Part shown: piece after piece, positions 1 to 64,000 of the stretch
Layout of the letters: each line of letters opens with the position of its first letter
How positions within the stretch are numbered: the first letter of the stretch is position 1
IMG/VR virus record: IMGVR_UViG_3300048008_000449
Span: 140,773-204,772 of that record
DNA: 64,000 bases
Reading direction: 5' to 3' (one strand)
Position numbers and translations under genes: made by a program
Notes under the pieces: model-generated
What the model was told of the DNA's origin: nothing
Databases searched by the model: none
What the model saw: the letters and a program-made list of their open reading frames with translations, nothing else

Positions 1-706
1 CTTGTGCTTCTTTTACCATACGTAGTGCATTTAGATATGAATCTTCTTTCATCTCTCTGCCGTCTACATCGGTTTCAGCTGACGCTGCATCTGCACCTTC
101 AAAATCATCTTCTGCAGGCTCAACTGGTGCATCCGTGTCCATTGCTGGATCTGCTGGTGCATCAAGTTCAGGACCTGTGTCCATTGACATATCTGTTTCT
201 GGTGCTTGGCCTTGTGCTACTAAAACTGCATCAGCAACTTGCTGATTTGCTGTCTTAACTGCTTCAAGTGCTGAACTAATTGCTGTTTCAGCTGATACAT
301 TAAATGCATCTGCTTCTGCTACACCAACTTCTTCTTTCATTGCGTTAGTGATGCTCATTAATTCTTCTACTTGCATGCTAGCTAAATTTTCAGCCATTTT
401 TTGTAGATCGTCTGCCATTTGCTTTGCCGCTAGAAGTACTTCAGCTTGATCAAGTTCGCCTTCCATTACTGGATTCTTTTCCATAACTGTGTTTATACCT
501 TCTAATACTAACAATAACTTCTGATATTGTTTATCGTTAACCTCAACGCCGTTTTCACGTAATGCGTTGATTTTCTTTTCAGTAACTGTTTTTACTTTGG
601 TTAGTTTTGCATTACCTGCACCAAAGTCAAACTGCATACCGAATACTTCTTTTAGAACACTATCTAACTTGGTTAGTTTGTTCACTTGTAATTGTTTTAA
701 TTCCAT
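1..706 (-). CDS. Putative prohead core/scaffold-like protein, runs off the window start
   Basis: Absent from the ORF track because there is no stop in the window. ATG at 706 reads MELKQLQVNKLTKLDSVLKEVFG...EGELDQAEVLLAAKQMADDLQKMAE; acidic and helical; late box at 742-748. Confidence 0.6.
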   Translation of the reverse strand, partial: MELKQLQVNKLTKLDSVLKEVFGMQFDFGAGNAKLTKVKTVTEKKINALRENGVEVNDKQYQKLLLVLEGINTVMEKNPVMEGELDQAEVLLAAKQMADDLQKMAENLASMQVEELMSITNAMKEEVGVAEADAFNVSAETAISSALEAVKTANQQVADAVLVAQGQAPETDMSMDTGPELDAPADPAMDTDAPVEPAEDDFEGADAASAETDVDGREMKEDSYLNALRMVKEAQ

Positions 707-750
707 GTTCAATACCCCACTAGGTTTTTTATATTATATTGTATTTATGC

Positions 751-1368
751 TTAAAGGCTACTTTTGATTTGATTTTTGATACTTTTCATCTTTTGCAGTG
801 CAGATCCTTGTTTTGCCATAGCAATATCTATCTTACTTGACTCTGTTAGCGTTTTTGCCTTCATTTTAAACGTGGCTGCTTCTGCTAAAGCACTAGAATA
901 TCTGTTATCTAAATCCAATAATCTTTCAACCTTACTGTCTTTTTCAAATAATAAACCTTTTACAATACCCATCGCTGTCTCGAACAGTGCTATTTGATTG
1001 TATATAATTTCGTCACCTTCTTTAATATTATAGAACGTTTTTGTCATACCAGGAATAAGAGTAGCTTTTTCTAATACAACTTCATAATCACCTACTGTAA
1101 CACTATTACCTTTTTTAGTCACTGCTGATAATGTAATATCATTATGTGATTCTTGAATAACTTCTTCAGTAGCTTTATGTGTAGCTTCGTCAAGTTTTTG
1201 TAATATTTCTAGCATGCCTTGTGCGTCTTTGCTTACTCCTGCAATAACGTTTGGCGTTGGTGTATTTCTTTGTGATTTTAATTTTTGATGTGCTGTTGGT
1301 TCTTGATTTGCGGCTTCATTAAGTTTGTTAATGATATCCATCATTCCTTGTGTTTCTGGTGTTGGCAT
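751..1368 (-). CDS. Hypothetical, probable head-associated protein
   Basis: 205 aa with LNE/LDE/LTE motifs, coupled to neighbours. Confidence 0.55.
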   Translation of the reverse strand: MPTPETQGMMDIINKLNEAANQEPTAHQKLKSQRNTPTPNVIAGVSKDAQGMLEILQKLDEATHKATEEVIQESHNDITLSAVTKKGNSVTVGDYEVVLEKATLIPGMTKTFYNIKEGDEIIYNQIALFETAMGIVKGLLFEKDSKVERLLDLDNRYSSALAEAATFKMKAKTLTESSKIDIAMAKQGSALQKMKSIKNQIKSSL

Positions 1369-1577
1369 TATAGGCTCCCTTTCATTCGTTCAAAATATAC
1401 TTTGTTATTCTCCACTATTTTCTTAACAATATTTTTGTTAACTAGGCTTTGAATTAGGTAACACTCACGTTCAGATAAATCTTCTTTGCATGTACGTTCT
1501 AATAAATTTTCGTACATCTCGCTTTCGTGAAGTGATAAAAATGTTGGGATTCCGCCTGGAGTTTCAATGCTTTTCAT
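1368..1577 (-). CDS. Small hypothetical protein, possibly winged-helix-like
   Basis: 69 aa with 1-nt stop/start overlaps on both sides. Confidence 0.55.
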   Translation of the reverse strand: MKSIETPGGIPTFLSLHESEMYENLLERTCKEDLSERECYLIQSLVNKNIVKKIVENNKVYFERMKGSL

Positions 1578-2086
1578 TATGCTATCCCGGCTGCCTTTTT
1601 TAGGCGTTCAATTTCTTGTGCGTTATACGCTGACTGGTTACTGTTATTTGCAATACCTTGTGCGTTTTGATTTCTTTGATCATCATCTGGATCTGATTTA
1701 CTGCTAGTTCTTGGTCCAGGATCTCCTGTTGGTACTTTCCTAGAACCTGCTGTGTATCTCTGACTGCCTCTAGAATCTCTATTTGCATCTTGATTAGAAA
1801 TAGTTGCACGTCTTTGGTCTACACCTGATCCTTGTGATCTAATTGTTGCTCTACTTGGTTGGGCTGTTTGTGTTGTTCCATATGCTTCTGAAACTGCACT
1901 TAAATCTATAATTTCTGAAAACCCATCGCCGTCATCGCTTTTCATTGTGCTTAATAGTTTTAAAGTTTGTGAAAAAGATAAACCTTTTAGTTGACTAACA
2001 ACTTGTTCCTTTGTTAGTTCCATTCCAAATTTTACGTTTGCAAAATCTATTACTGTATCAATAGTACTGTTATTTAAAATATTCAT
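1577..2086 (-). CDS. Hypothetical, probable head-internal protein
   Basis: VSE|A motif, disordered Q/N/S-rich half, C-terminal EIERLKKAAGI. Confidence 0.55.
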   Translation of the reverse strand: MNILNNSTIDTVIDFANVKFGMELTKEQVVSQLKGLSFSQTLKLLSTMKSDDGDGFSEIIDLSAVSEAYGTTQTAQPSRATIRSQGSGVDQRRATISNQDANRDSRGSQRYTAGSRKVPTGDPGPRTSSKSDPDDDQRNQNAQGIANNSNQSAYNAQEIERLKKAAGIA

Positions 2087-2370
2087 CCTCTTGCCTTATT
2101 TAACCTTGCAACAATACGACTAGCTGGGCTAAGTCTTTTTGTTCTTTGCGCCTTTTTATTCATCCTAGCACCTTTGGCGGCTTTTGTTCTTTTTAAAATA
2201 AATCTCTTCTTAAGATTTATTGGGGCTGCACATTGACTAGGATTTGCAACAACCCTTCCTTTACGTGGACCTACAGTGCAACGAAACTTTCTCGTTACTG
2301 ATTTGCCACGTTTAGCAAAAACTACTTTTGCTTCTGTAACAACTGTATTATATGCCTCGTTCAGTAACAT
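2083..2370 (-). CDS. Highly basic small protein with a short acidic propeptide, candidate DNA-binding core protein
   Basis: MLLNEAYNTVVTE followed by a K/R-rich body. Confidence 0.6.
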   Translation of the reverse strand: MLLNEAYNTVVTEAKVVFAKRGKSVTRKFRCTVGPRKGRVVANPSQCAAPINLKKRFILKRTKAAKGARMNKKAQRTKRLSPASRIVARLNKARG

Positions 2371-2373
2371 TTA

Positions 2374-2673
2374 CTATCCACCTACCAGTGGTGTTACTGT
2401 TTGTAAATTTAGTAGTAGTAATACTACAGTAGAAAGCAATCCTGCAATAACCGTAGCGGCAGCACCAATAACTAGTTTATTACTAGATAAGGTTGAAGCA
2501 GTTTGTTTTTCTGCCATCTTGCCCATTGTTTCTGTCAAAGAGTCTACTTTAGACTCTAGTCTATTTAATTTTTCTTCTAACACGCGATATCTCTCTGCAC
2601 ATAAATCTACATGTGCTTCTAGATTTTCACGCTCAAGTCTTGACTGGTTCATTGCCATATTTTGCTCTCGCAA
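2374..2673 (-). CDS. Coiled-coil protein with a C-terminal transmembrane helix (holin/XhlA-like architecture)
   Basis: Heptad region then LVIGAAATVIAGLLSTVVLLLL; the true start may be downstream. Confidence 0.55.
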   Translation of the reverse strand: MREQNMAMNQSRLERENLEAHVDLCAERYRVLEEKLNRLESKVDSLTETMGKMAEKQTASTLSSNKLVIGAAATVIAGLLSTVVLLLLNLQTVTPLVGG

Positions 2674-2732
2674 TCTTTAGCAGCGTCTTATAGAGCTGAT
2701 TTAATTATATACATTCGTTGTACATATACTAT

Positions 2733-3188
2733 TTATATGTTTTGGCGATAGTTAAAGTACGTGTTTTTACTTGCTGTACTTGTATCTACTATCTCAGGAT
2801 TAATATTTGCTGTTTCATCTAATATTGTATGAACTGGCATTTTATCAAAATCCTGTACTAACATATGAATACTGTTTTCTTCATATTTCCATGCATCTGC
2901 TGTTTCACTAGCAAACTTTAATACCCAAACATCCTGTACTCCAGAAAAGTTTGAACCAAAATCATAGTCATCTAAATTCTGTGCGTCTAAAAACTCAACT
3001 GAACTTAATACTGGTTGAGAACGTAAACTTATACTTTGAATGAAAGTATTTAAATTTTGTGCTTGATAGTATCCTTTTGCATCTACTTTAGGACTAACAA
3101 CACCTGAATCTGTGATATCTATTAATGTATAAACTGTATAGAAGTCAGTCGACCCTGTTAAAACCTCATTCGGTCTACTTACACCCAT
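2733..3188 (-). CDS. Hypothetical phage protein
   Basis: 151 aa ORF in operon; YTVYTLIDITDSG. Confidence 0.55.
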   Translation of the reverse strand: MGVSRPNEVLTGSTDFYTVYTLIDITDSGVVSPKVDAKGYYQAQNLNTFIQSISLRSQPVLSSVEFLDAQNLDDYDFGSNFSGVQDVWVLKFASETADAWKYEENSIHMLVQDFDKMPVHTILDETANINPEIVDTSTASKNTYFNYRQNI

Positions 3189-3190
3189 TA

Positions 3191-3946
3191 TTACATGCCT
3201 GTAAGTTTACCAGCAGTATAACCTGCCGCAAACGCCGCTGCACCACGTGCAATACGTTTCCCAATACCTGATTTTTCTTTATCACCAAGTTCTAATCCTG
3301 ATTCTGCTGAATATTTAGAAAATATAGGAAACAAGTCACTGCGTCTAGCATTTAGTCTAAAATGTTTATTAATTTGTGTTGCCGCTAATTGTTGTTGATT
3401 TGTTGTTAAATTAGTCCAGTCACCTACTAAACGTCTTGCCGCTCTTAGTTTAGGATCTTGTATTGCTAGATCCTTTTCTAATTTGTAGAAAAACGCTTGT
3501 GCTTGTCCTGGGTTAACTTTACCAGTTTCAATCTGCTTCATAAACATTCTAATTTTACGCTGATCAATATTTACTTTATTTAAAAGTAATTTATCAGCTT
3601 CTGAATTTACTAGTCCTTCTGGTTTTAAAATTGTATGTAATGACTGATACATATCAGTTCCACTTGGACTAGGTCTATTGTAATTTCCAAATCTATTTGT
3701 ATTTTTTGCATAATTTTTTGCAACAGGTGCATACTTGTAATCATTTGACATAGCATATAAACTTAACATGCTTACAAAAAAATGATCTGTAACTGTTCTA
3801 GCACCTTCTTTACTAATTTGATGTTTTGACTTAAACATACGTGCTTCACCTAGTGAATTCATAAATGAATATTGGTTAGTAGTATCATCCATTGTATGTC
3901 CGCCTTCCATAGCCGCATATTGTTGCAATGTATATTTTTTAGTCAT
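3191..3946 (-). CDS. Hypothetical, probable virion protein
   Basis: 251 aa, LGE|A motif, Gly/Ala-rich C-terminal helix. Confidence 0.55.
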   Translation of the reverse strand: MTKKYTLQQYAAMEGGHTMDDTTNQYSFMNSLGEARMFKSKHQISKEGARTVTDHFFVSMLSLYAMSNDYKYAPVAKNYAKNTNRFGNYNRPSPSGTDMYQSLHTILKPEGLVNSEADKLLLNKVNIDQRKIRMFMKQIETGKVNPGQAQAFFYKLEKDLAIQDPKLRAARRLVGDWTNLTTNQQQLAATQINKHFRLNARRSDLFPIFSKYSAESGLELGDKEKSGIGKRIARGAAAFAAGYTAGKLTGM

Positions 3947-4139
3947 TTTTGTTCTCCGTTGCTATCATTAAACATGTTTCGCTTGCATAAGTTTTAAAAT
4001 AACGTGGAGCGAAAGCATGTACAAATACTGCCATTGATGCTCTTTTTAAACTCCATGCAATACTTATTGCATGTTTAAAATGTTGCCAACGTGTCATGTT
4101 AGCTTCTTCTAAATGTAGTTTACATTGTTTACTGTACAT
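3939..4139 (-). CDS. DUF6356-like small protein
   Basis: HLEEANMTRWQHFKHA...VHAFAP pattern; paralogue at 47664-47948. Confidence 0.6.
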   Translation of the reverse strand: MYSKQCKLHLEEANMTRWQHFKHAISIAWSLKRASMAVFVHAFAPRYFKTYASETCLMIATENKND

Positions 4140-5332
4140 TAATTATTCCTTGCCATGTTTGCCGCTGTAAAGCCTGCTCTATTAACAAGTTTAACATCTT
4201 TGTCAACTACATAACCTTCTCCGCCACGTTGTCCATTTGTATATGATTCTACATCTGCGTCTTGTGCGTCTAAAGTTTTGATGACTGTATTTTTAACTTT
4301 CATAATTCCTTTAATAAAATTAAAAGTTGCATTAAACCCATCTATGTTACTATTTATGTATTCTAAAAGACGAGCTTGTTTTGGTTTTGATAATTTACTT
4401 CCTTCAACATACTTTTGAAATGTACTTCCTAAATTATCTAAGTTACCTGCTTTTACACTATTATTAATATAAGCATAAAGTATCTTACCAAAGTCTGCCA
4501 TTTTTAATTCTGCTGGTACTGCAAACAATTTATCTATTGCTTGTGCATTTTTATCTAAATAATTCTCTAATTCGTCTATTGCTGGAATATCTACACCTGG
4601 TGATTTTTGTACCATTACAGGTGGCATAATATATGTTGGTCCACCTTGGAATTGTGACATATCAACTTTACTCTTTTCGCCATCAAGTCCAATTGACATG
4701 TGTACTACGACACCTACGTCACTGTCTGTTATTTTCTTTCCAACTTCGCTATCTACTTTAACCTGATATGTTGTTGTATTAGGAGTGAATATATATTTGT
4801 TTTCTTTTACGTCTGGCGTTGTAAACCATAGTAAGTCACCCATTACATATCCTCTAAAATCACTTGGTACAGTTGCTTCTACTTTATCCCAGATACTTCT
4901 CATTTTACCTGCGAATGCTTTATAGTTTGCCGCTTTAGTAGCATCAGGATTGCTTGCACCAGGACGATTGAATAACATTTTTTCTAAGCCTTCAGCACTA
5001 GTTGGTTTACCATCATATCCTTTAGCAGTAAATCCACTCTTATCTGTTAATATAAACTCGCCTTGTTCATTACGACCAAATATAACGGCCGGAGATCCAT
5101 CCCATTTAATAGTTACTGTGTTAGGTTGTTGTTCTACTTGATGTAGTGTAGCAATTGCTTTTCTTGCACCCGCTGAAGCATCCCATAGAATTAAGTCTTC
5201 TAAATGCTGAATACGTGCATCTTCACGTAGCTTTTTAGCTTCTGGTTGGAATAAATCTTTTCCAATTAATCTATGTAGTCTAGAATTTCTAGGCTTACGC
5301 TTTTTGCTTCCTACAATATCTGTTATTTTCAT
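4139..5332 (-). CDS. ATP-dependent ligase/RNA-ligase-fold nucleotidyltransferase (DUF6267-like)
   Basis: Motif I TIKWDGSPA, GDLLW, GGEGYVV and C-terminal VKLVNR. Confidence 0.7.
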   Translation of the reverse strand: MKITDIVGSKKRKPRNSRLHRLIGKDLFQPEAKKLREDARIQHLEDLILWDASAGARKAIATLHQVEQQPNTVTIKWDGSPAVIFGRNEQGEFILTDKSGFTAKGYDGKPTSAEGLEKMLFNRPGASNPDATKAANYKAFAGKMRSIWDKVEATVPSDFRGYVMGDLLWFTTPDVKENKYIFTPNTTTYQVKVDSEVGKKITDSDVGVVVHMSIGLDGEKSKVDMSQFQGGPTYIMPPVMVQKSPGVDIPAIDELENYLDKNAQAIDKLFAVPAELKMADFGKILYAYINNSVKAGNLDNLGSTFQKYVEGSKLSKPKQARLLEYINSNIDGFNATFNFIKGIMKVKNTVIKTLDAQDADVESYTNGQRGGEGYVVDKDVKLVNRAGFTAANMARNN

Positions 5333-5577
5333 TTAGGACCTCTAATCTTCTTAACTCCACGGTTAAAACGTTCTGCATCTCTATTCTTAATACTTAACAT
5401 AATACGTTTAGTAAGATCTTGAGCAGTATCTACATCATAATTAGAATCAATCATCTCAAGAATATTAATAATACTACTTATTGCATTATTACCTTTACTC
5501 TCCAGAATGCTAGTCTTGTCTTTTCTAGGGGCAAGTGAGTTAATTTCCTCTAATAGACTTCGAGTACGTTTTTTCAT
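5329..5577 (-). CDS. Hypothetical phage protein
   Basis: 82 aa, GGAG RBS, late box at 5609-5615. Confidence 0.6.
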   Translation of the reverse strand: MKKRTRSLLEEINSLAPRKDKTSILESKGNNAISSIINILEMIDSNYDVDTAQDLTKRIMLSIKNRDAERFNRGVKKIRGPK

Positions 5578-5615
5578 TTTTTTTCTCCGTAATAAGTTTA
5601 CTTTGTAGTATTTAT

Positions 5616-7025
5616 CTAACTATTACTTCTTTTGAGCATACTGCGAAGTTTATCATGCCCTGTTATAGTGTTTTCAACAACACTATTCTCAGCAATGTTC
5701 TTTTCTTGGTGTGTTGTTTTGTTTTGTGCCTTAATTTTCTCAAACATAGCACTAGGTTGATTCATTGTAGATCCTGCTTCATCGTCATCTAAGTCCTCAA
5801 TACGTAAGCCTGATATATCAAATTTTAAGTCTACTTTTTGTCCAACACCGCTACTACTACGTGTTTTCATAAACTGAATTTGATAACGCCCACGTTCACG
5901 CATAGCTTGGCTTGTAAAAATACCAATTACGTTATCCGCTGTTTGAATCTTACTTAAACCACCAGCAATATGAGAATGATCAAATTCTACTTCTTCTACA
6001 GCCGCTCTGTTTAGCTGTGATGCTGTAGCAAATAGTAAATCATGTTCTACTGCAAAGTTACGCAATTCTTCAGATACAAACTTATCTTTAATAAACAAAT
6101 CACTAGGATTAACTTTGCTCTGTGCTGGCATCATTAAGTCTAAGTAATCTATACAAATTGCATCAATTTTAATATCGTTCTTAACTTCATATTCACGTAA
6201 GTAACTAGTAATAGCATTGATTGTAATACCATTTGGTAATTGTACAATTTGTAATTTACCTGCATTTTTACCTTGCATACGTACTTTTAAATCTACGTCA
6301 TCTGCATTTTTAAATACGTCACGTGTATTCATTCCTGTTAACATACTATCTAATCGCATACTACATAGTTCTTCACTAAGTTCTAAACTAATGTATACAA
6401 CATTCAAGCCTGCTAGTGCCCAATTTAATCCTAAGTTTTGTAAGAACAAACTCTTACCACCACCTGATGGTGCAGCAAATATATTCAATTCACCTCTATT
6501 AAATCCACCATATAGTTTCTTATCAATTTCTGCCCAACCTGTACTTGTACCGCCACGCTGATTACGTACTCTTTCAATACGTTCTGCAGGAGATTCCCAA
6601 TAGTCTGTTCCCATATGTTTAGCAAGTCCAATTTGTACTGCTTCTTTTACCATACGTTCTACTGGTCCATAATCACCCTTTTCCAATAAATCTGCACTTT
6701 TTAAAATTGCCGCTTCTAATGCTTTATGTTTACAAAATACTTCAAACTCATCAATAAACCATTTCTTATGTCTATCATCTACGTCTTTTAATTCTTGTAA
6801 TTCTAATCCTGTTGTTGCTACAATTTGTTCTAATGTAGGTAATGCACTATATCCAGTTGCATGTTCTTTTATAAACTCTACACCTTTACGTAATTCTCTA
6901 TCAAAGTATTCAGGATCTAATATGCCGTTTACCCTAGCAAATAAGTCTTTATCTTGTGCTAAAAATTCTACAAACAATCGTTGTAGATCTATATTATATT
7001 CTTTTGCTTGTTCTGTCATTTGCAA
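5616..7025 (-). CDS. Replicative DnaB/gp41-like helicase
   Basis: STGW...GGFNRGEL, Walker A APSGGGKS, IDYLDLM, TASQLNR, KTRSS. Confidence 0.95.
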   Translation of the reverse strand: MQMTEQAKEYNIDLQRLFVEFLAQDKDLFARVNGILDPEYFDRELRKGVEFIKEHATGYSALPTLEQIVATTGLELQELKDVDDRHKKWFIDEFEVFCKHKALEAAILKSADLLEKGDYGPVERMVKEAVQIGLAKHMGTDYWESPAERIERVRNQRGGTSTGWAEIDKKLYGGFNRGELNIFAAPSGGGKSLFLQNLGLNWALAGLNVVYISLELSEELCSMRLDSMLTGMNTRDVFKNADDVDLKVRMQGKNAGKLQIVQLPNGITINAITSYLREYEVKNDIKIDAICIDYLDLMMPAQSKVNPSDLFIKDKFVSEELRNFAVEHDLLFATASQLNRAAVEEVEFDHSHIAGGLSKIQTADNVIGIFTSQAMRERGRYQIQFMKTRSSSGVGQKVDLKFDISGLRIEDLDDDEAGSTMNQPSAMFEKIKAQNKTTHQEKNIAENSVVENTITGHDKLRSMLKRSNS

Positions 7026-8029
7026 TACTTTCTCATTAATAGTTCAATTTTAGTTGAATTCTTTTCAGCACTATCTATTATACTTGTTATTGTATACAAT
7101 CTTCCGTATTTTGTCAAGGCATCACTTGCATCTTTACAATCTTTCCACTCGGGAAATGCTACCATCCAACCATTTTTTATAGCTGATTTACACATTAATT
7201 TACCAGCTTCATCTGCGTCTGGTAATACTATAATTTGTTTTTCTAAGCTATGTAATATGTCTGCTTGTTCGTCATTTATATTATTACTACCAATTGCACA
7301 ACCATCTGTAACAATAGCATCAAGTTGGCCTTCAGTTACAATAACAAACTGTTTATCACTGGTTTGTTTATCTAACCCATATACAAAGTCTTTTTTAGGT
7401 TGCTGATTATAGTATTTAGGCATTCCGTCAGGAATATTGTTTCCTGCCCATCTTGCTGTATAACCAACTACTTTACCTTTATATGTAAATGGTAATATAA
7501 ATCTTTTATTTACTCTTCCATGCTGTTTACTAGGACTCCACATAAATCTAGAATCTGTTACATCGAATCCTCGATCTGTTAAGTATGCTACTGCTTCTGT
7601 CCAATCTGCATTTGGCTCTGTAAATTCCATAAAAGGTTTTGCATCATCAGGAAGTTTTTTCTCATCCCAATCAATAACTAAATTTTTACGTTTTTCAGTT
7701 TTTATTAATAATGTTTCTACGTCTTGTTCACGTAATAGTTCTAACTGTATACGTTGTATATCACTCTCATCAGCACCAAGTGTAACTAACAAGTTTTTTA
7801 ACCTTACTGTAATTTTACTTTGTGGACTCCAACCTGTTTTATAGTTGCAATTAAAACAATTATACTGAAATTTATCATCATCAAATAAGAACCCACCTCT
7901 GCCTTTCTTATCTGGTCTTGCTTGTCCATTACGTACACACATAGGACAGTTACCGCTAATCCAACCACTAGGGCTAGACCGCCAATTAACCGGAACCAGA
8001 GTTCTCACGTATTCATTCATTAAAGCCAT
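7016..8029 (-). CDS. DNA primase (gp61-like)
   Basis: Zn finger CPMC...CFNC; TOPRIM TEGQLD and PDAD; KDASD. Confidence 0.9.
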   Translation of the reverse strand: MALMNEYVRTLVPVNWRSSPSGWISGNCPMCVRNGQARPDKKGRGGFLFDDDKFQYNCFNCNYKTGWSPQSKITVRLKNLLVTLGADESDIQRIQLELLREQDVETLLIKTEKRKNLVIDWDEKKLPDDAKPFMEFTEPNADWTEAVAYLTDRGFDVTDSRFMWSPSKQHGRVNKRFILPFTYKGKVVGYTARWAGNNIPDGMPKYYNQQPKKDFVYGLDKQTSDKQFVIVTEGQLDAIVTDGCAIGSNNINDEQADILHSLEKQIIVLPDADEAGKLMCKSAIKNGWMVAFPEWKDCKDASDALTKYGRLYTITSIIDSAEKNSTKIELLMRKYCK

Positions 8030-8035
8030 GTGTAT

Positions 8036-8064
8036 ATATTACACTCTAACTATAACTTTGTCAA
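8036..8064 (-). promoter_or_regulatory. Sigma70-type promoter of a leaderless primase
   Basis: TTGACA-17-TAATAT-6 nt-ATG. Confidence 0.7.
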
Positions 8065-8872
8065 GTGTTCCTGTAGGTTGAGTGTGTTTTGTTCTAATAT
8101 ATTTGACATTTGTACGGAATGTCCATGGATCTATGCCAGTGTGCCCGTTATATGGGTAGAATGGTTGTGTATATGTACCTAATGTAATATCAAACCAATC
8201 ATCTTCTGTTGGGTTATCGCTTAATGCACCCTGTACCCAAAAGTTACCAGTATATCCTGTTCCGTAAACAGCAATAGTAATAAGACCGTTTGGCTTATTA
8301 TAATAACCAGTTGCACGTAATGCACTACTAAAGTAATATGTGTCTGTGTTGATTATTTGTGTAGTAAATGAATCATTAATTTGTGTAGTAAGTGGTAATG
8401 CATCGCCTTCTTCTGAACACTCAACTGTATAATTAGGTCTCATATTCAAATCACAATACATAGGAACTACTAAGCCCTTGTCAGTTGTGTAACTAAAAAC
8501 TAAGTCATATAACCCTTGTGAAAATAAACTACTTTCACCACTAGTTATTACTACTTTCACAGATCCTGCATCATAATCAGTTATTATTGCTTTTTTACTT
8601 ATTACTGTTGATCTATCGCCTCTGTCAATTAATGATACTTGCATTGTTGTACCATGAAGCATAATAGGTTTTCTATCTTGATTTTTTACAAAGAAGAAAA
8701 ACTCAGTATCAAACCCACGAAATAGTTTTAAAAATCTATAATTAACTGGACTATTAACGGCAGTACCTTTAGCACTTGCATATTTTCCTAATCCTGGTGC
8801 TGAACCATGATCCTCTAATGCGTATAATTCGCCTGTTTGGTTTATATTATATGTTGTTCCGTAATTTGACAT
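8039..8872 (-). CDS. Beta-rich, probably structural protein
   Basis: T/G/Y-rich; late box at 8892-8898; AGGAG RBS. Confidence 0.5.
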   Translation of the reverse strand: MSNYGTTYNINQTGELYALEDHGSAPGLGKYASAKGTAVNSPVNYRFLKLFRGFDTEFFFFVKNQDRKPIMLHGTTMQVSLIDRGDRSTVISKKAIITDYDAGSVKVVITSGESSLFSQGLYDLVFSYTTDKGLVVPMYCDLNMRPNYTVECSEEGDALPLTTQINDSFTTQIINTDTYYFSSALRATGYYNKPNGLITIAVYGTGYTGNFWVQGALSDNPTEDDWFDITLGTYTQPFYPYNGHTGIDPWTFRTNVKYIRTKHTQPTGTLDKVIVRV

Positions 8873-8891
8873 GTGTTAGACTCCTGTATTG

Positions 8892-8929
8892 TATTTATCA
8901 AATACTACCAGATTTTGAAAGCATAAATA
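8892..8929. promoter_or_regulatory. Divergent pair of late boxes
   Basis: ATAAATA on minus (8892-8898) and on plus (8923-8929). Confidence 0.7.
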
Positions 8930-8935
8930 GATGTA

Positions 8936-9307
8936 ATGCAAACGAAACATCAGAAACTCTTGGACGAATATCCGTTCCTTACTGTAGTAGAGTATGCTAG
9001 CAATGAGTATCTTGGTATAATTCAAAACATAGATAACCATGTTGCTAGTATGTATGTCTACGATCGATTAAACGAAACCTCAGAAAAAGCAAAGTTCTTA
9101 GCACTTGGCGAAGAATGGTGGTGGGAAACTAATAGAAAGTTACCTATTAATATTGCATTACTTAATAGATGGAATTTCCAATATTGTGTACAAAGTTTTA
9201 ATGTTAAACAAATGGACGTAATTGCAGGGCCTGAAGTAAGATTAAGTAATAGCATTACTAAACGTATCAAACGCAGAAGTATTAATCTTGTAAAGAAAAA
9301 CCAGTAG
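8936..9307 (+). CDS. Hypothetical phage protein
   Basis: 123 aa; EWWWETNRKLPI; late box at 8923-8929 directly upstream. Confidence 0.7.
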   Translation: MQTKHQKLLDEYPFLTVVEYASNEYLGIIQNIDNHVASMYVYDRLNETSEKAKFLALGEEWWWETNRKLPINIALLNRWNFQYCVQSFNVKQMDVIAGPEVRLSNSITKRIKRRSINLVKKNQ

Positions 9308-9866
9308 CAAGCATATTTAATTGTAATACAATAGCCATTGCATATGCATGGGCATGTGCTTTCTTAAAATAGTAGTCGCCATTTGTAGGCTTTATCCATA
9401 CTTCATTATTAATGGTATTCCAATCTTTACCAATTAAATATCTTTTGGCTGGTCTAATTACTGCTAATACTGCGGCCATTTGTTCTACACTCTTAGGTTT
9501 CATCTGCCCAACAACACCAAAGTGTTTATGAATATGAAAACATTGTTCTACAACTTCTTTGTGTTCTAACAATTCCCACATTGGTTCCATTGCTAGTAAA
9601 TCATCTAATTGTTTCTTAGATTCAATCTTTTTATATAAGCCAACGTTAAGTATATCAATTTTAAAATATCCCATACTTTCAGCTTCTTTGTGATCAATTG
9701 TAGACATACCTGTAAATGGATTGCTAGGAATGTCATGGAAGTATATACCAGTATTGTGCTTAACTTGCTTGTTATCACGTGCAATCATTGCTGGTATTCC
9801 ATTAATAATATTAAGTAGCTTATCTCTATTTGCTACATCAATATCAATATCTGTGTTTACTATCAT
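9282..9866 (-). CDS. dnaE: Minimal C-family DNA polymerase (Pol III alpha) catalytic fragment
   Basis: TDIDID, KHNTGIYF, YFKIDILNV, AVIRPA and YFKKAHAHAYA match DnaE PDIDxD, HAGG, KxDFLG, LYRPG and FNKSHAxAY. Confidence 0.8.
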   Translation of the reverse strand: MIVNTDIDIDVANRDKLLNIINGIPAMIARDNKQVKHNTGIYFHDIPSNPFTGMSTIDHKEAESMGYFKIDILNVGLYKKIESKKQLDDLLAMEPMWELLEHKEVVEQCFHIHKHFGVVGQMKPKSVEQMAAVLAVIRPAKRYLIGKDWNTINNEVWIKPTNGDYYFKKAHAHAYAMAIVLQLNMLATGFSLQD

Positions 9867-9949
9867 TTTGGATCCTCGTTGTTCATTTTATACAATAAAA
9901 AAATTGGTATTATAAAACAACATAATACAAAAAGCAAAGACCATATCAT
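9863..9949 (-). CDS. 28-aa single-TM micropeptide MIWSLLFVLCCFIIPIFLLYKMNNEDPK
   Basis: Translated by hand; fills the gap exactly with ATGA overlaps at both ends. Confidence 0.7.
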   Translation of the reverse strand: MIWSLLFVLCCFIIPIFLLYKMNNEDPK

Positions 9950-10617
9950 ATAGTTGCTTGCTCCATTATTTCTTTTACCCATTTAGTATCTTGTGGGTTT
10001 ACTTTCATTGCACGTTCCCAATAATCTATTTCTAAATAATCAGTAACCATTTTAATTTGTTCAGGATTAAATCTATCAATTAATCCTTGCGCCGCATTAC
10101 TATTAAATAGTACCCATGGCGAAATCTTTCCACTACAAATATGAAATACTGCTAAATTAGGTGATACTATTTCAAAATAATTATTATATGTTGTATTGTT
10201 TTCTTTTGCCCAGTTTTGTAAAAATAGTATTGTACGTTCTACTGCCCTATCTACTGTCTCAGTTCTTAAACGTTCTTTCATCCATGATGTAAACTGTTTA
10301 TCTTTACACCAATGGTCAAGTCTTACTTGGTTTCTTACTAACCAAGTTGCGTAAGCCGGAACATCATCGATACCAATGTCGCGACAATAATAACCAAACT
10401 TACAGAAGCCAATATAGTATTGACTCTTTGCAAAATCTTCGTAGCTTTTTTCATTCTTTGAATTTGTTCCTATTTTATAAAATAATTGAAATGCTCTAAA
10501 ACCAAGTTGAACATGTTGTTCTCCTTTTTGCATAAATCTACGTTTCTGTTCACACATATGAACAGCTAGTGTACTTTCTTTTTTAAATGTTTTAGAACAG
10601 TATCCGCATTTATACAT
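9946..10617 (-). CDS. C2H2-like zinc-finger protein in the replication operon
   Basis: YKCGYCSKTFKKESTLAVHMC. Confidence 0.7.
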   Translation of the reverse strand: MYKCGYCSKTFKKESTLAVHMCEQKRRFMQKGEQHVQLGFRAFQLFYKIGTNSKNEKSYEDFAKSQYYIGFCKFGYYCRDIGIDDVPAYATWLVRNQVRLDHWCKDKQFTSWMKERLRTETVDRAVERTILFLQNWAKENNTTYNNYFEIVSPNLAVFHICSGKISPWVLFNSNAAQGLIDRFNPEQIKMVTDYLEIDYWERAMKVNPQDTKWVKEIMEQATI

Positions 10618-11278
10618 TAACAGTTTCCTTTTTCCAGAAAGGATCAGTCCAATTCTCTTTTAAGTTTTCTGGTCTACTAACTTTCATAGTATATAACGAG
10701 TTATTAATCAAGTCAACATATTTTTCTGTTGGTTGTCCAGTCCATGGAGCACCTATACATAATGTGACTTTTTCTTCTGTACCTGGCTCAAGTGCATGTG
10801 GATGACTACCATCCAATACATATGTAGTATAATTTTGTGGAATATAAACTTTATTATCTTTCTTATCTATAAAATACAATTTATCAACATTACCGTTTAA
10901 CACGATTCTAAATTTATGTTGCAGTGATCCTATTTCATCAACCTTACTATCTAAATGTACATTTAATCCATAGTTTGCTGGCGTTCTTAAAATAGTAACT
11001 CTGCCAACTGGTTCCATCCATGGAAATACTTTTTCTTTTAAAAGTTTTTGTGTAAATGTCCAATTCTGTGCAGGTTTGGTATATGCAAACTCTCCATATC
11101 TTGTATTTTTGCCTTCTGCTTGTCCGCCAAGTTGACCTTCTGCATTAAATACAGGTAGCATCTTGCATCCACGAAATTCGTTATAATGCCAGTAACTATC
11201 ATCAACTGACATTACTTCATTATACATAGCTTTTCTATCTTCATCTGTTATATTTAGATCTAAAGCCGTAAACGTCAT
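10610..11278 (-). CDS. Cupin/2OG-Fe(II) hydroxylase-like (AspH-like)
   Basis: GRVTILRT..VHLD...LDGSHPH (HxD...H triad). Confidence 0.65.
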   Translation of the reverse strand: MTFTALDLNITDEDRKAMYNEVMSVDDSYWHYNEFRGCKMLPVFNAEGQLGGQAEGKNTRYGEFAYTKPAQNWTFTQKLLKEKVFPWMEPVGRVTILRTPANYGLNVHLDSKVDEIGSLQHKFRIVLNGNVDKLYFIDKKDNKVYIPQNYTTYVLDGSHPHALEPGTEEKVTLCIGAPWTGQPTEKYVDLINNSLYTMKVSRPENLKENWTDPFWKKETVNV

Positions 11279-11733
11279 TTTAATAATTCTTTTATTTGTT
11301 TTTTATCTAGCCCGTACTCTTCAAAAAGATCTTTCCAATCATCTTTTGTTTTAGTACTAATAAATATCTCTACTTCATCATCATTTAAATGACTATAATT
11401 TTCAACTACCCACTTTTGAATCTTATTCTTTTTCATTGCCTTACCTGGTGGTAGCCATGGATGAAATGTAGTCTTACCTAATCCAACTAATTGCATCAGT
11501 TGATACTGCAATTGTGGATGTTTACGTAATTTGTTAAAGTGTACATTAACTACTTCATTAGTCCATTCTAAATAATGTTCAGTAAACATCTTGTCTCCAC
11601 AACTACTAGTATAACGCATAAGTAGCCATAAGCCAAGTTTGTTTTTCTCTTCATCAGTTAAACTATCATACCAAGTTCTATCTTTAGTATCAATAGATCT
11701 CATCTCTTCTTTGATGTTTAGTTTATTTGACAA
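11275..11733 (-). CDS. Clamp-loader small subunit (gp62-like)
   Basis: WLLMRYTS, NEVVN, KHPQLQYQL, FHPWLPP resemble T4-like gp62; replication context. Confidence 0.6.
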   Translation of the reverse strand: MSNKLNIKEEMRSIDTKDRTWYDSLTDEEKNKLGLWLLMRYTSSCGDKMFTEHYLEWTNEVVNVHFNKLRKHPQLQYQLMQLVGLGKTTFHPWLPPGKAMKKNKIQKWVVENYSHLNDDEVEIFISTKTKDDWKDLFEEYGLDKKQIKELLK

Positions 11734-11944
11734 TTATTACTTCCCCTTCAGTTTCTATCCAAACTTTTGCACCACACGGTAATGGTTTATCTGGACTATA
11801 AACAACTTTACTATCACCTTTAATATGTACTTCATGTGCATAGTCATTGCTCTTAGATGTTTTACATGTTAACACAGGCTCTCTATCACCAGACTTAGCG
11901 TTACGTTTAATTATATGCTGATTAACGTGTATTCTAGTTTTCAT
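11723..11944 (-). CDS. Small hypothetical phage protein
   Basis: Likely start MKTRIHVNQHII at 11944; YSPDKPLPCGAKVWIET. Confidence 0.65.
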   Translation of the reverse strand: MKTRIHVNQHIIKRNAKSGDREPVLTCKTSKSNDYAHEVHIKGDSKVVYSPDKPLPCGAKVWIETEGEVIIVK

Positions 11945-11948
11945 TGTA

Positions 11949-12449
11949 CTACCAAAGCTCGCTAATGTCAAGTACCTCAGGTAACTTGTTTGATTCTTTT
12001 ACAAATAATACACAAGGTGCATTTGGTCCATCATGTAGTGGTACATTTAGTAAATGGCCGAATTTAAGTTTAGGTGCATACCATTTAACATCAGTATAAA
12101 TGTTAGTAATGCTTACATCCAAGTACTTAGGTGTAAAACCAGTTACTGGATTAAATGCAAATACACTAAAACCTCTATCATTTAAACTCATTAAACTTAA
12201 TACTTCTGGATCTCCTACTGTAGGATCGCAAATTACAACACTCCAATCTAATGGCATAGTAATTTGATATTCACCAATTTTTAATACTGCCGCTGGTGCA
12301 TAAAAACTTTCCAAGAACACTAATGGGATGAAGTAGTAATCAATAAAACCTGGATTACTGTAATCTAAAATACTGTATCTTAAATCATCTATAGTATCTG
12401 GTATGTCATCTAGTTCATACGTTTCGTTTTCAACTGTTAATATTTTCAT
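11949..12449 (-). CDS. Hypothetical protein, possible degenerate Hint (intein-like) fold
   Basis: 166 aa all-beta pattern; see findings. Confidence 0.45.
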   Translation of the reverse strand: MKILTVENETYELDDIPDTIDDLRYSILDYSNPGFIDYYFIPLVFLESFYAPAAVLKIGEYQITMPLDWSVVICDPTVGDPEVLSLMSLNDRGFSVFAFNPVTGFTPKYLDVSITNIYTDVKWYAPKLKFGHLLNVPLHDGPNAPCVLFVKESNKLPEVLDISELW

Positions 12450-12458
12450 TATTTTTCC

Positions 12459-13910
12459 TTATTGCCAATCAACTTTTTCAATGCTGAATGGATAGTTTGC
12501 TTCTTTATAAAACTTCTTACGCTCTGTTAAGTGTTTTTTGCTAAATTTTGCTGTACTGGTGATGTCCCATATTTGAACATTATCTTTATCTTCTGCTTTA
12601 CGTATTCCACGACCAATACTTTGAATGACTCTAACAAAACTCTTTCCAGGTTCTATTAGTACCAGATTAAAAATACGTGGAATGTTAATTCCTACTGCCG
12701 CAACTCCATAAGTTGCTACTACAATTTGATTAGTTCCTTCATTAATATTATCATACTGATCTTTACGATCTGTAGTTTTCATTTCTCCACTAACAAAGTT
12801 AGCTTGTGGAAGATTATCACAAATTAATCCACCTGCTTTAATCCTATCTACTAATACAAGTGTATTGCCTGATGCTGATACTTTTTCAATTAATCCACTT
12901 ACATATTGCATACGATCTTTATCTGTAGTAAGATAAGTTAATTCGCTTTGATAATTATTATACTCTGCAAATTCTTTCATTTGCACAACGTTAACATGAC
13001 ATTGACTAAGCACATCCATGCCTTGTAGTTCGCTTGCACTAAGTTTATTAGTTACATCACCTAAGCATGCTTGCAAACTAACTTTCTCATGATCTGCTTT
13101 AGGTATAGTACCTGTTAATCCCCAACGTAGTGGAATGTTTGCAAATTCTTTAGTAAGTAATTCTTTTAACACATCTGCTTTTGCTTGGTGCACCTCATCT
13201 ACTATTACACATACAACGTCTTCAGCAAAGTCTGCTAAACTTAGGTCTGATTCACCTTCTCTAAATCTTTTCTTAATACTATTCAAACTTTGCCATGTAC
13301 AAATAGTATGAGTTTTTCCTAATTCTTTTTTATCGCCAAAGTAAACACCAACGTCTAATCCTAGATTGTTATAATCATCAAATGTTTGACGTACTAAATC
13401 TTTGTTTGGTACAATAACAATTGATCTTCCATATGTTTCCACACGTTCGCTAAGTGCCGCGGTTATTAATGTTTTACCTGCACCTGTTGCAATTTCTTGT
13501 AAACAATGTGGAGTCTCTAAAAACTTATTAACAATCTCAATCTGATAATCACGCAATGTTACTGGCTCACCTGCAACCGGATGTTTTTCTGGCCATAATT
13601 TATGTTGAAATGTAGTTTTATCAACTGTTGGAAAATTAAAATCAAACTTATTTCTTAAGTCATCAATATCAATTTCATATCCATTATCCATAATAGTAGG
13701 AAGTACTCTATCAAGTAAATTAATATAAGTAACACCACCTACTGTAAAGTAACTTTGACATCCATCCCATCTACCTAATTTATATGCTGGCACATGGTAT
13801 GCATATGGTAAAAAGAACTTTAATTCTTTCTCACATTTACGGCGGGTATTAACATCAAGACCTTCTATCTTGCAGTTAACTTCATCTTTTAAAACAATTT
13901 TACATTTCAT
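12459..13910 (-). CDS. uvsW: SF2 DNA helicase UvsW-like
   Basis: LRDYQ, ATGAGKT, DEVH, GLTGT, QSIGRGIR; start reassigned to ATG 13910 (MKCKIVL) from promoter geometry. Confidence 0.92.
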   Translation of the reverse strand: MKCKIVLKDEVNCKIEGLDVNTRRKCEKELKFFLPYAYHVPAYKLGRWDGCQSYFTVGGVTYINLLDRVLPTIMDNGYEIDIDDLRNKFDFNFPTVDKTTFQHKLWPEKHPVAGEPVTLRDYQIEIVNKFLETPHCLQEIATGAGKTLITAALSERVETYGRSIVIVPNKDLVRQTFDDYNNLGLDVGVYFGDKKELGKTHTICTWQSLNSIKKRFREGESDLSLADFAEDVVCVIVDEVHQAKADVLKELLTKEFANIPLRWGLTGTIPKADHEKVSLQACLGDVTNKLSASELQGMDVLSQCHVNVVQMKEFAEYNNYQSELTYLTTDKDRMQYVSGLIEKVSASGNTLVLVDRIKAGGLICDNLPQANFVSGEMKTTDRKDQYDNINEGTNQIVVATYGVAAVGINIPRIFNLVLIEPGKSFVRVIQSIGRGIRKAEDKDNVQIWDITSTAKFSKKHLTERKKFYKEANYPFSIEKVDWQ

Positions 13911-13916
13911 ACTAGT

Positions 13917-13945
13917 ATAATACATTAACTTAGACAAAAAGTCAA
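13917..13945 (-). promoter_or_regulatory. Sigma70-type promoter of a leaderless uvsW
   Basis: TTGACT-17-TATTAT-6 nt-ATG. Confidence 0.7.
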
Positions 13946-13955
13946 GTTAAAGCCT

Positions 13956-14288
13956 TTATAATGTTAAATATTTTAAGAGTAAAAATAGACATATCATAGT
14001 TACTATAATAGAAACTATCAATGATAACCAGAATCCTTGATGCATAATCAAATACGCAAACACAGGAAAGAATATTAAACTTACTAAAACAAAATAAACA
14101 GTTTCTTTTGCTAACTGTGAAAATACCTCAGGCTGAATTCCGCTATAATGCATAAAGAATATGCTTACAATACTGCTTAGTGGTATTCCTAATATAAGAG
14201 CACCAATAGTCGGGTTGCCTCGTTCTGCGGCAGTTACAACACCTGCTATTACTAGTCCACCTATAACTGCTTTAAGTAAGAATTCCAT
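13956..14288 (-). CDS. Small 4-TM membrane protein (DUF3147/GlpM-like)
   Basis: Four hydrophobic segments; PTIGALILGIPLSS. Confidence 0.65.
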   Translation of the reverse strand: MEFLLKAVIGGLVIAGVVTAAERGNPTIGALILGIPLSSIVSIFFMHYSGIQPEVFSQLAKETVYFVLVSLIFFPVFAYLIMHQGFWLSLIVSIIVTMICLFLLLKYLTL

Positions 14289-14305
14289 AATATTATTTAT
14301 GTCAT

Positions 14306-14329
14306 AAAAAAAGCCCCGAAGGGCTTTTT
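14306..14329. terminator. Intrinsic terminator, bidirectional shape
   Basis: AAAAAAAGCCC-CGAA-GGGCTTTTT. Confidence 0.8.
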
Positions 14330-14342
14330 CTAAAATTTATTT

Positions 14343-15209
14343 TTATGCTCTTCGCATACATGTAACTTCTGCAGTACGTTTCCACTTATCAGCACCAAAG
14401 CTCTTTTTAAGATCTGCAAGTTTAGTTACCATTCTCAAACTAACTTCTCGCATTTTTTCTTTGTTAGAACACATGAAGTCCATTAAGTCATCTTGCTCTT
14501 CTGTTGTAAACTGATATTCATTAAGCATACCATCTGCAACAATCTGCTTACAACGTAGAACTTTTTCTCGCATTGTATCCATTGTAAGATCTAAGTAATG
14601 ACATCTTGACATAATAGCCGCTAAGTGATCAGCAATTTTACCACGCACATTATCAAACTTAAGGTTAGTAATAAAGATAACACTACCTTGGAATTCAAAA
14701 GTATCTGGAATACCTTCACGTCTTAGTAATGCACTATCTGTATTCCAACTTAGTTTACGTTTCTTACATGAATCAAGTGCCGCTTTAAGCAAGTTAAGAC
14801 TTGTCTCATCATACAATACTGTATCACAATCGTCTAACACAAGAACACTATTTTTGTCTGCGTTATTGTAAAGTACTTTGTACAAACCAATTGCACTAGA
14901 AGCACCTTTAATAACTTCATAACGTAATTTGTTACCTGCAATAGCATCAAACAAATTATTCTTTTCTAGAACTTGTTCAACACCAAAACTTTTACCAACA
15001 CCTGGAGGGCCTGTTACAACCATACCACGTACAACACCATCGATAGATGCTTGTGTCATATCGTCTAAGATGCTAAAACGCTCTCGCATACGTTCTATGA
15101 TCATCTCATCTGTTTCTTTTGGATTGTCCTTTGCCTTACTTGGTAGGACCTCAATAATAGTCTCGCCTTTAGTGTTTTTACGAGCTTGTTTTAGTTGCAT
15201 ATTAGCCAT
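14343..15209 (-). CDS. AAA+ ATPase
   Basis: GPPGVGKS, VLVLDDCD, FITN, SRC. Confidence 0.85.
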   Translation of the reverse strand: MANMQLKQARKNTKGETIIEVLPSKAKDNPKETDEMIIERMRERFSILDDMTQASIDGVVRGMVVTGPPGVGKSFGVEQVLEKNNLFDAIAGNKLRYEVIKGASSAIGLYKVLYNNADKNSVLVLDDCDTVLYDETSLNLLKAALDSCKKRKLSWNTDSALLRREGIPDTFEFQGSVIFITNLKFDNVRGKIADHLAAIMSRCHYLDLTMDTMREKVLRCKQIVADGMLNEYQFTTEEQDDLMDFMCSNKEKMREVSLRMVTKLADLKKSFGADKWKRTAEVTCMRRA

Positions 15210-15230
15210 TTATAACTCCTGTTTTTTATT

Positions 15231-15273
15231 AACTATACTTACAGTATACAGTAAGACTTCTTGCTTGTCAACC
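15231..15273 (-). promoter_or_regulatory. Sigma70-type promoter with spacer palindrome (AAA ATPase)
   Basis: TTGACA (15266-15271), 17 bp, TATACT (15243-15248); AAGAAGTCTT in the spacer. Confidence 0.85.
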
Positions 15274-15368
15274 TATATACGTCAACTTTTTTAATTTTTT
15301 TTTGGTTTGTTTATTCATAGAATTGGGCCCAATATAAAAAGGGCCCAATAATGTATATTTTGTGCTAA

Positions 15369-15629
15369 CTACGCCGCTACTCTTTTTTTAGCGATTGTGT
15401 ACTCTACTGCTGGTCTGCCTTGCATGCCAGATTCGATCGCTGTAGCTTTGATGTTAAAGCCTTCAGCTCTTAATTCTGAAAGTCTTGCACCTGGAGATGC
15501 GATGTCTAATTTATCTCTTAGAACATCCATAGTAAACGTTTTACCAGTTCCCCAAAATTTAGCTAGGATTTGTTGATTCTGTGTTCCTTCTTTAAAGAAC
15601 TTAGTTCCTACTGCTTTTGCTTTTCTCAT
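15369..15629 (-). CDS. Winged helix-turn-helix DNA-binding protein
   Basis: IASPGARLSELRAEGFNI HTH; has its own sigma70-type promoter. Confidence 0.75.
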   Translation of the reverse strand: MRKAKAVGTKFFKEGTQNQQILAKFWGTGKTFTMDVLRDKLDIASPGARLSELRAEGFNIKATAIESGMQGRPAVEYTIAKKRVAA

Positions 15630-15673
15630 AATATAACTCCTTTTTTTATTATTGTTATTAGTTATTATTAAGT

Positions 15674-15703
15674 ATAATATATATGAGTTTTGCTATTTGT
15701 CAA
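15674..15703 (-). promoter_or_regulatory. Probable sigma70-type promoter of the HTH gene
   Basis: GGTTGACA, then TATTAT at 18 bp or TATATT at 16 bp. Confidence 0.55.
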
Positions 15704-15717
15704 CCTTTAAAAAACCC

Positions 15718-16422
15718 TTATATTTCAAGGATTTTAACCCGGTTAACCATAGTTTCTTTAGCATTTGTGTACTTTGATAGCTCATGTTTGTTAACAGTAG
15801 CCCTAATTTTAATGTTTCTACCGTTTATAATGCTACTAATATCTGGCTGATCTCTCCACCAAAACTTAATTAAGTCTTTTTTAGCATATACAGTAGTAAT
15901 CATGTAAATATTGCTAGTTTGTATGAATTTAACATCCATTACTTCTACTGATAAATCGTAACGTTTACCTCTATCTCCAAAGTACTGGCTACTATGCTTT
16001 AGCGAAGATAACTTATCTTCAACTTCTTCACGTTTTTTGTCAATATTTACACTATGTGGTAAACTAGCTATAATACTAACAGTAAATTTGTTAACATTTG
16101 CTTCAGATAGAGATTTAACAACGTTAGCCTCAAAACTATTAAGGTTGTTAGTCATTTTCTTAATCATAAGTTTACCATTAATAACAGTAATCAAATCATT
16201 AGCTTTTGTAATTTGTTCTTCTGTAAAATTCATTTTAGGATTTTCAATAATATCAACAATACATGATTTATTATCTTCAATTATGACTGGATTTTCAGGA
16301 TCTGAGTGATCTGTATATCCTTGTCCACTTTTAATAAAACCCTGTGTTTCATGAACTTGTATAGCCGCGGCCATAACATCCACAACTGTAATACTTGGCC
16401 AAGGTGTTCTATTCTTAGACAT
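15718..16422 (-). CDS. Hypothetical early protein with a C-terminal OB-fold-like domain
   Basis: YFGDRGKR...IKIRATVNKH..ETMVNRVK. Confidence 0.55.
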   Translation of the reverse strand: MSKNRTPWPSITVVDVMAAAIQVHETQGFIKSGQGYTDHSDPENPVIIEDNKSCIVDIIENPKMNFTEEQITKANDLITVINGKLMIKKMTNNLNSFEANVVKSLSEANVNKFTVSIIASLPHSVNIDKKREEVEDKLSSLKHSSQYFGDRGKRYDLSVEVMDVKFIQTSNIYMITTVYAKKDLIKFWWRDQPDISSIINGRNIKIRATVNKHELSKYTNAKETMVNRVKILEI

Positions 16423-16444
16423 AATTGTTACTCCATTTAATTAA

Positions 16445-16484
16445 TATACTTACAGTATACGGCAAGAAGTCTTACTTGTCAACC
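16445..16484 (-). promoter_or_regulatory. Sigma70-type promoter with spacer palindrome
   Basis: TTGACA (16477-16482), 17 bp, TATACT (16454-16459); AAGACTTCTT. Confidence 0.85.
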
Positions 16485-16486
16485 TT

Positions 16487-16945
16487 TTAAAGTGAAATGT
16501 CTTCTAATCCTGCCGCTCTAAGTTTTACTACATTATTAATCTGAAACTGTTTAGCTTCTAATGCTTTAATCACGCCAATATACCTATTTCTAACCAAACT
16601 AAAGTCATTAATCAGATATTGTAAATCTACTACATTTTGTTCACCGTCAACATACTTGTCTGCATCACGTGAACTAAGTGCTTTATTGTAGTTTTCTAAA
16701 AACTTACGAAATGTTTGGGATCGTAATTTACGCATCTCAGTATTTAAAAACTCTAGTATAGCTTCAACTTCTTGTAATTGGTTAAATCTATGTTCTACAA
16801 TTCCTGGCATATCTCTACTTTGCTTTTCGAGGTTACCTTTCATACTGCATTCGAATCTTGCTTGATCAATTTCTTTTTCAAAGTGAGAGATAGCTGAAAC
16901 TATCTCTCCAAGATTTGCGGTTACTTTACGATACCATACACTCAT
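16487..16945 (-). CDS. uvsY: Recombination mediator UvsY
   Basis: LSSRDADKYVDGE, KALEAKQFQINNVVKLRAAG; next to uvsX. Confidence 0.85.
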   Translation of the reverse strand: MSVWYRKVTANLGEIVSAISHFEKEIDQARFECSMKGNLEKQSRDMPGIVEHRFNQLQEVEAILEFLNTEMRKLRSQTFRKFLENYNKALSSRDADKYVDGEQNVVDLQYLINDFSLVRNRYIGVIKALEAKQFQINNVVKLRAAGLEDISL

Positions 16946-17214
16946 TAGTAATCTTCATCCTCGTCGTCTTCATTATAGTCGCCGAAAATATCTTCATCTT
17001 CTTCTTCGAGCTCTAGATACTCATCAATTGCATCACTAAGGTATTCGCAATGATCAGCTATCTCTTTTACTGCTGGTTTAATATCAAATCCATGATCAAC
17101 TAGAGCCGCAATTACTTTACTTGCAAATTCAGGTTTATCTTTATCATTAATTAAAACAGTTGCTTCATCGTAAATATTAAAAACAAACTCAAAATCTCCA
17201 TCAGTTAGATTCAT
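16945..17214 (-). CDS. Acidic hypothetical protein
   Basis: 89 aa with a D/E-rich tail. Confidence 0.6.
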   Translation of the reverse strand: MNLTDGDFEFVFNIYDEATVLINDKDKPEFASKVIAALVDHGFDIKPAVKEIADHCEYLSDAIDEYLELEEEDEDIFGDYNEDDEDEDY

Positions 17215-18310
17215 TAACAGCCTCCGGTGTTGTTATAGTTTCATTATTAGCCATATCTTCTTCTGCCGCATCAGCAATTTCATTGTTGTATTCATTCATT
17301 ACAACATCCAATGCACCGTCTTTGTTTGCATTCCAAGGTTTACGGAACATTTTAATTACTTCGCCTGTTGTTGGGCTAGTGTATTCTAAACTGTTTCCAC
17401 TTTTCTTTAGCAAACCTTTTGCTTCAAAGAATTCAGTTAAGCCACTGTATGGACTCATACCTGTTTCATATGGGATTTCTACTTGCACACTTTCAAAGGG
17501 CTTAGAATATCTTGTTTTCATTACTTTACAAGCCGCTCTAATACCAAATACTTGTGATGTTTTATTACCATCTGCATCAACTTTTAATTTAAGTTTACGC
17601 ATTGCAATAACAATACTACTTGCATAGATAAAGCCTTGTCCACCTGAGATCTTATCATCTGGATCAAACATATCTTGCGATGCATATGTATGGTTAGTTG
17701 CTAGTAATCCTACATTATATTCACCAAACATGTTAACTGTGTTACGTACTAATGATGTTAGTGCTTTAGGCTTACGACCCATGTCACCTTTCATGTCACC
17801 TTTTTGAAACTGATCTACATCAGTAGGTGTTAGTAGCATACCCAATGAATCTACTACAAATAATACTTTAGGACGCTCATCTGGTTCTTTTTCAGCATAT
17901 TCTGCTTTGTAGTCTTTCATGAAATCACTAATAGTTCTAGCAACGTCATCAATCATTGACATGTTTAGTTTAAGTAGTTTTTCTGGTGTTGTGTCTACAT
18001 CTAATGCATGTAGCCAACTTTCATCTAGTGCATTTTCACTATCAATAAGGATAACAAAAATACCTTGATCTTGTGCCGCTTTAACTACGTTACCTGCGGC
18101 AATGTAACTTTTACCTGCACCGGACTCTCCGGCTAGTACTGTTACTTTACCTAGTGGAATTCCTTTATTGAAATCATCACTAATTAGTTTATTTAATGTG
18201 TAATTTCCTGTACTAATCCATGTATCAGGGTCGTTGAATCCAACACTTAAACCTGGTACACTTTTTGTAATACTTTTACGGAATTTACTTACGTCAAATG
18301 GTCTTGCCAT
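17201..18310 (-). CDS. uvsX: RecA/UvsX recombinase
   Basis: ISTGNYTLN, GESGAGKS, IDSENA, VVDSLG, SGGQG. Confidence 0.95.
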   Translation of the reverse strand: MARPFDVSKFRKSITKSVPGLSVGFNDPDTWISTGNYTLNKLISDDFNKGIPLGKVTVLAGESGAGKSYIAAGNVVKAAQDQGIFVILIDSENALDESWLHALDVDTTPEKLLKLNMSMIDDVARTISDFMKDYKAEYAEKEPDERPKVLFVVDSLGMLLTPTDVDQFQKGDMKGDMGRKPKALTSLVRNTVNMFGEYNVGLLATNHTYASQDMFDPDDKISGGQGFIYASSIVIAMRKLKLKVDADGNKTSQVFGIRAACKVMKTRYSKPFESVQVEIPYETGMSPYSGLTEFFEAKGLLKKSGNSLEYTSPTTGEVIKMFRKPWNANKDGALDVVMNEYNNEIADAAEEDMANNETITTPEAVNESN

Positions 18311-18333
18311 AATGTTTTTTCTCCTCTGTTATA

Positions 18334-18360
18334 AGTGAGGGCACTAAGGACACCCTCACT
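18334..18360 (-). other. Intercistronic hairpin between gp32 and uvsX
   Basis: AGTGAGGG-N11-CCCTCACT with a weak U tract. Confidence 0.6.
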
Positions 18361-18373
18361 CAATTTATATTAC

Positions 18374-19387
18374 TTATTGTTTACGGTTTCTAATTGCCGC
18401 TAAAATGTCCTGAGCACTCGGTGCATCACCTGCAGGTGCGCCGGCTGTTGCCATTTCTGGTTCCGCTGGTGCTTGTGCTACTGGTTCCGCTACTGTCTCA
18501 GTTACAACTGCCGCTTCAGCCACTGGTGCCGCTGGTGCTGGCGCCGGAGTTGGTGCAGGTGTAGGAGCAGGAGCTGGTGTTGCGCCTGTTGCTGGTGCAT
18601 CTACGCCATATGGACGATAGTATTGACCAAAACGTGCAGGATCATATAATTGACCATCAACACTTGCTTCAAACATTTCAAAGATTGCGTTCAATGCTTC
18701 TGCATCTGGTTTCTTAGGCAAGAAGTCATTTAGATTAAACAAGCCATGTGTTGCAATTGCATCACGCTCTGCTTGATCTAATCCACGTTCTCTACGAGCC
18801 CAATTTGATGTAGAATAATCTGCATACTGACCTTTTGTAGATTTTACAATCTTAAAGTCTGTACCAGCTTCATAATCAGTAGGAATCTCTTGAAACTCAG
18901 GATCCATAAGTGCTGAACTAATGATTTTATAAATTTGAGGTGAAATTACAAAACGTCTGATAGGATTCTCAGGTACTGAGTCTTCCTGCATTTCGCTTTG
19001 TGCTACAAATCCTTGAAAAATGTATGAACGTTTTTTCCAATACTTACGTCCCATATCTTCCATAGTAGGATCTTTAAACCAAGGACGAATTTCAGCATGT
19101 ACTGGGCATTGCTCTCCCCACATTTCCACACATGGAACTTGTACTGTTACTGGTTTGTTTTCGTCTTGACCTTTTACTCCTGGAAATTGAAGACGGATCA
19201 TTTGACGCTCTTTCCAAAAGAACGTATTGTTCTCGTCTGCGTCTGGTAAGAATCGTAATGTTGCTGATGTGCCTTCTGGAATATTCCAGTGTGCGAAGAT
19301 GGCGTTGTCGCCTCCTTGACTGCTAGAGCTTGAGCCCTTTGTTTCTTGTGCCTGCAGTTTTGCACGGATTTCTGCTAAAGATGCCAT
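18374..19387 (-). CDS. Single-stranded DNA-binding protein gp32-like
   Basis: LRFLPD, VPC..W..CPV, YWKKRSY, YADYSTS; Pro/Ala linker. Confidence 0.9.
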   Translation of the reverse strand: MASLAEIRAKLQAQETKGSSSSSQGGDNAIFAHWNIPEGTSATLRFLPDADENNTFFWKERQMIRLQFPGVKGQDENKPVTVQVPCVEMWGEQCPVHAEIRPWFKDPTMEDMGRKYWKKRSYIFQGFVAQSEMQEDSVPENPIRRFVISPQIYKIISSALMDPEFQEIPTDYEAGTDFKIVKSTKGQYADYSTSNWARRERGLDQAERDAIATHGLFNLNDFLPKKPDAEALNAIFEMFEASVDGQLYDPARFGQYYRPYGVDAPATGATPAPAPTPAPTPAPAPAAPVAEAAVVTETVAEPVAQAPAEPEMATAGAPAGDAPSAQDILAAIRNRKQ

Positions 19388-19498
19388 AATAATTTTCTCC
19401 TATATTAGCCTTTATTAGTAGTAGAACATAAGCTCTACTTTGTGTTAACAACTAACCTCTCGTTAGTTATTTTTGTTTTTGCCTTTGTTAGCCTTTAC

Positions 19499-19527
19499 AG
19501 TATACATTTTATAGTACTTACTGTCAA
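19499..19527 (-). promoter_or_regulatory. Sigma70-type promoter of the gp32-uvsX-uvsY operon
   Basis: TTGACA-17-TATACT. Confidence 0.8.
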
Positions 19528-19545
19528 GTACTTTTTACCGAAAAA

Positions 19546-20826
19546 TTATGAAATTTTTCTACGTAAATCATTTACAACTGATTCAGCAATATTTTCTACT
19601 GGTTCAGATTGTTTTGCTGGCATTTTATTGTTCTTATCTAAATAAGTTACAATTTTTGCCAATAACATAACAGTCTTTTGTGGCATGTTATGTAATTCTG
19701 TTCCTAAGTGACTTAGCAAGTTAAATGCTTCGTCGTTCTTGCTAGACATAGCAAGATAAGATAGCATGCTACTTAATTTTGCCATAGCTCCCATTCCACC
19801 TGAATATTTAATTGGATCTTCGTTATCTGGGTGTTCTGGATCGTTAGGGTCAATATTAAGTTTAAAATCTTCTTTATTTTTGATCATATCATACAGTCTG
19901 CTAAGATGTTCTTTTGTTAGATCTGTCATACTATCTCTCTCCTTCACAATACGTGCTACGGTTTCTAATACTGCTTCCATATTTGCAGTTTCGAATGTAT
20001 TGTACATGAATTTTTCAGTAATGTCAACCTCTTTATCTGAATTTTCTACAATCTTAGTAGAAGAACCCTGAAAGTTGTTATAACCTCTAGAGGTTTGAAG
20101 ACTGTGTACTGTTTGTTTTAATTCTTTTAATTTTAATTTAACGGTTTCAACAATATCAATGTTTCCTTCGTTAACTAATTTATTCGTACGTACATGACGT
20201 ACAAATTGATTGCATTCTGCTACTTCTTTGCAGATACCTAAAATGGACTCACCTATTGTGTCATAAGGATTCCCGCCCATACTTACATGTTTAGCCATTG
20301 CCTTAGCACCAGCTAAATATTTGTGTGGAAAGCTAAATCTTTCACCTGCAGAGTTCTCAATAAAGAGTGCTTTGATATTACGTGATCTGCTTCCACGTAC
20401 TTCTTCATTAACACCTTTTGAATGTTTAATGATGAGTCTAGTTGACTCTGGTAATTGTATATAACTTGTTTTTAAACTTCCTGTTGCACGTGAATAGCCT
20501 TCTTTAACTGTTTCACTTGCGAAGTCTTTTGGTGCTATATTTTTATCAAATTTTCTTATTGTATATTCTGCCATAGCGTTATGTCCTGCTTTCTTAATAC
20601 TATCTAAAAGATCTTTGTGCTTATCAAAACTAAAATCTGCTCCTGCTTGTACAACAACTTCCACGTCATCATTTTCTGTTCTTATAGTGACTAGAAAATC
20701 TTGATCGTAAGCGTAAAATCTCGCTGACTGATCTGCGTCTAAAGTTTTGTTACCTTCAAAATCAAACAAACGTAACTTAATATTTGCTCCTTTGATAATG
20801 TTAAAAATTTCTGTTGATAATTGCAT
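19546..20826 (-). CDS. Hypothetical, probable head protein
   Basis: Many VxE/IxE sites; late box at 20848-20854. Confidence 0.55.
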   Translation of the reverse strand: MQLSTEIFNIIKGANIKLRLFDFEGNKTLDADQSARFYAYDQDFLVTIRTENDDVEVVVQAGADFSFDKHKDLLDSIKKAGHNAMAEYTIRKFDKNIAPKDFASETVKEGYSRATGSLKTSYIQLPESTRLIIKHSKGVNEEVRGSRSRNIKALFIENSAGERFSFPHKYLAGAKAMAKHVSMGGNPYDTIGESILGICKEVAECNQFVRHVRTNKLVNEGNIDIVETVKLKLKELKQTVHSLQTSRGYNNFQGSSTKIVENSDKEVDITEKFMYNTFETANMEAVLETVARIVKERDSMTDLTKEHLSRLYDMIKNKEDFKLNIDPNDPEHPDNEDPIKYSGGMGAMAKLSSMLSYLAMSSKNDEAFNLLSHLGTELHNMPQKTVMLLAKIVTYLDKNNKMPAKQSEPVENIAESVVNDLRRKIS

Positions 20827-20864
20827 CTTTATAGTATTCCTTTAATGTATTTATCAAATAAGTG

Positions 20865-22421
20865 TTATAGTAAGCTAAAAGGCATGGGTTCCATACCGTC
20901 ATCATCGTCAAAATCTTCGTTTAAGTACTCAAATGCACTTTCTTCATATTTTGATACTTCCATACTCATTCTTACTATTAAAACTAGTGCCATTACAAGG
21001 TCATCGTTTTCACCATCTTTGGCTGCATAACTATTGCCTCTAGCGATAAATGTTTTTAATTCTCTTAATAGCGGTTTACTTGCTATTTCTAATTTTTCTG
21101 TTTCTACCCAATGCTTTAATTTACTACATGCTGATATTTTACTTTTGTGTGTAGTAGTAAATCCTCGTCTATAACGTTTAGCATTACCATGTGATTTTGT
21201 TTCACTTAAAAATGTACCTGGAAAGTTTTCTTCTCCAGTTTCTTCAACAACTACTAATGCTGCTTCTCCTAGTGTATTGTTTTCCATACTGTAATATATT
21301 TCACAATCACCGTTTGTTTCACTTTCAATATATTGTGATATTTCTCTTAATATTTTTACTTGACCTTGAACCGTAGTTCTGTTATGCATCCACTCTGCAA
21401 CTTGTTTCATTCCTGGCATACTGTATACTTGAATAGCACTATTGTCGCCGCCGGTACCTAAACTAGGATCTAATGCTATTATATATAGTTTTCCTTTTGC
21501 TACCGGTGCATACCAACGTACTTGTCCTGCTTTAGCATAAGGATCACGTGCTTCCATATTACTAAGTCTAATACTATCAATAAGTGTTTCATCAAACGCA
21601 ATAAATTCACAGTTATGTTCACGTCTAAATCTTTCTTCACCAATTTTACCTTGTTCAATTTCTGCCCATTCCCAATCTCTATCTGGATGTACTTCCCATG
21701 AAGCTAGATAATGTGCAAATCCGTTAATACCTTGTTTTGTTTCATTTCCATGTTCATCTTGATTTTTATTAGCATCTCTCCAAATTTGTGCAAATTGATC
21801 ATCATCCATGTTTGGTGTTGAAGTAATAATACATTTACCACCTGTTGCTAGTGTAGGTGAAAGTGAAGTCCAAAATTCTTTAGCAATATTTGGTCTAACA
21901 AATGCAAACTCGTCTAAGTATGCTAACGATATAGATAAACCACGTCCAGTATTTTCTGTTGTTGACTGTGCTACAATACGTGAGCCGTTATCAAATTCCA
22001 ACGATCCTTTGTTATATGCAGTAACACCAGCTCTAATAAAATCAGGCAGTGTTTCGTATGCAAAACGTATACGTTGCATAATTTCACTTGCACCTGAATA
22101 TTTGTGTGCCGCGATAAGAATAGTTTGATCTGGATTAAACATTGCATACCATAGCAAGTATCCTGCCGCACAGGTACTTTTACCTGTTTGTCGTGCAAGC
22201 ATACTAATACTATATCTATTATTATGATATGTATCTACTAGTTCTTCTTGGAAATCATATAGTGCAAACTTCATACGACCTTTAGTAGGATGCTGAATAT
22301 AACAGTGTTCCTTCATAAAGTGTTTAGGATCTTGAGTACATAGAGCAAGTTCTTGAATTTGCTCTTCTGTGTAACGTTCTTTTCTATAAGGGGTTTTGGT
22401 TAATTTTGTATCTACTGCCAT
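20865..22421 (-). CDS. Terminase large subunit (gp17)
   Basis: LYDFQ, ARQTGKS, YLDEFAF, TSTPN, LDPSLG, DDLVMAL. Confidence 0.97.
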   Translation of the reverse strand: MAVDTKLTKTPYRKERYTEEQIQELALCTQDPKHFMKEHCYIQHPTKGRMKFALYDFQEELVDTYHNNRYSISMLARQTGKSTCAAGYLLWYAMFNPDQTILIAAHKYSGASEIMQRIRFAYETLPDFIRAGVTAYNKGSLEFDNGSRIVAQSTTENTGRGLSISLAYLDEFAFVRPNIAKEFWTSLSPTLATGGKCIITSTPNMDDDQFAQIWRDANKNQDEHGNETKQGINGFAHYLASWEVHPDRDWEWAEIEQGKIGEERFRREHNCEFIAFDETLIDSIRLSNMEARDPYAKAGQVRWYAPVAKGKLYIIALDPSLGTGGDNSAIQVYSMPGMKQVAEWMHNRTTVQGQVKILREISQYIESETNGDCEIYYSMENNTLGEAALVVVEETGEENFPGTFLSETKSHGNAKRYRRGFTTTHKSKISACSKLKHWVETEKLEIASKPLLRELKTFIARGNSYAAKDGENDDLVMALVLIVRMSMEVSKYEESAFEYLNEDFDDDDGMEPMPFSLL

Positions 22422-22426
22422 AATAT

Positions 22427-22433
22427 TATTTAT
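22427..22433 (-). promoter_or_regulatory. T4-late-like box ATAAATA (terminase), representative of about 20 copies
   Basis: Same box at 742, 2730, 5609, 14294, 20848, 24704, 27260, 28379, 30930, 34667, 36727, 40637, 50505, 51951, 54789 and 59784, each just upstream of a gene start. Confidence 0.8.
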
Positions 22434-22452
22434 CTACGTAGTTAACAAAGAA

Positions 22453-22479
22453 AAACAGCGTAGACTAGCTACGCTGTTT
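22453..22479 (-). terminator. Intrinsic terminator
   Basis: AAACAGCGTAG/CTACGCTGTTT inverted repeat plus U tract. Confidence 0.8.
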
Positions 22480-22497
22480 AAAGGGGATGTTATATTA

Positions 22498-24189
22498 TTA
22501 TTTTTTATTTTTAGACGCTTTATATGCTTCTTTGATATCTTCAACTTTATGTTCTTTTAAGCCTACTTTCATATCTTCTGCATCTAAGTATCTTTTTAAA
22601 CTTAGGTTCACGCTTTGTGCAAAGTTTTCGTATGGCTCACCATGTGATGTAGCTTCTTCTTCAGCTGCGCCTTCTGGTGTGTTTGCCCATTCGTTTAATT
22701 TTTCATTAATTTTTTCTTCGCTTAATCCTGCGTTCTTTAATAAGTTTATTAATTGTGTCGTGTCCATAGTTGGTGCCTCATTAACTTGTTCTTCTTTAGA
22801 TTCTTTCATTTCGCTCATGCATGCCTCACACATTTCTTTTAGTTTGTCTTGATCACAATCTGAATATTTTTTGCAAATTTCTGTTAGTGTCATTCCATCT
22901 TTACAACATTGCATTACGTCTGCTTTTAATGGCATTTTGTCGTCTGCTTCATTTACAGATTCATCTGCTTTGTCGTCATCTTTAGAACCTTTTTTCTTAG
23001 CTAACATTTTTTCGAATGCTGCTTTTTGTGCTGGGCTTTGTGCTTCATTAACTTCTTCTTCTTTTACCCAATGATCGCCTGCCGCATCATGTGAATCATG
23101 TGTGCATTCACAACCTGGTTTAGGAGCATCAATTTTACATCCGCAATCACTGCATACGCCTGATGCTTCAGTTACTTCCGCTTCCATTAAACCTAGCTCT
23201 TTTAATCTAGCTTCAATTGCTGGTCTTGCGTCTGCATCTGGTCCCATGTCAACTGACATTTGGTGGAATGTATCAAATAACTCATCGTCGCCTAATAAAC
23301 CATACATTACATCACAAGCATTGTCACCGTCTTCACCTACTAATAATGGTTCTGCCATTATTTCTTTTAATTTTTCTACTTGTTCTGGTGATTCTGGAAC
23401 TGCCCATGTACCTTCTTTAACAGGAGTTTGTTTTGCACCTGTTCCTGATAGATCTAAAATTCTACCTAATGCTTCTGCAAACTCATCATTTACTGAGTCA
23501 GATAATTTGTCTCTGCCCCATTTAAATTTACCGTCTTTTGGATTTGGTTTCATCCTAGTAATAATATCTTTGTTTACACCTAATCCATCATTTTTACGTG
23601 CATCTGCTTTTGCTTGATAAAATGGATTGTCTGCATGTGTGTATGAACTATCGCCTGATACTTTACGTACTGCATCTTGTGGCATTGTAGCATTACTCTT
23701 GCCCACTTTAATAGCGTTTGCTGTACTTGCTACTTTATTGTAACGATCCTGATAATTTTCTACTTGGTATGTTTTACCATCTACTTTAAATTCTTTTTTA
23801 CCAGCTTTTCTAGCTTTTTCTAATTCACCTGAAAATTCGTTGCCTTCATCTACATCTGCTTCATCAATTTCTGCTTCATCAATTTCTGCTTCTACAGATT
23901 CTTCTGGATTTTCTACACCATTACCAAAATCATGAACTCTACGATACTCGTCTACAAAGTCCTTAATCGTATCACCGTCTAAATATCTAATTAGATCACT
24001 GTATACTGGATGCTCTGCTTCACAACCTAATTCATCACATAAATCATAAATTGGATCTGCAAACTCGCCTACTGCTTCTGTTGTTGGTATATTTTCTTCT
24101 GGTATGTTTTCTTCTACTGCTGGAGCCTGGCTTTGAGCTCTGTCTGTGCCGTGGCTAGCAAGTTTTAATATTCTGTCTAAATCACTCAT
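22498..24189 (-). CDS. Acidic prohead core/internal polyprotein-like protein
   Basis: Many VNE|A, IDE|A, VKE|G and VTE|A sites separating short modules. Confidence 0.6.
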   Translation of the reverse strand: MSDLDRILKLASHGTDRAQSQAPAVEENIPEENIPTTEAVGEFADPIYDLCDELGCEAEHPVYSDLIRYLDGDTIKDFVDEYRRVHDFGNGVENPEESVEAEIDEAEIDEADVDEGNEFSGELEKARKAGKKEFKVDGKTYQVENYQDRYNKVASTANAIKVGKSNATMPQDAVRKVSGDSSYTHADNPFYQAKADARKNDGLGVNKDIITRMKPNPKDGKFKWGRDKLSDSVNDEFAEALGRILDLSGTGAKQTPVKEGTWAVPESPEQVEKLKEIMAEPLLVGEDGDNACDVMYGLLGDDELFDTFHQMSVDMGPDADARPAIEARLKELGLMEAEVTEASGVCSDCGCKIDAPKPGCECTHDSHDAAGDHWVKEEEVNEAQSPAQKAAFEKMLAKKKGSKDDDKADESVNEADDKMPLKADVMQCCKDGMTLTEICKKYSDCDQDKLKEMCEACMSEMKESKEEQVNEAPTMDTTQLINLLKNAGLSEEKINEKLNEWANTPEGAAEEEATSHGEPYENFAQSVNLSLKRYLDAEDMKVGLKEHKVEDIKEAYKASKNKK

Positions 24190-24679
24190 TGCCTTTTTCC
24201 TTTTCTTTTTTGAGTTTCGCTAACTCTTTAATAAATTTGTTGTTATATGCATCTCCAAAATGATCTTCAGCTTTGATTCCTGCTTTTTCATCTTTGCTGT
24301 ATTCTGGCTCTGCTAATACACTCTTAACTTCACCACCTTGTGGCGGTATTGCTTCATCTGGCTCATGTTCGCCTTTTACTTTAAGTACGCCATCAGCTAG
24401 ACCAATCATATTACGGATGTCATTTTGTATTTGCCATCCACTTGCAATAATGTTAGTTTCAAATTCGTATGTAAATACTTCGTACCCTCTAGCTTTAGGA
24501 AAATCACGTGGTGTACTTTGTAACATTGTTTTCTTCGCAGCACCGAGTCCTTTAGAGTCGTATTTTCCGAGGTGCTTCTCTATACGATCTTGTTGATCGT
24601 TGTTAAGTTCATGAATAGTTTTAATTTTAAACTTCCATGTTTTTTTAGCTTCCGTTAAGTATTCTGTGTACGATTTCAT
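24182..24679 (-). CDS. Hypothetical head protein
   Basis: MKSYTEYLTEA, a T4 capsid-targeting-like N-terminus; late box at 24704-24710. Confidence 0.6.
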   Translation of the reverse strand: MKSYTEYLTEAKKTWKFKIKTIHELNNDQQDRIEKHLGKYDSKGLGAAKKTMLQSTPRDFPKARGYEVFTYEFETNIIASGWQIQNDIRNMIGLADGVLKVKGEHEPDEAIPPQGGEVKSVLAEPEYSKDEKAGIKAEDHFGDAYNNKFIKELAKLKKEKEKGNE

Positions 24680-24702
24680 TGCTGTGTATTCTCCTATTAA
24701 TA

Positions 24703-25248
24703 CTATTTATCTTTTTCGGGCAAGTTCTTCATGATTTCGGCTAACATATCTGTTCTATTGCCGATAATACGCCCTTCTGCACCTTCTTCTTCGTCTAAGC
24801 CTAATTCACTGTTTTTTTGTGCTACATATGCATCAATTTTTTGACTGTCTTTTTCAAGTCTAGCTTGTCGCATTTGTAACTCAATCATTTTCATTTTTTT
24901 ATCCATTTTAGCTTGTTTTGCTTGTAACGCTGCTGATATCATTTTTGCCGCACTATCAAATATTGGAGCAGCATGTCTATCTTCTACATTCTTACCTAAA
25001 TCAACTAATTCGTCAAATGTTTCCATAGCTTTTGTAGCATATGCGTCCATTTCTCTATCTAATTGTTCTAAACCCTCAACTGTAGGTAATGCAACATTAG
25101 CACGTTCTACCATGCTCATTTCGCCTTTATATTCAGCTATTTCATTTTTAATATCTTCAGTTGTAGGTTCTGTATGCTCTGCTTCTTCTTCAGGCATTAG
25201 ATCATCTAAATTAGGTAAATTTAGTTCTTCTTCTAATTTTTTTGTCAT
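24703..25248 (-). CDS. Probable terminase small subunit
   Basis: Helical, acidic N-terminus, IIGNRTDML C-terminus, near gp17. Confidence 0.55.
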   Translation of the reverse strand: MTKKLEEELNLPNLDDLMPEEEAEHTEPTTEDIKNEIAEYKGEMSMVERANVALPTVEGLEQLDREMDAYATKAMETFDELVDLGKNVEDRHAAPIFDSAAKMISAALQAKQAKMDKKMKMIELQMRQARLEKDSQKIDAYVAQKNSELGLDEEEGAEGRIIGNRTDMLAEIMKNLPEKDK

Positions 25249-25289
25249 ATTAAGTTTCCAATTATACTAGTACTTATCCTTTTAAAATT

Positions 25290-25739
25290 CTACTTTTTTC
25301 TCTTTTTCTTAGAATTTTGAGGCTTGTTAAATATCTGATGTTCAGTTATAACTCTAAAGCCCATGCCTTGTGATTTACACCAAGCATGACACGCTGCCCA
25401 TTTTGCTTGATTAACTACGGCAGCAGCTTTCTGTGCTTGTGTTCTTGCTTCTGCTATTGTTTGACTAGCAGGTTTTATTTCAACCATTTCAGCATGATTT
25501 TTTCCATTCTTATCTTTATATACAATAAGTAAATCAGGAACATATGTTGTTTGTTTTCCTGTTAATGGATTCTTATATGGAATTCTATGTGTTTCACTTC
25601 CCCAACCTAATATAGCTGGATGATTATCACACATACGCATAACTGCAAGTTCCCATCCACTTCTATATTGTGGTGCTCTTTTACCTATATACTTGTCTGG
25701 CTGTTGTGGAACAAATTGTCCCCTTTGAAATTTTGGCAT
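25290..25739 (-). CDS. Head completion nuclease gp4-like (TnsA-type PD-(D/E)xK)
   Basis: YRSGWE, WGSE, YVPD, EIKP, NQAKWAA. Confidence 0.9.
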   Translation of the reverse strand: MPKFQRGQFVPQQPDKYIGKRAPQYRSGWELAVMRMCDNHPAILGWGSETHRIPYKNPLTGKQTTYVPDLLIVYKDKNGKNHAEMVEIKPASQTIAEARTQAQKAAAVVNQAKWAACHAWCKSQGMGFRVITEHQIFNKPQNSKKKRKK

Positions 25740-26584
25740 TAACCTGCGCCGTTTGTAGGAGCAGGTACTTTATAAGATACACCATCAATATTTCTAATTT
25801 TTTCACCTTTTTTCAAAGTGCCGTCCCATCTTTCTAATTGTGGCTTATTAGATAAAACCTTTGGTTTCTTTTCTTTTGGTACTTGAGCTGTATCAAGTTT
25901 TTCAAGAGACTGATCAATTACATAATTATTTTCAGTTGTTTCGGATTCTGGAACGTCATTAAAACCAGCGTCTGGTGTTACAGTGTCATCCATAACAGGT
26001 GGTGGTGGAGATGTTCCATCACTTATAATATTGTAACCTTCATATGCAAACGATACTCTAAATACCGATGCTGAACTATCAGCATAGTCAAGTGTATCAG
26101 TGTCAACGTTTGTAATGTATGGATTAAATATTTCTATTATGTTTGATCTATTAGCCGTATCTTTTCTTTTAATTGTTAACGTAGTAATAAAATTTCTACT
26201 CTGTGGTAATTCTAATCCTTTTGGAGATTGTAACCAAGAAGCATAATCATCTTCATTCATTGGACCAGCAAAATAATATCTTGCATAGTCTTTTAGAAAG
26301 TCTTCCATATAATGGTCTTTAGTATCATACGCTGTTAGAGTAATAGGAGTATAATCTATTCCAGTCTGTACAATATTTTTACTATTATATTTGTTTAATG
26401 TCTGCGTTCTGTATGTAAACGTAGGCATTTGAATGTTAGCAATTCGTGTTAAATCTAGAGGTTGTGGACTTCCTACATAATTCAAGGATACAGTAAACGA
26501 ATACTTGTTTCTTGGTATTGCGTCTATTTCACCTTGAGCTGAAGATTGTCCATATAAGTAATAACCTGCGTCACCGATTGCCAT
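25739..26584 (-). CDS. Tail-tube-like baseplate protein (gp54/gp48-like)
   Basis: Tube-fold pattern QMPTF..NKYN..IDYTPITLT..D...LDYAD. Confidence 0.7.
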   Translation of the reverse strand: MAIGDAGYYLYGQSSAQGEIDAIPRNKYSFTVSLNYVGSPQPLDLTRIANIQMPTFTYRTQTLNKYNSKNIVQTGIDYTPITLTAYDTKDHYMEDFLKDYARYYFAGPMNEDDYASWLQSPKGLELPQSRNFITTLTIKRKDTANRSNIIEIFNPYITNVDTDTLDYADSSASVFRVSFAYEGYNIISDGTSPPPPVMDDTVTPDAGFNDVPESETTENNYVIDQSLEKLDTAQVPKEKKPKVLSNKPQLERWDGTLKKGEKIRNIDGVSYKVPAPTNGAG

Positions 26585-26602
26585 TTTAGAGTCCTTTACT
26601 TA

Positions 26603-27211
26603 TTAAAGAGTAGAACCAGTATTGCTAATATCGTTTGATGCTGATCCACTACTTAACTGGTCTGAACCATCAATAGTATGCAGTGCGTTATCAAAACGAA
26701 CTGATAGTGTAACTTGTACCATGCTTGAATCTGCGTAGTTTAAATCACCATACTGTACGTTAGTAATAAAGCAACCTTGTAATTCCCATGCATCAAAAGT
26801 TGCTGGTGATGTACTACCATTTGCACCATCTAGTGTTTCAATCTTAACACCAAATTTGTATGCACTACCTGAGATTGCACTTGATTGATCTGCATGATCA
26901 ACTTGTTTGTTTAGTTGGTTACCTAGCTTTTTAATAACATTTGATTTCATATCATCACGGAACACAATTGTTACTGGATCCCATGTATGCTTACCTGCAA
27001 GGTATATCTTTGAGTTGTACGAATCAACTACAACTTCTTCATGTGTTAAATTTGGTCTGCCTGTGCTAATAACATTTTGTGTAACTTCATCAGTTCCACC
27101 TGTTCCACCTAAGTTACTAAATGTAACTCGGAAACGATATTGTAGCTTTGGCATAAGTGTAGTTCCTGAACTTGCATCAGTTGGTACACCAAAATTTGTA
27201 ATTACGGCCAT
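26603..27211 (-). CDS. Tail tube protein gp19
   Basis: PKLQYRFRV, YLAGKHTWDPVTIVFRDD, WELQGCF, LSVRFDNA. Confidence 0.9.
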   Translation of the reverse strand: MAVITNFGVPTDASSGTTLMPKLQYRFRVTFSNLGGTGGTDEVTQNVISTGRPNLTHEEVVVDSYNSKIYLAGKHTWDPVTIVFRDDMKSNVIKKLGNQLNKQVDHADQSSAISGSAYKFGVKIETLDGANGSTSPATFDAWELQGCFITNVQYGDLNYADSSMVQVTLSVRFDNALHTIDGSDQLSSGSASNDISNTGSTL

Positions 27212-27281
27212 TTGTTTTTCTCCTATAATACTATACTGTAGTATCTTCTTGTTATATTGTATTTATCAAATCAACACTCAA

Positions 27282-27315
27282 AAAGATAGGTCACTTCTAA
27301 AAGTAACCTATCTTT
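27282..27315 (-). terminator. Intrinsic terminator
   Basis: AAAGATAGGT/ACCTATCTTT. Confidence 0.7.
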
Positions 27316-27334
27316 AGTATTTTTTATTGGTTGA

Positions 27335-27634
27335 TTAAACAACCCAGCCTTCTTGAGCGATAGTTTCGCCTAGTTGACCTGCTGATTGTCCTAAATGGAC
27401 ACTTGAATCTGATGCTAAAATATACTCTTTGAATTCTGCAACTTTTTCTGCAGTTTCAAATTGATATTTAATCCATATTTTAGTGTCAATTAGTTTGTAT
27501 TCCATAACGACATCAATTTCACCTGGTGTGAAACCTAAAATTGCGTCAGAAATAGCTTGGTGAGCTGAAGATGCTTTGAACTGCTCTATTGAAGTCCAAT
27601 CACCTGGTACTCTTCTAATTTTATTAGTTTCCAT
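27335..27634 (-). CDS. Hypothetical protein co-transcribed with a hydroxylase
   Basis: 99 aa with AGGAG RBS. Confidence 0.65.
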   Translation of the reverse strand: METNKIRRVPGDWTSIEQFKASSAHQAISDAILGFTPGEIDVVMEYKLIDTKIWIKYQFETAEKVAEFKEYILASDSSVHLGQSAGQLGETIAQEGWVV

Positions 27635-27645
27635 AATAGTTCTCC

Positions 27646-28311
27646 TTAGTTACGGCTACAATCAACACCTTTACGGTCGCCCGCTGGGTGTGAGTATGGT
27701 AGCACATCAAGTAACCATTTTACTGTTTCTTCACGCTTGTCGTCATCGAGACTTAGTGCCGCACTTAAATGATATACTCCGTCAACAAAAGAAAATCCAT
27801 AATGAACTTTTCTTGTGTTAATTGCGTACCATCTACGTGCTTCTGGTTTAAAAATTTTACCATCTACAACAAAATGAAATTCTGCTGAGTTAGTGTGGTT
27901 TAAGTGACAAATCATTCTAAATGAATCACCTGTGATTCCGTCTGGAGTAACTTGTCTCCATTTATCTCTGTGAGGAGCTAAGAAATCACCTTTATCGTAT
28001 ATTAATGAACCCAATGATTCAGTGTGTTCTGGTATGTTCCATGATTCTGGAATTACATTATATTCGTATCCTGCTTTAGGACCGTTATAATCATCGTTCA
28101 CACGTGAACGTAGGATTTTTGATGGATCAGCATTTAGTGTGTCAATTTGTTCAATTGCATTATCTGGCACCCATGCATCTAGTTCGATGATGTCGCCTGC
28201 TGCGCCAAAAAGAAAATTAGTATCAAATTTCATGCTAGTAGTTACTTCAGGGTTAAATCTGTGTTCACTCATGTTAGTAGCAATGATTTTAGCTTGTTCT
28301 AGTTTTACCAT
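27646..28311 (-). CDS. Cupin/2OG-Fe(II) hydroxylase-like (AspH-like)
   Basis: PHRD...WYAINTRKVH. Confidence 0.7.
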   Translation of the reverse strand: MVKLEQAKIIATNMSEHRFNPEVTTSMKFDTNFLFGAAGDIIELDAWVPDNAIEQIDTLNADPSKILRSRVNDDYNGPKAGYEYNVIPESWNIPEHTESLGSLIYDKGDFLAPHRDKWRQVTPDGITGDSFRMICHLNHTNSAEFHFVVDGKIFKPEARRWYAINTRKVHYGFSFVDGVYHLSAALSLDDDKREETVKWLLDVLPYSHPAGDRKGVDCSRN

Positions 28312-28401
28312 GGTGTTATCCTTTTTTATATAAATTATAGCTCATTAGCTGAACTATGTGCATTGCAATGTGCAACTGTATTTATCAGTTAATGTTAAAT
28401 T

Positions 28402-28431
28402 AAAAAAGGCTACTATATCTCTATAGTAGCC
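28402..28431 (-). terminator. Intrinsic terminator after the sheath gene
   Basis: GGCTACTATA/TATAGTAGCC plus U6. Confidence 0.8.
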
Positions 28432-28460
28432 CTTAATATTATTAGTTATGTATTAACGTC

Positions 28461-30878
28461 TTACGAAAGATCGCCAGTGTTTACAATTCTAATTGGAATG
28501 TAAATAAATTCTGCTGATTTTGTAGGCTCAATTGCTACGTCAACATAAAATTCATTTGCATCAATTCTTGCTGGTGTGTTATTTGTTGTATCACACACAA
28601 CTGCAAAATCGTAAATACCACGCTGTTGTAAAATGTTAGCTAGGAAACCATCAAATACTGCTTTAGCATTTGCACGTGTTCCTGCATCATTTGGTTCAAA
28701 TAAGAACGGTCTTGAAATAACTGCAAAACGCTCTCTTAGATAAGCTGTAAGTCTAGCTACGTTCACTCTGTCTAATGCTGAAGCAGTTGTATGAAGTGAT
28801 TTTTGACCAAATACAACAACGCCCTCTGCCGGGAATCTTGCAATTGGGTTCAATTTGTTATCATACATTGCATCTCTAGAACCTTGTGTTAGTGCTACTT
28901 TAACGAACTCGTCTTCGCTGTTTAAGTAACCAACGTTTGATGCGTTTTGTACAACACCACGTGTTAAACCTGCTGGTGCAAACCATTGGAATGACACATT
29001 ATCACTGTATGCATATGTGTATAATGCAATGTGTGATGCTGGTGCAACAACGCTATCGCCTGTTACTGGATTTGTAGTTAATGCGTGTGGGTAGTAAACT
29101 GCTGAATAAGTATTCTTAGTTACTAGTCCTTTTTCACCATTTTCAGTTGCCGCTGTTCCTTGAATCCAAGAAACTGCTTCTGTTGCATTTAAACGGAATG
29201 GAGCATCAACAATAACAAATGCTGTTTCGTCTTTGTCGCTGTTTAGTGTTACCATTTCGTCGTATAGTTCTGGATATGCTGGAGCTGCAATTAAACGGAA
29301 TTGAACTGTGTCTTCACGTAGTTCTGGTTTAGCTGCTGATGCTTGCATAGCTGTTGTGACAACTTTACGCTGAGCTAATCTACCAAATGAACCACTGCCA
29401 TCGGCTGCATTGCTTGCTTTGTTACGCCATTTCCAAGGTGTTGCTAGTGAACTATCATATTCTCTAACTGTGCTTGAAGATCTACACATGTTAATACCAG
29501 TTATTCCAACTGGATGTATTAGTGGATCTGGAGCACCTGCTAATAGAGTTGCTTCAAAGGCACCTGCTGCTGTAGCGTTGGCAGTAATGTCGCCAAATAC
29601 TATACCTGCACTTGTGCTTTGATCTGTACCATCTTTTAATATCCATGCTGTACCGTTATGTCTGTAAATTACAGGATAACCGTCTGCATCTGTATCTACC
29701 CAGTAATCACCATCTGATAGTGATCCACCGGATCCGTCTGTAGTTGGAGCAATAGTTACATACTGTACATCAGAAACTTTTTGCCATTTCTGTGTTCCAC
29801 TATCGCTTACTACTTCGTAAATTGCTAAGTCGTTAACATCTGGATCAAACCAAAGTGTACCATCTACTGGAGCACCTGTTGGTTGAGTTACTGATGCGTT
29901 CATTACAAATCCGCCTGTTGCTGTAGTTGGGTCTGTTGAGATGTCATCCCAATCATTACCAATACTGTCATAACGTTTAATTGAAATGTCTGAAGTAGCA
30001 GTGTCTAGCCAAATGTCGCCATCTGTTAATGTACGTGATGTTGCTGATGAACCATCTGCAAACGTATCACTTGTAGCACCAGTTGGTGCTGAAGCTTGTG
30101 CGTATGTTGCTTTTTCAGAAACAAATGCGTCAGCTACTGTTGTAAATAATTTAAGATCTACATTTAATCCGCTACCCGGTGTTGTTGTTTTAATCCATAC
30201 ATCACCTACTGATGGGCCTGCTGGCGCTGAGTAGTGTGGTGCGAATGTTGGTGTAACTGCTACCCATGCTGGGTTAGAGTCACCTACATAGTATTCAATT
30301 TTTGTGTCTGTTGTAGAATTTGCAACTGCTACAAGGTATTCACCTTGAGTTGCTGATGTGCTTGGAGCACTTCCATCTGTAAGTTCTACTGTTGGAGTTT
30401 TTTCTACCCAGCCTGCTGCTGAATATTCGAATATACCCCAACTTGAAGTTGAAGGGCTTACCCAATATGTATTATTTGCAGGATTACCTGTTGGTTCTGC
30501 TGAAAGTGGTCTCAATGCTGTTAAGTCTACATCAGAACGTACAATGTACGCCGCTGAACTTTGACCTAAAAATGAGTATGCTGCCAATAAACCGTATTCG
30601 TTAGTTTCATCACCTTGTGATACTGTGCCACTTACCTTACGGAAGTCGACATTACCAAAATATTGAGTTAATTCTCTTTGTGATGTAACTAGAACAGGTT
30701 GGTTTGAATTTGCAGACTTTGTAAATTTTGCAATACCATCGGTTTCAGTTAGGGTTGGATCAACCTTGTCCTGACCAGTGGCAATGAAAATCATTGGTAC
30801 AGTACCGGCACCGGCTGGACCGTAAACTGATTCGTCTGTTACTGTTACCTGGACGCCAGGTGAAACAAGATTTGCCAT
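28461..30878 (-). CDS. Contractile tail sheath gp18
   Basis: LVSPGVQV, WFAPAGLTRG, LNPI, FGQKS, DRVNVARL, FEPND, IEPTKSAEFIYIP. Confidence 0.97.
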   Translation of the reverse strand: MANLVSPGVQVTVTDESVYGPAGAGTVPMIFIATGQDKVDPTLTETDGIAKFTKSANSNQPVLVTSQRELTQYFGNVDFRKVSGTVSQGDETNEYGLLAAYSFLGQSSAAYIVRSDVDLTALRPLSAEPTGNPANNTYWVSPSTSSWGIFEYSAAGWVEKTPTVELTDGSAPSTSATQGEYLVAVANSTTDTKIEYYVGDSNPAWVAVTPTFAPHYSAPAGPSVGDVWIKTTTPGSGLNVDLKLFTTVADAFVSEKATYAQASAPTGATSDTFADGSSATSRTLTDGDIWLDTATSDISIKRYDSIGNDWDDISTDPTTATGGFVMNASVTQPTGAPVDGTLWFDPDVNDLAIYEVVSDSGTQKWQKVSDVQYVTIAPTTDGSGGSLSDGDYWVDTDADGYPVIYRHNGTAWILKDGTDQSTSAGIVFGDITANATAAGAFEATLLAGAPDPLIHPVGITGINMCRSSSTVREYDSSLATPWKWRNKASNAADGSGSFGRLAQRKVVTTAMQASAAKPELREDTVQFRLIAAPAYPELYDEMVTLNSDKDETAFVIVDAPFRLNATEAVSWIQGTAATENGEKGLVTKNTYSAVYYPHALTTNPVTGDSVVAPASHIALYTYAYSDNVSFQWFAPAGLTRGVVQNASNVGYLNSEDEFVKVALTQGSRDAMYDNKLNPIARFPAEGVVVFGQKSLHTTASALDRVNVARLTAYLRERFAVISRPFLFEPNDAGTRANAKAVFDGFLANILQQRGIYDFAVVCDTTNNTPARIDANEFYVDVAIEPTKSAEFIYIPIRIVNTGDLS

Positions 30879-30972
30879 ATTATAGCTCCTTTTCTATTTT
30901 AGAATATTATCTAAATTGTTATCTACATGTATTTATTTAGATTTTGGAAAAACAGCGGTTTATAGAGTTAAC

Positions 30973-31755
30973 TTAGCCTTTAATTTCAGCTAAAAGCTGA
31001 TCAAAACTTTCACATAGAATGTTTTCAAAATTATCACCCCAATGACCGTGAATAATCATATGAATTCTGTTTTCTGTACCAGTATTATGAACAGAATGCA
31101 ATCTACCTATATCGATTGCTCTAGCATCACCTGGTTCCCAAGGTACCATTCCTGCATCTTGCATGCAAAACTTTACTCCTGGTGGATTACTAAGTGCTAC
31201 GTTAAAGGCTGCTAAGTGTCTTTCTTTATAATCTAGATGTGGACTAATAAATCCACCCGGTTCTAGTAACATAAATCTAACTCTTTGATATTTTTTAAAA
31301 GGCCAGTGATTTTTAAGCCAATTAACTGTTACTGGGCACTTGTCTGCGATTTCTGTCCAACCAAATTCTGGTGCTTCGTCTTCTTTCCAAGCACCTTCTT
31401 CAACATAGTAATCATTGGGTTGTGTTTTATCCCATCCTTGACCATGTACAACTATACTGCTCCAACCGGGATTTATATCGCCTCGGTGTTTTACATACTC
31501 ACCTAAAAATTGCTCTGCTTCTTTTGCCATTTGGTAGTATGGTACATCTAATTGCATTTTTAATGTAGGACAATTAGCTTGTTTCATTATCCATCTAGAG
31601 TATGGTATTTTTTGTTTTTTATCTGTTTTCCAATTTAAGAATTCTTCAGGAGGTAATGCCATATTTTCATAGTGAGAAATATCGCCATTCTCTTCAAAAA
31701 ACTTTGTTACTTTTGCTAATTGTCTAATTCTTATTTCTTCTTTGTCTTGTTCCAT
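30973..31755 (-). CDS. Aspartyl/asparaginyl beta-hydroxylase-like
   Basis: RVRFMLLEPGGFISPHLD...HSVHNTGTENRIHMIIH. Confidence 0.85.
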   Translation of the reverse strand: MEQDKEEIRIRQLAKVTKFFEENGDISHYENMALPPEEFLNWKTDKKQKIPYSRWIMKQANCPTLKMQLDVPYYQMAKEAEQFLGEYVKHRGDINPGWSSIVVHGQGWDKTQPNDYYVEEGAWKEDEAPEFGWTEIADKCPVTVNWLKNHWPFKKYQRVRFMLLEPGGFISPHLDYKERHLAAFNVALSNPPGVKFCMQDAGMVPWEPGDARAIDIGRLHSVHNTGTENRIHMIIHGHWGDNFENILCESFDQLLAEIKG

Positions 31756-33182
31756 TTAAATAACTTTCCTATATTCCACGGTGCAATTTTATCCCACTCT
31801 GGCATTCTATCAATGTGATGTTGTATCCAATTATATCCACCAGCTTCTGTAGCTGGACAAGTTGAGTACACTAACATATCGTTATCACTGTTATAATTAT
31901 ATTTATATATAGCATGTAATAATTCTCTATGGATTTTATATCTTTCTTCTAATGTATACCATTTAGCTGTAACTTCATAATGAAATATATTACTTAGGTG
32001 TACATAGGTTGATCCTTGTCTCTGTGGTCGACATTTTATTGCAAATTTATCATGCTTATGTGTATTAAGCAAATTCTGATGATAATAATTTATGTTTAGT
32101 TTTGGAAATACTGTGCGATACCATTCTAGAAATCCTTCTTTATATATTTCATCTAGATGTTCTTCTGTATATTTTATTTGCTTAATACCTTTGAAGTATT
32201 CAAATTTACTATCATACTTTCCTACTCTACTATCCATAAAGTTATTTGCAAACTGCGTAAAGTTAGTTCCATCCCATTCTTCAATTATCTGTTGCATACA
32301 CCCTAGTGCATGTCTACTTACATCATATATCCATAATGTATCACCTTCTACTAATCCTTTGTCAAATGCAAAGAATATAGGAGATATTCCAGATGCTGGA
32401 GCAACTACTTTAGTAAATTTCTTAACTGGTGTGTCTTTTGGTGGTACAACATTTCTTCCATTTTCTGTATTAGCTATAAAGAAAATGTTTGGATTTGAAA
32501 TTGTTAATGTTTCATGTATATTTCTAAAACCGTCTTGCTTAACTTCACCATATGTATAACCTTTTGATGACCTTACATCTTCATTCCATGATATTATTTT
32601 GTGATTATCTCTTAGAAGGTGTTCTATTATATTCCACCCGCCTTGTTTTCCTGTATATGTTCTTAAATTATTACCAGGTCCTATCCAATATGGTGTATAT
32701 CCATCATGATGATTGTTTTCACTACGTATTGGTTCTGGAAGTTGATATGGTTCAACATTATCTTCATGATTACCCCACTCTGGCTTACCTGCTGACTGCC
32801 ACCATTCTAAGTCAATTAAAAAACATTGTGGATGTATTGAATAATAATCATCTCCTTTATCTAATACATGTCCAATAAGTTTAGCATCTATATTTTCTTC
32901 GTAAAATTTAGGAAATCTTTCTTCAAAGTCGTGTAATATAACACCCTGTTTAAATACAACCATCTTTTTAAAACCATTGCTAAGTGCTTTTTCAAATAAA
33001 TCTACAATTTTTTCTTCTGCATATTGTTTATTACAAAAGAATGATAATTCTATAGACCAAAAGTCAAGTGTTGCTTTTGAAAAATGCGTTAAATAGTCAG
33101 ACTTTATATTATTATTGTAAAGCCAACCTATACATAATTCATTGCTTTCAGTTTTTTGTCTCCACCAATCTTTTTTAAACAT
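31731..33182 (-). CDS. Hypothetical two-domain enzyme (GT-like N-terminus, SAM-binding-like C-terminus), paralogue B
   Basis: Collinear with 33175-34641; VVAPASG..YDVS and HLSNIFHY. Confidence 0.5.
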   Translation of the reverse strand: MFKKDWWRQKTESNELCIGWLYNNNIKSDYLTHFSKATLDFWSIELSFFCNKQYAEEKIVDLFEKALSNGFKKMVVFKQGVILHDFEERFPKFYEENIDAKLIGHVLDKGDDYYSIHPQCFLIDLEWWQSAGKPEWGNHEDNVEPYQLPEPIRSENNHHDGYTPYWIGPGNNLRTYTGKQGGWNIIEHLLRDNHKIISWNEDVRSSKGYTYGEVKQDGFRNIHETLTISNPNIFFIANTENGRNVVPPKDTPVKKFTKVVAPASGISPIFFAFDKGLVEGDTLWIYDVSRHALGCMQQIIEEWDGTNFTQFANNFMDSRVGKYDSKFEYFKGIKQIKYTEEHLDEIYKEGFLEWYRTVFPKLNINYYHQNLLNTHKHDKFAIKCRPQRQGSTYVHLSNIFHYEVTAKWYTLEERYKIHRELLHAIYKYNYNSDNDMLVYSTCPATEAGGYNWIQHHIDRMPEWDKIAPWNIGKLFKWNKTKKK

Positions 33183-34641
33183 TTTTATTCCACTTTAATA
33201 ACTTCTGTAAGTAATTATCAGGAATTTCTGTAAATTTATCCATTTCTTGTTTATCAATCCATACTAGATTTGGATGTGTAAGAGTTCCACGTGATGATAA
33301 CACTAAAACGTTATTCTGATATGAGCTATCTTTAATCTTGCCCATTAATTCATTATGTAATTCCCATCGTTGCTGTAAACTATAATAAAACGAAGTAGGT
33401 AAGTAATGAAATATGTTACTTAGATAACAAAATGTTATTGGATGACGTAATCTATCTGTTTTAAAAGAATTAACAAATCCTTGATATGTATTTGGATCAA
33501 AAATGTTAATTGGCAAATAAACTACTTCAATCTCTGGTAATACTTCAGTTATCCATTTTTGAAATCCACGTTCATTTAATTTATCAAATACTTCTTGTGT
33601 ATGTGGTAACTTATTTTTTCCTCTAAATATATCTCTTTGGTATTTTTCATCTGGTGCTAATTTATTCATTAAGTCAGTAGCAAATTTTTCGTAATTAGTA
33701 CCGTCCCATTGTTCAATAATTGTTTTTGTAATATTAATAGCAAATTTACTAATATCGTAAACAAGTATCTTACTGTATTTGTCACATCCTAGTTCAAATG
33801 CATATATTAATGGTGTTAATCCTGCGGCCGGTACAACTAGTGTATCCCATTTTTCGTCCCATTCTGGATATTGTAATTTTCTTCTTTCAACTTCAAGATG
33901 AATATCTCTCAATGGCTCAGTATTAGCAATAAAGAATATGTCTAAATCAATCTGTTCCATAACACCTGATAAATGTCTTGGTCCATCTTCTTTTACTTCT
34001 GGATAAGAATAATGTTTCTCATCTCTAATATTTTTATTCCACGATAGAATTCGTTGTTGGTCATCTAATAAAGACTTTACTAAATTCCAACCTGTATGTT
34101 TTGCATTATATGTTTTAGTATTTTTACCTGGTCCAATCCAATGAGGGGTATAATCATCATGCCAATTTGATATACTTCTAGCAGGTTCAATTGTTTCTAA
34201 TGATTTAGCTTCTGGTGAACCCCAAGCTGGCTTGCCTGCTTTTACCCACCATTCAACATCAAGCATAAATGCTTGTGGATGTAAAGAATAATATTCATCG
34301 CCTTTATCAACTATATGTCCAATAAATGTTGCATCTTTATTTTCTTCATAAAATTTTACAAACTGTTCTTTAAAATTAGATAAAGGAGTTGTTCCTTGTT
34401 TGAACACTAATATCTTTTTATATTTCTTCTCAACTGCATCTTCTAACAAACCTTCTATAGTATCATTGGCCATTTGTTCGTGGAAATAGAATCCCAATTC
34501 CATTGACCAATAATCTGTTAAGTTTTTAGTGTATCCTCGAGCGAAGTCATCTTTAATGCTATTGTTATATAGCCAGCCAAACCCTAATTCTTTTGATTTA
34601 CTTTTATGTTGCCACCATTGATGCCCAAACATGTTTAACAT
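33175..34641 (-). CDS. Hypothetical two-domain enzyme, paralogue A
   Basis: GHIVD..YYSLHPQ, HDDYTPHWI, VVPAAG..YDIS, YLSNIFHY. Confidence 0.5.
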   Translation of the reverse strand: MLNMFGHQWWQHKSKSKELGFGWLYNNSIKDDFARGYTKNLTDYWSMELGFYFHEQMANDTIEGLLEDAVEKKYKKILVFKQGTTPLSNFKEQFVKFYEENKDATFIGHIVDKGDEYYSLHPQAFMLDVEWWVKAGKPAWGSPEAKSLETIEPARSISNWHDDYTPHWIGPGKNTKTYNAKHTGWNLVKSLLDDQQRILSWNKNIRDEKHYSYPEVKEDGPRHLSGVMEQIDLDIFFIANTEPLRDIHLEVERRKLQYPEWDEKWDTLVVPAAGLTPLIYAFELGCDKYSKILVYDISKFAINITKTIIEQWDGTNYEKFATDLMNKLAPDEKYQRDIFRGKNKLPHTQEVFDKLNERGFQKWITEVLPEIEVVYLPINIFDPNTYQGFVNSFKTDRLRHPITFCYLSNIFHYLPTSFYYSLQQRWELHNELMGKIKDSSYQNNVLVLSSRGTLTHPNLVWIDKQEMDKFTEIPDNYLQKLLKWNKNV

Positions 34642-34669
34642 ATATATTTCCTTTATAGTATATGTTTAT

Positions 34670-35302
34670 TTATTCTATAATTTTTTGCAGAGTTTGAGAC
34701 TTAAAATTTTCTAATGTAGATGTGTTAGTTAAGTTAATATCAAAATTCCAACCTGCCCAACTCCATTCGCTTTTATGTACATCAGGAAAAACAACAGACA
34801 TACTGTTATGTTCAACATTATTTGCACCTGCTTGATTAATACTAGAAGCAGTAGCCCACCATAATGGTTTCTCATTTCTCCAAACAACTGCTGTTGTTCC
34901 ACCTAATTTTTTAATTGCTTTAAGTTCATTAAAAAATCTACAGTCACTAATAACAACATTTTTTGTACACATCTCAATTTGACGTTCACATGCCGCAACC
35001 CAGATATCTGGATGGAAATGTGTTCTCAAAACATCAGTGCCTACGTGTTGTAATGCAAATCTTGGAGTAAAATTAGGAATATCTAAACGCTCAGCCCACC
35101 ACTCATCAACAGTTTCTCTCCATACTCTACTTTCTGATGTATTTCCTTCTAGTAGGATTCTGTCCCAACCAAATATATTTGCACATGCATCTTTTAATAC
35201 TCCTGCAAAACTAATACGTTGAAAGCCTTCTTCGATGAGAAAACCTGCGGCGGTGTCTTTTCCGTGACCAATAAGGCCACATATACCAATTACTTTTTTC
35301 AT
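34670..35302 (-). CDS. Deoxynucleoside monophosphate kinase (gp1-like)
   Basis: GLIGHGKDT, SFAGVLKD, TPRFALQHVGTD, SDCRFFNE. Confidence 0.92.
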   Translation of the reverse strand: MKKVIGICGLIGHGKDTAAGFLIEEGFQRISFAGVLKDACANIFGWDRILLEGNTSESRVWRETVDEWWAERLDIPNFTPRFALQHVGTDVLRTHFHPDIWVAACERQIEMCTKNVVISDCRFFNELKAIKKLGGTTAVVWRNEKPLWWATASSINQAGANNVEHNSMSVVFPDVHKSEWSWAGWNFDINLTNTSTLENFKSQTLQKIIE

Positions 35303-35308
35303 AAATTT

Positions 35309-35337
35309 ATTATAGTGGGTTTTTAATTATTTGTCAA
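35309..35337 (-). promoter_or_regulatory. Sigma70-type promoter of a leaderless dNMP kinase
   Basis: TTGACA-17-TATAAT-6 nt-ATG. Confidence 0.8.
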
Positions 35338-35962
35338 TAACAAAGTTATTGTTTCTAAGTTTTTCAACTACGTCTTCAAACTTCTCACCTAATACTTTAA
35401 TTCTTAGGTAAATTCTTTCTCTTTTAATAGTAGGTACACCGTGTACAGTCATTCCATTAAATAATGTAGGGTGCTTATTGCTATAGTAGTGATTATATTC
35501 AATATCTAAATCATTCCATCCATATTTCTTTTCATAGTTAACATTTCTTTCTGGGGTAACTCCAACTCTACTATAAAAACTAATTGGTTCGCCTGCATCT
35601 TCTGGCATAATAGGAAACATTATTCCACACCACATGTAATGATCAGTATGAGGGTGAAAGCTATAACCTGGATCGTAATGTAATAAATCAATGTCACGTG
35701 GAGCAATAGGTTGTTTGAAGTTAAACATATTAACGTATTTTTCTATTACTGGATAATCAAGTAAGTTTTTGCCTTCAGTTTTTTGTACTGCAATAGCGTT
35801 CATACCTGTTCTGCCTTTGAACTCTCTCTTTTCTGGAGAAAGGTATTGCATATAATCTCCAAATTGCATTATATTATGTTTATGTTGATTTACAAAATCT
35901 AATAGTTCTAACCTATCGTATGTTACTTCGTCGATAGTACAGTGGTGATTACCAAGTTGCAT
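35327..35962 (-). CDS. Cupin/2OG-Fe(II) oxygenase-like
   Basis: PGYSFHPHTD...FNGMTVHGV...RIYLR. Confidence 0.65.
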   Translation of the reverse strand: MQLGNHHCTIDEVTYDRLELLDFVNQHKHNIMQFGDYMQYLSPEKREFKGRTGMNAIAVQKTEGKNLLDYPVIEKYVNMFNFKQPIAPRDIDLLHYDPGYSFHPHTDHYMWCGIMFPIMPEDAGEPISFYSRVGVTPERNVNYEKKYGWNDLDIEYNHYYSNKHPTLFNGMTVHGVPTIKRERIYLRIKVLGEKFEDVVEKLRNNNFVIDK

Positions 35963-35965
35963 TTT

Positions 35966-36703
35966 TTACCCTATTACAAAGCCAAGTCCTGTACTTCCAT
36001 CGTTGTATAATGTTAGTTCAGTTTCTAATTTATCAATTTCTGCTTGTGCGTCTGCTCTAAGTTGATCTGCGTTCATTGTAGTACCACCTTGTGGTCCTGC
36101 AATCTGTGTAAATTTACCACGTGCTTCTGATAAGATCATTTTAGCATGAGCAAATGCATAATCTTTTAACCAAGGTCCTGCATATGTATCTTCTAATAAA
36201 CTTTCTGTTGGTCTATAATTGTAGCAATGCAATACTGCATTGTCATTTGCTTTAATTTTACGCTGTAAAATTAATTTTTTATCTTGAGGTCTCCAAGTAA
36301 ACATTATTTCAGCACCAAATAGTCTACCCATTGTTTCTCTATTCTGTTGTAAGAAATCAAATGATGCTAATCCACCATTTCTACTACTTCCTAATAGGTA
36401 CGTATTAATGTAAGCGGCTTGGAATGGTTCTATATCGTTACCTGTTCCACTACTTACACCAGTTGTTCTACGATAAATGTCACGAACTTCCATTACTTCT
36501 TCAGGTAAAGTATATTCACTTTGATCCTTTATCATATCTAATATAATAAAGCTCTCCTCAACTGCGTTTTCTGCACGTTGTCTATACTTTGATAAAGATT
36601 TGTCTATTGCTAGCTCATAATGTTCCGGATCTAGCTCAACATCAATCATTCCACCACCTAGGCGAAGTTCTATTTCTTTTTGAAGTTTGTTTGATGCACT
36701 CAT
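35966..36703 (-). CDS. Neck protein gp13-like
   Basis: RLGGGMIDVELD, WLKDY, RGKF..IAGPQGGTTMN. Confidence 0.9.
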   Translation of the reverse strand: MSASNKLQKEIELRLGGGMIDVELDPEHYELAIDKSLSKYRQRAENAVEESFIILDMIKDQSEYTLPEEVMEVRDIYRRTTGVSSGTGNDIEPFQAAYINTYLLGSSRNGGLASFDFLQQNRETMGRLFGAEIMFTWRPQDKKLILQRKIKANDNAVLHCYNYRPTESLLEDTYAGPWLKDYAFAHAKMILSEARGKFTQIAGPQGGTTMNADQLRADAQAEIDKLETELTLYNDGSTGLGFVIG

Positions 36704-36741
36704 TTACGTTATTCTCCTGCTGTATGTATTTATCATAACAA

Positions 36742-37461
36742 CTAGAAATTTATTGTACGTTTACCAATCCTGACAGGGTTATTTAAACACTCTTCTAGAT
36801 ATTTTCTAGCTACATTTTGCCATATTGGGTACTGCTCGTCTTTAATATCATCAATAAACAGTAATTGTTCAAAATTTGTATCTTTATATAATGAACAATA
36901 ATGTTTAATATATGTAGTGTCTACTAGTTTAAGTTCGTCTTTAAATGAACTTGTATTAATTATGCCAGGTGTGTGATCGGTATATGTTAATCCATTCCAA
37001 GCATCATTGACATTTTGAAAACGAGTATATGGCTGATCAGCATCTGGATAATTATAGTCTATGTATATAATTTCATTTACTGCTTGGCGTTGTGCCCATC
37101 TTGCAAACAGTCTGCTTTTACCAGGATGAACATTAACTCTACCAGGAATCCAATATGCAACTGGCTTGTAAATTATATCTTGATCTGCCATATGCAAATT
37201 CTGTACTACATATCTGCATTGCTGTCCTGTCTGCATATGGAAAAAATTTTTACTATTGTTAATATAGTATTCGTAATGTTCATCTATTTCTTTCCAATTT
37301 TTTCTTACAAACCTTACCCAAGGTGCAAGAGTAGAGTATAATATTTCTGGAATACTTAGACTATAATTTCTAATATTAGATGCGTCGAAATAACCTATGT
37401 TTCCGCCGCATTCTATATGATTGTCATACCATTTTACAAAGTCATTATATGCATTATCCAT
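36742..37461 (-). CDS. Hypothetical protein
   Basis: 239 aa; VHPGKSRL is weakly ParB/Srx-like. Confidence 0.55.
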   Translation of the reverse strand: MDNAYNDFVKWYDNHIECGGNIGYFDASNIRNYSLSIPEILYSTLAPWVRFVRKNWKEIDEHYEYYINNSKNFFHMQTGQQCRYVVQNLHMADQDIIYKPVAYWIPGRVNVHPGKSRLFARWAQRQAVNEIIYIDYNYPDADQPYTRFQNVNDAWNGLTYTDHTPGIINTSSFKDELKLVDTTYIKHYCSLYKDTNFEQLLFIDDIKDEQYPIWQNVARKYLEECLNNPVRIGKRTINF

Positions 37462-37465
37462 GCAA

Positions 37466-38758
37466 TTATTTATTAAATGTTGCTAGTAGTATAACTTCGC
37501 CGTTTACTCGACCGTTTAGTTTAGTTTCTGTTGTCTTTAATGTTTCGAACAACTTTTCTGTTTTAGATCTTGTAGCTTTTTTAACTTCTGGTAAGAATTC
37601 AGCAGGTTTACGAACAGTACGTTGTACACTTTTGTCTTCATCGTAACCTATTATAGTAGTTCCTTTAACACTTAGTCCACTACCTTCACGTTTTAATCCC
37701 ATAGGATCTACATTCTTAGCATAATACATTCCTATCTTACGGTTCTTAGTGTTAAAAACCACCAGTATTCGGGCGTAAACAATATCTGCTGGTGTTATGC
37801 TACCTAAACCATAATCAGTGTCTGTTTGCTTAAATTTGAGCTTCTTAACAATATCTTCTGGACTCTTTGTACGAGTCTTACGTGGCTTACGATTTGCTTT
37901 ACTTTCTGCTTCAACAATATCACATGCATCTACTATTTTACGATATACTTCTAATAGTGCTTTTTTCTGTTGAGCATTAAGGTGATTATATCCTTCTTCT
38001 AATTGTTCACGCCAGTCATCAATTTTATCTTTAGGAATTTTAGTATTAAGTTCTGTGTATTCTTCTAATCCGTGAATATACCCTTTACGTATAATACGTG
38101 CATGAGCTTGCTTAACACCTGCTCTACGAAACATCTCAACTGGAGCAAAGTCTTTTACAAATTTTAAATCATAACCTGAGTTAACCCAGTCGTCTAAAAA
38201 TTGTTCAACTTCATCAGTCATTTGCATTGCGGCTTTATGAAGCAAATCTTGTATTGTAGGTTTATATACATTCGCTGTTCGTTTAGCTTCTGCTTCTGCT
38301 AATTTTTCAGCTTCTTCTACAAACGTTGAACCTTCTTCAATTGCATTAGTAATACGTGATTTAATATATGTAGAAATTGGCTGAGGTGTACCGCCTGTAC
38401 CAGGAAGACTTTCCCAATATGCATTCCATGCTAGGTGTATATCAGGACAACCCATTGTAAGCATACGACAGTAATATCCTGTTACTGCACTAAGTGATTG
38501 GCTTTTTGCTGCCTTTACACATTTAATATCTTTTTTTGTATAATCATTTGCAAGCATCCAATCATATGCATACTCAACTAAATCGCTTGCTTTATAATTA
38601 CGATAATAATATTCAGTTGCATGTTGTCTTTTAACATGATATTCTTTACCAGACCAACCGTCTGCACCCTCCCATGAAGGATCTTGTAATGAACCTTTAC
38701 GGATTCGTTGTGAAGGTGCTCTTGCTTTTTTCTTTTTAGTAGCTTTGGGTAATGCCAT
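37466..38758 (-). CDS. Hypothetical early protein
   Basis: 430 aa with basic ends; GGAG RBS; downstream of a sigma70-type promoter. Confidence 0.65.
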   Translation of the reverse strand: MALPKATKKKKARAPSQRIRKGSLQDPSWEGADGWSGKEYHVKRQHATEYYYRNYKASDLVEYAYDWMLANDYTKKDIKCVKAAKSQSLSAVTGYYCRMLTMGCPDIHLAWNAYWESLPGTGGTPQPISTYIKSRITNAIEEGSTFVEEAEKLAEAEAKRTANVYKPTIQDLLHKAAMQMTDEVEQFLDDWVNSGYDLKFVKDFAPVEMFRRAGVKQAHARIIRKGYIHGLEEYTELNTKIPKDKIDDWREQLEEGYNHLNAQQKKALLEVYRKIVDACDIVEAESKANRKPRKTRTKSPEDIVKKLKFKQTDTDYGLGSITPADIVYARILVVFNTKNRKIGMYYAKNVDPMGLKREGSGLSVKGTTIIGYDEDKSVQRTVRKPAEFLPEVKKATRSKTEKLFETLKTTETKLNGRVNGEVILLATFNK

Positions 38759-38761
38759 TGC

Positions 38762-38899
38762 TTATACTCCGTGATAATCTTCGAACATATGACGATCTAG
38801 TTCGTCTGCTTTATTTTGATACTTATCAATTAAAGACAAAACTTCGTCGGTTTGAGGTAATTTTTTTAATTCTTCGATGAATTCTAACAACTCCATCAT
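38762..38899 (-). CDS. 45-aa small protein MMELLEFIEELKKLPQTDEVLSLIDKYQNKADELDRHMFEDYHGV
   Basis: Translated by hand; AGGAG RBS; promoter at 38927-38955. Confidence 0.7.
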   Translation of the reverse strand: MMELLEFIEELKKLPQTDEVLSLIDKYQNKADELDRHMFEDYHGV

Positions 38900-38926
38900 A
38901 GTATGATTACTCCTGTGAATGTTCTA

Positions 38927-38955
38927 AGTATACGGCTTCTAGTTTATAGTGTCAA
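38927..38955 (-). promoter_or_regulatory. Sigma70-type promoter
   Basis: TTGACA-17-TATACT. Confidence 0.8.
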
Positions 38956-39298
38956 CCGGTTTGAATCCAAAATTAGCAACTACATGTTGAGAACCCGATG
39001 AATCTTCAACAATATCTCCAACACTAACACTATACATACGAGATAAACGTTCTATATTTTCTTCAGGACCCATGTTACCTGTGTGAAACACGCCTTCTAA
39101 TCCATCAGCGGTAATGTTACTAACATGTGTATAGTAGCCTCGGTTAAAAGCATCAGCGGCAACTGTACCAATTTCATTTTTACTAAAGTTCATGTCTAGC
39201 TTTAATGATTGTTTATGAACAGCATCGTGTCCTTCAGCATTAACTAGATCTATTTCGGCATCTGTTAAATGAATTTGGTATAATTTATATGTTTGCAT
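38939..39298 (-). CDS. YodL-like early protein
   Basis: YKLYQI...LEGVFHTGN...SVSVGDIV. Confidence 0.55.
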   Translation of the reverse strand: MQTYKLYQIHLTDAEIDLVNAEGHDAVHKQSLKLDMNFSKNEIGTVAADAFNRGYYTHVSNITADGLEGVFHTGNMGPEENIERLSRMYSVSVGDIVEDSSGSQHVVANFGFKPVDTIN

Positions 39299-39315
39299 TT
39301 CTGACTCCTTTAATT

Positions 39316-39358
39316 AACTATACATACAGTATACGATAAGACGTCTTGGTTGTCAACC
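39316..39358 (-). promoter_or_regulatory. Sigma70-type promoter with spacer palindrome
   Basis: TTGACA (39351-39356), 17 bp, TATACT (39328-39333); AAGACGTCTT. Confidence 0.85.
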
Positions 39359-39411
39359 TTTAGTCGTCAGAAAAAACCCAATAAAATCAATGGGTTATAA
39401 TTTTTTTAAAT

Positions 39412-40617
39412 TTATTTTGATTTATAGTGAATTAATTTGTCATAATATAGTGCTAAAGTAGCCCATATTGCGTCTGGGTACAAGTTAGTATATTTGTTTC
39501 CCATTTTATGATAATTTTCCCATACTGTTTTACTTACATCAAACTTACTGTAATATTTCCAAAAATCAGTATCTGTTCTATCACTTAACATGTAATGATG
39601 TTTTATATATGTACTATTATCATTCCAAACATTACGCATTGCTCTATTGTAAGTTTTAGCCCCATATCCACGTTTTAAGCACCGTACAAGCGTTGTTATA
39701 CTGAATTGCGTCATAAACAGTGCATTACTTTCTAAAGGGTCTATAAAGCCGTTACTGAGCCCTACTGCAACTACATTATTGTGCCAGGGATTAGCTAAGA
39801 CACTAGGATTCCATTTTAACAGTCTAGGTGTTTTTCCCATAAAGGGAGTTCTGTGTGCATTTACTTTATTAAACTCTGCAAGTGCATCTTCGTCAGTTTG
39901 ATGTTTGCTACTAAACACATATCCTGTTCCAATTCTATTTGTTAAATCAATTATAAATTGCCAACCATTACTACGTGCTACGCTTTGAGTGTATCCTTGT
40001 ACATCATTATCTTGCAATTCAAAAGGACAAACCCATGCTCTATCTACTAAATGATTTTCTAATTGTACTTCAGTATTGTCTTTTACAAATTTTCTACGAA
40101 ACCCTGTGCAGTCTATATATAAATCATATCCCTCTGGTAACTCGTCTAATGTGTCTATAATGTGAGTTACATTTTTACAATTATTTTTAACTATGTCTCC
40201 GGCTTTTTCAGCATCTAAGTGATATGCAGTTGCTTGCCAGCCACCTTTGTGATATAGTTGATCATTAATGTTATGCTTATCAACAATACCACTATCGTAT
40301 TGTTGTTTCCATTTATCAAAAACATTATTATCATTAAACCAAAAGGTGAATGCAAACGGATCGCCATTTGGCTTATTCCATTGACTCTTTATGTTTCCAA
40401 ATTTCTTTTGTGCATTACTTTTTTCCATCCATTCGTCTTCTGACATTCCCATGTCTTCAAAGAATTGTGCAATCTGTGGTAATGTACTTTCGCCTACGCC
40501 TATAATAGGAATATCACTACTTTCAATAAGTGTAATATCATAATCTGGAAATTGTTTTTCTAAGTATCCTGCGGCCCACCATCCAGTAGTTCCGCCTCCA
40601 ATAATACAAATTTTCAT
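39412..40617 (-). CDS. Flavin-dependent tryptophan-halogenase-like protein
   Basis: IIGGGTTGW, IGVGESTLP, IDCTGF, RIGTGYVFS, GLSNGFIDPLES. Confidence 0.85.
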   Translation of the reverse strand: MKICIIGGGTTGWWAAGYLEKQFPDYDITLIESSDIPIIGVGESTLPQIAQFFEDMGMSEDEWMEKSNAQKKFGNIKSQWNKPNGDPFAFTFWFNDNNVFDKWKQQYDSGIVDKHNINDQLYHKGGWQATAYHLDAEKAGDIVKNNCKNVTHIIDTLDELPEGYDLYIDCTGFRRKFVKDNTEVQLENHLVDRAWVCPFELQDNDVQGYTQSVARSNGWQFIIDLTNRIGTGYVFSSKHQTDEDALAEFNKVNAHRTPFMGKTPRLLKWNPSVLANPWHNNVVAVGLSNGFIDPLESNALFMTQFSITTLVRCLKRGYGAKTYNRAMRNVWNDNSTYIKHHYMLSDRTDTDFWKYYSKFDVSKTVWENYHKMGNKYTNLYPDAIWATLALYYDKLIHYKSK

Positions 40618-40643
40618 AGTTGTTCCTTATATGTATTATTTAT

Positions 40644-40674
40644 AATAACGCAGGCGTATTTTACCTGCGTTATT
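40644..40674 (-). terminator. Terminator after sbmA
   Basis: AATAACGCAGG/CCTGCGTTATT. Confidence 0.7.
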
Positions 40675-40680
40675 AAATTT

Positions 40681-41652
40681 TTATTTTTCTTCAATTAGTC
40701 TTTCAAACTCTCTCAAACGTTTATATACGCTTGCTAGTTCAATAATAGTAGGCCATGCTTTAAGTATATATTGCATTGAACCTTCTACTCTACCAAAAGC
40801 TCTAATAATTTGTTGCATCACACCTAGTGTTACAACACCTGCTACAATAGCTGGTGCTAAAAATACATAAGCTGATAATACATTTGCTTGTAAATATGAA
40901 ATTCTACCTATATTAAAATACAAGTATCTAATATAAGATTTAAAGTGAATACTTCTTACATCTTGAAATAATTCATCAATTCTTTTAGGACGAATTGTCA
41001 CATCATCTTCTGCAATTACAAGTATTTTTCTGTAAGCTGCTTCTTTCTTTTGTAAATCATATTCTACTCCAACTAGACGTAATAACCAACCTAATCCAAT
41101 TAAGAATATTGTTCCTCCAATACTCCAAATTAACGCACCAGTTACTAGTCCATATTGCCAATCACCAAAGAAGAAGATTGGAATACCAACTGATAGTCCT
41201 AATAGAATAGGAACAAATTGTACTAGAACCATTACTGATTCAATTAAACTTGTACCAAGTCCTTCCATGATACGACTAAACTTAATAGTATCTTCTTGTA
41301 CACGTTGAGCTGCACCTTCAATAGTACGTGCTTTGTCGTATACACTATGATACCATTCAACCATTGCTGCTCTCCATCTAAACAAATAGTGTGCAGTAAA
41401 GTAACTAACAACTACGGCAATCAAAACATAAATTGCAGCCAAGTAAATAAAAGTTCCTAAACTACTCCAATATTCTGTAATTGTAATAGCGTTTGGTGCA
41501 CCAAGTGCTTTTTGAATCATATCGTAAAACTGCCCAAACCATTCATTAATTTTAACGTCAATTTGAACTTGTACCCATAATGAACTTAGGATAATAGCTG
41601 AACCCAGCCACGACCACAATGCCCATTGTTTTTGTGTGAAAAATCTAAACAT
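40681..41652 (-). CDS. sbmA: SbmA/BacA-family peptide transporter
   Basis: INEWFGQFYD, FRWRAAM, IEGAAQRVQEDT, QKKEAAYRK, WPTIIELASVYKRL; multiple TM helices. Confidence 0.9.
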   Translation of the reverse strand: MFRFFTQKQWALWSWLGSAIILSSLWVQVQIDVKINEWFGQFYDMIQKALGAPNAITITEYWSSLGTFIYLAAIYVLIAVVVSYFTAHYLFRWRAAMVEWYHSVYDKARTIEGAAQRVQEDTIKFSRIMEGLGTSLIESVMVLVQFVPILLGLSVGIPIFFFGDWQYGLVTGALIWSIGGTIFLIGLGWLLRLVGVEYDLQKKEAAYRKILVIAEDDVTIRPKRIDELFQDVRSIHFKSYIRYLYFNIGRISYLQANVLSAYVFLAPAIVAGVVTLGVMQQIIRAFGRVEGSMQYILKAWPTIIELASVYKRLREFERLIEEK

Positions 41653-41696
41653 TTTCTTTTCCTTATATAAAATGCAGAATTAACTACATACATATC

Positions 41697-41735
41697 TATT
41701 TATGGCAACTATAGTATGACTAATTTGCATAAATA
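41697..41735. promoter_or_regulatory. Divergent pair of late boxes (sbmA and gp14)
   Basis: ATAAATA on minus (41697-41703) and on plus (41729-41735). Confidence 0.7.
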
Positions 41736-41756
41736 CAATATAACAAGGAAACCTGC

Positions 41757-42824
41757 ATGCCAAGATTAAGTTTATATAAACCATTTAAAGGTAACGACTA
41801 TAAGTTTATGGATCACGCAATACGTGAACAATTCGATATAGGTGGTACTGGAATACACGTACACAAATACCTAGGACCGGATCCTAAGAACGATAGTAAA
41901 GATCCTAGCGAGCCTAATTATGGCAGTGGTATGGAAATAGATAATATTACAGGAGAAGAAATTAATCCTGAAGGTTTAATTGACGAAACAAACATACAAG
42001 ACTTATTGTTTATGGAAAACAGAGATCGTAAATACGATCCTGACGTATTTGAACTACGTGGTGTATATAATGTTAGTGATAATGATTTTGATTTAACACA
42101 ATTTGGTTTATTTTTAACAAATGATACATTGTTTATTAGTTTTCATATTAACGATATGGTAGAACGTTTAGGGCGTAGACTTATGCCAGGTGATGTAATT
42201 GAATTACCACATTTACGTGATGAACTTTTACTTACTAACGCTAGAGATGCTATTAATAAATTTTATGTAGTGCAAGATGCCGCTAGAGGAAGTGAAGGAT
42301 TTTCACAAACTTGGTATCCACACATTTGGCGTGTTAAAGTAGCACCATTAACAGATACACAAGAATACGCAGATATACTTGGAACTGCTAATGATCCAGA
42401 TAGTCTTAAAAATGATATAAGTGCATACAAAACAGAACTTAACATTAGTAATGCTATTGTAAAGAGTGCTGAAGCTGCTGACCCACTAGGATTACCATTA
42501 GCTGACCATTTATTTGGTGTAGAGACTGAAGATAAAACATATAAGCATGGTGAGACATTAGAACAAGGCGATCAGTTTCCAGTAAGTCCAAACGAAGGTG
42601 AGTATTTTGTAAGAACAGACTTTACACCTAATAGACTTTTTGTCAGAAGAGGCAATAAATGGCATAGATTATATGATAATGTTACTGATCAAACATGGAG
42701 TGATAGAACATATAATGCTAGTAGCTTTATTAATAACAATGCTACTACAGTTATCGACGATAAAGAGTTTCCTGAAAAGCAAGCACTTAGTCAAGTTATT
42801 AAACCAAAGAGTGATTTTGAATAA
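41757..42824 (+). CDS. Neck/head-closure protein gp14-like
   Basis: IQDLLFMENRDRKY, LTQFGLFL, MPGDVIELPH. Confidence 0.8.
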   Translation: MPRLSLYKPFKGNDYKFMDHAIREQFDIGGTGIHVHKYLGPDPKNDSKDPSEPNYGSGMEIDNITGEEINPEGLIDETNIQDLLFMENRDRKYDPDVFELRGVYNVSDNDFDLTQFGLFLTNDTLFISFHINDMVERLGRRLMPGDVIELPHLRDELLLTNARDAINKFYVVQDAARGSEGFSQTWYPHIWRVKVAPLTDTQEYADILGTANDPDSLKNDISAYKTELNISNAIVKSAEAADPLGLPLADHLFGVETEDKTYKHGETLEQGDQFPVSPNEGEYFVRTDFTPNRLFVRRGNKWHRLYDNVTDQTWSDRTYNASSFINNNATTVIDDKEFPEKQALSQVIKPKSDFE

Positions 42825-44179
42825 TGGCACAACAATATTTTTACGATAAACAAATTAGAAGATACATTCAACAGTTTATAAGACTGTTTAGTGGATTCAG
42901 TGTTGAAATGGGTAAAAACGAAGAAGACTTATCTGTATTTCAACAAGTTCCTGTACGTTATGGAGACATTAATAGAATGGCTGCACACATAACAAGAGAA
43001 AACAGTGAAAACATTATTAATACTGTTCCGTTTATAAGTTGTTACGTAACTTCATTAGATATGTTACCAGAAAGACGTACATATCAAGATCATGTTGATA
43101 AAGTTCAAGTATTTGAAAAGAAATACGATGACACAACTGGTGAATATATAAATGAAAGAGGAAATAGTTATACTGTTGAAAGACATGCACCTGTTCCTTA
43201 TATGTTACAAATGAATTGTGATATTTGGACTTCAAACACAGACCAAAAATTACAATTAATGGAACAAATACTAGTATTATTTAATCCTACACTAGACATA
43301 AGAACAAACAATAGTCCAATTGACTGGACTGCATTGAGTCATGTAGAATTAACTAATACAACATGGAGTACAAGAAGTGTGGGATCAAGCATAGATGATA
43401 TTATTGATGTTGCTACTTTAAGTTTTAATATACCAGTACATATTAATCCTCCAGCTAAAGTTAAACAGCAAAAATTAATTCATACAATTATAAGTGAACT
43501 GTATAACTTAGACGATACAAATTTAGATTTGTTTAGAGAAGAGCAATCCTTTGATAAACAAACGTTGCAATATACAATTGTAACATACGAAGATAGAAAA
43601 GTGAAATACGAAGATGGTAATTTACAATTATTAAACGCTAATGGGCAAAAACTTGATAACGATGGTTTAATACTAGACTGGTCTAAAGAGTTAAAACCTT
43701 TTGGTGAATTACGAACTGGAATAAGTCAATTAAGACTTAGAAAAAATACAGACGTAAGTGACAAATCAGATGATATAATTGGTAAACTTGATTTCCATCC
43801 TAGTGACTCAAATCTATTAACAGTTGACGTAGATCAGTCAACATTACCAACAAATACACTCACAGCCGTAAATGCTATTTTAGATCCAGTTAAAAATTAT
43901 CCTGGAGATGGAACAGTTCCAGCCGCATCATTAGGACAAAGATATATATTAATTAATGATGTACCTAGTAATCAATGGTTAAATGTTGTTGCCCACAGAT
44001 ATGATATTATTGAATATAATGGATCAACTTGGAATGTAAGTTTTGATTCTTCTACAAATACAGATACTCAATATGTAACTAACGTAGCAAGCAACGACCA
44101 GTTAGAATGGAACGGTAAAGAGTGGGTTAATAGCTATGAGGGAATTTACAATGCAGGATTCTGGAGACTCTATCTTTAA
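42824..44179 (+). CDS. Tail terminator/sheath stabiliser gp15-like with a C-terminal extension
   Basis: YFYDKQIRRY, VPVRYG, PVPY, QKLQLMEQILVLFNP. Confidence 0.85.
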   Translation: MAQQYFYDKQIRRYIQQFIRLFSGFSVEMGKNEEDLSVFQQVPVRYGDINRMAAHITRENSENIINTVPFISCYVTSLDMLPERRTYQDHVDKVQVFEKKYDDTTGEYINERGNSYTVERHAPVPYMLQMNCDIWTSNTDQKLQLMEQILVLFNPTLDIRTNNSPIDWTALSHVELTNTTWSTRSVGSSIDDIIDVATLSFNIPVHINPPAKVKQQKLIHTIISELYNLDDTNLDLFREEQSFDKQTLQYTIVTYEDRKVKYEDGNLQLLNANGQKLDNDGLILDWSKELKPFGELRTGISQLRLRKNTDVSDKSDDIIGKLDFHPSDSNLLTVDVDQSTLPTNTLTAVNAILDPVKNYPGDGTVPAASLGQRYILINDVPSNQWLNVVAHRYDIIEYNGSTWNVSFDSSTNTDTQYVTNVASNDQLEWNGKEWVNSYEGIYNAGFWRLYL

Positions 44180-44228
44180 TATCGACGACCCGTGTGACGA
44201 TGTAAGTCATTGGATAGGAAAAATATGA
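44151..44228 (+). CDS. 25-aa micro-ORF MQDSGDSIFNIDDPCDDVSHWIGKI
   Basis: Translated by hand; GAGGG upstream; ATGA overlap with the Nudix start at 44225. Confidence 0.45.
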   Translation: MQDSGDSIFNIDDPCDDVSHWIGKI

Positions 44229-44659
44229 TAATAGCAAGTGGTTGTTTATTTTTAAGCACAGACACAGGAAGAATAATGCTTCAACAACGAAGCGGTGAAG
44301 TTAATCACCCACGAACATGGGGTTTCTTTGGAGGCAAGGCTGAAAAAGGTGAAAGACCAACTGAAGCACTATTGCGTGAAATAGAAGAAGAGCTTGGATT
44401 AGTTCCAGATATAAAAAAAGTTATTCCTGTTAATAAATTTACTAGTCCTAATAAGAAATTTGTTTACCATACATTTTTAGTCACAGTTGAAGAGGAGTTT
44501 ATTCCTGTTCTTAATAACGAAAGTGATGGTTATTGCTGGATTAAAATTGGCAACTGGCCTAGACCGTTGCACCCTGGTGCAAAAATACAATGTAATTCAA
44601 AACAGTTTGTTAAAAAAATAAAAACAGTATACGAACAGTTTACTACATCGCTGGATTAA
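44225..44659 (+). CDS. Nudix hydrolase
   Basis: Nudix box GGKAEKGERPTEALLREIEEELG. Confidence 0.92.
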   Translation: MIIASGCLFLSTDTGRIMLQQRSGEVNHPRTWGFFGGKAEKGERPTEALLREIEEELGLVPDIKKVIPVNKFTSPNKKFVYHTFLVTVEEEFIPVLNNESDGYCWIKIGNWPRPLHPGAKIQCNSKQFVKKIKTVYEQFTTSLD

Positions 44660-45359
44660 TAATACCCATTTCTTTTCTACTGAATATATTATTTAAAAAT
44701 GAATTAAATACTTCTTCACTATCATATTGATGAATATCACTAAAATCTGGATCAATTTCATACATTTCAGAATTTGTTCTCATGCTATGTGAGAAACCCA
44801 ATGCAGTTGCAGTTTCTTTCCAACCATAATAACGTTTTAAATTAAAATTATTTTTTATTTCATTACATTCTATAGTAATTTGTTGTAGCATTCTTTCGTC
44901 ATTTTTATACCAAGTATATATTGGATATGTAATATCCCACCCACCTACATGTTTCCACCAATTAAAGCATTCTTGTGGTGTATCATAAAAAGACCAAAAC
45001 CTTGCTTTTGGAAATAGTTGTTTTAATAATGGCAAATGATAGCTAAACCAATGACTTTTAATAATTTTAGTTCCATAATTCCAATCAGTAAATGGTGCTT
45101 TAAATTCTTGTATTATTTCTTCTTTAGTTAATGTATCTAATATATCAAACTTATGTCCTACTGGATTATCAGGACCCCAATAAGCACCTCGATGCCATCC
45201 AACAACTTGTCCGTCAACTTTTTTTCTATATACAAAGTTATTCTTATTATCAGACAAATTAATATCTTTACATATAAGACTAAGCATACGAATTGCTCCA
45301 CTCCATCTAGATCCTGGAGCTCCTGTAACTATAATTAAATCTTCACCTTGATATTCCAT
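44643..45359 (-). CDS. Sulfotransferase-like/P-loop protein
   Basis: IVTGAPGSRWS, IIKSH, LFPKA. Confidence 0.55.
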   Translation of the reverse strand: MEYQGEDLIIVTGAPGSRWSGAIRMLSLICKDINLSDNKNNFVYRKKVDGQVVGWHRGAYWGPDNPVGHKFDILDTLTKEEIIQEFKAPFTDWNYGTKIIKSHWFSYHLPLLKQLFPKARFWSFYDTPQECFNWWKHVGGWDITYPIYTWYKNDERMLQQITIECNEIKNNFNLKRYYGWKETATALGFSHSMRTNSEMYEIDPDFSDIHQYDSEEVFNSFLNNIFSRKEMGIINPAM

Positions 45360-46168
45360 TAGTTTCCTTTATTAATTTCTTTTAAAATTTTGTTTGTAAG
45401 GTATTCATGTGTCTTAGGTCCTGGGTGTGTTTGGTCTCTTCCTAAATCTATCATTTCTTCTTTACTGTACTGTATTGATTTAATGTGTGTTGGTTCATAA
45501 TCATAAAACCAATGCTTTCTTCTTTCGTTTGGTTCTAATATATAATACTGTGCATTTGGAAATGATTGTAGTAACGCTAGTTCAAACATTTTAAATATTT
45601 TACCATTGCTTTGTTTAAAAGTTTCTCTAACAAGTTTTCTAACTTTTTCATCTTTTTCTTTTCTTAACCAAAATCGCATAAGCCAATTAGTATCATTAAC
45701 ACCCCAAAAATCAGTAAGTATAACATATTTTGGATTAAGTTTAAAATCAAATAGATTATCTGCCATATCAGTTAATGTATCAAAATCACTTATATTAAAA
45801 TGATTTAATGATAATTTTTTAGAAAGCAAATATGGTATACTCATTTCATATGGTATTCCAGTTCCTAATAATAAACTTCCGCCGGCAAATACTATACCAA
45901 CATCAGTTAAATCATCTGGACCTCTATATCCATATTTGTTCCATTTATAACTAAAGTCTAAATTAGTATCATTATCCCAATCAAGTTCTTGTATTGCATT
46001 AAAAGTAAAATGATCAGTTCCATTTTCTCCTACTTTGCATTTGTTTCCTGTATCATGCCGGCCATAATATTTTATTGTTTCATTTGGCAATCTTGGCTGT
46101 TTTTCAGCTTTTTCTTTTTGATTATAAAAGAACTTTGGATCTACCTCAGGAAAGTCGTTTTCTATCAT
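45359..46168 (-). CDS. SGNH/GDSL-like esterase or acyltransferase
   Basis: NKYGYRG, FAGGSLLLG, DLGRDQTHPG..H. Confidence 0.65.
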   Translation of the reverse strand: MIENDFPEVDPKFFYNQKEKAEKQPRLPNETIKYYGRHDTGNKCKVGENGTDHFTFNAIQELDWDNDTNLDFSYKWNKYGYRGPDDLTDVGIVFAGGSLLLGTGIPYEMSIPYLLSKKLSLNHFNISDFDTLTDMADNLFDFKLNPKYVILTDFWGVNDTNWLMRFWLRKEKDEKVRKLVRETFKQSNGKIFKMFELALLQSFPNAQYYILEPNERRKHWFYDYEPTHIKSIQYSKEEMIDLGRDQTHPGPKTHEYLTNKILKEINKGN

Positions 46169-47118
46169 ACTTTAATAACTCTATTAGGATCTGGATTATC
46201 AATCATGTGTTGTACTTTATCATTAATGAATCCAGTAAATTGGAAAGTAACTCTTGGTGTATATCCAAAGTTAGCTGTTCCATGTGGCATATTACACCAA
46301 TCGTATGTTATACATTCGCCTGCTTTATACTGATGATAATATGTATTACCAAATTGCCATACATGTCCATAATCCCAATCTTGTAGCATAACTAAAAACC
46401 TTCTTAATTTTAAAGGATTTTTATCAGCGCCAGCTTTAGTCCATACTTCACGCCATCCTGGTCTTGCATATCTCATTTGTTGATCAATATGAATAGGAGT
46501 AACTTGTCCTAGTCTTTGAATATGTAATCTGGATTGATGAACATCTACTCCTAATGCATCTATCATTCTAAGTAGTATTGCATACTCTGGTGATTCATTA
46601 CGCTTTGCGAAATAGTTTTTTCCATCTTTATCAAATCTTGCTCTAACAACCATGTCATGATACATACTACTTACGTCTTCTTTACCAGAAGCAAGTAGAA
46701 CGTCTTGTATTTCTCCGTCATGTAAATCTTTATCTTGTTTACTTAGATTACGCTGTCTATAATTTCCTATAGTCATTTCTGTTGCAGTTTTTAGTGCATG
46801 CTGTACTGCTTCACTAAAATCTCCTTCAAATCTACAAGGTACTACAAATGTTTCTTCATGTGGATCAGCAAAAGTATCAAAGTGCCAATCGGCACGTAAT
46901 TTATTATGCTCCCATCTGCTTGGAACTCCATCTACTTTAAAAATGTTATCCATTTTGTCATGTTTTTCCATCTGTTCATTACTATACATTTCATCTTTAT
47001 ATGCTGAATCAATTTGGGTATTACCTTCTTGATGTTTATGTTCTGCTTTTTTAACTGCATCTACAAGGTCATCTATTTTATCGCCACTATAATAATTTTT
47101 ATCTGTTTTTTGTTTCAT
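46165..47118 (-). CDS. Cupin/2OG-Fe(II) hydroxylase-like
   Basis: TPIHID, LQDWDYG, PHGTANFG..PR. Confidence 0.7.
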   Translation of the reverse strand: MKQKTDKNYYSGDKIDDLVDAVKKAEHKHQEGNTQIDSAYKDEMYSNEQMEKHDKMDNIFKVDGVPSRWEHNKLRADWHFDTFADPHEETFVVPCRFEGDFSEAVQHALKTATEMTIGNYRQRNLSKQDKDLHDGEIQDVLLASGKEDVSSMYHDMVVRARFDKDGKNYFAKRNESPEYAILLRMIDALGVDVHQSRLHIQRLGQVTPIHIDQQMRYARPGWREVWTKAGADKNPLKLRRFLVMLQDWDYGHVWQFGNTYYHQYKAGECITYDWCNMPHGTANFGYTPRVTFQFTGFINDKVQHMIDNPDPNRVIKV

Positions 47119-47119
47119 G

Positions 47120-47698
47120 TTAATGTTCTTTACAGTTTGGTAACATACTAATAATTGTCTTTAAGTTATTTTCAGTTAAAAACACACTCATCAATATATG
47201 ATATATGTCGTCTGACATAGCAAAGCTACCGTGTTGTTTTCTTGTATTTAATATATATGGAACACCAGGTTTAAAATCTATACGTTTGTTTTCGTATATA
47301 AAATTCCATTGACTAACATCTGTTTTATTTAATGGAATGAAAATTCTAATTTGTGGATTAAGTCTATATGCATCTCTATGCATACTAAAGAACGAACCTG
47401 CATTCATGTGTGCAGCTCTACATCTAGCTAAATTTTCCCATTTAGTAAAAAAATCAATAATTGATGGGCAATTGTGTGTATTAACATTTGGCTCTTGGTA
47501 TTCTGCATGTTTGCCTTTATGGTCAAGTGTTAAATCACCAACTGGTCCTGTTAAATTTACTCCACGTTTTCCGTTAGGTCCTTGTTCCCATTCTAATTGT
47601 TTAAGTTCGTTGATAGCTTCGTCTGAATTAAACTTATAATCTAATTCAAATATATCTCCGTAACTATTCAGTAGTGGTAGTAGATTTATATCTTTCAT
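47120..47698 (-). CDS. Aspartyl/asparaginyl beta-hydroxylase-like
   Basis: GSFFSMHRD, RIFIPL, LNTRKQHGS. Confidence 0.75.
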   Translation of the reverse strand: MKDINLLPLLNSYGDIFELDYKFNSDEAINELKQLEWEQGPNGKRGVNLTGPVGDLTLDHKGKHAEYQEPNVNTHNCPSIIDFFTKWENLARCRAAHMNAGSFFSMHRDAYRLNPQIRIFIPLNKTDVSQWNFIYENKRIDFKPGVPYILNTRKQHGSFAMSDDIYHILMSVFLTENNLKTIISMLPNCKEH

Positions 47699-47948
47699 TT
47701 TTTGGTTGCTTTCTTAATTCGTCCATATCTTTTATATGCTGAATACGCATAATTTGATGATACATTCTAATTACACCTTTAGGTGCATCTGCTTTCCATA
47801 AGAAAGGAAATATTCCGTGTGCAATACTTTTAAATGCAATTATAATAAGTGACCAGCTATTTTTAAAACTGTGCCATAAATGATACCAGTAACCCCATCC
47901 TGTTTCTACTTTAAGATGATGTACTGATTCCTTGAACCATTTTAGCAT
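47664..47948 (-). CDS. DUF6356-like small protein
   Basis: HLKVETGWGYWYHL...AHGIFPFL. Confidence 0.6.
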   Translation of the reverse strand: MLKWFKESVHHLKVETGWGYWYHLWHSFKNSWSLIIIAFKSIAHGIFPFLWKADAPKGVIRMYHQIMRIQHIKDMDELRKQPKNERYKSTTTTE

Positions 47949-47951
47949 TTA

Positions 47952-49049
47952 TCATTCCGTCACTTTCTTTTTCATACTTGCAACAAATTGTTCACGTAAC
48001 CATTCATAGTCATTAATTTTGTTAAGAGCATCAACATCTTTTGCATGTTCTTCGCCATACAATTTTCCTTCTAATGCACCTTTAATACAATAACGTCCAA
48101 ATCTTGCACCGTTGTCTAATGTACACCATGCTTCTAATCTGTCTACTGTATCTTTTCTAGGACTATCTGTTTGCTGAATTCCACTTGAAAGTTTTACACA
48201 TTCACGGAATGCACTACGCCATGTTCTATATGGATCTTTGTTAAATCTTGTGATGTTTGATACATCTGTAATTGGTTGATAAAAACTAACACCTGTTGTA
48301 AAGTCTGGAAGTATATGTCCTAACTCTAACAATTGTTCTCTTGGAAATAATTTTACACCTCCATATCCATATTCTAAATCATTAATAGGATTTTTAGCAC
48401 TCCACACATATGTTGTATTTTTACGTTTACTCATTGGTGGAATATAATCAAAACTAAAATGCGACATTACGTCTGCATCTGCGTCAACAATATATACCAT
48501 TTCTGATTTAGCTAATTCTGCAACTTTTCTGTGTGCATTACCAATGCCTTCAACATTCTTAACATGTTGTGCATCTTTAAATCTATTTCTTAGTTTTTGG
48601 AAATTTTCGTCTGCTTCAGCTTCATGGAAACTAATCATAAAAATATCAAATTCTGCTACATGATAACTTGAAACAATTTTATTTTGTACTGTAGTGTGTG
48701 ATACACCATTTGTTGGAACTAAATGAATATCTCCCCAACTAACTGGTCTGTTTGTTCTTTTAATTACTCTAGGAAATGTGTGTATTACAGATTTTGCAAT
48801 ACGATCGGTTGGTCTATATTGCCAAGGAAAGTTAGGATTAATTTCAGTTTCATCAAATACTACCCAAGCCATATCAGCTGTATCTTTGTATTGTGATGCT
48901 TCTTTTAGTAATTCTGTTTCTTCTGTAATTTTTGTAGCAGTTCTAATTATTGGATATGATTCGAACATAAATCTTTTTAGTCTATCCCAAGGCGTTACTA
49001 CATTTTGTCCTTGGAACTCTTTACCTTTGTTATTAATTAAATTAATCAT
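47952..49049 (-). CDS. Glycosyltransferase-like (GT-A) protein with an internal duplication
   Basis: FMISFHE, VDADA (DxD), YGGVKLF, WRSAFRE; likely start MINLIN at 49049. Confidence 0.7.
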   Translation of the reverse strand: MINLINNKGKEFQGQNVVTPWDRLKRFMFESYPIIRTATKITEETELLKEASQYKDTADMAWVVFDETEINPNFPWQYRPTDRIAKSVIHTFPRVIKRTNRPVSWGDIHLVPTNGVSHTTVQNKIVSSYHVAEFDIFMISFHEAEADENFQKLRNRFKDAQHVKNVEGIGNAHRKVAELAKSEMVYIVDADADVMSHFSFDYIPPMSKRKNTTYVWSAKNPINDLEYGYGGVKLFPREQLLELGHILPDFTTGVSFYQPITDVSNITRFNKDPYRTWRSAFRECVKLSSGIQQTDSPRKDTVDRLEAWCTLDNGARFGRYCIKGALEGKLYGEEHAKDVDALNKINDYEWLREQFVASMKKKVTE

Positions 49050-49692
49050 TGCAATCGCCTTTAACTGTAAATGCACGTGTTCCTATATGTGCAATTCTGT
49101 CACTTAATTCGTGACTAATATTTACTTCATATCCTGCATTATTTGCAAGGCTACAAAAGTATATATCTTCTCCTACAAGGCTAGTATATGTTTCATTATA
49201 TTCTATCTTATAGTGAGGTAGAGGAATATTTTCGTATACTTCTCTTCTTACTAACATCATTCCACTACCAACTGCCCAAACTTTTTCAATTCCTGTACCT
49301 GTTAATACTCTACTATCTAAGTTTGTTTTGCTTTTAAAAGCAACAGGCCTGTGTGGTGGTACTCTTGTTGCATAATTACCAGCAATAATATCTTTATTGG
49401 CTGCTAATAATATATTTAGCGTATCTACCGGAAACTGCATATCAGCATCTATCCACATAATATGTGTACAATTTGTTTCTAGTGCTTCAGTTACAAGTTG
49501 CTGACGTTGCATAGCTACTTCGCTTCCCATATTAAAATGTAAGCTAGTAGATAGTCCAGTCTCACCACACTTTTTTTGAAGCATGGCAAGGCTGTACGCA
49601 AAGACCGCGGTAACATTATCTCGCACAGGAACACATATTGCTACATTTGCGGTATTGTTATTTTTGTGAAAATAATTAGGTACGCTAACCAT
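49042..49692 (-). CDS. GT2-family glycosyltransferase
   Basis: VAICVP, HIMWIDADM, VGSGMMLV, GEDIYFC, HIG. Confidence 0.85.
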   Translation of the reverse strand: MVSVPNYFHKNNNTANVAICVPVRDNVTAVFAYSLAMLQKKCGETGLSTSLHFNMGSEVAMQRQQLVTEALETNCTHIMWIDADMQFPVDTLNILLAANKDIIAGNYATRVPPHRPVAFKSKTNLDSRVLTGTGIEKVWAVGSGMMLVRREVYENIPLPHYKIEYNETYTSLVGEDIYFCSLANNAGYEVNISHELSDRIAHIGTRAFTVKGDCND

Positions 49693-49695
49693 TAA

Positions 49696-50118
49696 TTATT
49701 TTTCAGAAGCAAGTTCTGTTTGAAGTTCTGCTTCTACTTGCTGTACTTCATAATTAAGTTGTTTAGCAATAGCTGTAGCTTGTTTAACACATGCGGCAAA
49801 TGCTTCATCTTCTAAAGCTACCATATAGTTCATATGTTCAGGCTGTACTTTACCAATTGTTAAAATATCAATAGCCGCTAATTTTGATAAACGTGCTACC
49901 CAATATTCTTCTTCAGACTCTTCAATATTTGCTAATAGTGCATCAATATCATGCTCAGCTGCAAAATCTTTGTGGATTGCTTCTAAAACTGGTAAGTCTG
50001 GATGTTGTTGTTCACGTGCTTGCATAAGCTCCGTGGTTAATACTTGTGCTTTACGTGACGCTGTTGGATGTGCGCCAAGCACGAACGTTTCGATCTCAAA
50101 TCGTGTTCTTATACTCAT
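49696..50118 (-). CDS. Hypothetical helical protein, first gene of the modification operon
   Basis: FEIETFV..HPT, EEEYWVARL; AGGAG RBS. Confidence 0.65.
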   Translation of the reverse strand: MSIRTRFEIETFVLGAHPTASRKAQVLTTELMQAREQQHPDLPVLEAIHKDFAAEHDIDALLANIEESEEEYWVARLSKLAAIDILTIGKVQPEHMNYMVALEDEAFAACVKQATAIAKQLNYEVQQVEAELQTELASEK

Positions 50119-50168
50119 TGTTTTCTCCTGTGTTGAGTTTACATTTTTTGTAAATATAATTAGTTACT

Positions 50169-50197
50169 ATTTTACAATAAAACGATGATGTTGTCAA
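50169..50197 (-). promoter_or_regulatory. Probable sigma70-type promoter of the glycosyltransferase operon, overlapping a terminator
   Basis: TTGACA-17-TAAAAT. Confidence 0.6.
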
Positions 50198-50214
50198 CAA
50201 GTAACAACACCATC
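50184..50214 (-). terminator. Terminator after the 73-aa gene
   Basis: GATGGTGTTGTTA/TGACAACATCATC with GU pairs, then GTTTT. Confidence 0.7.
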
Positions 50215-50227
50215 ATTAAATTAATTC

Positions 50228-50449
50228 TTATGGATGTGTTGGTTCGTCAGTTGTCGGATCTACTCCGGAACTCGTACCCCACGTGTTAGGGTTCTGCCAT
50301 CCGCCAAACGTAGCCGATAAACTAATGTTTGATGTTACTGATGGTGTAATAAACGCACCTAATTGACTTAGTGTTACTGTTCCACTTAGTCCAAAGTAGT
50401 TACGTACTTGTCCCATGCTGATTGCTGAACCTGTTGCTGGTAATGCCAT
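50228..50449 (-). CDS. 73-aa Ser/Thr/Gly-rich peptide, mini fibre-tip adhesin-like or precursor peptide
   Basis: MALPATGSAISMGQV..FG start; own late box, AGGAG RBS and terminator. Confidence 0.7.
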   Translation of the reverse strand: MALPATGSAISMGQVRNYFGLSGTVTLSQLGAFITPSVTSNISLSATFGGWQNPNTWGTSSGVDPTTDEPTHP

Positions 50450-50562
50450 TTGTTGACTCCTTGCTTATAATTAACGTTAATCACAAGCATATTGCTTGCT
50501 TAACTATTTATCTATATGTCTCATAACATATAAGAGTATATTATTTTTTCTTTAATATAATA

Positions 50563-51924
50563 TTAAGGTGTTATTTGTAGTGTAGATGGTACTAATTGTA
50601 TCCAATTTGTTCCGTCATATCCTTCAAATATTTTAGTATCAGTATTAAAATAAAACTGTCCTTCTACCGGACTAACCGGTCTTTGTGCTTCTGTACCTTT
50701 AGGTGCTACAAACGTAGTAGGTGCATTAGCATAACTTTGTAAATTAGCTGTAACTGTAGTTATCTGCCCATCTGTATACGAATTTGCTGTATTTACGGCT
50801 GCTGTTTTAGTTATTAAATCTTGTTGTTGTGCAAATAAATTAGATACTGCTGTTGTTGAATAATTTGATAAATCATTTGGCTGTATTACATTATTAGCAT
50901 CAGTTAAATCACTTATATCTAATCCAGTTATTGTTGCATTAGTAACATCCATTGTATCATTAACTGTTAACTCATCTATTGATGCTACTGTTACTGCTAA
51001 CTGTGAATCGTTGTTGCCAGTTCCTACTGTAAGTACTGGGTTATTTGCTAGTGTATCGCCAAGGTCACCATATAGTGTTCCTGTTAAATAAGCATTGTGT
51101 CCAAAAAATGTATCTGCTCCAGTAGTATTAACTATTGTTGCTCCGCCTGATGATGATGGTGCTTTTAGTTTTTCAACTTCAGCATCGTGAATTGTTAATG
51201 TATCTCTTACTGCTCCAGTAGTAATGATTGGAACTAGTGAAGTTGGAGATGTTACATCACCATGCACATCACCATAAAGTCTACCTGTTACATTACCATT
51301 TAAACTACCAGTAAGAGAGACTGTATTACTTAGTGCTACACTAACACGAGCGTCTGCATAAGAATTAACTTCGGTTGCAAAATCTACAAAGGCAAATTTA
51401 CTTGTGCTACTGTCGTATAAAAGAAAATCTCCATTTGCTACAGTATCACTAGTATGTCCAACATCTGATAATCCAATTAGTGATTGTGAATTTTGTGATG
51501 CTGTAATGCGTGTGTTAATTTCACTTTCAAGGTTTACATAACTCCATGTTGAACCATCATATAAAATTAAATCACCAGTTGTAGCTGATCCATTATCAAT
51601 ATCAGTTAAATCAGATAATGTGGAAGGAATATTTCCTGCAATAATTATATCTGCAGTAAGTGTTCCTACTGATAAATTTCCTTTTTGTGTTATTTGTGCT
51701 GCTTCAATTTGGTTACTTGACTCTGCTCCAATGTATCCATCAATTACATAAAATGTCTGTGTTTCTGCGTCTCTAACAAATCCTGCATAATTGTTAATAC
51801 CAATTTTTCCTAAGAAGCCTATATCAGATATACCTGAATTATCCTTTCCTAAAATTAGGATAGGATCGGAAAAAGCAGCATCACTAGTGTCAATGTTTGA
51901 CGTTTGAATTTTTCTAAAAGACAT
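50563..51924 (-). CDS. Tail fibre-like structural protein
   Basis: LSDLTD and GDLILYD repeats, G-x-L-x-G repeats, C-terminal GTEAQRP..GQFYFNTD..FEGYDG. Confidence 0.7.
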   Translation of the reverse strand: MSFRKIQTSNIDTSDAAFSDPILILGKDNSGISDIGFLGKIGINNYAGFVRDAETQTFYVIDGYIGAESSNQIEAAQITQKGNLSVGTLTADIIIAGNIPSTLSDLTDIDNGSATTGDLILYDGSTWSYVNLESEINTRITASQNSQSLIGLSDVGHTSDTVANGDFLLYDSSTSKFAFVDFATEVNSYADARVSVALSNTVSLTGSLNGNVTGRLYGDVHGDVTSPTSLVPIITTGAVRDTLTIHDAEVEKLKAPSSSGGATIVNTTGADTFFGHNAYLTGTLYGDLGDTLANNPVLTVGTGNNDSQLAVTVASIDELTVNDTMDVTNATITGLDISDLTDANNVIQPNDLSNYSTTAVSNLFAQQQDLITKTAAVNTANSYTDGQITTVTANLQSYANAPTTFVAPKGTEAQRPVSPVEGQFYFNTDTKIFEGYDGTNWIQLVPSTLQITP

Positions 51925-51982
51925 TTTTGTGTTCCTTACGTATATAGTAGTATTTATCTATTACGTAATTATATTTAGCCAT

Positions 51983-52012
51983 AAAAAAAGCAGGGTAAAA
52001 ATACCCTGCTTT
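51983..52012 (-). terminator. Intrinsic terminator
   Basis: AAAGCAGGGTA/TACCCTGCTTT plus U tract. Confidence 0.85.
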
Positions 52013-52032
52013 AGTTTAATTAGTAATTTAAA

Positions 52033-53181
52033 TTACTTTTTAGCTTTAAGTTCTTCTACTTGAGCTGATAATTCTTTAACTGCTTCAATTAGTAGACCTG
52101 TGATGTTTCCGTATGCTACTGAATGAACACCTTCTGCATCTGTGTGTACTGCTTCTGGAAGAACTGCTTTTAGTTCTTGGGCGATAACACCAGTTGAAGT
52201 TGATCCATCTGAGATACGATCAAAAGTTACACCACGAATTGCTTCAACTTTACCTAAAGCACCGTCAATTACTTGTACGTTTGTTTTTAGAGTATCGTCT
52301 GAGTAAGCTGTAATATCACCAGTTGCTGTAAAGCTACCTGTGTATGAACCACTCATTGCAAACGATGTACCAGTTAATGATAAACCGTTGCCTGCAGTGT
52401 AAGTTGTATCTGCATCACCATTATCAGCATATACTTTTGCTGCTGCTAGTGCTGCGTCTGCTTTAGATGTTGCGTCTGCTGCCGCTGTTGCTACTGCGTC
52501 TGCTTCTGCTGTATCTGTGTAAGCATAAGAGATAGTAATTGCTTCAGCTTTTTTAGCATCAGCATATGTATTAGATGCTGAAATAGCTGCTGCTTCTGCC
52601 GCATCTGCTTTAGTAGTTGCGTCTGCTGCCGCTGTAGAAGCCGCTGATGAAGTAACACTAGCGATTGCTGAACTTAGTTCTGAATCTGTTGCCATTGCAT
52701 CTTGGATTTCTTTCAATGTATCAAACGCTGCGCCTGCACCGTTAGTTACTGTTGAAACTGCTGCCGCTTGTGCCGCATCAACATAAGTTTTGTTTGCCGC
52801 ATCGTTACCTGATGTTGGTGCTGCTAAATCAGTAATTTTCTTGCTGTTCATGTCGATGGTTTCTTTCATGTCCAGTGTATCGTCTATACGAACACCTTTT
52901 TTGAAACGTGTTGTGTTGTTTACGTTAGTACCAAAACTTGCGTTGTTACCATCGTCAGCTGCACCATCTGTAGTTGTTAGTTTTGTTGCTAGAATTGAAA
53001 TGTTACGTTCCATGTCCGCCATACGTCTTAGAGACGATTTTGAACCTGAAATTGTAATTTCTTCTGCACCTGGATCACCAGTAAACTCTGTTAGTGTACC
53101 AGTTGAATCGTACTTATATTTCTTTGATTTATCGAATGAAAAGGTACCTGTAGCACCATTACTTCTTACTTTTCTTGCCAT
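52033..53181 (-). CDS. Tail fibre with a C-terminal intramolecular chaperone (Peptidase S74)
   Basis: YSDDTLKTNV...RGVTF...GVIAQEL..VLPEAV...LIEAVKEL. Confidence 0.85.
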   Translation of the reverse strand: MARKVRSNGATGTFSFDKSKKYKYDSTGTLTEFTGDPGAEEITISGSKSSLRRMADMERNISILATKLTTTDGAADDGNNASFGTNVNNTTRFKKGVRIDDTLDMKETIDMNSKKITDLAAPTSGNDAANKTYVDAAQAAAVSTVTNGAGAAFDTLKEIQDAMATDSELSSAIASVTSSAASTAAADATTKADAAEAAAISASNTYADAKKAEAITISYAYTDTAEADAVATAAADATSKADAALAAAKVYADNGDADTTYTAGNGLSLTGTSFAMSGSYTGSFTATGDITAYSDDTLKTNVQVIDGALGKVEAIRGVTFDRISDGSTSTGVIAQELKAVLPEAVHTDAEGVHSVAYGNITGLLIEAVKELSAQVEELKAKK

Positions 53182-53203
53182 TTTAATTCTCCTTTAGAGT
53201 TGT

Positions 53204-53288
53204 TTAGCCACGTAGTAGAACTCTGTTCCACCATAGCACTTATTAAGTGCCTAAGTAGGGGGTTTGGCTCCCCCTACCTTTGGACTAA
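53204..53288 (-). ncRNA. Predicted four-way-junction structured RNA between two fibre genes
   Basis: Three hairpins closed by TTAGTCCA/TGGCTAA; see findings. Confidence 0.5.
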
Positions 53289-53294
53289 TCTTTA

Positions 53295-54737
53295 TTAGCT
53301 AACTAATTTCCATCCTTTGACTTCAATTTCGTCGCCTACTTCAATAACATTCGAGTTGAATGTTACTACACCTGTTGATGTGTTAACTGAACTTAATTCA
53401 GCTGGTCTAGCCAGTTGTCTGTTAACGTATACTGTGTAATCATCTGCTCCAACAACATCAGTAAATGTATATGCTAGTGTTGCCGCATTAGTTACATCAG
53501 TTACTGAACTGTGGAATGTTGAAGTTGAAATATTTGCTTCAATTCCTGCTACTGCTGTTGCAATTGCTGCATCACGTGCTGTTGCTTCTGATGCTACTTT
53601 AGAAGTTGCATCTGCACTTGCTGTAGCTTCAGCCGCTGATTGAGCTGCGTTTGCTTTAGCTGTTGCATCTGCTGCCGCTGATGCAATTGCATCTGCTTCT
53701 GCTGTATCTGCATAAGATTGTAATGATGTAGTTACTGTAGCAATCTCTGTATCAGTATATGTATTTGCTGACGTTCCACTTGACGAAGCACTTGATGCAA
53801 TCGCTGCTGTGTAAGCTGTAGTAATTGCTGTTTCACGTGTATCAGTGTAAGTGCCTGCTGCTGAAATTGCATCTGCTTCTGCTGCATCTGCTTTAGTAGT
53901 TGCATCTGTAGCCGCTGTAGTAAGTGCATTAGATACTGTGTTGTCAGTGTAATTACCTGCTGATGCAATTGCCGCTGTATCACCTGCTACTCTGTTTGAT
54001 GTTTCTGTTGATACTAGTGTGTTAAGAGCTGCTACGTCTGCTACTCTTGCCGCATTAGCTGAAACAATCGCTGCTTGGTTAGTAGAGATATCAGCTGCGT
54101 TAGTTGCAATGTTTGTATTAGCTGTAGTAAGTGCAGTTGTGTTAGTTGCAATATTAGCTGTTACTGTTGCACTAAAGTTAGCGTCATCGCCTAAGGCGTT
54201 AGCTAATTCATTTAATGTATCTAATGCACCAGGTGCACCGTTGATAACATTTGCAACTTGCTGGTCTACATATGCTTTGTTTGTTACGTCAGTTGTATCT
54301 ACTGGTGTTGAGACATTAACGATTCTGTTTGAATCCATGTCAATTTTATCACCAAATGTTACGGCTGCGCCGCCAGCGTCAGTAATTCTTTTACCAGACG
54401 CCATTTGTAATGTTGCGTTTATTGCTAGTGGTACCTGAGATGATAAAGTTAAAGCACCAGTACCTTCTGTCTTAATGGTAAGTCCTTGGTCAGTGTCAGA
54501 TCTAACAATAATAGTTCCAGAATCGTCTTCCAAAACTTTTTGGTTGTTAATGAATAGTGATCCTTGTGAAAGATATAAGTCTCTCCACTTGAATGAAGTA
54601 GAACCTAAATCGAAACCTGTTGTACCATCTGAATCAACATTAGGTAGGATTGAACCACCCATTGTTAAGTTTGCTAATAATTCAGAGGCGTCATCAGTTT
54701 TGAAACCACCATCAATTATAAATTTTCTTTGTGCCAT
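53295..54737 (-). CDS. Tail fibre-like coiled-coil protein
   Basis: DLGSTSFKWRDLYL, NKAYVD, APGALDTLNELA, Ala/Thr heptads. Confidence 0.75.
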   Translation of the reverse strand: MAQRKFIIDGGFKTDDASELLANLTMGGSILPNVDSDGTTGFDLGSTSFKWRDLYLSQGSLFINNQKVLEDDSGTIIVRSDTDQGLTIKTEGTGALTLSSQVPLAINATLQMASGKRITDAGGAAVTFGDKIDMDSNRIVNVSTPVDTTDVTNKAYVDQQVANVINGAPGALDTLNELANALGDDANFSATVTANIATNTTALTTANTNIATNAADISTNQAAIVSANAARVADVAALNTLVSTETSNRVAGDTAAIASAGNYTDNTVSNALTTAATDATTKADAAEADAISAAGTYTDTRETAITTAYTAAIASSASSSGTSANTYTDTEIATVTTSLQSYADTAEADAIASAAADATAKANAAQSAAEATASADATSKVASEATARDAAIATAVAGIEANISTSTFHSSVTDVTNAATLAYTFTDVVGADDYTVYVNRQLARPAELSSVNTSTGVVTFNSNVIEVGDEIEVKGWKLVS

Positions 54738-54841
54738 TTTATGACTCCTTTTTGATCAAAAAAGTTATTGCTACATTGAGTAGCAATGTATTTATTGCTT
54801 TTTTTTAACTATTAACTGCTTTTATAACAATTTTTAGTTAA

Positions 54842-54875
54842 AAGAGGCATACCCTGTTACCAAGCTATGCCTCTT
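54842..54875 (-). terminator. Intrinsic terminator
   Basis: AAGAGGCATA/TATGCCTCTT. Confidence 0.7.
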
Positions 54876-54905
54876 AATTTAGGTTATTAAGAAGCGTTAT
54901 GTTTC

Positions 54906-57900
54906 TTAAACATCAATGTAAGTTGCAATAACTTTCACGTCTGCTGAACCTGATGTTGGTGTATAAGTTAGTTCTACTGTGTTACCATTCATAGTCACAC
55001 TTGCATCACCAATTAAGTCGTTTCCGGTATAAACCATCGCGTACTCTGTAATGTATGCAGTTGTTCCATCATGTACAACTAAAGCTTCACGTGTCTCATA
55101 GTTACCATTTGCGTCACCCACTTGGATAACATACTTAGCTGAACGATACAGTGTACCGTTAAAGCTGTCTACAGTTGTAGCACCAGTTGCTGAAACTGAT
55201 GATTTCTGTACGTATGCTTTAATATCCGCTGAGAACTTATCAAACGTTACCTGACCTGCAACAAGTACTGGCTGTAAGCCTGAAATGTGTGCAACAACTA
55301 CTGCCGCAGTTCCTACTGGTAGGGCACTGTTGAATGTAATTGTTTGTGCAGATGAGTTGATAGTATAGTGAGTTACTGGATCCTGAATAACACCGCCAAC
55401 AAATACCATGCTGTTTGCTTGGTCTGTTACGAAGTTAAGTGAATAAGTAGTCGCTACACCGTCACCTGGGATAGTTTGACGTTGGTTACTTGTAAAGATA
55501 TCTAATGGGCTTACTAGCTCCATTCCATCTTCAGTTGAGTTAACACGTAATACAAAGTCTTCTTTACCTGTGTAATCTGTGTCTGAGACATCAGTTAAAT
55601 CAAGTACTGATTCATTTGTATCAATGCTAATAACACCTGTTGCACTATCGTAAGTTGCTAGGCCGTTGCCTGCTGTATCTGTTACAGATATAGCTGCTCT
55701 TGCTTTTGCTGGTGTGTAGTATTCGTTGCTACCTTCAGTTAAGTCATCTGTAGTGTAAACTGAGATGTCTTGTGACTGAATTGCTGCATCTAATACTGCT
55801 TTAGAAACTGCGTCACCTGGGTTGGCTGCTGTTCCTAAACCTGATACCATGTTACCGCCCATAGCTACATCACCGCTCATTGTTCCACCAGCTAGTGGTA
55901 GTTTAGTTGCGATTACTGTATCTTGTGCTGAGTCAGCTGCTGCAAACTCTGAACGAATTGCCGCTCTGTCTGTAGTTGCTGCTGCATGGTCTGTATCATT
56001 GTCTGATACTTCAGTTGCTAGTGCTTGTGATAGTGCCGCTTCAGCTGCCAATGCACGAGTTTCCTCTGCACCAATTGCTGTTGAGTTGGCTGCTACCGCA
56101 CCAGTTAACGTACTGTCTGCGTTTTGGAATGCTGTAACGATTTCTGTTAAAGAATCCAAAGCTGCTGGGTCAGTGTTACTGATGATGTCATTAACAGTCG
56201 ATGTTAAGTTTGTGATTGCTGTTGCATTTGCGCCTTCAGCTGCTGTTGCTCTAGTTACTTCAGCTGTTAAGTTAGTAGATACAGTAGAAATTGCTGCTGC
56301 ATTTACGCCCTCTGCCGCTGTTGCTCTAGTTACCTCATTTGAGATTGCTGTTGCGTTTGCTGCTTCTGCATTCGTTGCACGTGTTACTTCATTTGCTAAA
56401 TTAGCAGTTAATACACCTTCTGCTGCTGTTGCACGAGTTTCCTCTGCATTTACTGCTGCATCTAGTTTGTCATCTGCGTCTTTTAGAGTTGAAGCTGTAC
56501 TGATGTAATTAGCTGAACCATTAGCTGTGTAAGTACCGTCTGTTGCCAAACCTGCACCTGCTTGTGTAGCTGTAATTTCAGTTAAGTTATTTGCGATATC
56601 AGTTGCGTTTGCACCTTCTGCCGCTGTTGCTCTTGTTGTTTCCGCCGCAATTGCGTTTGCATTTACTAATTCAGCTGCTCTTGCTGTTGTTGCTTCTGCT
56701 GTAATTGCGTTTGCATTTACACCTTCAGCTGCTAAAGCTCTTACTGTTTCTGCTTGGATAGCAGATGCATTAGTTGCAATATCAGTTACGTTGGTTGCAA
56801 TGTTAGTTGCGTTAGTTGCGATATCAGTTACGTTACTTGCAATACCTGCCGCATTAGTTGCTACATTAGTTGTTAATGTTGCTTCTGCTGCTTCGGCACG
56901 TGTTTTTTCAGCTAAGATTGCCGCATCCAATTTGTTGTCAGCATCTTTTAAAGATGTTGCACTATCAATTGCATGTGAACCTGTTGCTGCTGTATACGTA
57001 CCATCTGCATTTAAGCCTGCGCCTAATTGCGATGCGTCAACTTCAGTTTGTAAGTTTGCAATACCTGATGATGAACCTGTGTTCAATTCATTAATTGCTT
57101 CTGTTACAGTTTGTGCTGTAGTTGTCATTGTTGCAGAACCCATTGTTGCTTCTAAAGCATCAATATTACCTTCTTCAGTTGTTAAACGTGTGTCTAACGC
57201 TGTATCAGCTGCTGCAAATTCAGTACGGATTGCCGCTCTGTCTGTTGCCGCTGTAGATGATAACGAAGTGATCGCACCGTTAATTGTGCTATCAGCACTT
57301 TGGAATGCACTAACAATTTCTGTTAATGAATCTAAAGCTGCTGGATCAGTGTTAGTTAGAATTGAATCAATTCTAGCTGTTTCAACATCAATGTTTGATT
57401 GTAAAACACCTTCTGCTGATTGTGCTCTAGCTATTTCAATGTTTAGGTTTGAAACGTTAGTTGCGATATCAACAACATTTGCTGCGATAGCATTTGTATG
57501 TGTTGTATCTGCTGTAGTTGAACGTGATACTTCATTAGCGATTGCTGTTGCATTTGCACCTTCAGCTGCTAAAGCACGAGTTTCCTCTGCTGTAATAGCA
57601 TTTGCATTTGCTAATTCAGCTGCTCTTGCTGTTGTTGCTTCTGCAGTAATTTTACCATCTAATGTTGTATCAGCTGCTGCTCTGTCTGTTGCTTCTGTAG
57701 AAATTGCAGTTGCGTTAGTAGCAATGTCTGCTGTATTAGTAGCAATATTGCCTGCATTAGCTGTAATGTTTAGAGTGTTAGCACCTTCTGCCGCTAAAGC
57801 TCTATTTTTCTCAACTAGTACTTCTGCATCTGTGTAAGTTTCTGCTGATGCAATTGCATCTAGTTCAGCTTGGTCTGCATATGCTTCTGCCGCTGCTGCT

Positions 57901-59672
57901 CTTACAACGTCTTTTGCTTCTGCCGCTGTAATTGCATCTGCTTCTGCTGCATCTGCTTTAGATGTTGCGTCTGCTGCCGCTGTTGCGATTGCATCTGCTT
58001 CTGCTGTATCTGCGTATGCTTGTGCTGCCGCTAGTGTTTGAGCATCACCTGTAGTTCTATTAGTTACTTCATTTGCTAACCCAGTTGTTAGAATGCCTTC
58101 AGCTGCTAAAGCACGAGTTTCCTCTGCCGCAATAGCTGTTGCATTAGTTGCGTCACCGTTTGTACGATCACTTGTTTCTGTTGCCAGATCAGTGATTACT
58201 GTGTTAAGTGTTGCAGTTAATACTGAGTCACCATTTTGAAATGCTGTAACGATTTCTGTTAATGAGTCTAAAGCTGCTGGATCAGTATTGCTAATAATGT
58301 TAGCAATGTCTGCTGTGTTGGTTGCAATATTAGTTGCGTTAGTTGCGATATCAGTTACATTAGTTGCAATGTCTGCTGTTGCAGTTGTTACTTCTGTATG
58401 TAGTTCGTTAATCGCTGCACCTAATGAAGTTGCAGTTGTATCAAGTGGTGTATTTGCGATATCACCAACAGTGTCTTCTAGTGCTTGTACTTCTGTTTCC
58501 AGTGTAGTTGCACGTGCTGCCAATGCAGTATCTGCCGCATCACTTGTTGCTGCTCTTGCAACGTCTTTTGCTTCTGCTGCCGCAATTGCGTCTAGCTCAG
58601 CTTGGTCTGCTTTAGCTGTTGCATCTGCTGCCGCTGTTGCGATTGCATCTGCTTCTGCTGTATCTGCGTATGTTTCCATTGCAGTTTGTAGGGCTGTATC
58701 TGCTGCTGCAAAATCAGTTCTGATACTTGTATCAGCTACTGCTCTAGCATTTGCTTCAGTGTTAATGTCTGCCGCGTTAGCTGCTTCAGCGCCTTGTGCT
58801 CTAGTTACTTCAGCTGCTAAGTCAGTTGTTAGCGTTGAAATTTCACCGTCTGTAGTGCTGATTTCAGTTGCTAAACCACTTTGTAGTGTGCTGATGTCGC
58901 CTTCGTTAACTGTAACTCTTGCGTCTAATGCATTGTCGTCAGCTAAACGTGTAGCTGCTTCAGTTGAAATAGCTGCCGCATTTGCCGCTTCAACACCTTG
59001 TGCTCTAGTTGCTTCAGTTGAAATTGCTGTTGCATTTACACCTTCTGCTGCTGTTGCACGTGTTACTTCTGCTGTGATAGCGTTAGCGTTAGCTGTAATA
59101 GCCGCTGTTAATGCACTATCTTGACTTTGGAATTCAGCAACGATCTCACTTAGTGAGTCAAGTGCTGCTGGATCAACGTTTGATACGATGTTATTAATTT
59201 GTGTTTGTAAACCAGCGTCTGCCGCTTTATAAGCTGTGTCAAGTGCAGATTCTGCGCCTGTTGCACGACTTACTTCGGTAGCTAGATCAGTAGTTAATAC
59301 ACCTTCTGCTGCTGTTGCACGAGTAATTTCAGCCGCAATATCATTTGCGTTCTGAGTTTCTGCTGCACGTGCTATAACTGCTTCTGCTGCCACTGCATCA
59401 GAAATATCTGTTGCAACTGCTGCCTGTGCTCTTGCATCTGTAAAATACTTAAACCCAGCATTTTCTGCTAAATCTGAAGTATCAAATGATCCAATTAAAT
59501 CACCAGCTGTTACTTTAGCTAATGATGATGAAGCGTTTGTGTGTACTAAAAGAGTGTCTAGACTGTCGAGAGATACAGAAGCAGTTTGGCCTGAAACTGA
59601 ACTTGCATCTAACTTAGTGTTAAGGACCGACTGATCCGCTAACGCTGGACTCTTAATTTGTCTAAAAGCCAT
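54906..59672 (-). CDS. Long repetitive coiled-coil tail fibre (about 1588 aa)
   Basis: AEVTRATAAEG and NTDPAALDSLTEIV repeats; likely start MAFRQIK at 59672 after GGAG. Confidence 0.8.
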   Translation of the reverse strand: MAFRQIKSPALADQSVLNTKLDASSVSGQTASVSLDSLDTLLVHTNASSSLAKVTAGDLIGSFDTSDLAENAGFKYFTDARAQAAVATDISDAVAAEAVIARAAETQNANDIAAEITRATAAEGVLTTDLATEVSRATGAESALDTAYKAADAGLQTQINNIVSNVDPAALDSLSEIVAEFQSQDSALTAAITANANAITAEVTRATAAEGVNATAISTEATRAQGVEAANAAAISTEAATRLADDNALDARVTVNEGDISTLQSGLATEISTTDGEISTLTTDLAAEVTRAQGAEAANAADINTEANARAVADTSIRTDFAAADTALQTAMETYADTAEADAIATAAADATAKADQAELDAIAAAEAKDVARAATSDAADTALAARATTLETEVQALEDTVGDIANTPLDTTATSLGAAINELHTEVTTATADIATNVTDIATNATNIATNTADIANIISNTDPAALDSLTEIVTAFQNGDSVLTATLNTVITDLATETSDRTNGDATNATAIAAEETRALAAEGILTTGLANEVTNRTTGDAQTLAAAQAYADTAEADAIATAAADATSKADAAEADAITAAEAKDVVRAAAAEAYADQAELDAIASAETYTDAEVLVEKNRALAAEGANTLNITANAGNIATNTADIATNATAISTEATDRAAADTTLDGKITAEATTARAAELANANAITAEETRALAAEGANATAIANEVSRSTTADTTHTNAIAANVVDIATNVSNLNIEIARAQSAEGVLQSNIDVETARIDSILTNTDPAALDSLTEIVSAFQSADSTINGAITSLSSTAATDRAAIRTEFAAADTALDTRLTTEEGNIDALEATMGSATMTTTAQTVTEAINELNTGSSSGIANLQTEVDASQLGAGLNADGTYTAATGSHAIDSATSLKDADNKLDAAILAEKTRAEAAEATLTTNVATNAAGIASNVTDIATNATNIATNVTDIATNASAIQAETVRALAAEGVNANAITAEATTARAAELVNANAIAAETTRATAAEGANATDIANNLTEITATQAGAGLATDGTYTANGSANYISTASTLKDADDKLDAAVNAEETRATAAEGVLTANLANEVTRATNAEAANATAISNEVTRATAAEGVNAAAISTVSTNLTAEVTRATAAEGANATAITNLTSTVNDIISNTDPAALDSLTEIVTAFQNADSTLTGAVAANSTAIGAEETRALAAEAALSQALATEVSDNDTDHAAATTDRAAIRSEFAAADSAQDTVIATKLPLAGGTMSGDVAMGGNMVSGLGTAANPGDAVSKAVLDAAIQSQDISVYTTDDLTEGSNEYYTPAKARAAISVTDTAGNGLATYDSATGVISIDTNESVLDLTDVSDTDYTGKEDFVLRVNSTEDGMELVSPLDIFTSNQRQTIPGDGVATTYSLNFVTDQANSMVFVGGVIQDPVTHYTINSSAQTITFNSALPVGTAAVVVAHISGLQPVLVAGQVTFDKFSADIKAYVQKSSVSATGATTVDSFNGTLYRSAKYVIQVGDANGNYETREALVVHDGTTAYITEYAMVYTGNDLIGDASVTMNGNTVELTYTPTSGSADVKVIATYIDV
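57970..58672. repeat. 49-bp exact direct repeat (57970-58018 and 58624-58672) within the long fibre gene
   Basis: tctgctgccgctgttgcgattgcatctgcttctgctgtatctgcgtatg occurs twice; related copies in the 382-aa and 480-aa genes. Confidence 0.85.
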
Positions 59673-59826
59673 AGAGATTTCTCCAATCAAATATATTTGA
59701 TTTGCATGTAATCTTTACATGCAAAAGTATAACCACAGCTTAACGAGGTTATACTACATAAGGTCATTACAACCTATGCAATGTATTTATTAGATTTGGG
59801 AGTTTATTAAGTAATATGATTATTAT

Positions 59827-61032
59827 TTAGATTGGCATATATCTGAAATCAACAACTGAATTTGCACCTGGTGCTGTTGTGATTGTTAGTGTTGTTCCAT
59901 TTATTGTATATTCTGTTGTTGGTAAAATTGAACCATCAACAATAACTAGAACACTATGTACGCTATGCCCAGCAGGAACTAGATAATCTGTAGTTGTACT
60001 ATCTCCTGTGTATTGACTACTAGTATATATCAAATTTAAATGCTTATTCTCAATACAGTTATTTGGAAATGCTGTAATATTTGCAAAAGAATATCTATAT
60101 TTTACATAAATGTCTGCACCAACATGAGGAGTTACACTAAATGTTAATACTGCACCATTAAGTGAGAACACATCTGGTCTTTGTAATACTTCATCGACAT
60201 AAACATCAATTGCTTCTTCGGTTGCTGGAGTACTATTTAAGGTAAAATCTACTTGTATTCCATCACCTGTAAATTCTTGTGCTGGTTCAATACTTGTAGA
60301 AGGTAATGCTAAATCATTTCTTAGTAAGTTTTCTAAGTTTGTTAATTCTGTACTTGTAGCAAACGCTGTATCTGCATTTTGAAACGCATTAACAATTTCT
60401 GTTAATGAGTCAAGTGCGGCAGGATCTGTATTTGTTAATATGTCTGCTACTTGTGTCTGTAGTGTAGCAATGTCACTATTAATATTAGCAACAACATTTG
60501 GATCACTAACACCAAATTGCCCTGTGTAGACTGCACCACTTATATAAACACTTTTTCCTGTAAAGTCTTTTCCATCTGGTAAGTTATCACCAATAAAGTT
60601 TAATACACCTGATTGATAATCAAAGAACCATTCATCATTATTACCACTACCAGTAACAAATACTTTATTTGCTAAACTTTCTGCATTAGCTGAATCATTG
60701 CTATCATGAATATAAACACTAACAAGATATGTACTACCAAATTCTGGAGTAACCCAATCAGTAACTCCTGTTTTCCAAGTTCGTTTACCTGTTGCTGTAA
60801 TATCTTCAGTTGCTTCAACTGCTGAGTATATGGTTAATACACCCGCTGATGTTGTTGGTTTAACACTTGGTATATCACCAGATTCTGCCCATACTTTATC
60901 ACCACGTAATAAAAGTGGACTTGGAATACTTTCATTGGCCGCTAATTTATTAAATATGGTATCTGTTTTAGTTGCACCATATCCTAACTTTTTAAATAGG
61001 TAGTCAATTTTTTGATTGTCGGAAATAGCCAT
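59827..61032 (-). CDS. Virion structural/fibre-associated protein
   Basis: DPAALDSLTEIV module plus two FTGDG..F.L beta modules. Confidence 0.7.
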   Translation of the reverse strand: MAISDNQKIDYLFKKLGYGATKTDTIFNKLAANESIPSPLLLRGDKVWAESGDIPSVKPTTSAGVLTIYSAVEATEDITATGKRTWKTGVTDWVTPEFGSTYLVSVYIHDSNDSANAESLANKVFVTGSGNNDEWFFDYQSGVLNFIGDNLPDGKDFTGKSVYISGAVYTGQFGVSDPNVVANINSDIATLQTQVADILTNTDPAALDSLTEIVNAFQNADTAFATSTELTNLENLLRNDLALPSTSIEPAQEFTGDGIQVDFTLNSTPATEEAIDVYVDEVLQRPDVFSLNGAVLTFSVTPHVGADIYVKYRYSFANITAFPNNCIENKHLNLIYTSSQYTGDSTTTDYLVPAGHSVHSVLVIVDGSILPTTEYTINGTTLTITTAPGANSVVDFRYMPI

Positions 61033-64000
61033 TAACTAGCTTCTCCTATTTGCAAGTTTGTTATTTCTTGACCACTCGTAAGTGCTATTCTAACTAACAC
61101 AACATTATTAGTTGCATTACTCATATTTTCACTACCTAAAGTCATTGTATAACTATTATCGTTTATTGTACTGTTTGTAGGAATAACATCTGCGCCTGTT
61201 AATGCACAACCGTCAGCACCGTTACCTCCTGTTCCAGTATTACTACCAGGAACACCTACACCTGCATATTGACTTGTACCTTCTAGCCAACCACTTAATC
61301 CACTTGCAGTATCTATACCAGTACCAGGAGATGCAATCCACATACCTGCAATACCATTAGGAGCTGTAAGTCTAATATCAAAGTTAGCAACAACCTGTCT
61401 TTGGAAAGCAAAAGTAAAATATTGTGTTCCAGTATCAGCACTTCTATCTGGACCAACTGGTAAAAATCCTGTGCTATAGTTTGTTGTATTGTGTTCTAAT
61501 TGTCCCCAACGTACTGTTGCTTCTTGTGTTCCACTTACTGCTATTGCACCAGTGAACGGTGTTGCCATATAATCAATAACACTATTAATAGTAGGGGTAT
61601 TTGTATTACCATATGCTACAAAGTCTGCAATACGTATTGCATTGTTTGTGATTACTCCATTACCTAGTGTTGTTGCTACTGGTATATCGTCTTCTATTAC
61701 ACCGCTAGGATTAGCTGTATGTACCTGTACAGAGGTGTTTGTTAGTTCTACATAGTTAGAGCTACCATTAACATTATTTGCTTTAAATTTAAGCGTTTCT
61801 ACTGCCGCTATATTGGATGTAGTAATGTTAATAAGTTGATCTGCTATATTATATGGAGCTGTAAATCCTGTGTTTGAGTTTGGTATACCATTTGTTAAGT
61901 ATGGTGTTGTTCCACTTTCAAGTTCTGCATAGTCTTTGTACTGTGTACTAATTGTTGCACCACTTGTTCCTTCTGAGTTAGTTCCATTAGAAATTTCAAA
62001 TACATTATTTGTATCTCTATATGCTTGACCAATCCAGTCAGTAAGCAGTGCACCAGTTAGTACCAACTGTGGACCACCGGTGTTATAATATGGAATTCCA
62101 GATATGTATCTGTACGTTCCAGGATTATTCTCTGAGAGGATAGAACCAGCAAGGTCAATAGTAGGAACGTTAGTTAAGTCATCACAAATAACTGTTACGT
62201 AATTAGTATTTCCTGTTTCTGTATGCTCTATCCTCTGATCATTTACACCTAGTGAGTATCCACTGAAGTTGTTAGTAATCTTTGAATCAAATGTTTGGTA
62301 AAATCCTGTAGGATAAGTTGACGAACTAATTGTATTATTTGCATCATCTTGTCCACTAATAACTAAGCTACCAAATGTACCGTTTTCGTTTAGGGAAGTA
62401 GTAAAAGATTTTGATCCGCTTGATACTCCGTTAATAATTGCACTAGCTTCTCCACTTAATCCATTATAAGAATTTTGTGCAATTGTTGTGTCAATTGTAC
62501 CATTTGTGTATCTTCTTGCTGTATATGTATCTAAGTCATCACCTGCTGTTAAAGGAGATGTTGAACTATTATCTATAAAGCCGTTAGCTAATTTTGGATC
62601 TATACCTTGCCAAGGGTCTGTTAGTTGAATTGTTTTAGATCCTAATCCTTGTGGAGCTGCTGGTACTGCATTAACTTGGAAAGTTAAACTAGCTGTATCT
62701 GTTTGTGCAGTTATATCCGGTGTTCCACTTGCTGTAAAGTCTAATGTATAATTACCCGGTGCTACTCCTGTAAAGTCATGTTGTACGCTGTTTAGTCCTG
62801 CTTCAACATCATTTGAACTACTGTCATTCCAATTGTATTCGTGACTGTCTCCATTTTGAGTTGTATTGTTTACAGTAACTAATGCTCTGTTTACACCATT
62901 ATAATCTACGCTATCATATACATCGTAAATGTTATCGCCATTGCGATCTGAAACTGTGTTTGCACTACCTGAGATGTTTGCTCTAACATCTGGTTCAACA
63001 TGTATTGTAAATGGTGAACTAGTAAATGGACTGTTTGTGTGTGAACTGATTACTTTTAAGTTTCCTGTGTAATCTCTAGCTACGCCATTTGCTTGGTCTG
63101 AAGCTGATAATGTATATTTGTGATTTATTGTAGTTCCTTGGTCTCCTGAATTTCCAGACCCAGAATTTACTGTTTGAATACTTCCATCACCAAAGTCCCA
63201 TTCATATGTTATTCCATAGTTGTTATAACTTCCTACAGTTGCTTCTGTATTATTTGTAAATGTTACGTTTAATCCATTAACTGAATCTTCATTAATACCT
63301 GTTGTTATATCAGATGTTGTATCTGGTGTATGTGTATCATAAATTTTAAATGATGCTGTATCATCTAATGGTAATATACCTGGTGTTGCTGAACTATGTA
63401 CATCTAGTGTTAGTGTTACGTTACGAGTAACATCAATTTCTGTGCCGGGCTGGAATGTGTGAGCTATTCTAGCACCGGCACTACCACCTGTGACTGTGTC
63501 GTCATTAATAACATCATCTGCAAGACCGTCACCCCAGGACCAAGTATATTGGACTGTTGCCGCGGTTGCATTTGTTGTAGTATTTTGGAAGTAGACAGTA
63601 TCACCGTCATTCCAAGTGGTAATCTGATTTCCGCCTGTAAGTGAATCCCATGCTTGAAAACTTACTGCTGGGTCGGCGGTAAAAATTGTTATATAATCTT
63701 CTTTTGTTTTGCTTATAGTGCTACCTGCACCAGTACCATTATTATTAAATGCTGTTACTGCTACATCAAAAGGAGATCCTGAATTTGTTGCGTATGTATG
63801 TGTAGGTGTGCTGTCGGTTGTCGCTGTAGTTGTATTTCCATCTCCCCAACTAATAGTATATCTATTTGGGTTACCTTCTGTACTAATAACTAGAGTTGTT
63901 GTTAAGCCTGCTCCACCTGTTGTTATGTTTGCGTTAAAATCAATAGACTTAACATAAGTATTATTTCTTACGTTTTCAATTGTTTCATAAACATCTGTTA
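61032..64000 (-). CDS. Large PKD/Ig-repeat virion protein, 5' end beyond the window (at least 988 aa)
   Basis: Frame read by hand as open from 63998 to 61032; SWGDG, WSWGDG and WDFGDG PKD motifs. Confidence 0.8.
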   Translation of the reverse strand, partial: TDVYETIENVRNNTYVKSIDFNANITTGGAGLTTTLVISTEGNPNRYTISWGDGNTTTATTDSTPTHTYATNSGSPFDVAVTAFNNNGTGAGSTISKTKEDYITIFTADPAVSFQAWDSLTGGNQITTWNDGDTVYFQNTTTNATAATVQYTWSWGDGLADDVINDDTVTGGSAGARIAHTFQPGTEIDVTRNVTLTLDVHSSATPGILPLDDTASFKIYDTHTPDTTSDITTGINEDSVNGLNVTFTNNTEATVGSYNNYGITYEWDFGDGSIQTVNSGSGNSGDQGTTINHKYTLSASDQANGVARDYTGNLKVISSHTNSPFTSSPFTIHVEPDVRANISGSANTVSDRNGDNIYDVYDSVDYNGVNRALVTVNNTTQNGDSHEYNWNDSSSNDVEAGLNSVQHDFTGVAPGNYTLDFTASGTPDITAQTDTASLTFQVNAVPAAPQGLGSKTIQLTDPWQGIDPKLANGFIDNSSTSPLTAGDDLDTYTARRYTNGTIDTTIAQNSYNGLSGEASAIINGVSSGSKSFTTSLNENGTFGSLVISGQDDANNTISSSTYPTGFYQTFDSKITNNFSGYSLGVNDQRIEHTETGNTNYVTVICDDLTNVPTIDLAGSILSENNPGTYRYISGIPYYNTGGPQLVLTGALLTDWIGQAYRDTNNVFEISNGTNSEGTSGATISTQYKDYAELESGTTPYLTNGIPNSNTGFTAPYNIADQLINITTSNIAAVETLKFKANNVNGSSNYVELTNTSVQVHTANPSGVIEDDIPVATTLGNGVITNNAIRIADFVAYGNTNTPTINSVIDYMATPFTGAIAVSGTQEATVRWGQLEHNTTNYSTGFLPVGPDRSADTGTQYFTFAFQRQVVANFDIRLTAPNGIAGMWIASPGTGIDTASGLSGWLEGTSQYAGVGVPGSNTGTGGNGADGCALTGADVIPTNSTINDNSYTMTLGSENMSNATNNVVLVRIALTSGQEITNLQIGEAS

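Follow-up and report, generated by a model that had tools for sequence, protein, structure and literature searches.

A conserved RNA junction between two phage fibre genes with a loop predicted to mask the downstream start codon

We identified a structured RNA that lies between two fibre genes of an uncultured marine myovirus, and that belongs to a family of at least 60 distinct sequences in marine viral and metagenome contigs. [quoted passage not shown] A further small covarying hairpin holds part of the Shine–Dalgarno (SD) sequence. Our best reading is a structure that masks the translation-initiation region inside a bicistronic late fibre operon, and that probably couples translation of the second fibre to that of the first. 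The masking is supported by covariation, whereas the coupling is inferred; we give this reading as a whole a probability of about 0.5.

The sequence analysed (the window) is a stretch of 64,000 nt that forms the last 64 kb of a 204,772-nt IMG/VR viral contig (IMGVR_UViG_3300048008_000449), which is estimated to be 56% complete. The phage is a myovirus with a tail-sheath-like protein that is only about 38% identical to those of jumbo phages such as PA5oct and Phosso. Enriched upstream motifs give an early-type promoter (AGGTTGACAAA ... TATAGT) and a T4-like late box, NATAAATAC, which is the most enriched upstream 8/9-mer in the genome. All features of the locus are on the minus strand and are listed here in the direction of transcription.

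54788–54796 (minus): late promoter box AATAAATAC of the bicistronic fibre operon, 51 nt upstream of the fibre-1 ATG and after a terminator-like hairpin.
53295–54737 (minus): fibre gene 1 (480 amino acids), with the C-terminal end ..GDEIEVKGWKLVS; tandem stops TAA TAA lie at 53297–53292.
53289–53294 (minus): 6-nt spacer between the first stop codon and P1.
53281–53288 (minus): 5′ strand of the closing helix P1 (UUAGUCCA).
53255–53279 (minus): P2, GC-rich hairpin 1 (AGGUAGGGGG / CCCCCUACUU), with apical loop AGCCAAA at 53263–53269.
53265–53268 (minus): loop nucleotides GCCA, the 5′ strand of the predicted pseudoknot, which would pair with UGGC of the downstream start region.
53235–53251 (minus): P3, hairpin 2 (GGCACUU AAU AAGUGCU).
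53213–53233 (minus): P4, hairpin 3 (UGGUGGAAC AGA GUUCUACUA), with the conserved loop motif ACAGAGU.
53204–53212 (minus): J4/1 (CG here, nearly invariant UCG in the family) and the 3′ strand of P1 (UGGCUAA).
53189–53199 (minus): P5, small hairpin CUCU-AAA-GGAG that holds the 3′ half of the SD (AAGGAG, 53189–53194).
53177–53181 (minus): start codon AUG (53181–53179) and the first nucleotides of codon 2; UGGC (53180–53177) is the 3′ strand of the predicted pseudoknot.
52033–53181 (minus): fibre gene 2 (382 amino acids), with a conserved N-domain and a C-terminal Peptidase_S74 chaperone domain.
51987–52012 (minus): intrinsic terminator ending the bicistronic unit; the next late box, GATAAATAC, follows at 51958.

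The initial annotation had described a cloverleaf-like four-way junction on the minus strand at 53204–53288, and this observation is confirmed: all four named helices are present. RNAfold returns exactly this junction, with P2 read as GUAGGGGG-AGCCAAA-CCCCCUAC extended by G–U and A–U pairs, at −36.6 kcal/mol. Dinucleotide shuffles average −22.8 ± 3.4 kcal/mol (z = −4.08) and 0 of 200 fold as well. The plus strand gives −26.7 kcal/mol (z = −1.92), so G–U pairs favour the minus strand, as had been claimed. The three hairpins persist when 191 nt are folded, but in that fold the closing helix is replaced by an alternative pairing of the same 3′ nucleotides with upstream coding sequence; P1 is therefore established by covariation, not by energy. 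The element is GC-rich for this genome (0.47 against 0.342 for the 204.8-kb contig). P1 ends at 53204 and the SD starts at 53194, leaving 9 nt between them rather than the roughly 11 nt first estimated; the description was otherwise correct in every checkable detail.

The element matches no family or signal against which it was compared. ARAGORN finds no tRNA gene in the window and no Rfam tRNA or tmRNA model gives a hit at E ≤ 10; the loops are 7, 3 and 3 nt long and a 2-nt linker separates P4 from P1. The best hit in Rfam 15 has E = 0.36, at 23 bits against a gathering threshold of 197 bits, and all others have E > 1. No terminator-like or sigma-70-like site occurs in the intergenic 53182–53294, there is no U tract and there is no late box. 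The element is a single copy in the genome, and a repeated or mobile element was rejected on this ground. The flanking genes are fibre-like: the upstream open reading frame (ORF) hits tail-fibre PHROGs (E = 7.5e-10), and the downstream ORF hits long-tail-fibre PHROGs (E = 1e-30) and Peptidase_S74 (E = 3.3e-13).

Homologues were found independently of structure. Searches of IMG/VR with the two flanking proteins returned 139 locus records (loci are denoted L below), and blastn and nhmmer searches with the 113-nt spacer found homologues at 70–90% identity. A plain MAFFT alignment, which is blind to structure, already showed compensatory changes in P1, P2 and P4. We then built a covariance model from 8 sequences (R1) and a second from 49 sequences (R2), which together detect about 60 distinct members. 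R1 missed some divergent members (L117/L219, L181 and L213/214), and R2 recovered some of them. In a covariance-model alignment of 65 distinct rows, 90.7% of cells are standard pairs against 66.9 ± 0.7% after shuffling, 29 of 30 pairs have changes on both sides, the covariation score is 0.611 against 0.218, and sliding the 3′ partners by 1–3 columns drops pairing to 42–53%. Because this alignment was fitted to the model, these counts lean towards it, and the MAFFT result is the independent check. All 5 P1 pairs and all 9 P2 pairs show compensatory changes, with 96.7% and 97.4% of cells paired, respectively. The two helices of the alignment that cover P3 are 83–86% paired, with compensatory changes in all 7 pairs, although P3 is variable in length and absent in some members (for example, L206). 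The two that cover P4 show compensatory changes in 8 of 9 pairs. In the consensus of 60 distinct sequences, the unpaired C-AA (J1/2), UUAG (J2/3) and UCG (J4/1) are conserved, as is the P4 loop. Absence of covariation in homologues, or behaviour as a plain terminator, had been set beforehand as grounds for rejection; covariation is abundant and the element is not a plain terminator.

The genomic context is fixed. The upstream ORF is large and ends with ..DDE[I/L]EVTG[FLW].. in 58 of 59 family loci, and its stop codon lies 4–7 nt before P1 in 51 of 59 distinct members, whereas the length of the element varies from 67 to 104 nt. The downstream ORF starts 17–31 nt after P1 and has the conserved N-domain ..DKSKKYKY..SGSKSSLRR.AD.ERN..ILA... 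As an unbiased test, we retrieved 80 metagenome loci by this N-domain alone, of which 71 carry the junction. R1 gave a hit on the same strand just upstream in 65; two more were found by R2 (L181 and L219), two are copies cut by the contig end (L204 and L220) and two have a divergent four-way junction seen by RNAfold (L213/214). Of the remainder, three keep only a P2-like hairpin (L217/218/229), one has no element and abutting genes, AGGAGA-TAA-AAC-ATG (L165), and five have their own terminator plus late promoter and no element (L189/192/195/196/201). The element therefore goes with the gene pair, not with the downstream gene alone. No relative of the N-domain exists in 185,579 prokaryote genomes, so there is no prophage or host clue, and tblastn gave no match to it in about 50,000 isolate phage records. 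A search of a phage isolate database gave no near match, and only short fibre-gene fragments in a more distant search.

The apical loop of P2 is complementary to the AUG plus codon 2 in the same register in about 50 of 60 members. Genes that begin AUG-GCA have loops with (U)GCCA(U), or GUCA with a G–U pair; AUG-GGA genes have (U)UCCCA; and AUG-UCA and AUG-UCU genes have (U)GACA(U), extending up to UUUUGACA/UGUCAAGA. When we anchored on pairing to the U and G of the AUG, the dinucleotide 5′ of the loop CA was GC (10), GU (3) or AC (7) where codon 2 starts with GC; CC (10, with 3 lacking a pseudoknot) where it starts with GG; and GA (25, with 2 others) where it starts with UC, with no cross-combinations. 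The mean anchored run is 4.72 nt against 3.55 ± 0.15 in 5,000 loop shuffles, none of which reaches it, and the mean duplex energy is −5.4 against −2.4 ± 0.3 kcal/mol when shuffled. This register-anchored count was used because, in a MAFFT alignment that included the start region, the loop columns were not in register. The switches are independent events, as they occur inside identical P2 stems (GGUAGGGGG and AGUAGGGAG) and between close relatives that share an unusual P4 (L199 and L202, and L210 and L227). In the window, GCCA (53268–53265) faces UGGC (53180–53177) at −6.5 kcal/mol, and the reduced P2-only form (L217) still has UGACAU facing AUGUCA. There are exceptions: the two copies in one phage (L185 and L194) keep the junction but lack complementarity, so the junction must have some role beyond the mask; the L164 group has only CCA/UGG; and L224/225 have a GUAA loop and no pseudoknot, but there the SD UAAGGAG overlaps the P1 3′ strand.

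Between P1 and the AUG, the arms of P5 pair a 5′ strand with the 3′ part of the SD and the nucleotides after it. These arms covary across the family (ACUC/GAGU, AUCU/AGAU, GCUC/GAGC, ACUUUU/AGGAGAGU and CCCC/GGAGG), although the hairpin is weak, at −1.4 to −5.3 kcal/mol.

No terminator or promoter signal was found between the late box at 54796 and the terminator at 52012–51987. Marine metatranscriptomes from several studies hold the stretch, and contigs identical to the window run through the element without a break in two studies and bridge both genes (X1, 52722–53860; X2, 53153–53673). All four runs lack coverage in the 51900–52001 bin, at the terminator/promoter gap, and two have none at 54756–54857. 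This fits a bicistronic RNA but does not prove it, as assembled contigs show neither ends, strand nor level, and DNA carry-over cannot be excluded.

The initial annotation had inferred a cis-regulatory or processing RNA that sets fibre stoichiometry, or a small RNA, and this interpretation is partly supported. The cis-regulatory reading is supported and can be made more specific, because the element would act on the translation-initiation region of the downstream fibre, which fits a role in stoichiometry; the processing and small-RNA alternatives are neither supported nor excluded. The loop–AUG pseudoknot, the SD hairpin and the fixed distance to the upstream stop codon had not been seen. In our model, P1–P4 form a scaffold, the P2 loop holds the start region in a long-range pseudoknot and P5 pairs the 3′ half of the SD, so that in the folded state the whole initiation region of fibre 2 would be masked. 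The covariation shows that selection maintains pairing between the P2 loop and the AUG region, and between the P5 arms around the SD. Pairing of the start codon cannot coexist with initiator-tRNA binding, so the folded state should repress initiation, a step inferred from established initiation biology. We propose that the mask is opened by ribosomes finishing fibre 1, which would have to unzip the outer P1 pairs; without P1, the 4–6-bp loop–AUG contact would lose its pre-organization and a ribosome would be placed next to the SD. P1 would also bring the stop codon and the SD close together in space, which would favour reinitiation. Both routes are forms of translational coupling (reviewed in PMC12548453), the first being of the RNA-unfolding type. 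Fibre 2 would then be made only when, and about as often as, fibre 1 is made. The analysis itself establishes the structure, its conservation and context, the loop–AUG and P5 complementarity with their covariation, the operon signals and the presence of bridging contigs in RNA libraries; that the pairings form in vivo and repress initiation, that upstream termination relieves them and that fibre-2 translation depends on fibre-1 translation are inferences.

The coupling step rests on the narrow stop-to-P1 distance, the loss of the element when the gene has its own promoter, its replacement in L165 by classical overlap-type coupling (an SD within the upstream gene and a 4-nt gap), the SD-in-P1 variant of L224/225 and the pseudoknot of only 3 bp in a subfamily with a 33-nt gap. 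Several points weigh against this reading. The pseudoknot is short (3–8 bp) and P5 is weak, and a ribosome at the stop codon would reach only the outer part of P1, as the masking loop lies about 20–30 nt further on, so relief of the mask needs an indirect step. L172 has a 14-nt gap yet an 8-bp pseudoknot, and the model does not explain the conserved junction nucleotides or the P4 loop. These features, and the junctions that lack a pseudoknot, keep a factor-binding role and a processing or stability role alive as rivals or additional functions.

A static attenuator, in which the same mask lowers initiation at fibre 2 to a fixed fraction of fibre 1 and so sets an unequal ratio, without dependence on upstream translation, is possible but less likely. 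It rests on the same masking evidence, the weak and short pairings suit partial rather than full repression, and the short stop-to-P1 gap could merely reflect a compact genome (92% coding by a crude gene call). However, the narrowness of that gap while element length varies, the absence of the element where the gene has its own promoter, the SD-in-P1 variant and the weakest pseudoknot in the 33-nt-gap subfamily argue against it. More doubtful is an operator or aptamer, bound by a trans factor that stabilizes or opens the mask, either a phage protein such as a fibre or its chaperone (autogenous control) or a small ligand, with P5 and the pseudoknot as expression platform; any such binding would be inferred by analogy alone. 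The conserved unpaired nucleotides and the junction kept without a pseudoknot in L185/L194 fit this view, P2 and P4 are of similar length while P3 is variable or dispensable (L206), which recalls aptamers with two docked arms, and in L131b/L194 a strong terminator-like hairpin follows the junction before the SD, as in switches with alternative platforms. However, no Rfam riboswitch or protein-binding leader matches, about 10 conserved unpaired positions are few for a ligand pocket, no candidate factor is identified and no mutually exclusive pairing that covaries was found. Two such pairings were examined by eye: the P4 loop (AGAGU) with the P5 5′ arm, as an anti-anti-SD, fits the window and L158 but does not covary in L109, L230, L110 or L227; and competition of UGGC in the P1 3′ strand with the start region for the P2 loop holds in the window only.

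An RNA processing or stability element, cleaved by RNase E at the AU-rich flanks or by RNase P/Z as on plant-mitochondrial t-elements, or acting as an exonuclease barrier, so that the two cistrons are separated or differentially stabilized, or the source of a stable small RNA, is unlikely as the sole role but could coexist with the mask. The intercistronic position, AU-rich single-stranded flanks beside a very stable fold, cloverleaf topology and lack of a terminator are compatible with it; it does not explain the loop–AUG covariation, P5 or the fixed stop distance, tRNA-like D/T loops are absent, and RNA-library contigs run through the element, although contigs cannot show ends. A chance fold, plain terminator or DNA-level signal, such as the DGR target hairpin downstream of a fibre gene, is very improbable. 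A GC-rich hairpin just after the stop of a fibre gene resembles terminators and the DGR cruciform (PMC3240598), and the reduced form in L217 is a hairpin followed by a U-rich run, but the fold energy, strand asymmetry and covariation in all helices contradict this, and the homologues are 60 distinct sequences rather than assembly duplicates of one. A DGR hairpin was rejected because no reverse transcriptase (RVT_1) match occurs in the 204.8-kb contig, although at 56% completeness this absence is not absolute. A speculative and improbable alternative is that P2, with its G-rich 5′ arm, C-rich 3′ arm and loop CA(U) paired to the AUG, is a cis-acting mimic of the initiator-tRNA anticodon arm. The junction would then be an IRES-like, or a factor- or ligand-sensing, device that delivers or withholds a pre-formed codon–anticodon helix to the 30S P site, a phage counterpart of the dicistrovirus IGR IRES pseudoknot controlling tail-fibre synthesis.

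mRNA structures that mask an initiation region, probably for coupling, are already known; the present architecture matches no curated family and occurs in no isolate. In translational coupling by RNA unfolding (Escherichia coli rpmI–rplT, MS2/fr coat–lysis and coat–replicase, and f1 genes VII–IX), the downstream initiation region is base-paired, translation of the upstream cistron is thought to open it, and coupling can span tens of nucleotides (+52 nt in rpmI–rplT; PMC12548453). Here the stop–start distance is about 100–140 nt and is bridged by an autonomous four-way junction, the partner of the AUG is a hairpin loop in the intercistronic RNA rather than upstream coding sequence, and the ribosome would act on the closing helix rather than on the masking strand; the coupling remains a hypothesis. 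In the leader-dependent pseudoknot of IncI-alpha/IncB plasmid repY–repZ (ColIb-P9), a hairpin loop also pairs with sequence at the downstream ribosome-binding site in connection with termination of an upstream ORF, but that pseudoknot lies upstream of the SD and activates translation, whereas this one covers the AUG and should repress; no sequence or structural homology is known. Pseudoknot operators and riboswitches that trap the SD or AUG (rpsO–S15, T4 gene 32, SAM-II and preQ1-II) likewise include the initiation region in a compact fold through a loop–strand pseudoknot. Here no Rfam model matches, no ligand or protein is known, and a four-way junction is followed by a separate SD hairpin between two fibre genes. 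tRNA and tRNA-like processing signals (t-elements and mascRNA) share the cloverleaf of a 6–7-bp closing helix and three hairpins, but here D/T-loop consensus is absent, arms are 8–10 bp with 3–7-nt loops, and linkers occur on all four junction strands, including 2–4 nt between P4 and P1. The dicistrovirus IGR IRES pseudoknot I, an anticodon-arm mimic, is also an intergenic structure in a dicistronic message with a hairpin loop paired to the codon region at the start of the downstream ORF; here, a canonical SD and AUG at normal spacing are present, the pairing covers the AUG plus 2–3 further nt, the loop geometry is not that of an anticodon loop and there is no evidence for factor-independent initiation.

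This family would add to the known RNAs a well-supported structured class that is absent from Rfam 15, with four covarying helices and a covarying pseudoknot with a start codon, which is rarely so clearly readable from sequence alone. It comes from uncultured marine jumbo-type myoviruses that have no isolate relatives carrying this module. It offers a concrete example of how phages may enforce matched synthesis of two interacting fibre segments across a long intercistronic gap, and a natural case in which the unfolding and reinitiation models of coupling can be separated through the position of the stop codon relative to a closing helix. For annotation, the covariance model marks a conserved fibre–fibre joint that is flanked by highly variable receptor-binding regions.

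Two further readings of the intergenic sequence were rejected. Ribosomal bypass or read-through that fuses the two fibres was rejected because the last sense codon has no matching landing codon, the length of the element (and so the frame relation) varies, stops occur in P1 and a normal SD–AUG is present. A TAATAT / CATAAT sequence just upstream of P1 resembles a −10 promoter element, but it overlaps the upstream stop codon, the late box of this genome is a different motif, no sigma-70-like site is called, and the operon has a proper late box upstream of fibre 1.

In the whole genome, of which the window is C1:140773-204772, two sets of motifs are enriched upstream of genes: AGGTTGACAAA with (A)GTATAGTTAA, which is of an early, sigma-70-like type, and [G/A/C]ATAAATAC, which corresponds to a T4-type late box. 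Both late boxes upstream of the large structural genes (window 54767-54796 and 59760-59791, minus strand) read AATAAATACATTGC. At 54787-54767 the box is followed at once by a hairpin plus U-run, a terminator-like arrangement that lies inside the 5′ leader of fibre gene 1 and could be a leader attenuator or a stabiliser. Directly upstream of the fibre operon, an ORF of 1594 amino acids (window 54906-59690, minus strand) has no Pfam or PHROG match at the thresholds used. A further ORF (window 39412-40617, minus strand) has a strong match to a PHROG annotated as tryptophan halogenase (E 4.5e-83); it is a gene of the auxiliary-metabolism type, as predicted from this match, and lies next to the structural module.

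The upstream stop codon in the window (53292-53297, minus strand) and in the family loci is usually followed by further stops in other frames (TAATATAA, TAATTTAA, TAATCTAA), and the closing helix P1 itself reads YUAG...CUAR. Stop codons in all frames therefore precede or enter the structure.

Some loci depart from the typical arrangement of the module. In L131:81-234 and L194:1359-1512, the junction is followed by a 13-bp hairpin plus U-run (−17 kcal/mol) before the Shine–Dalgarno sequence of the fibre gene, and the loop of hairpin P2 reads UUGUCAUAA, which has the same sense as the start region and is not complementary to it. The second copy in the same phage (L185/L131:4370) also lacks the pseudoknot. 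Other loci are natural ‘deletion’ variants of the module (L165:1310-1520 and L217:1310-1520). In L165 the two fibre genes abut, with the Shine–Dalgarno sequence inside the upstream gene, whereas L217, L218 and L229 keep only the P2 hairpin, with loop UGACAU, followed by a U-rich run.

Metatranscriptome contigs that cover window 52360-53920 show many ‘joints’ between the two fibre genes and within them. These most likely come from related phages, or from the Ala/Thr-rich repeats that are shared by fibre genes, and they fit frequent mosaicism around the conserved joint.
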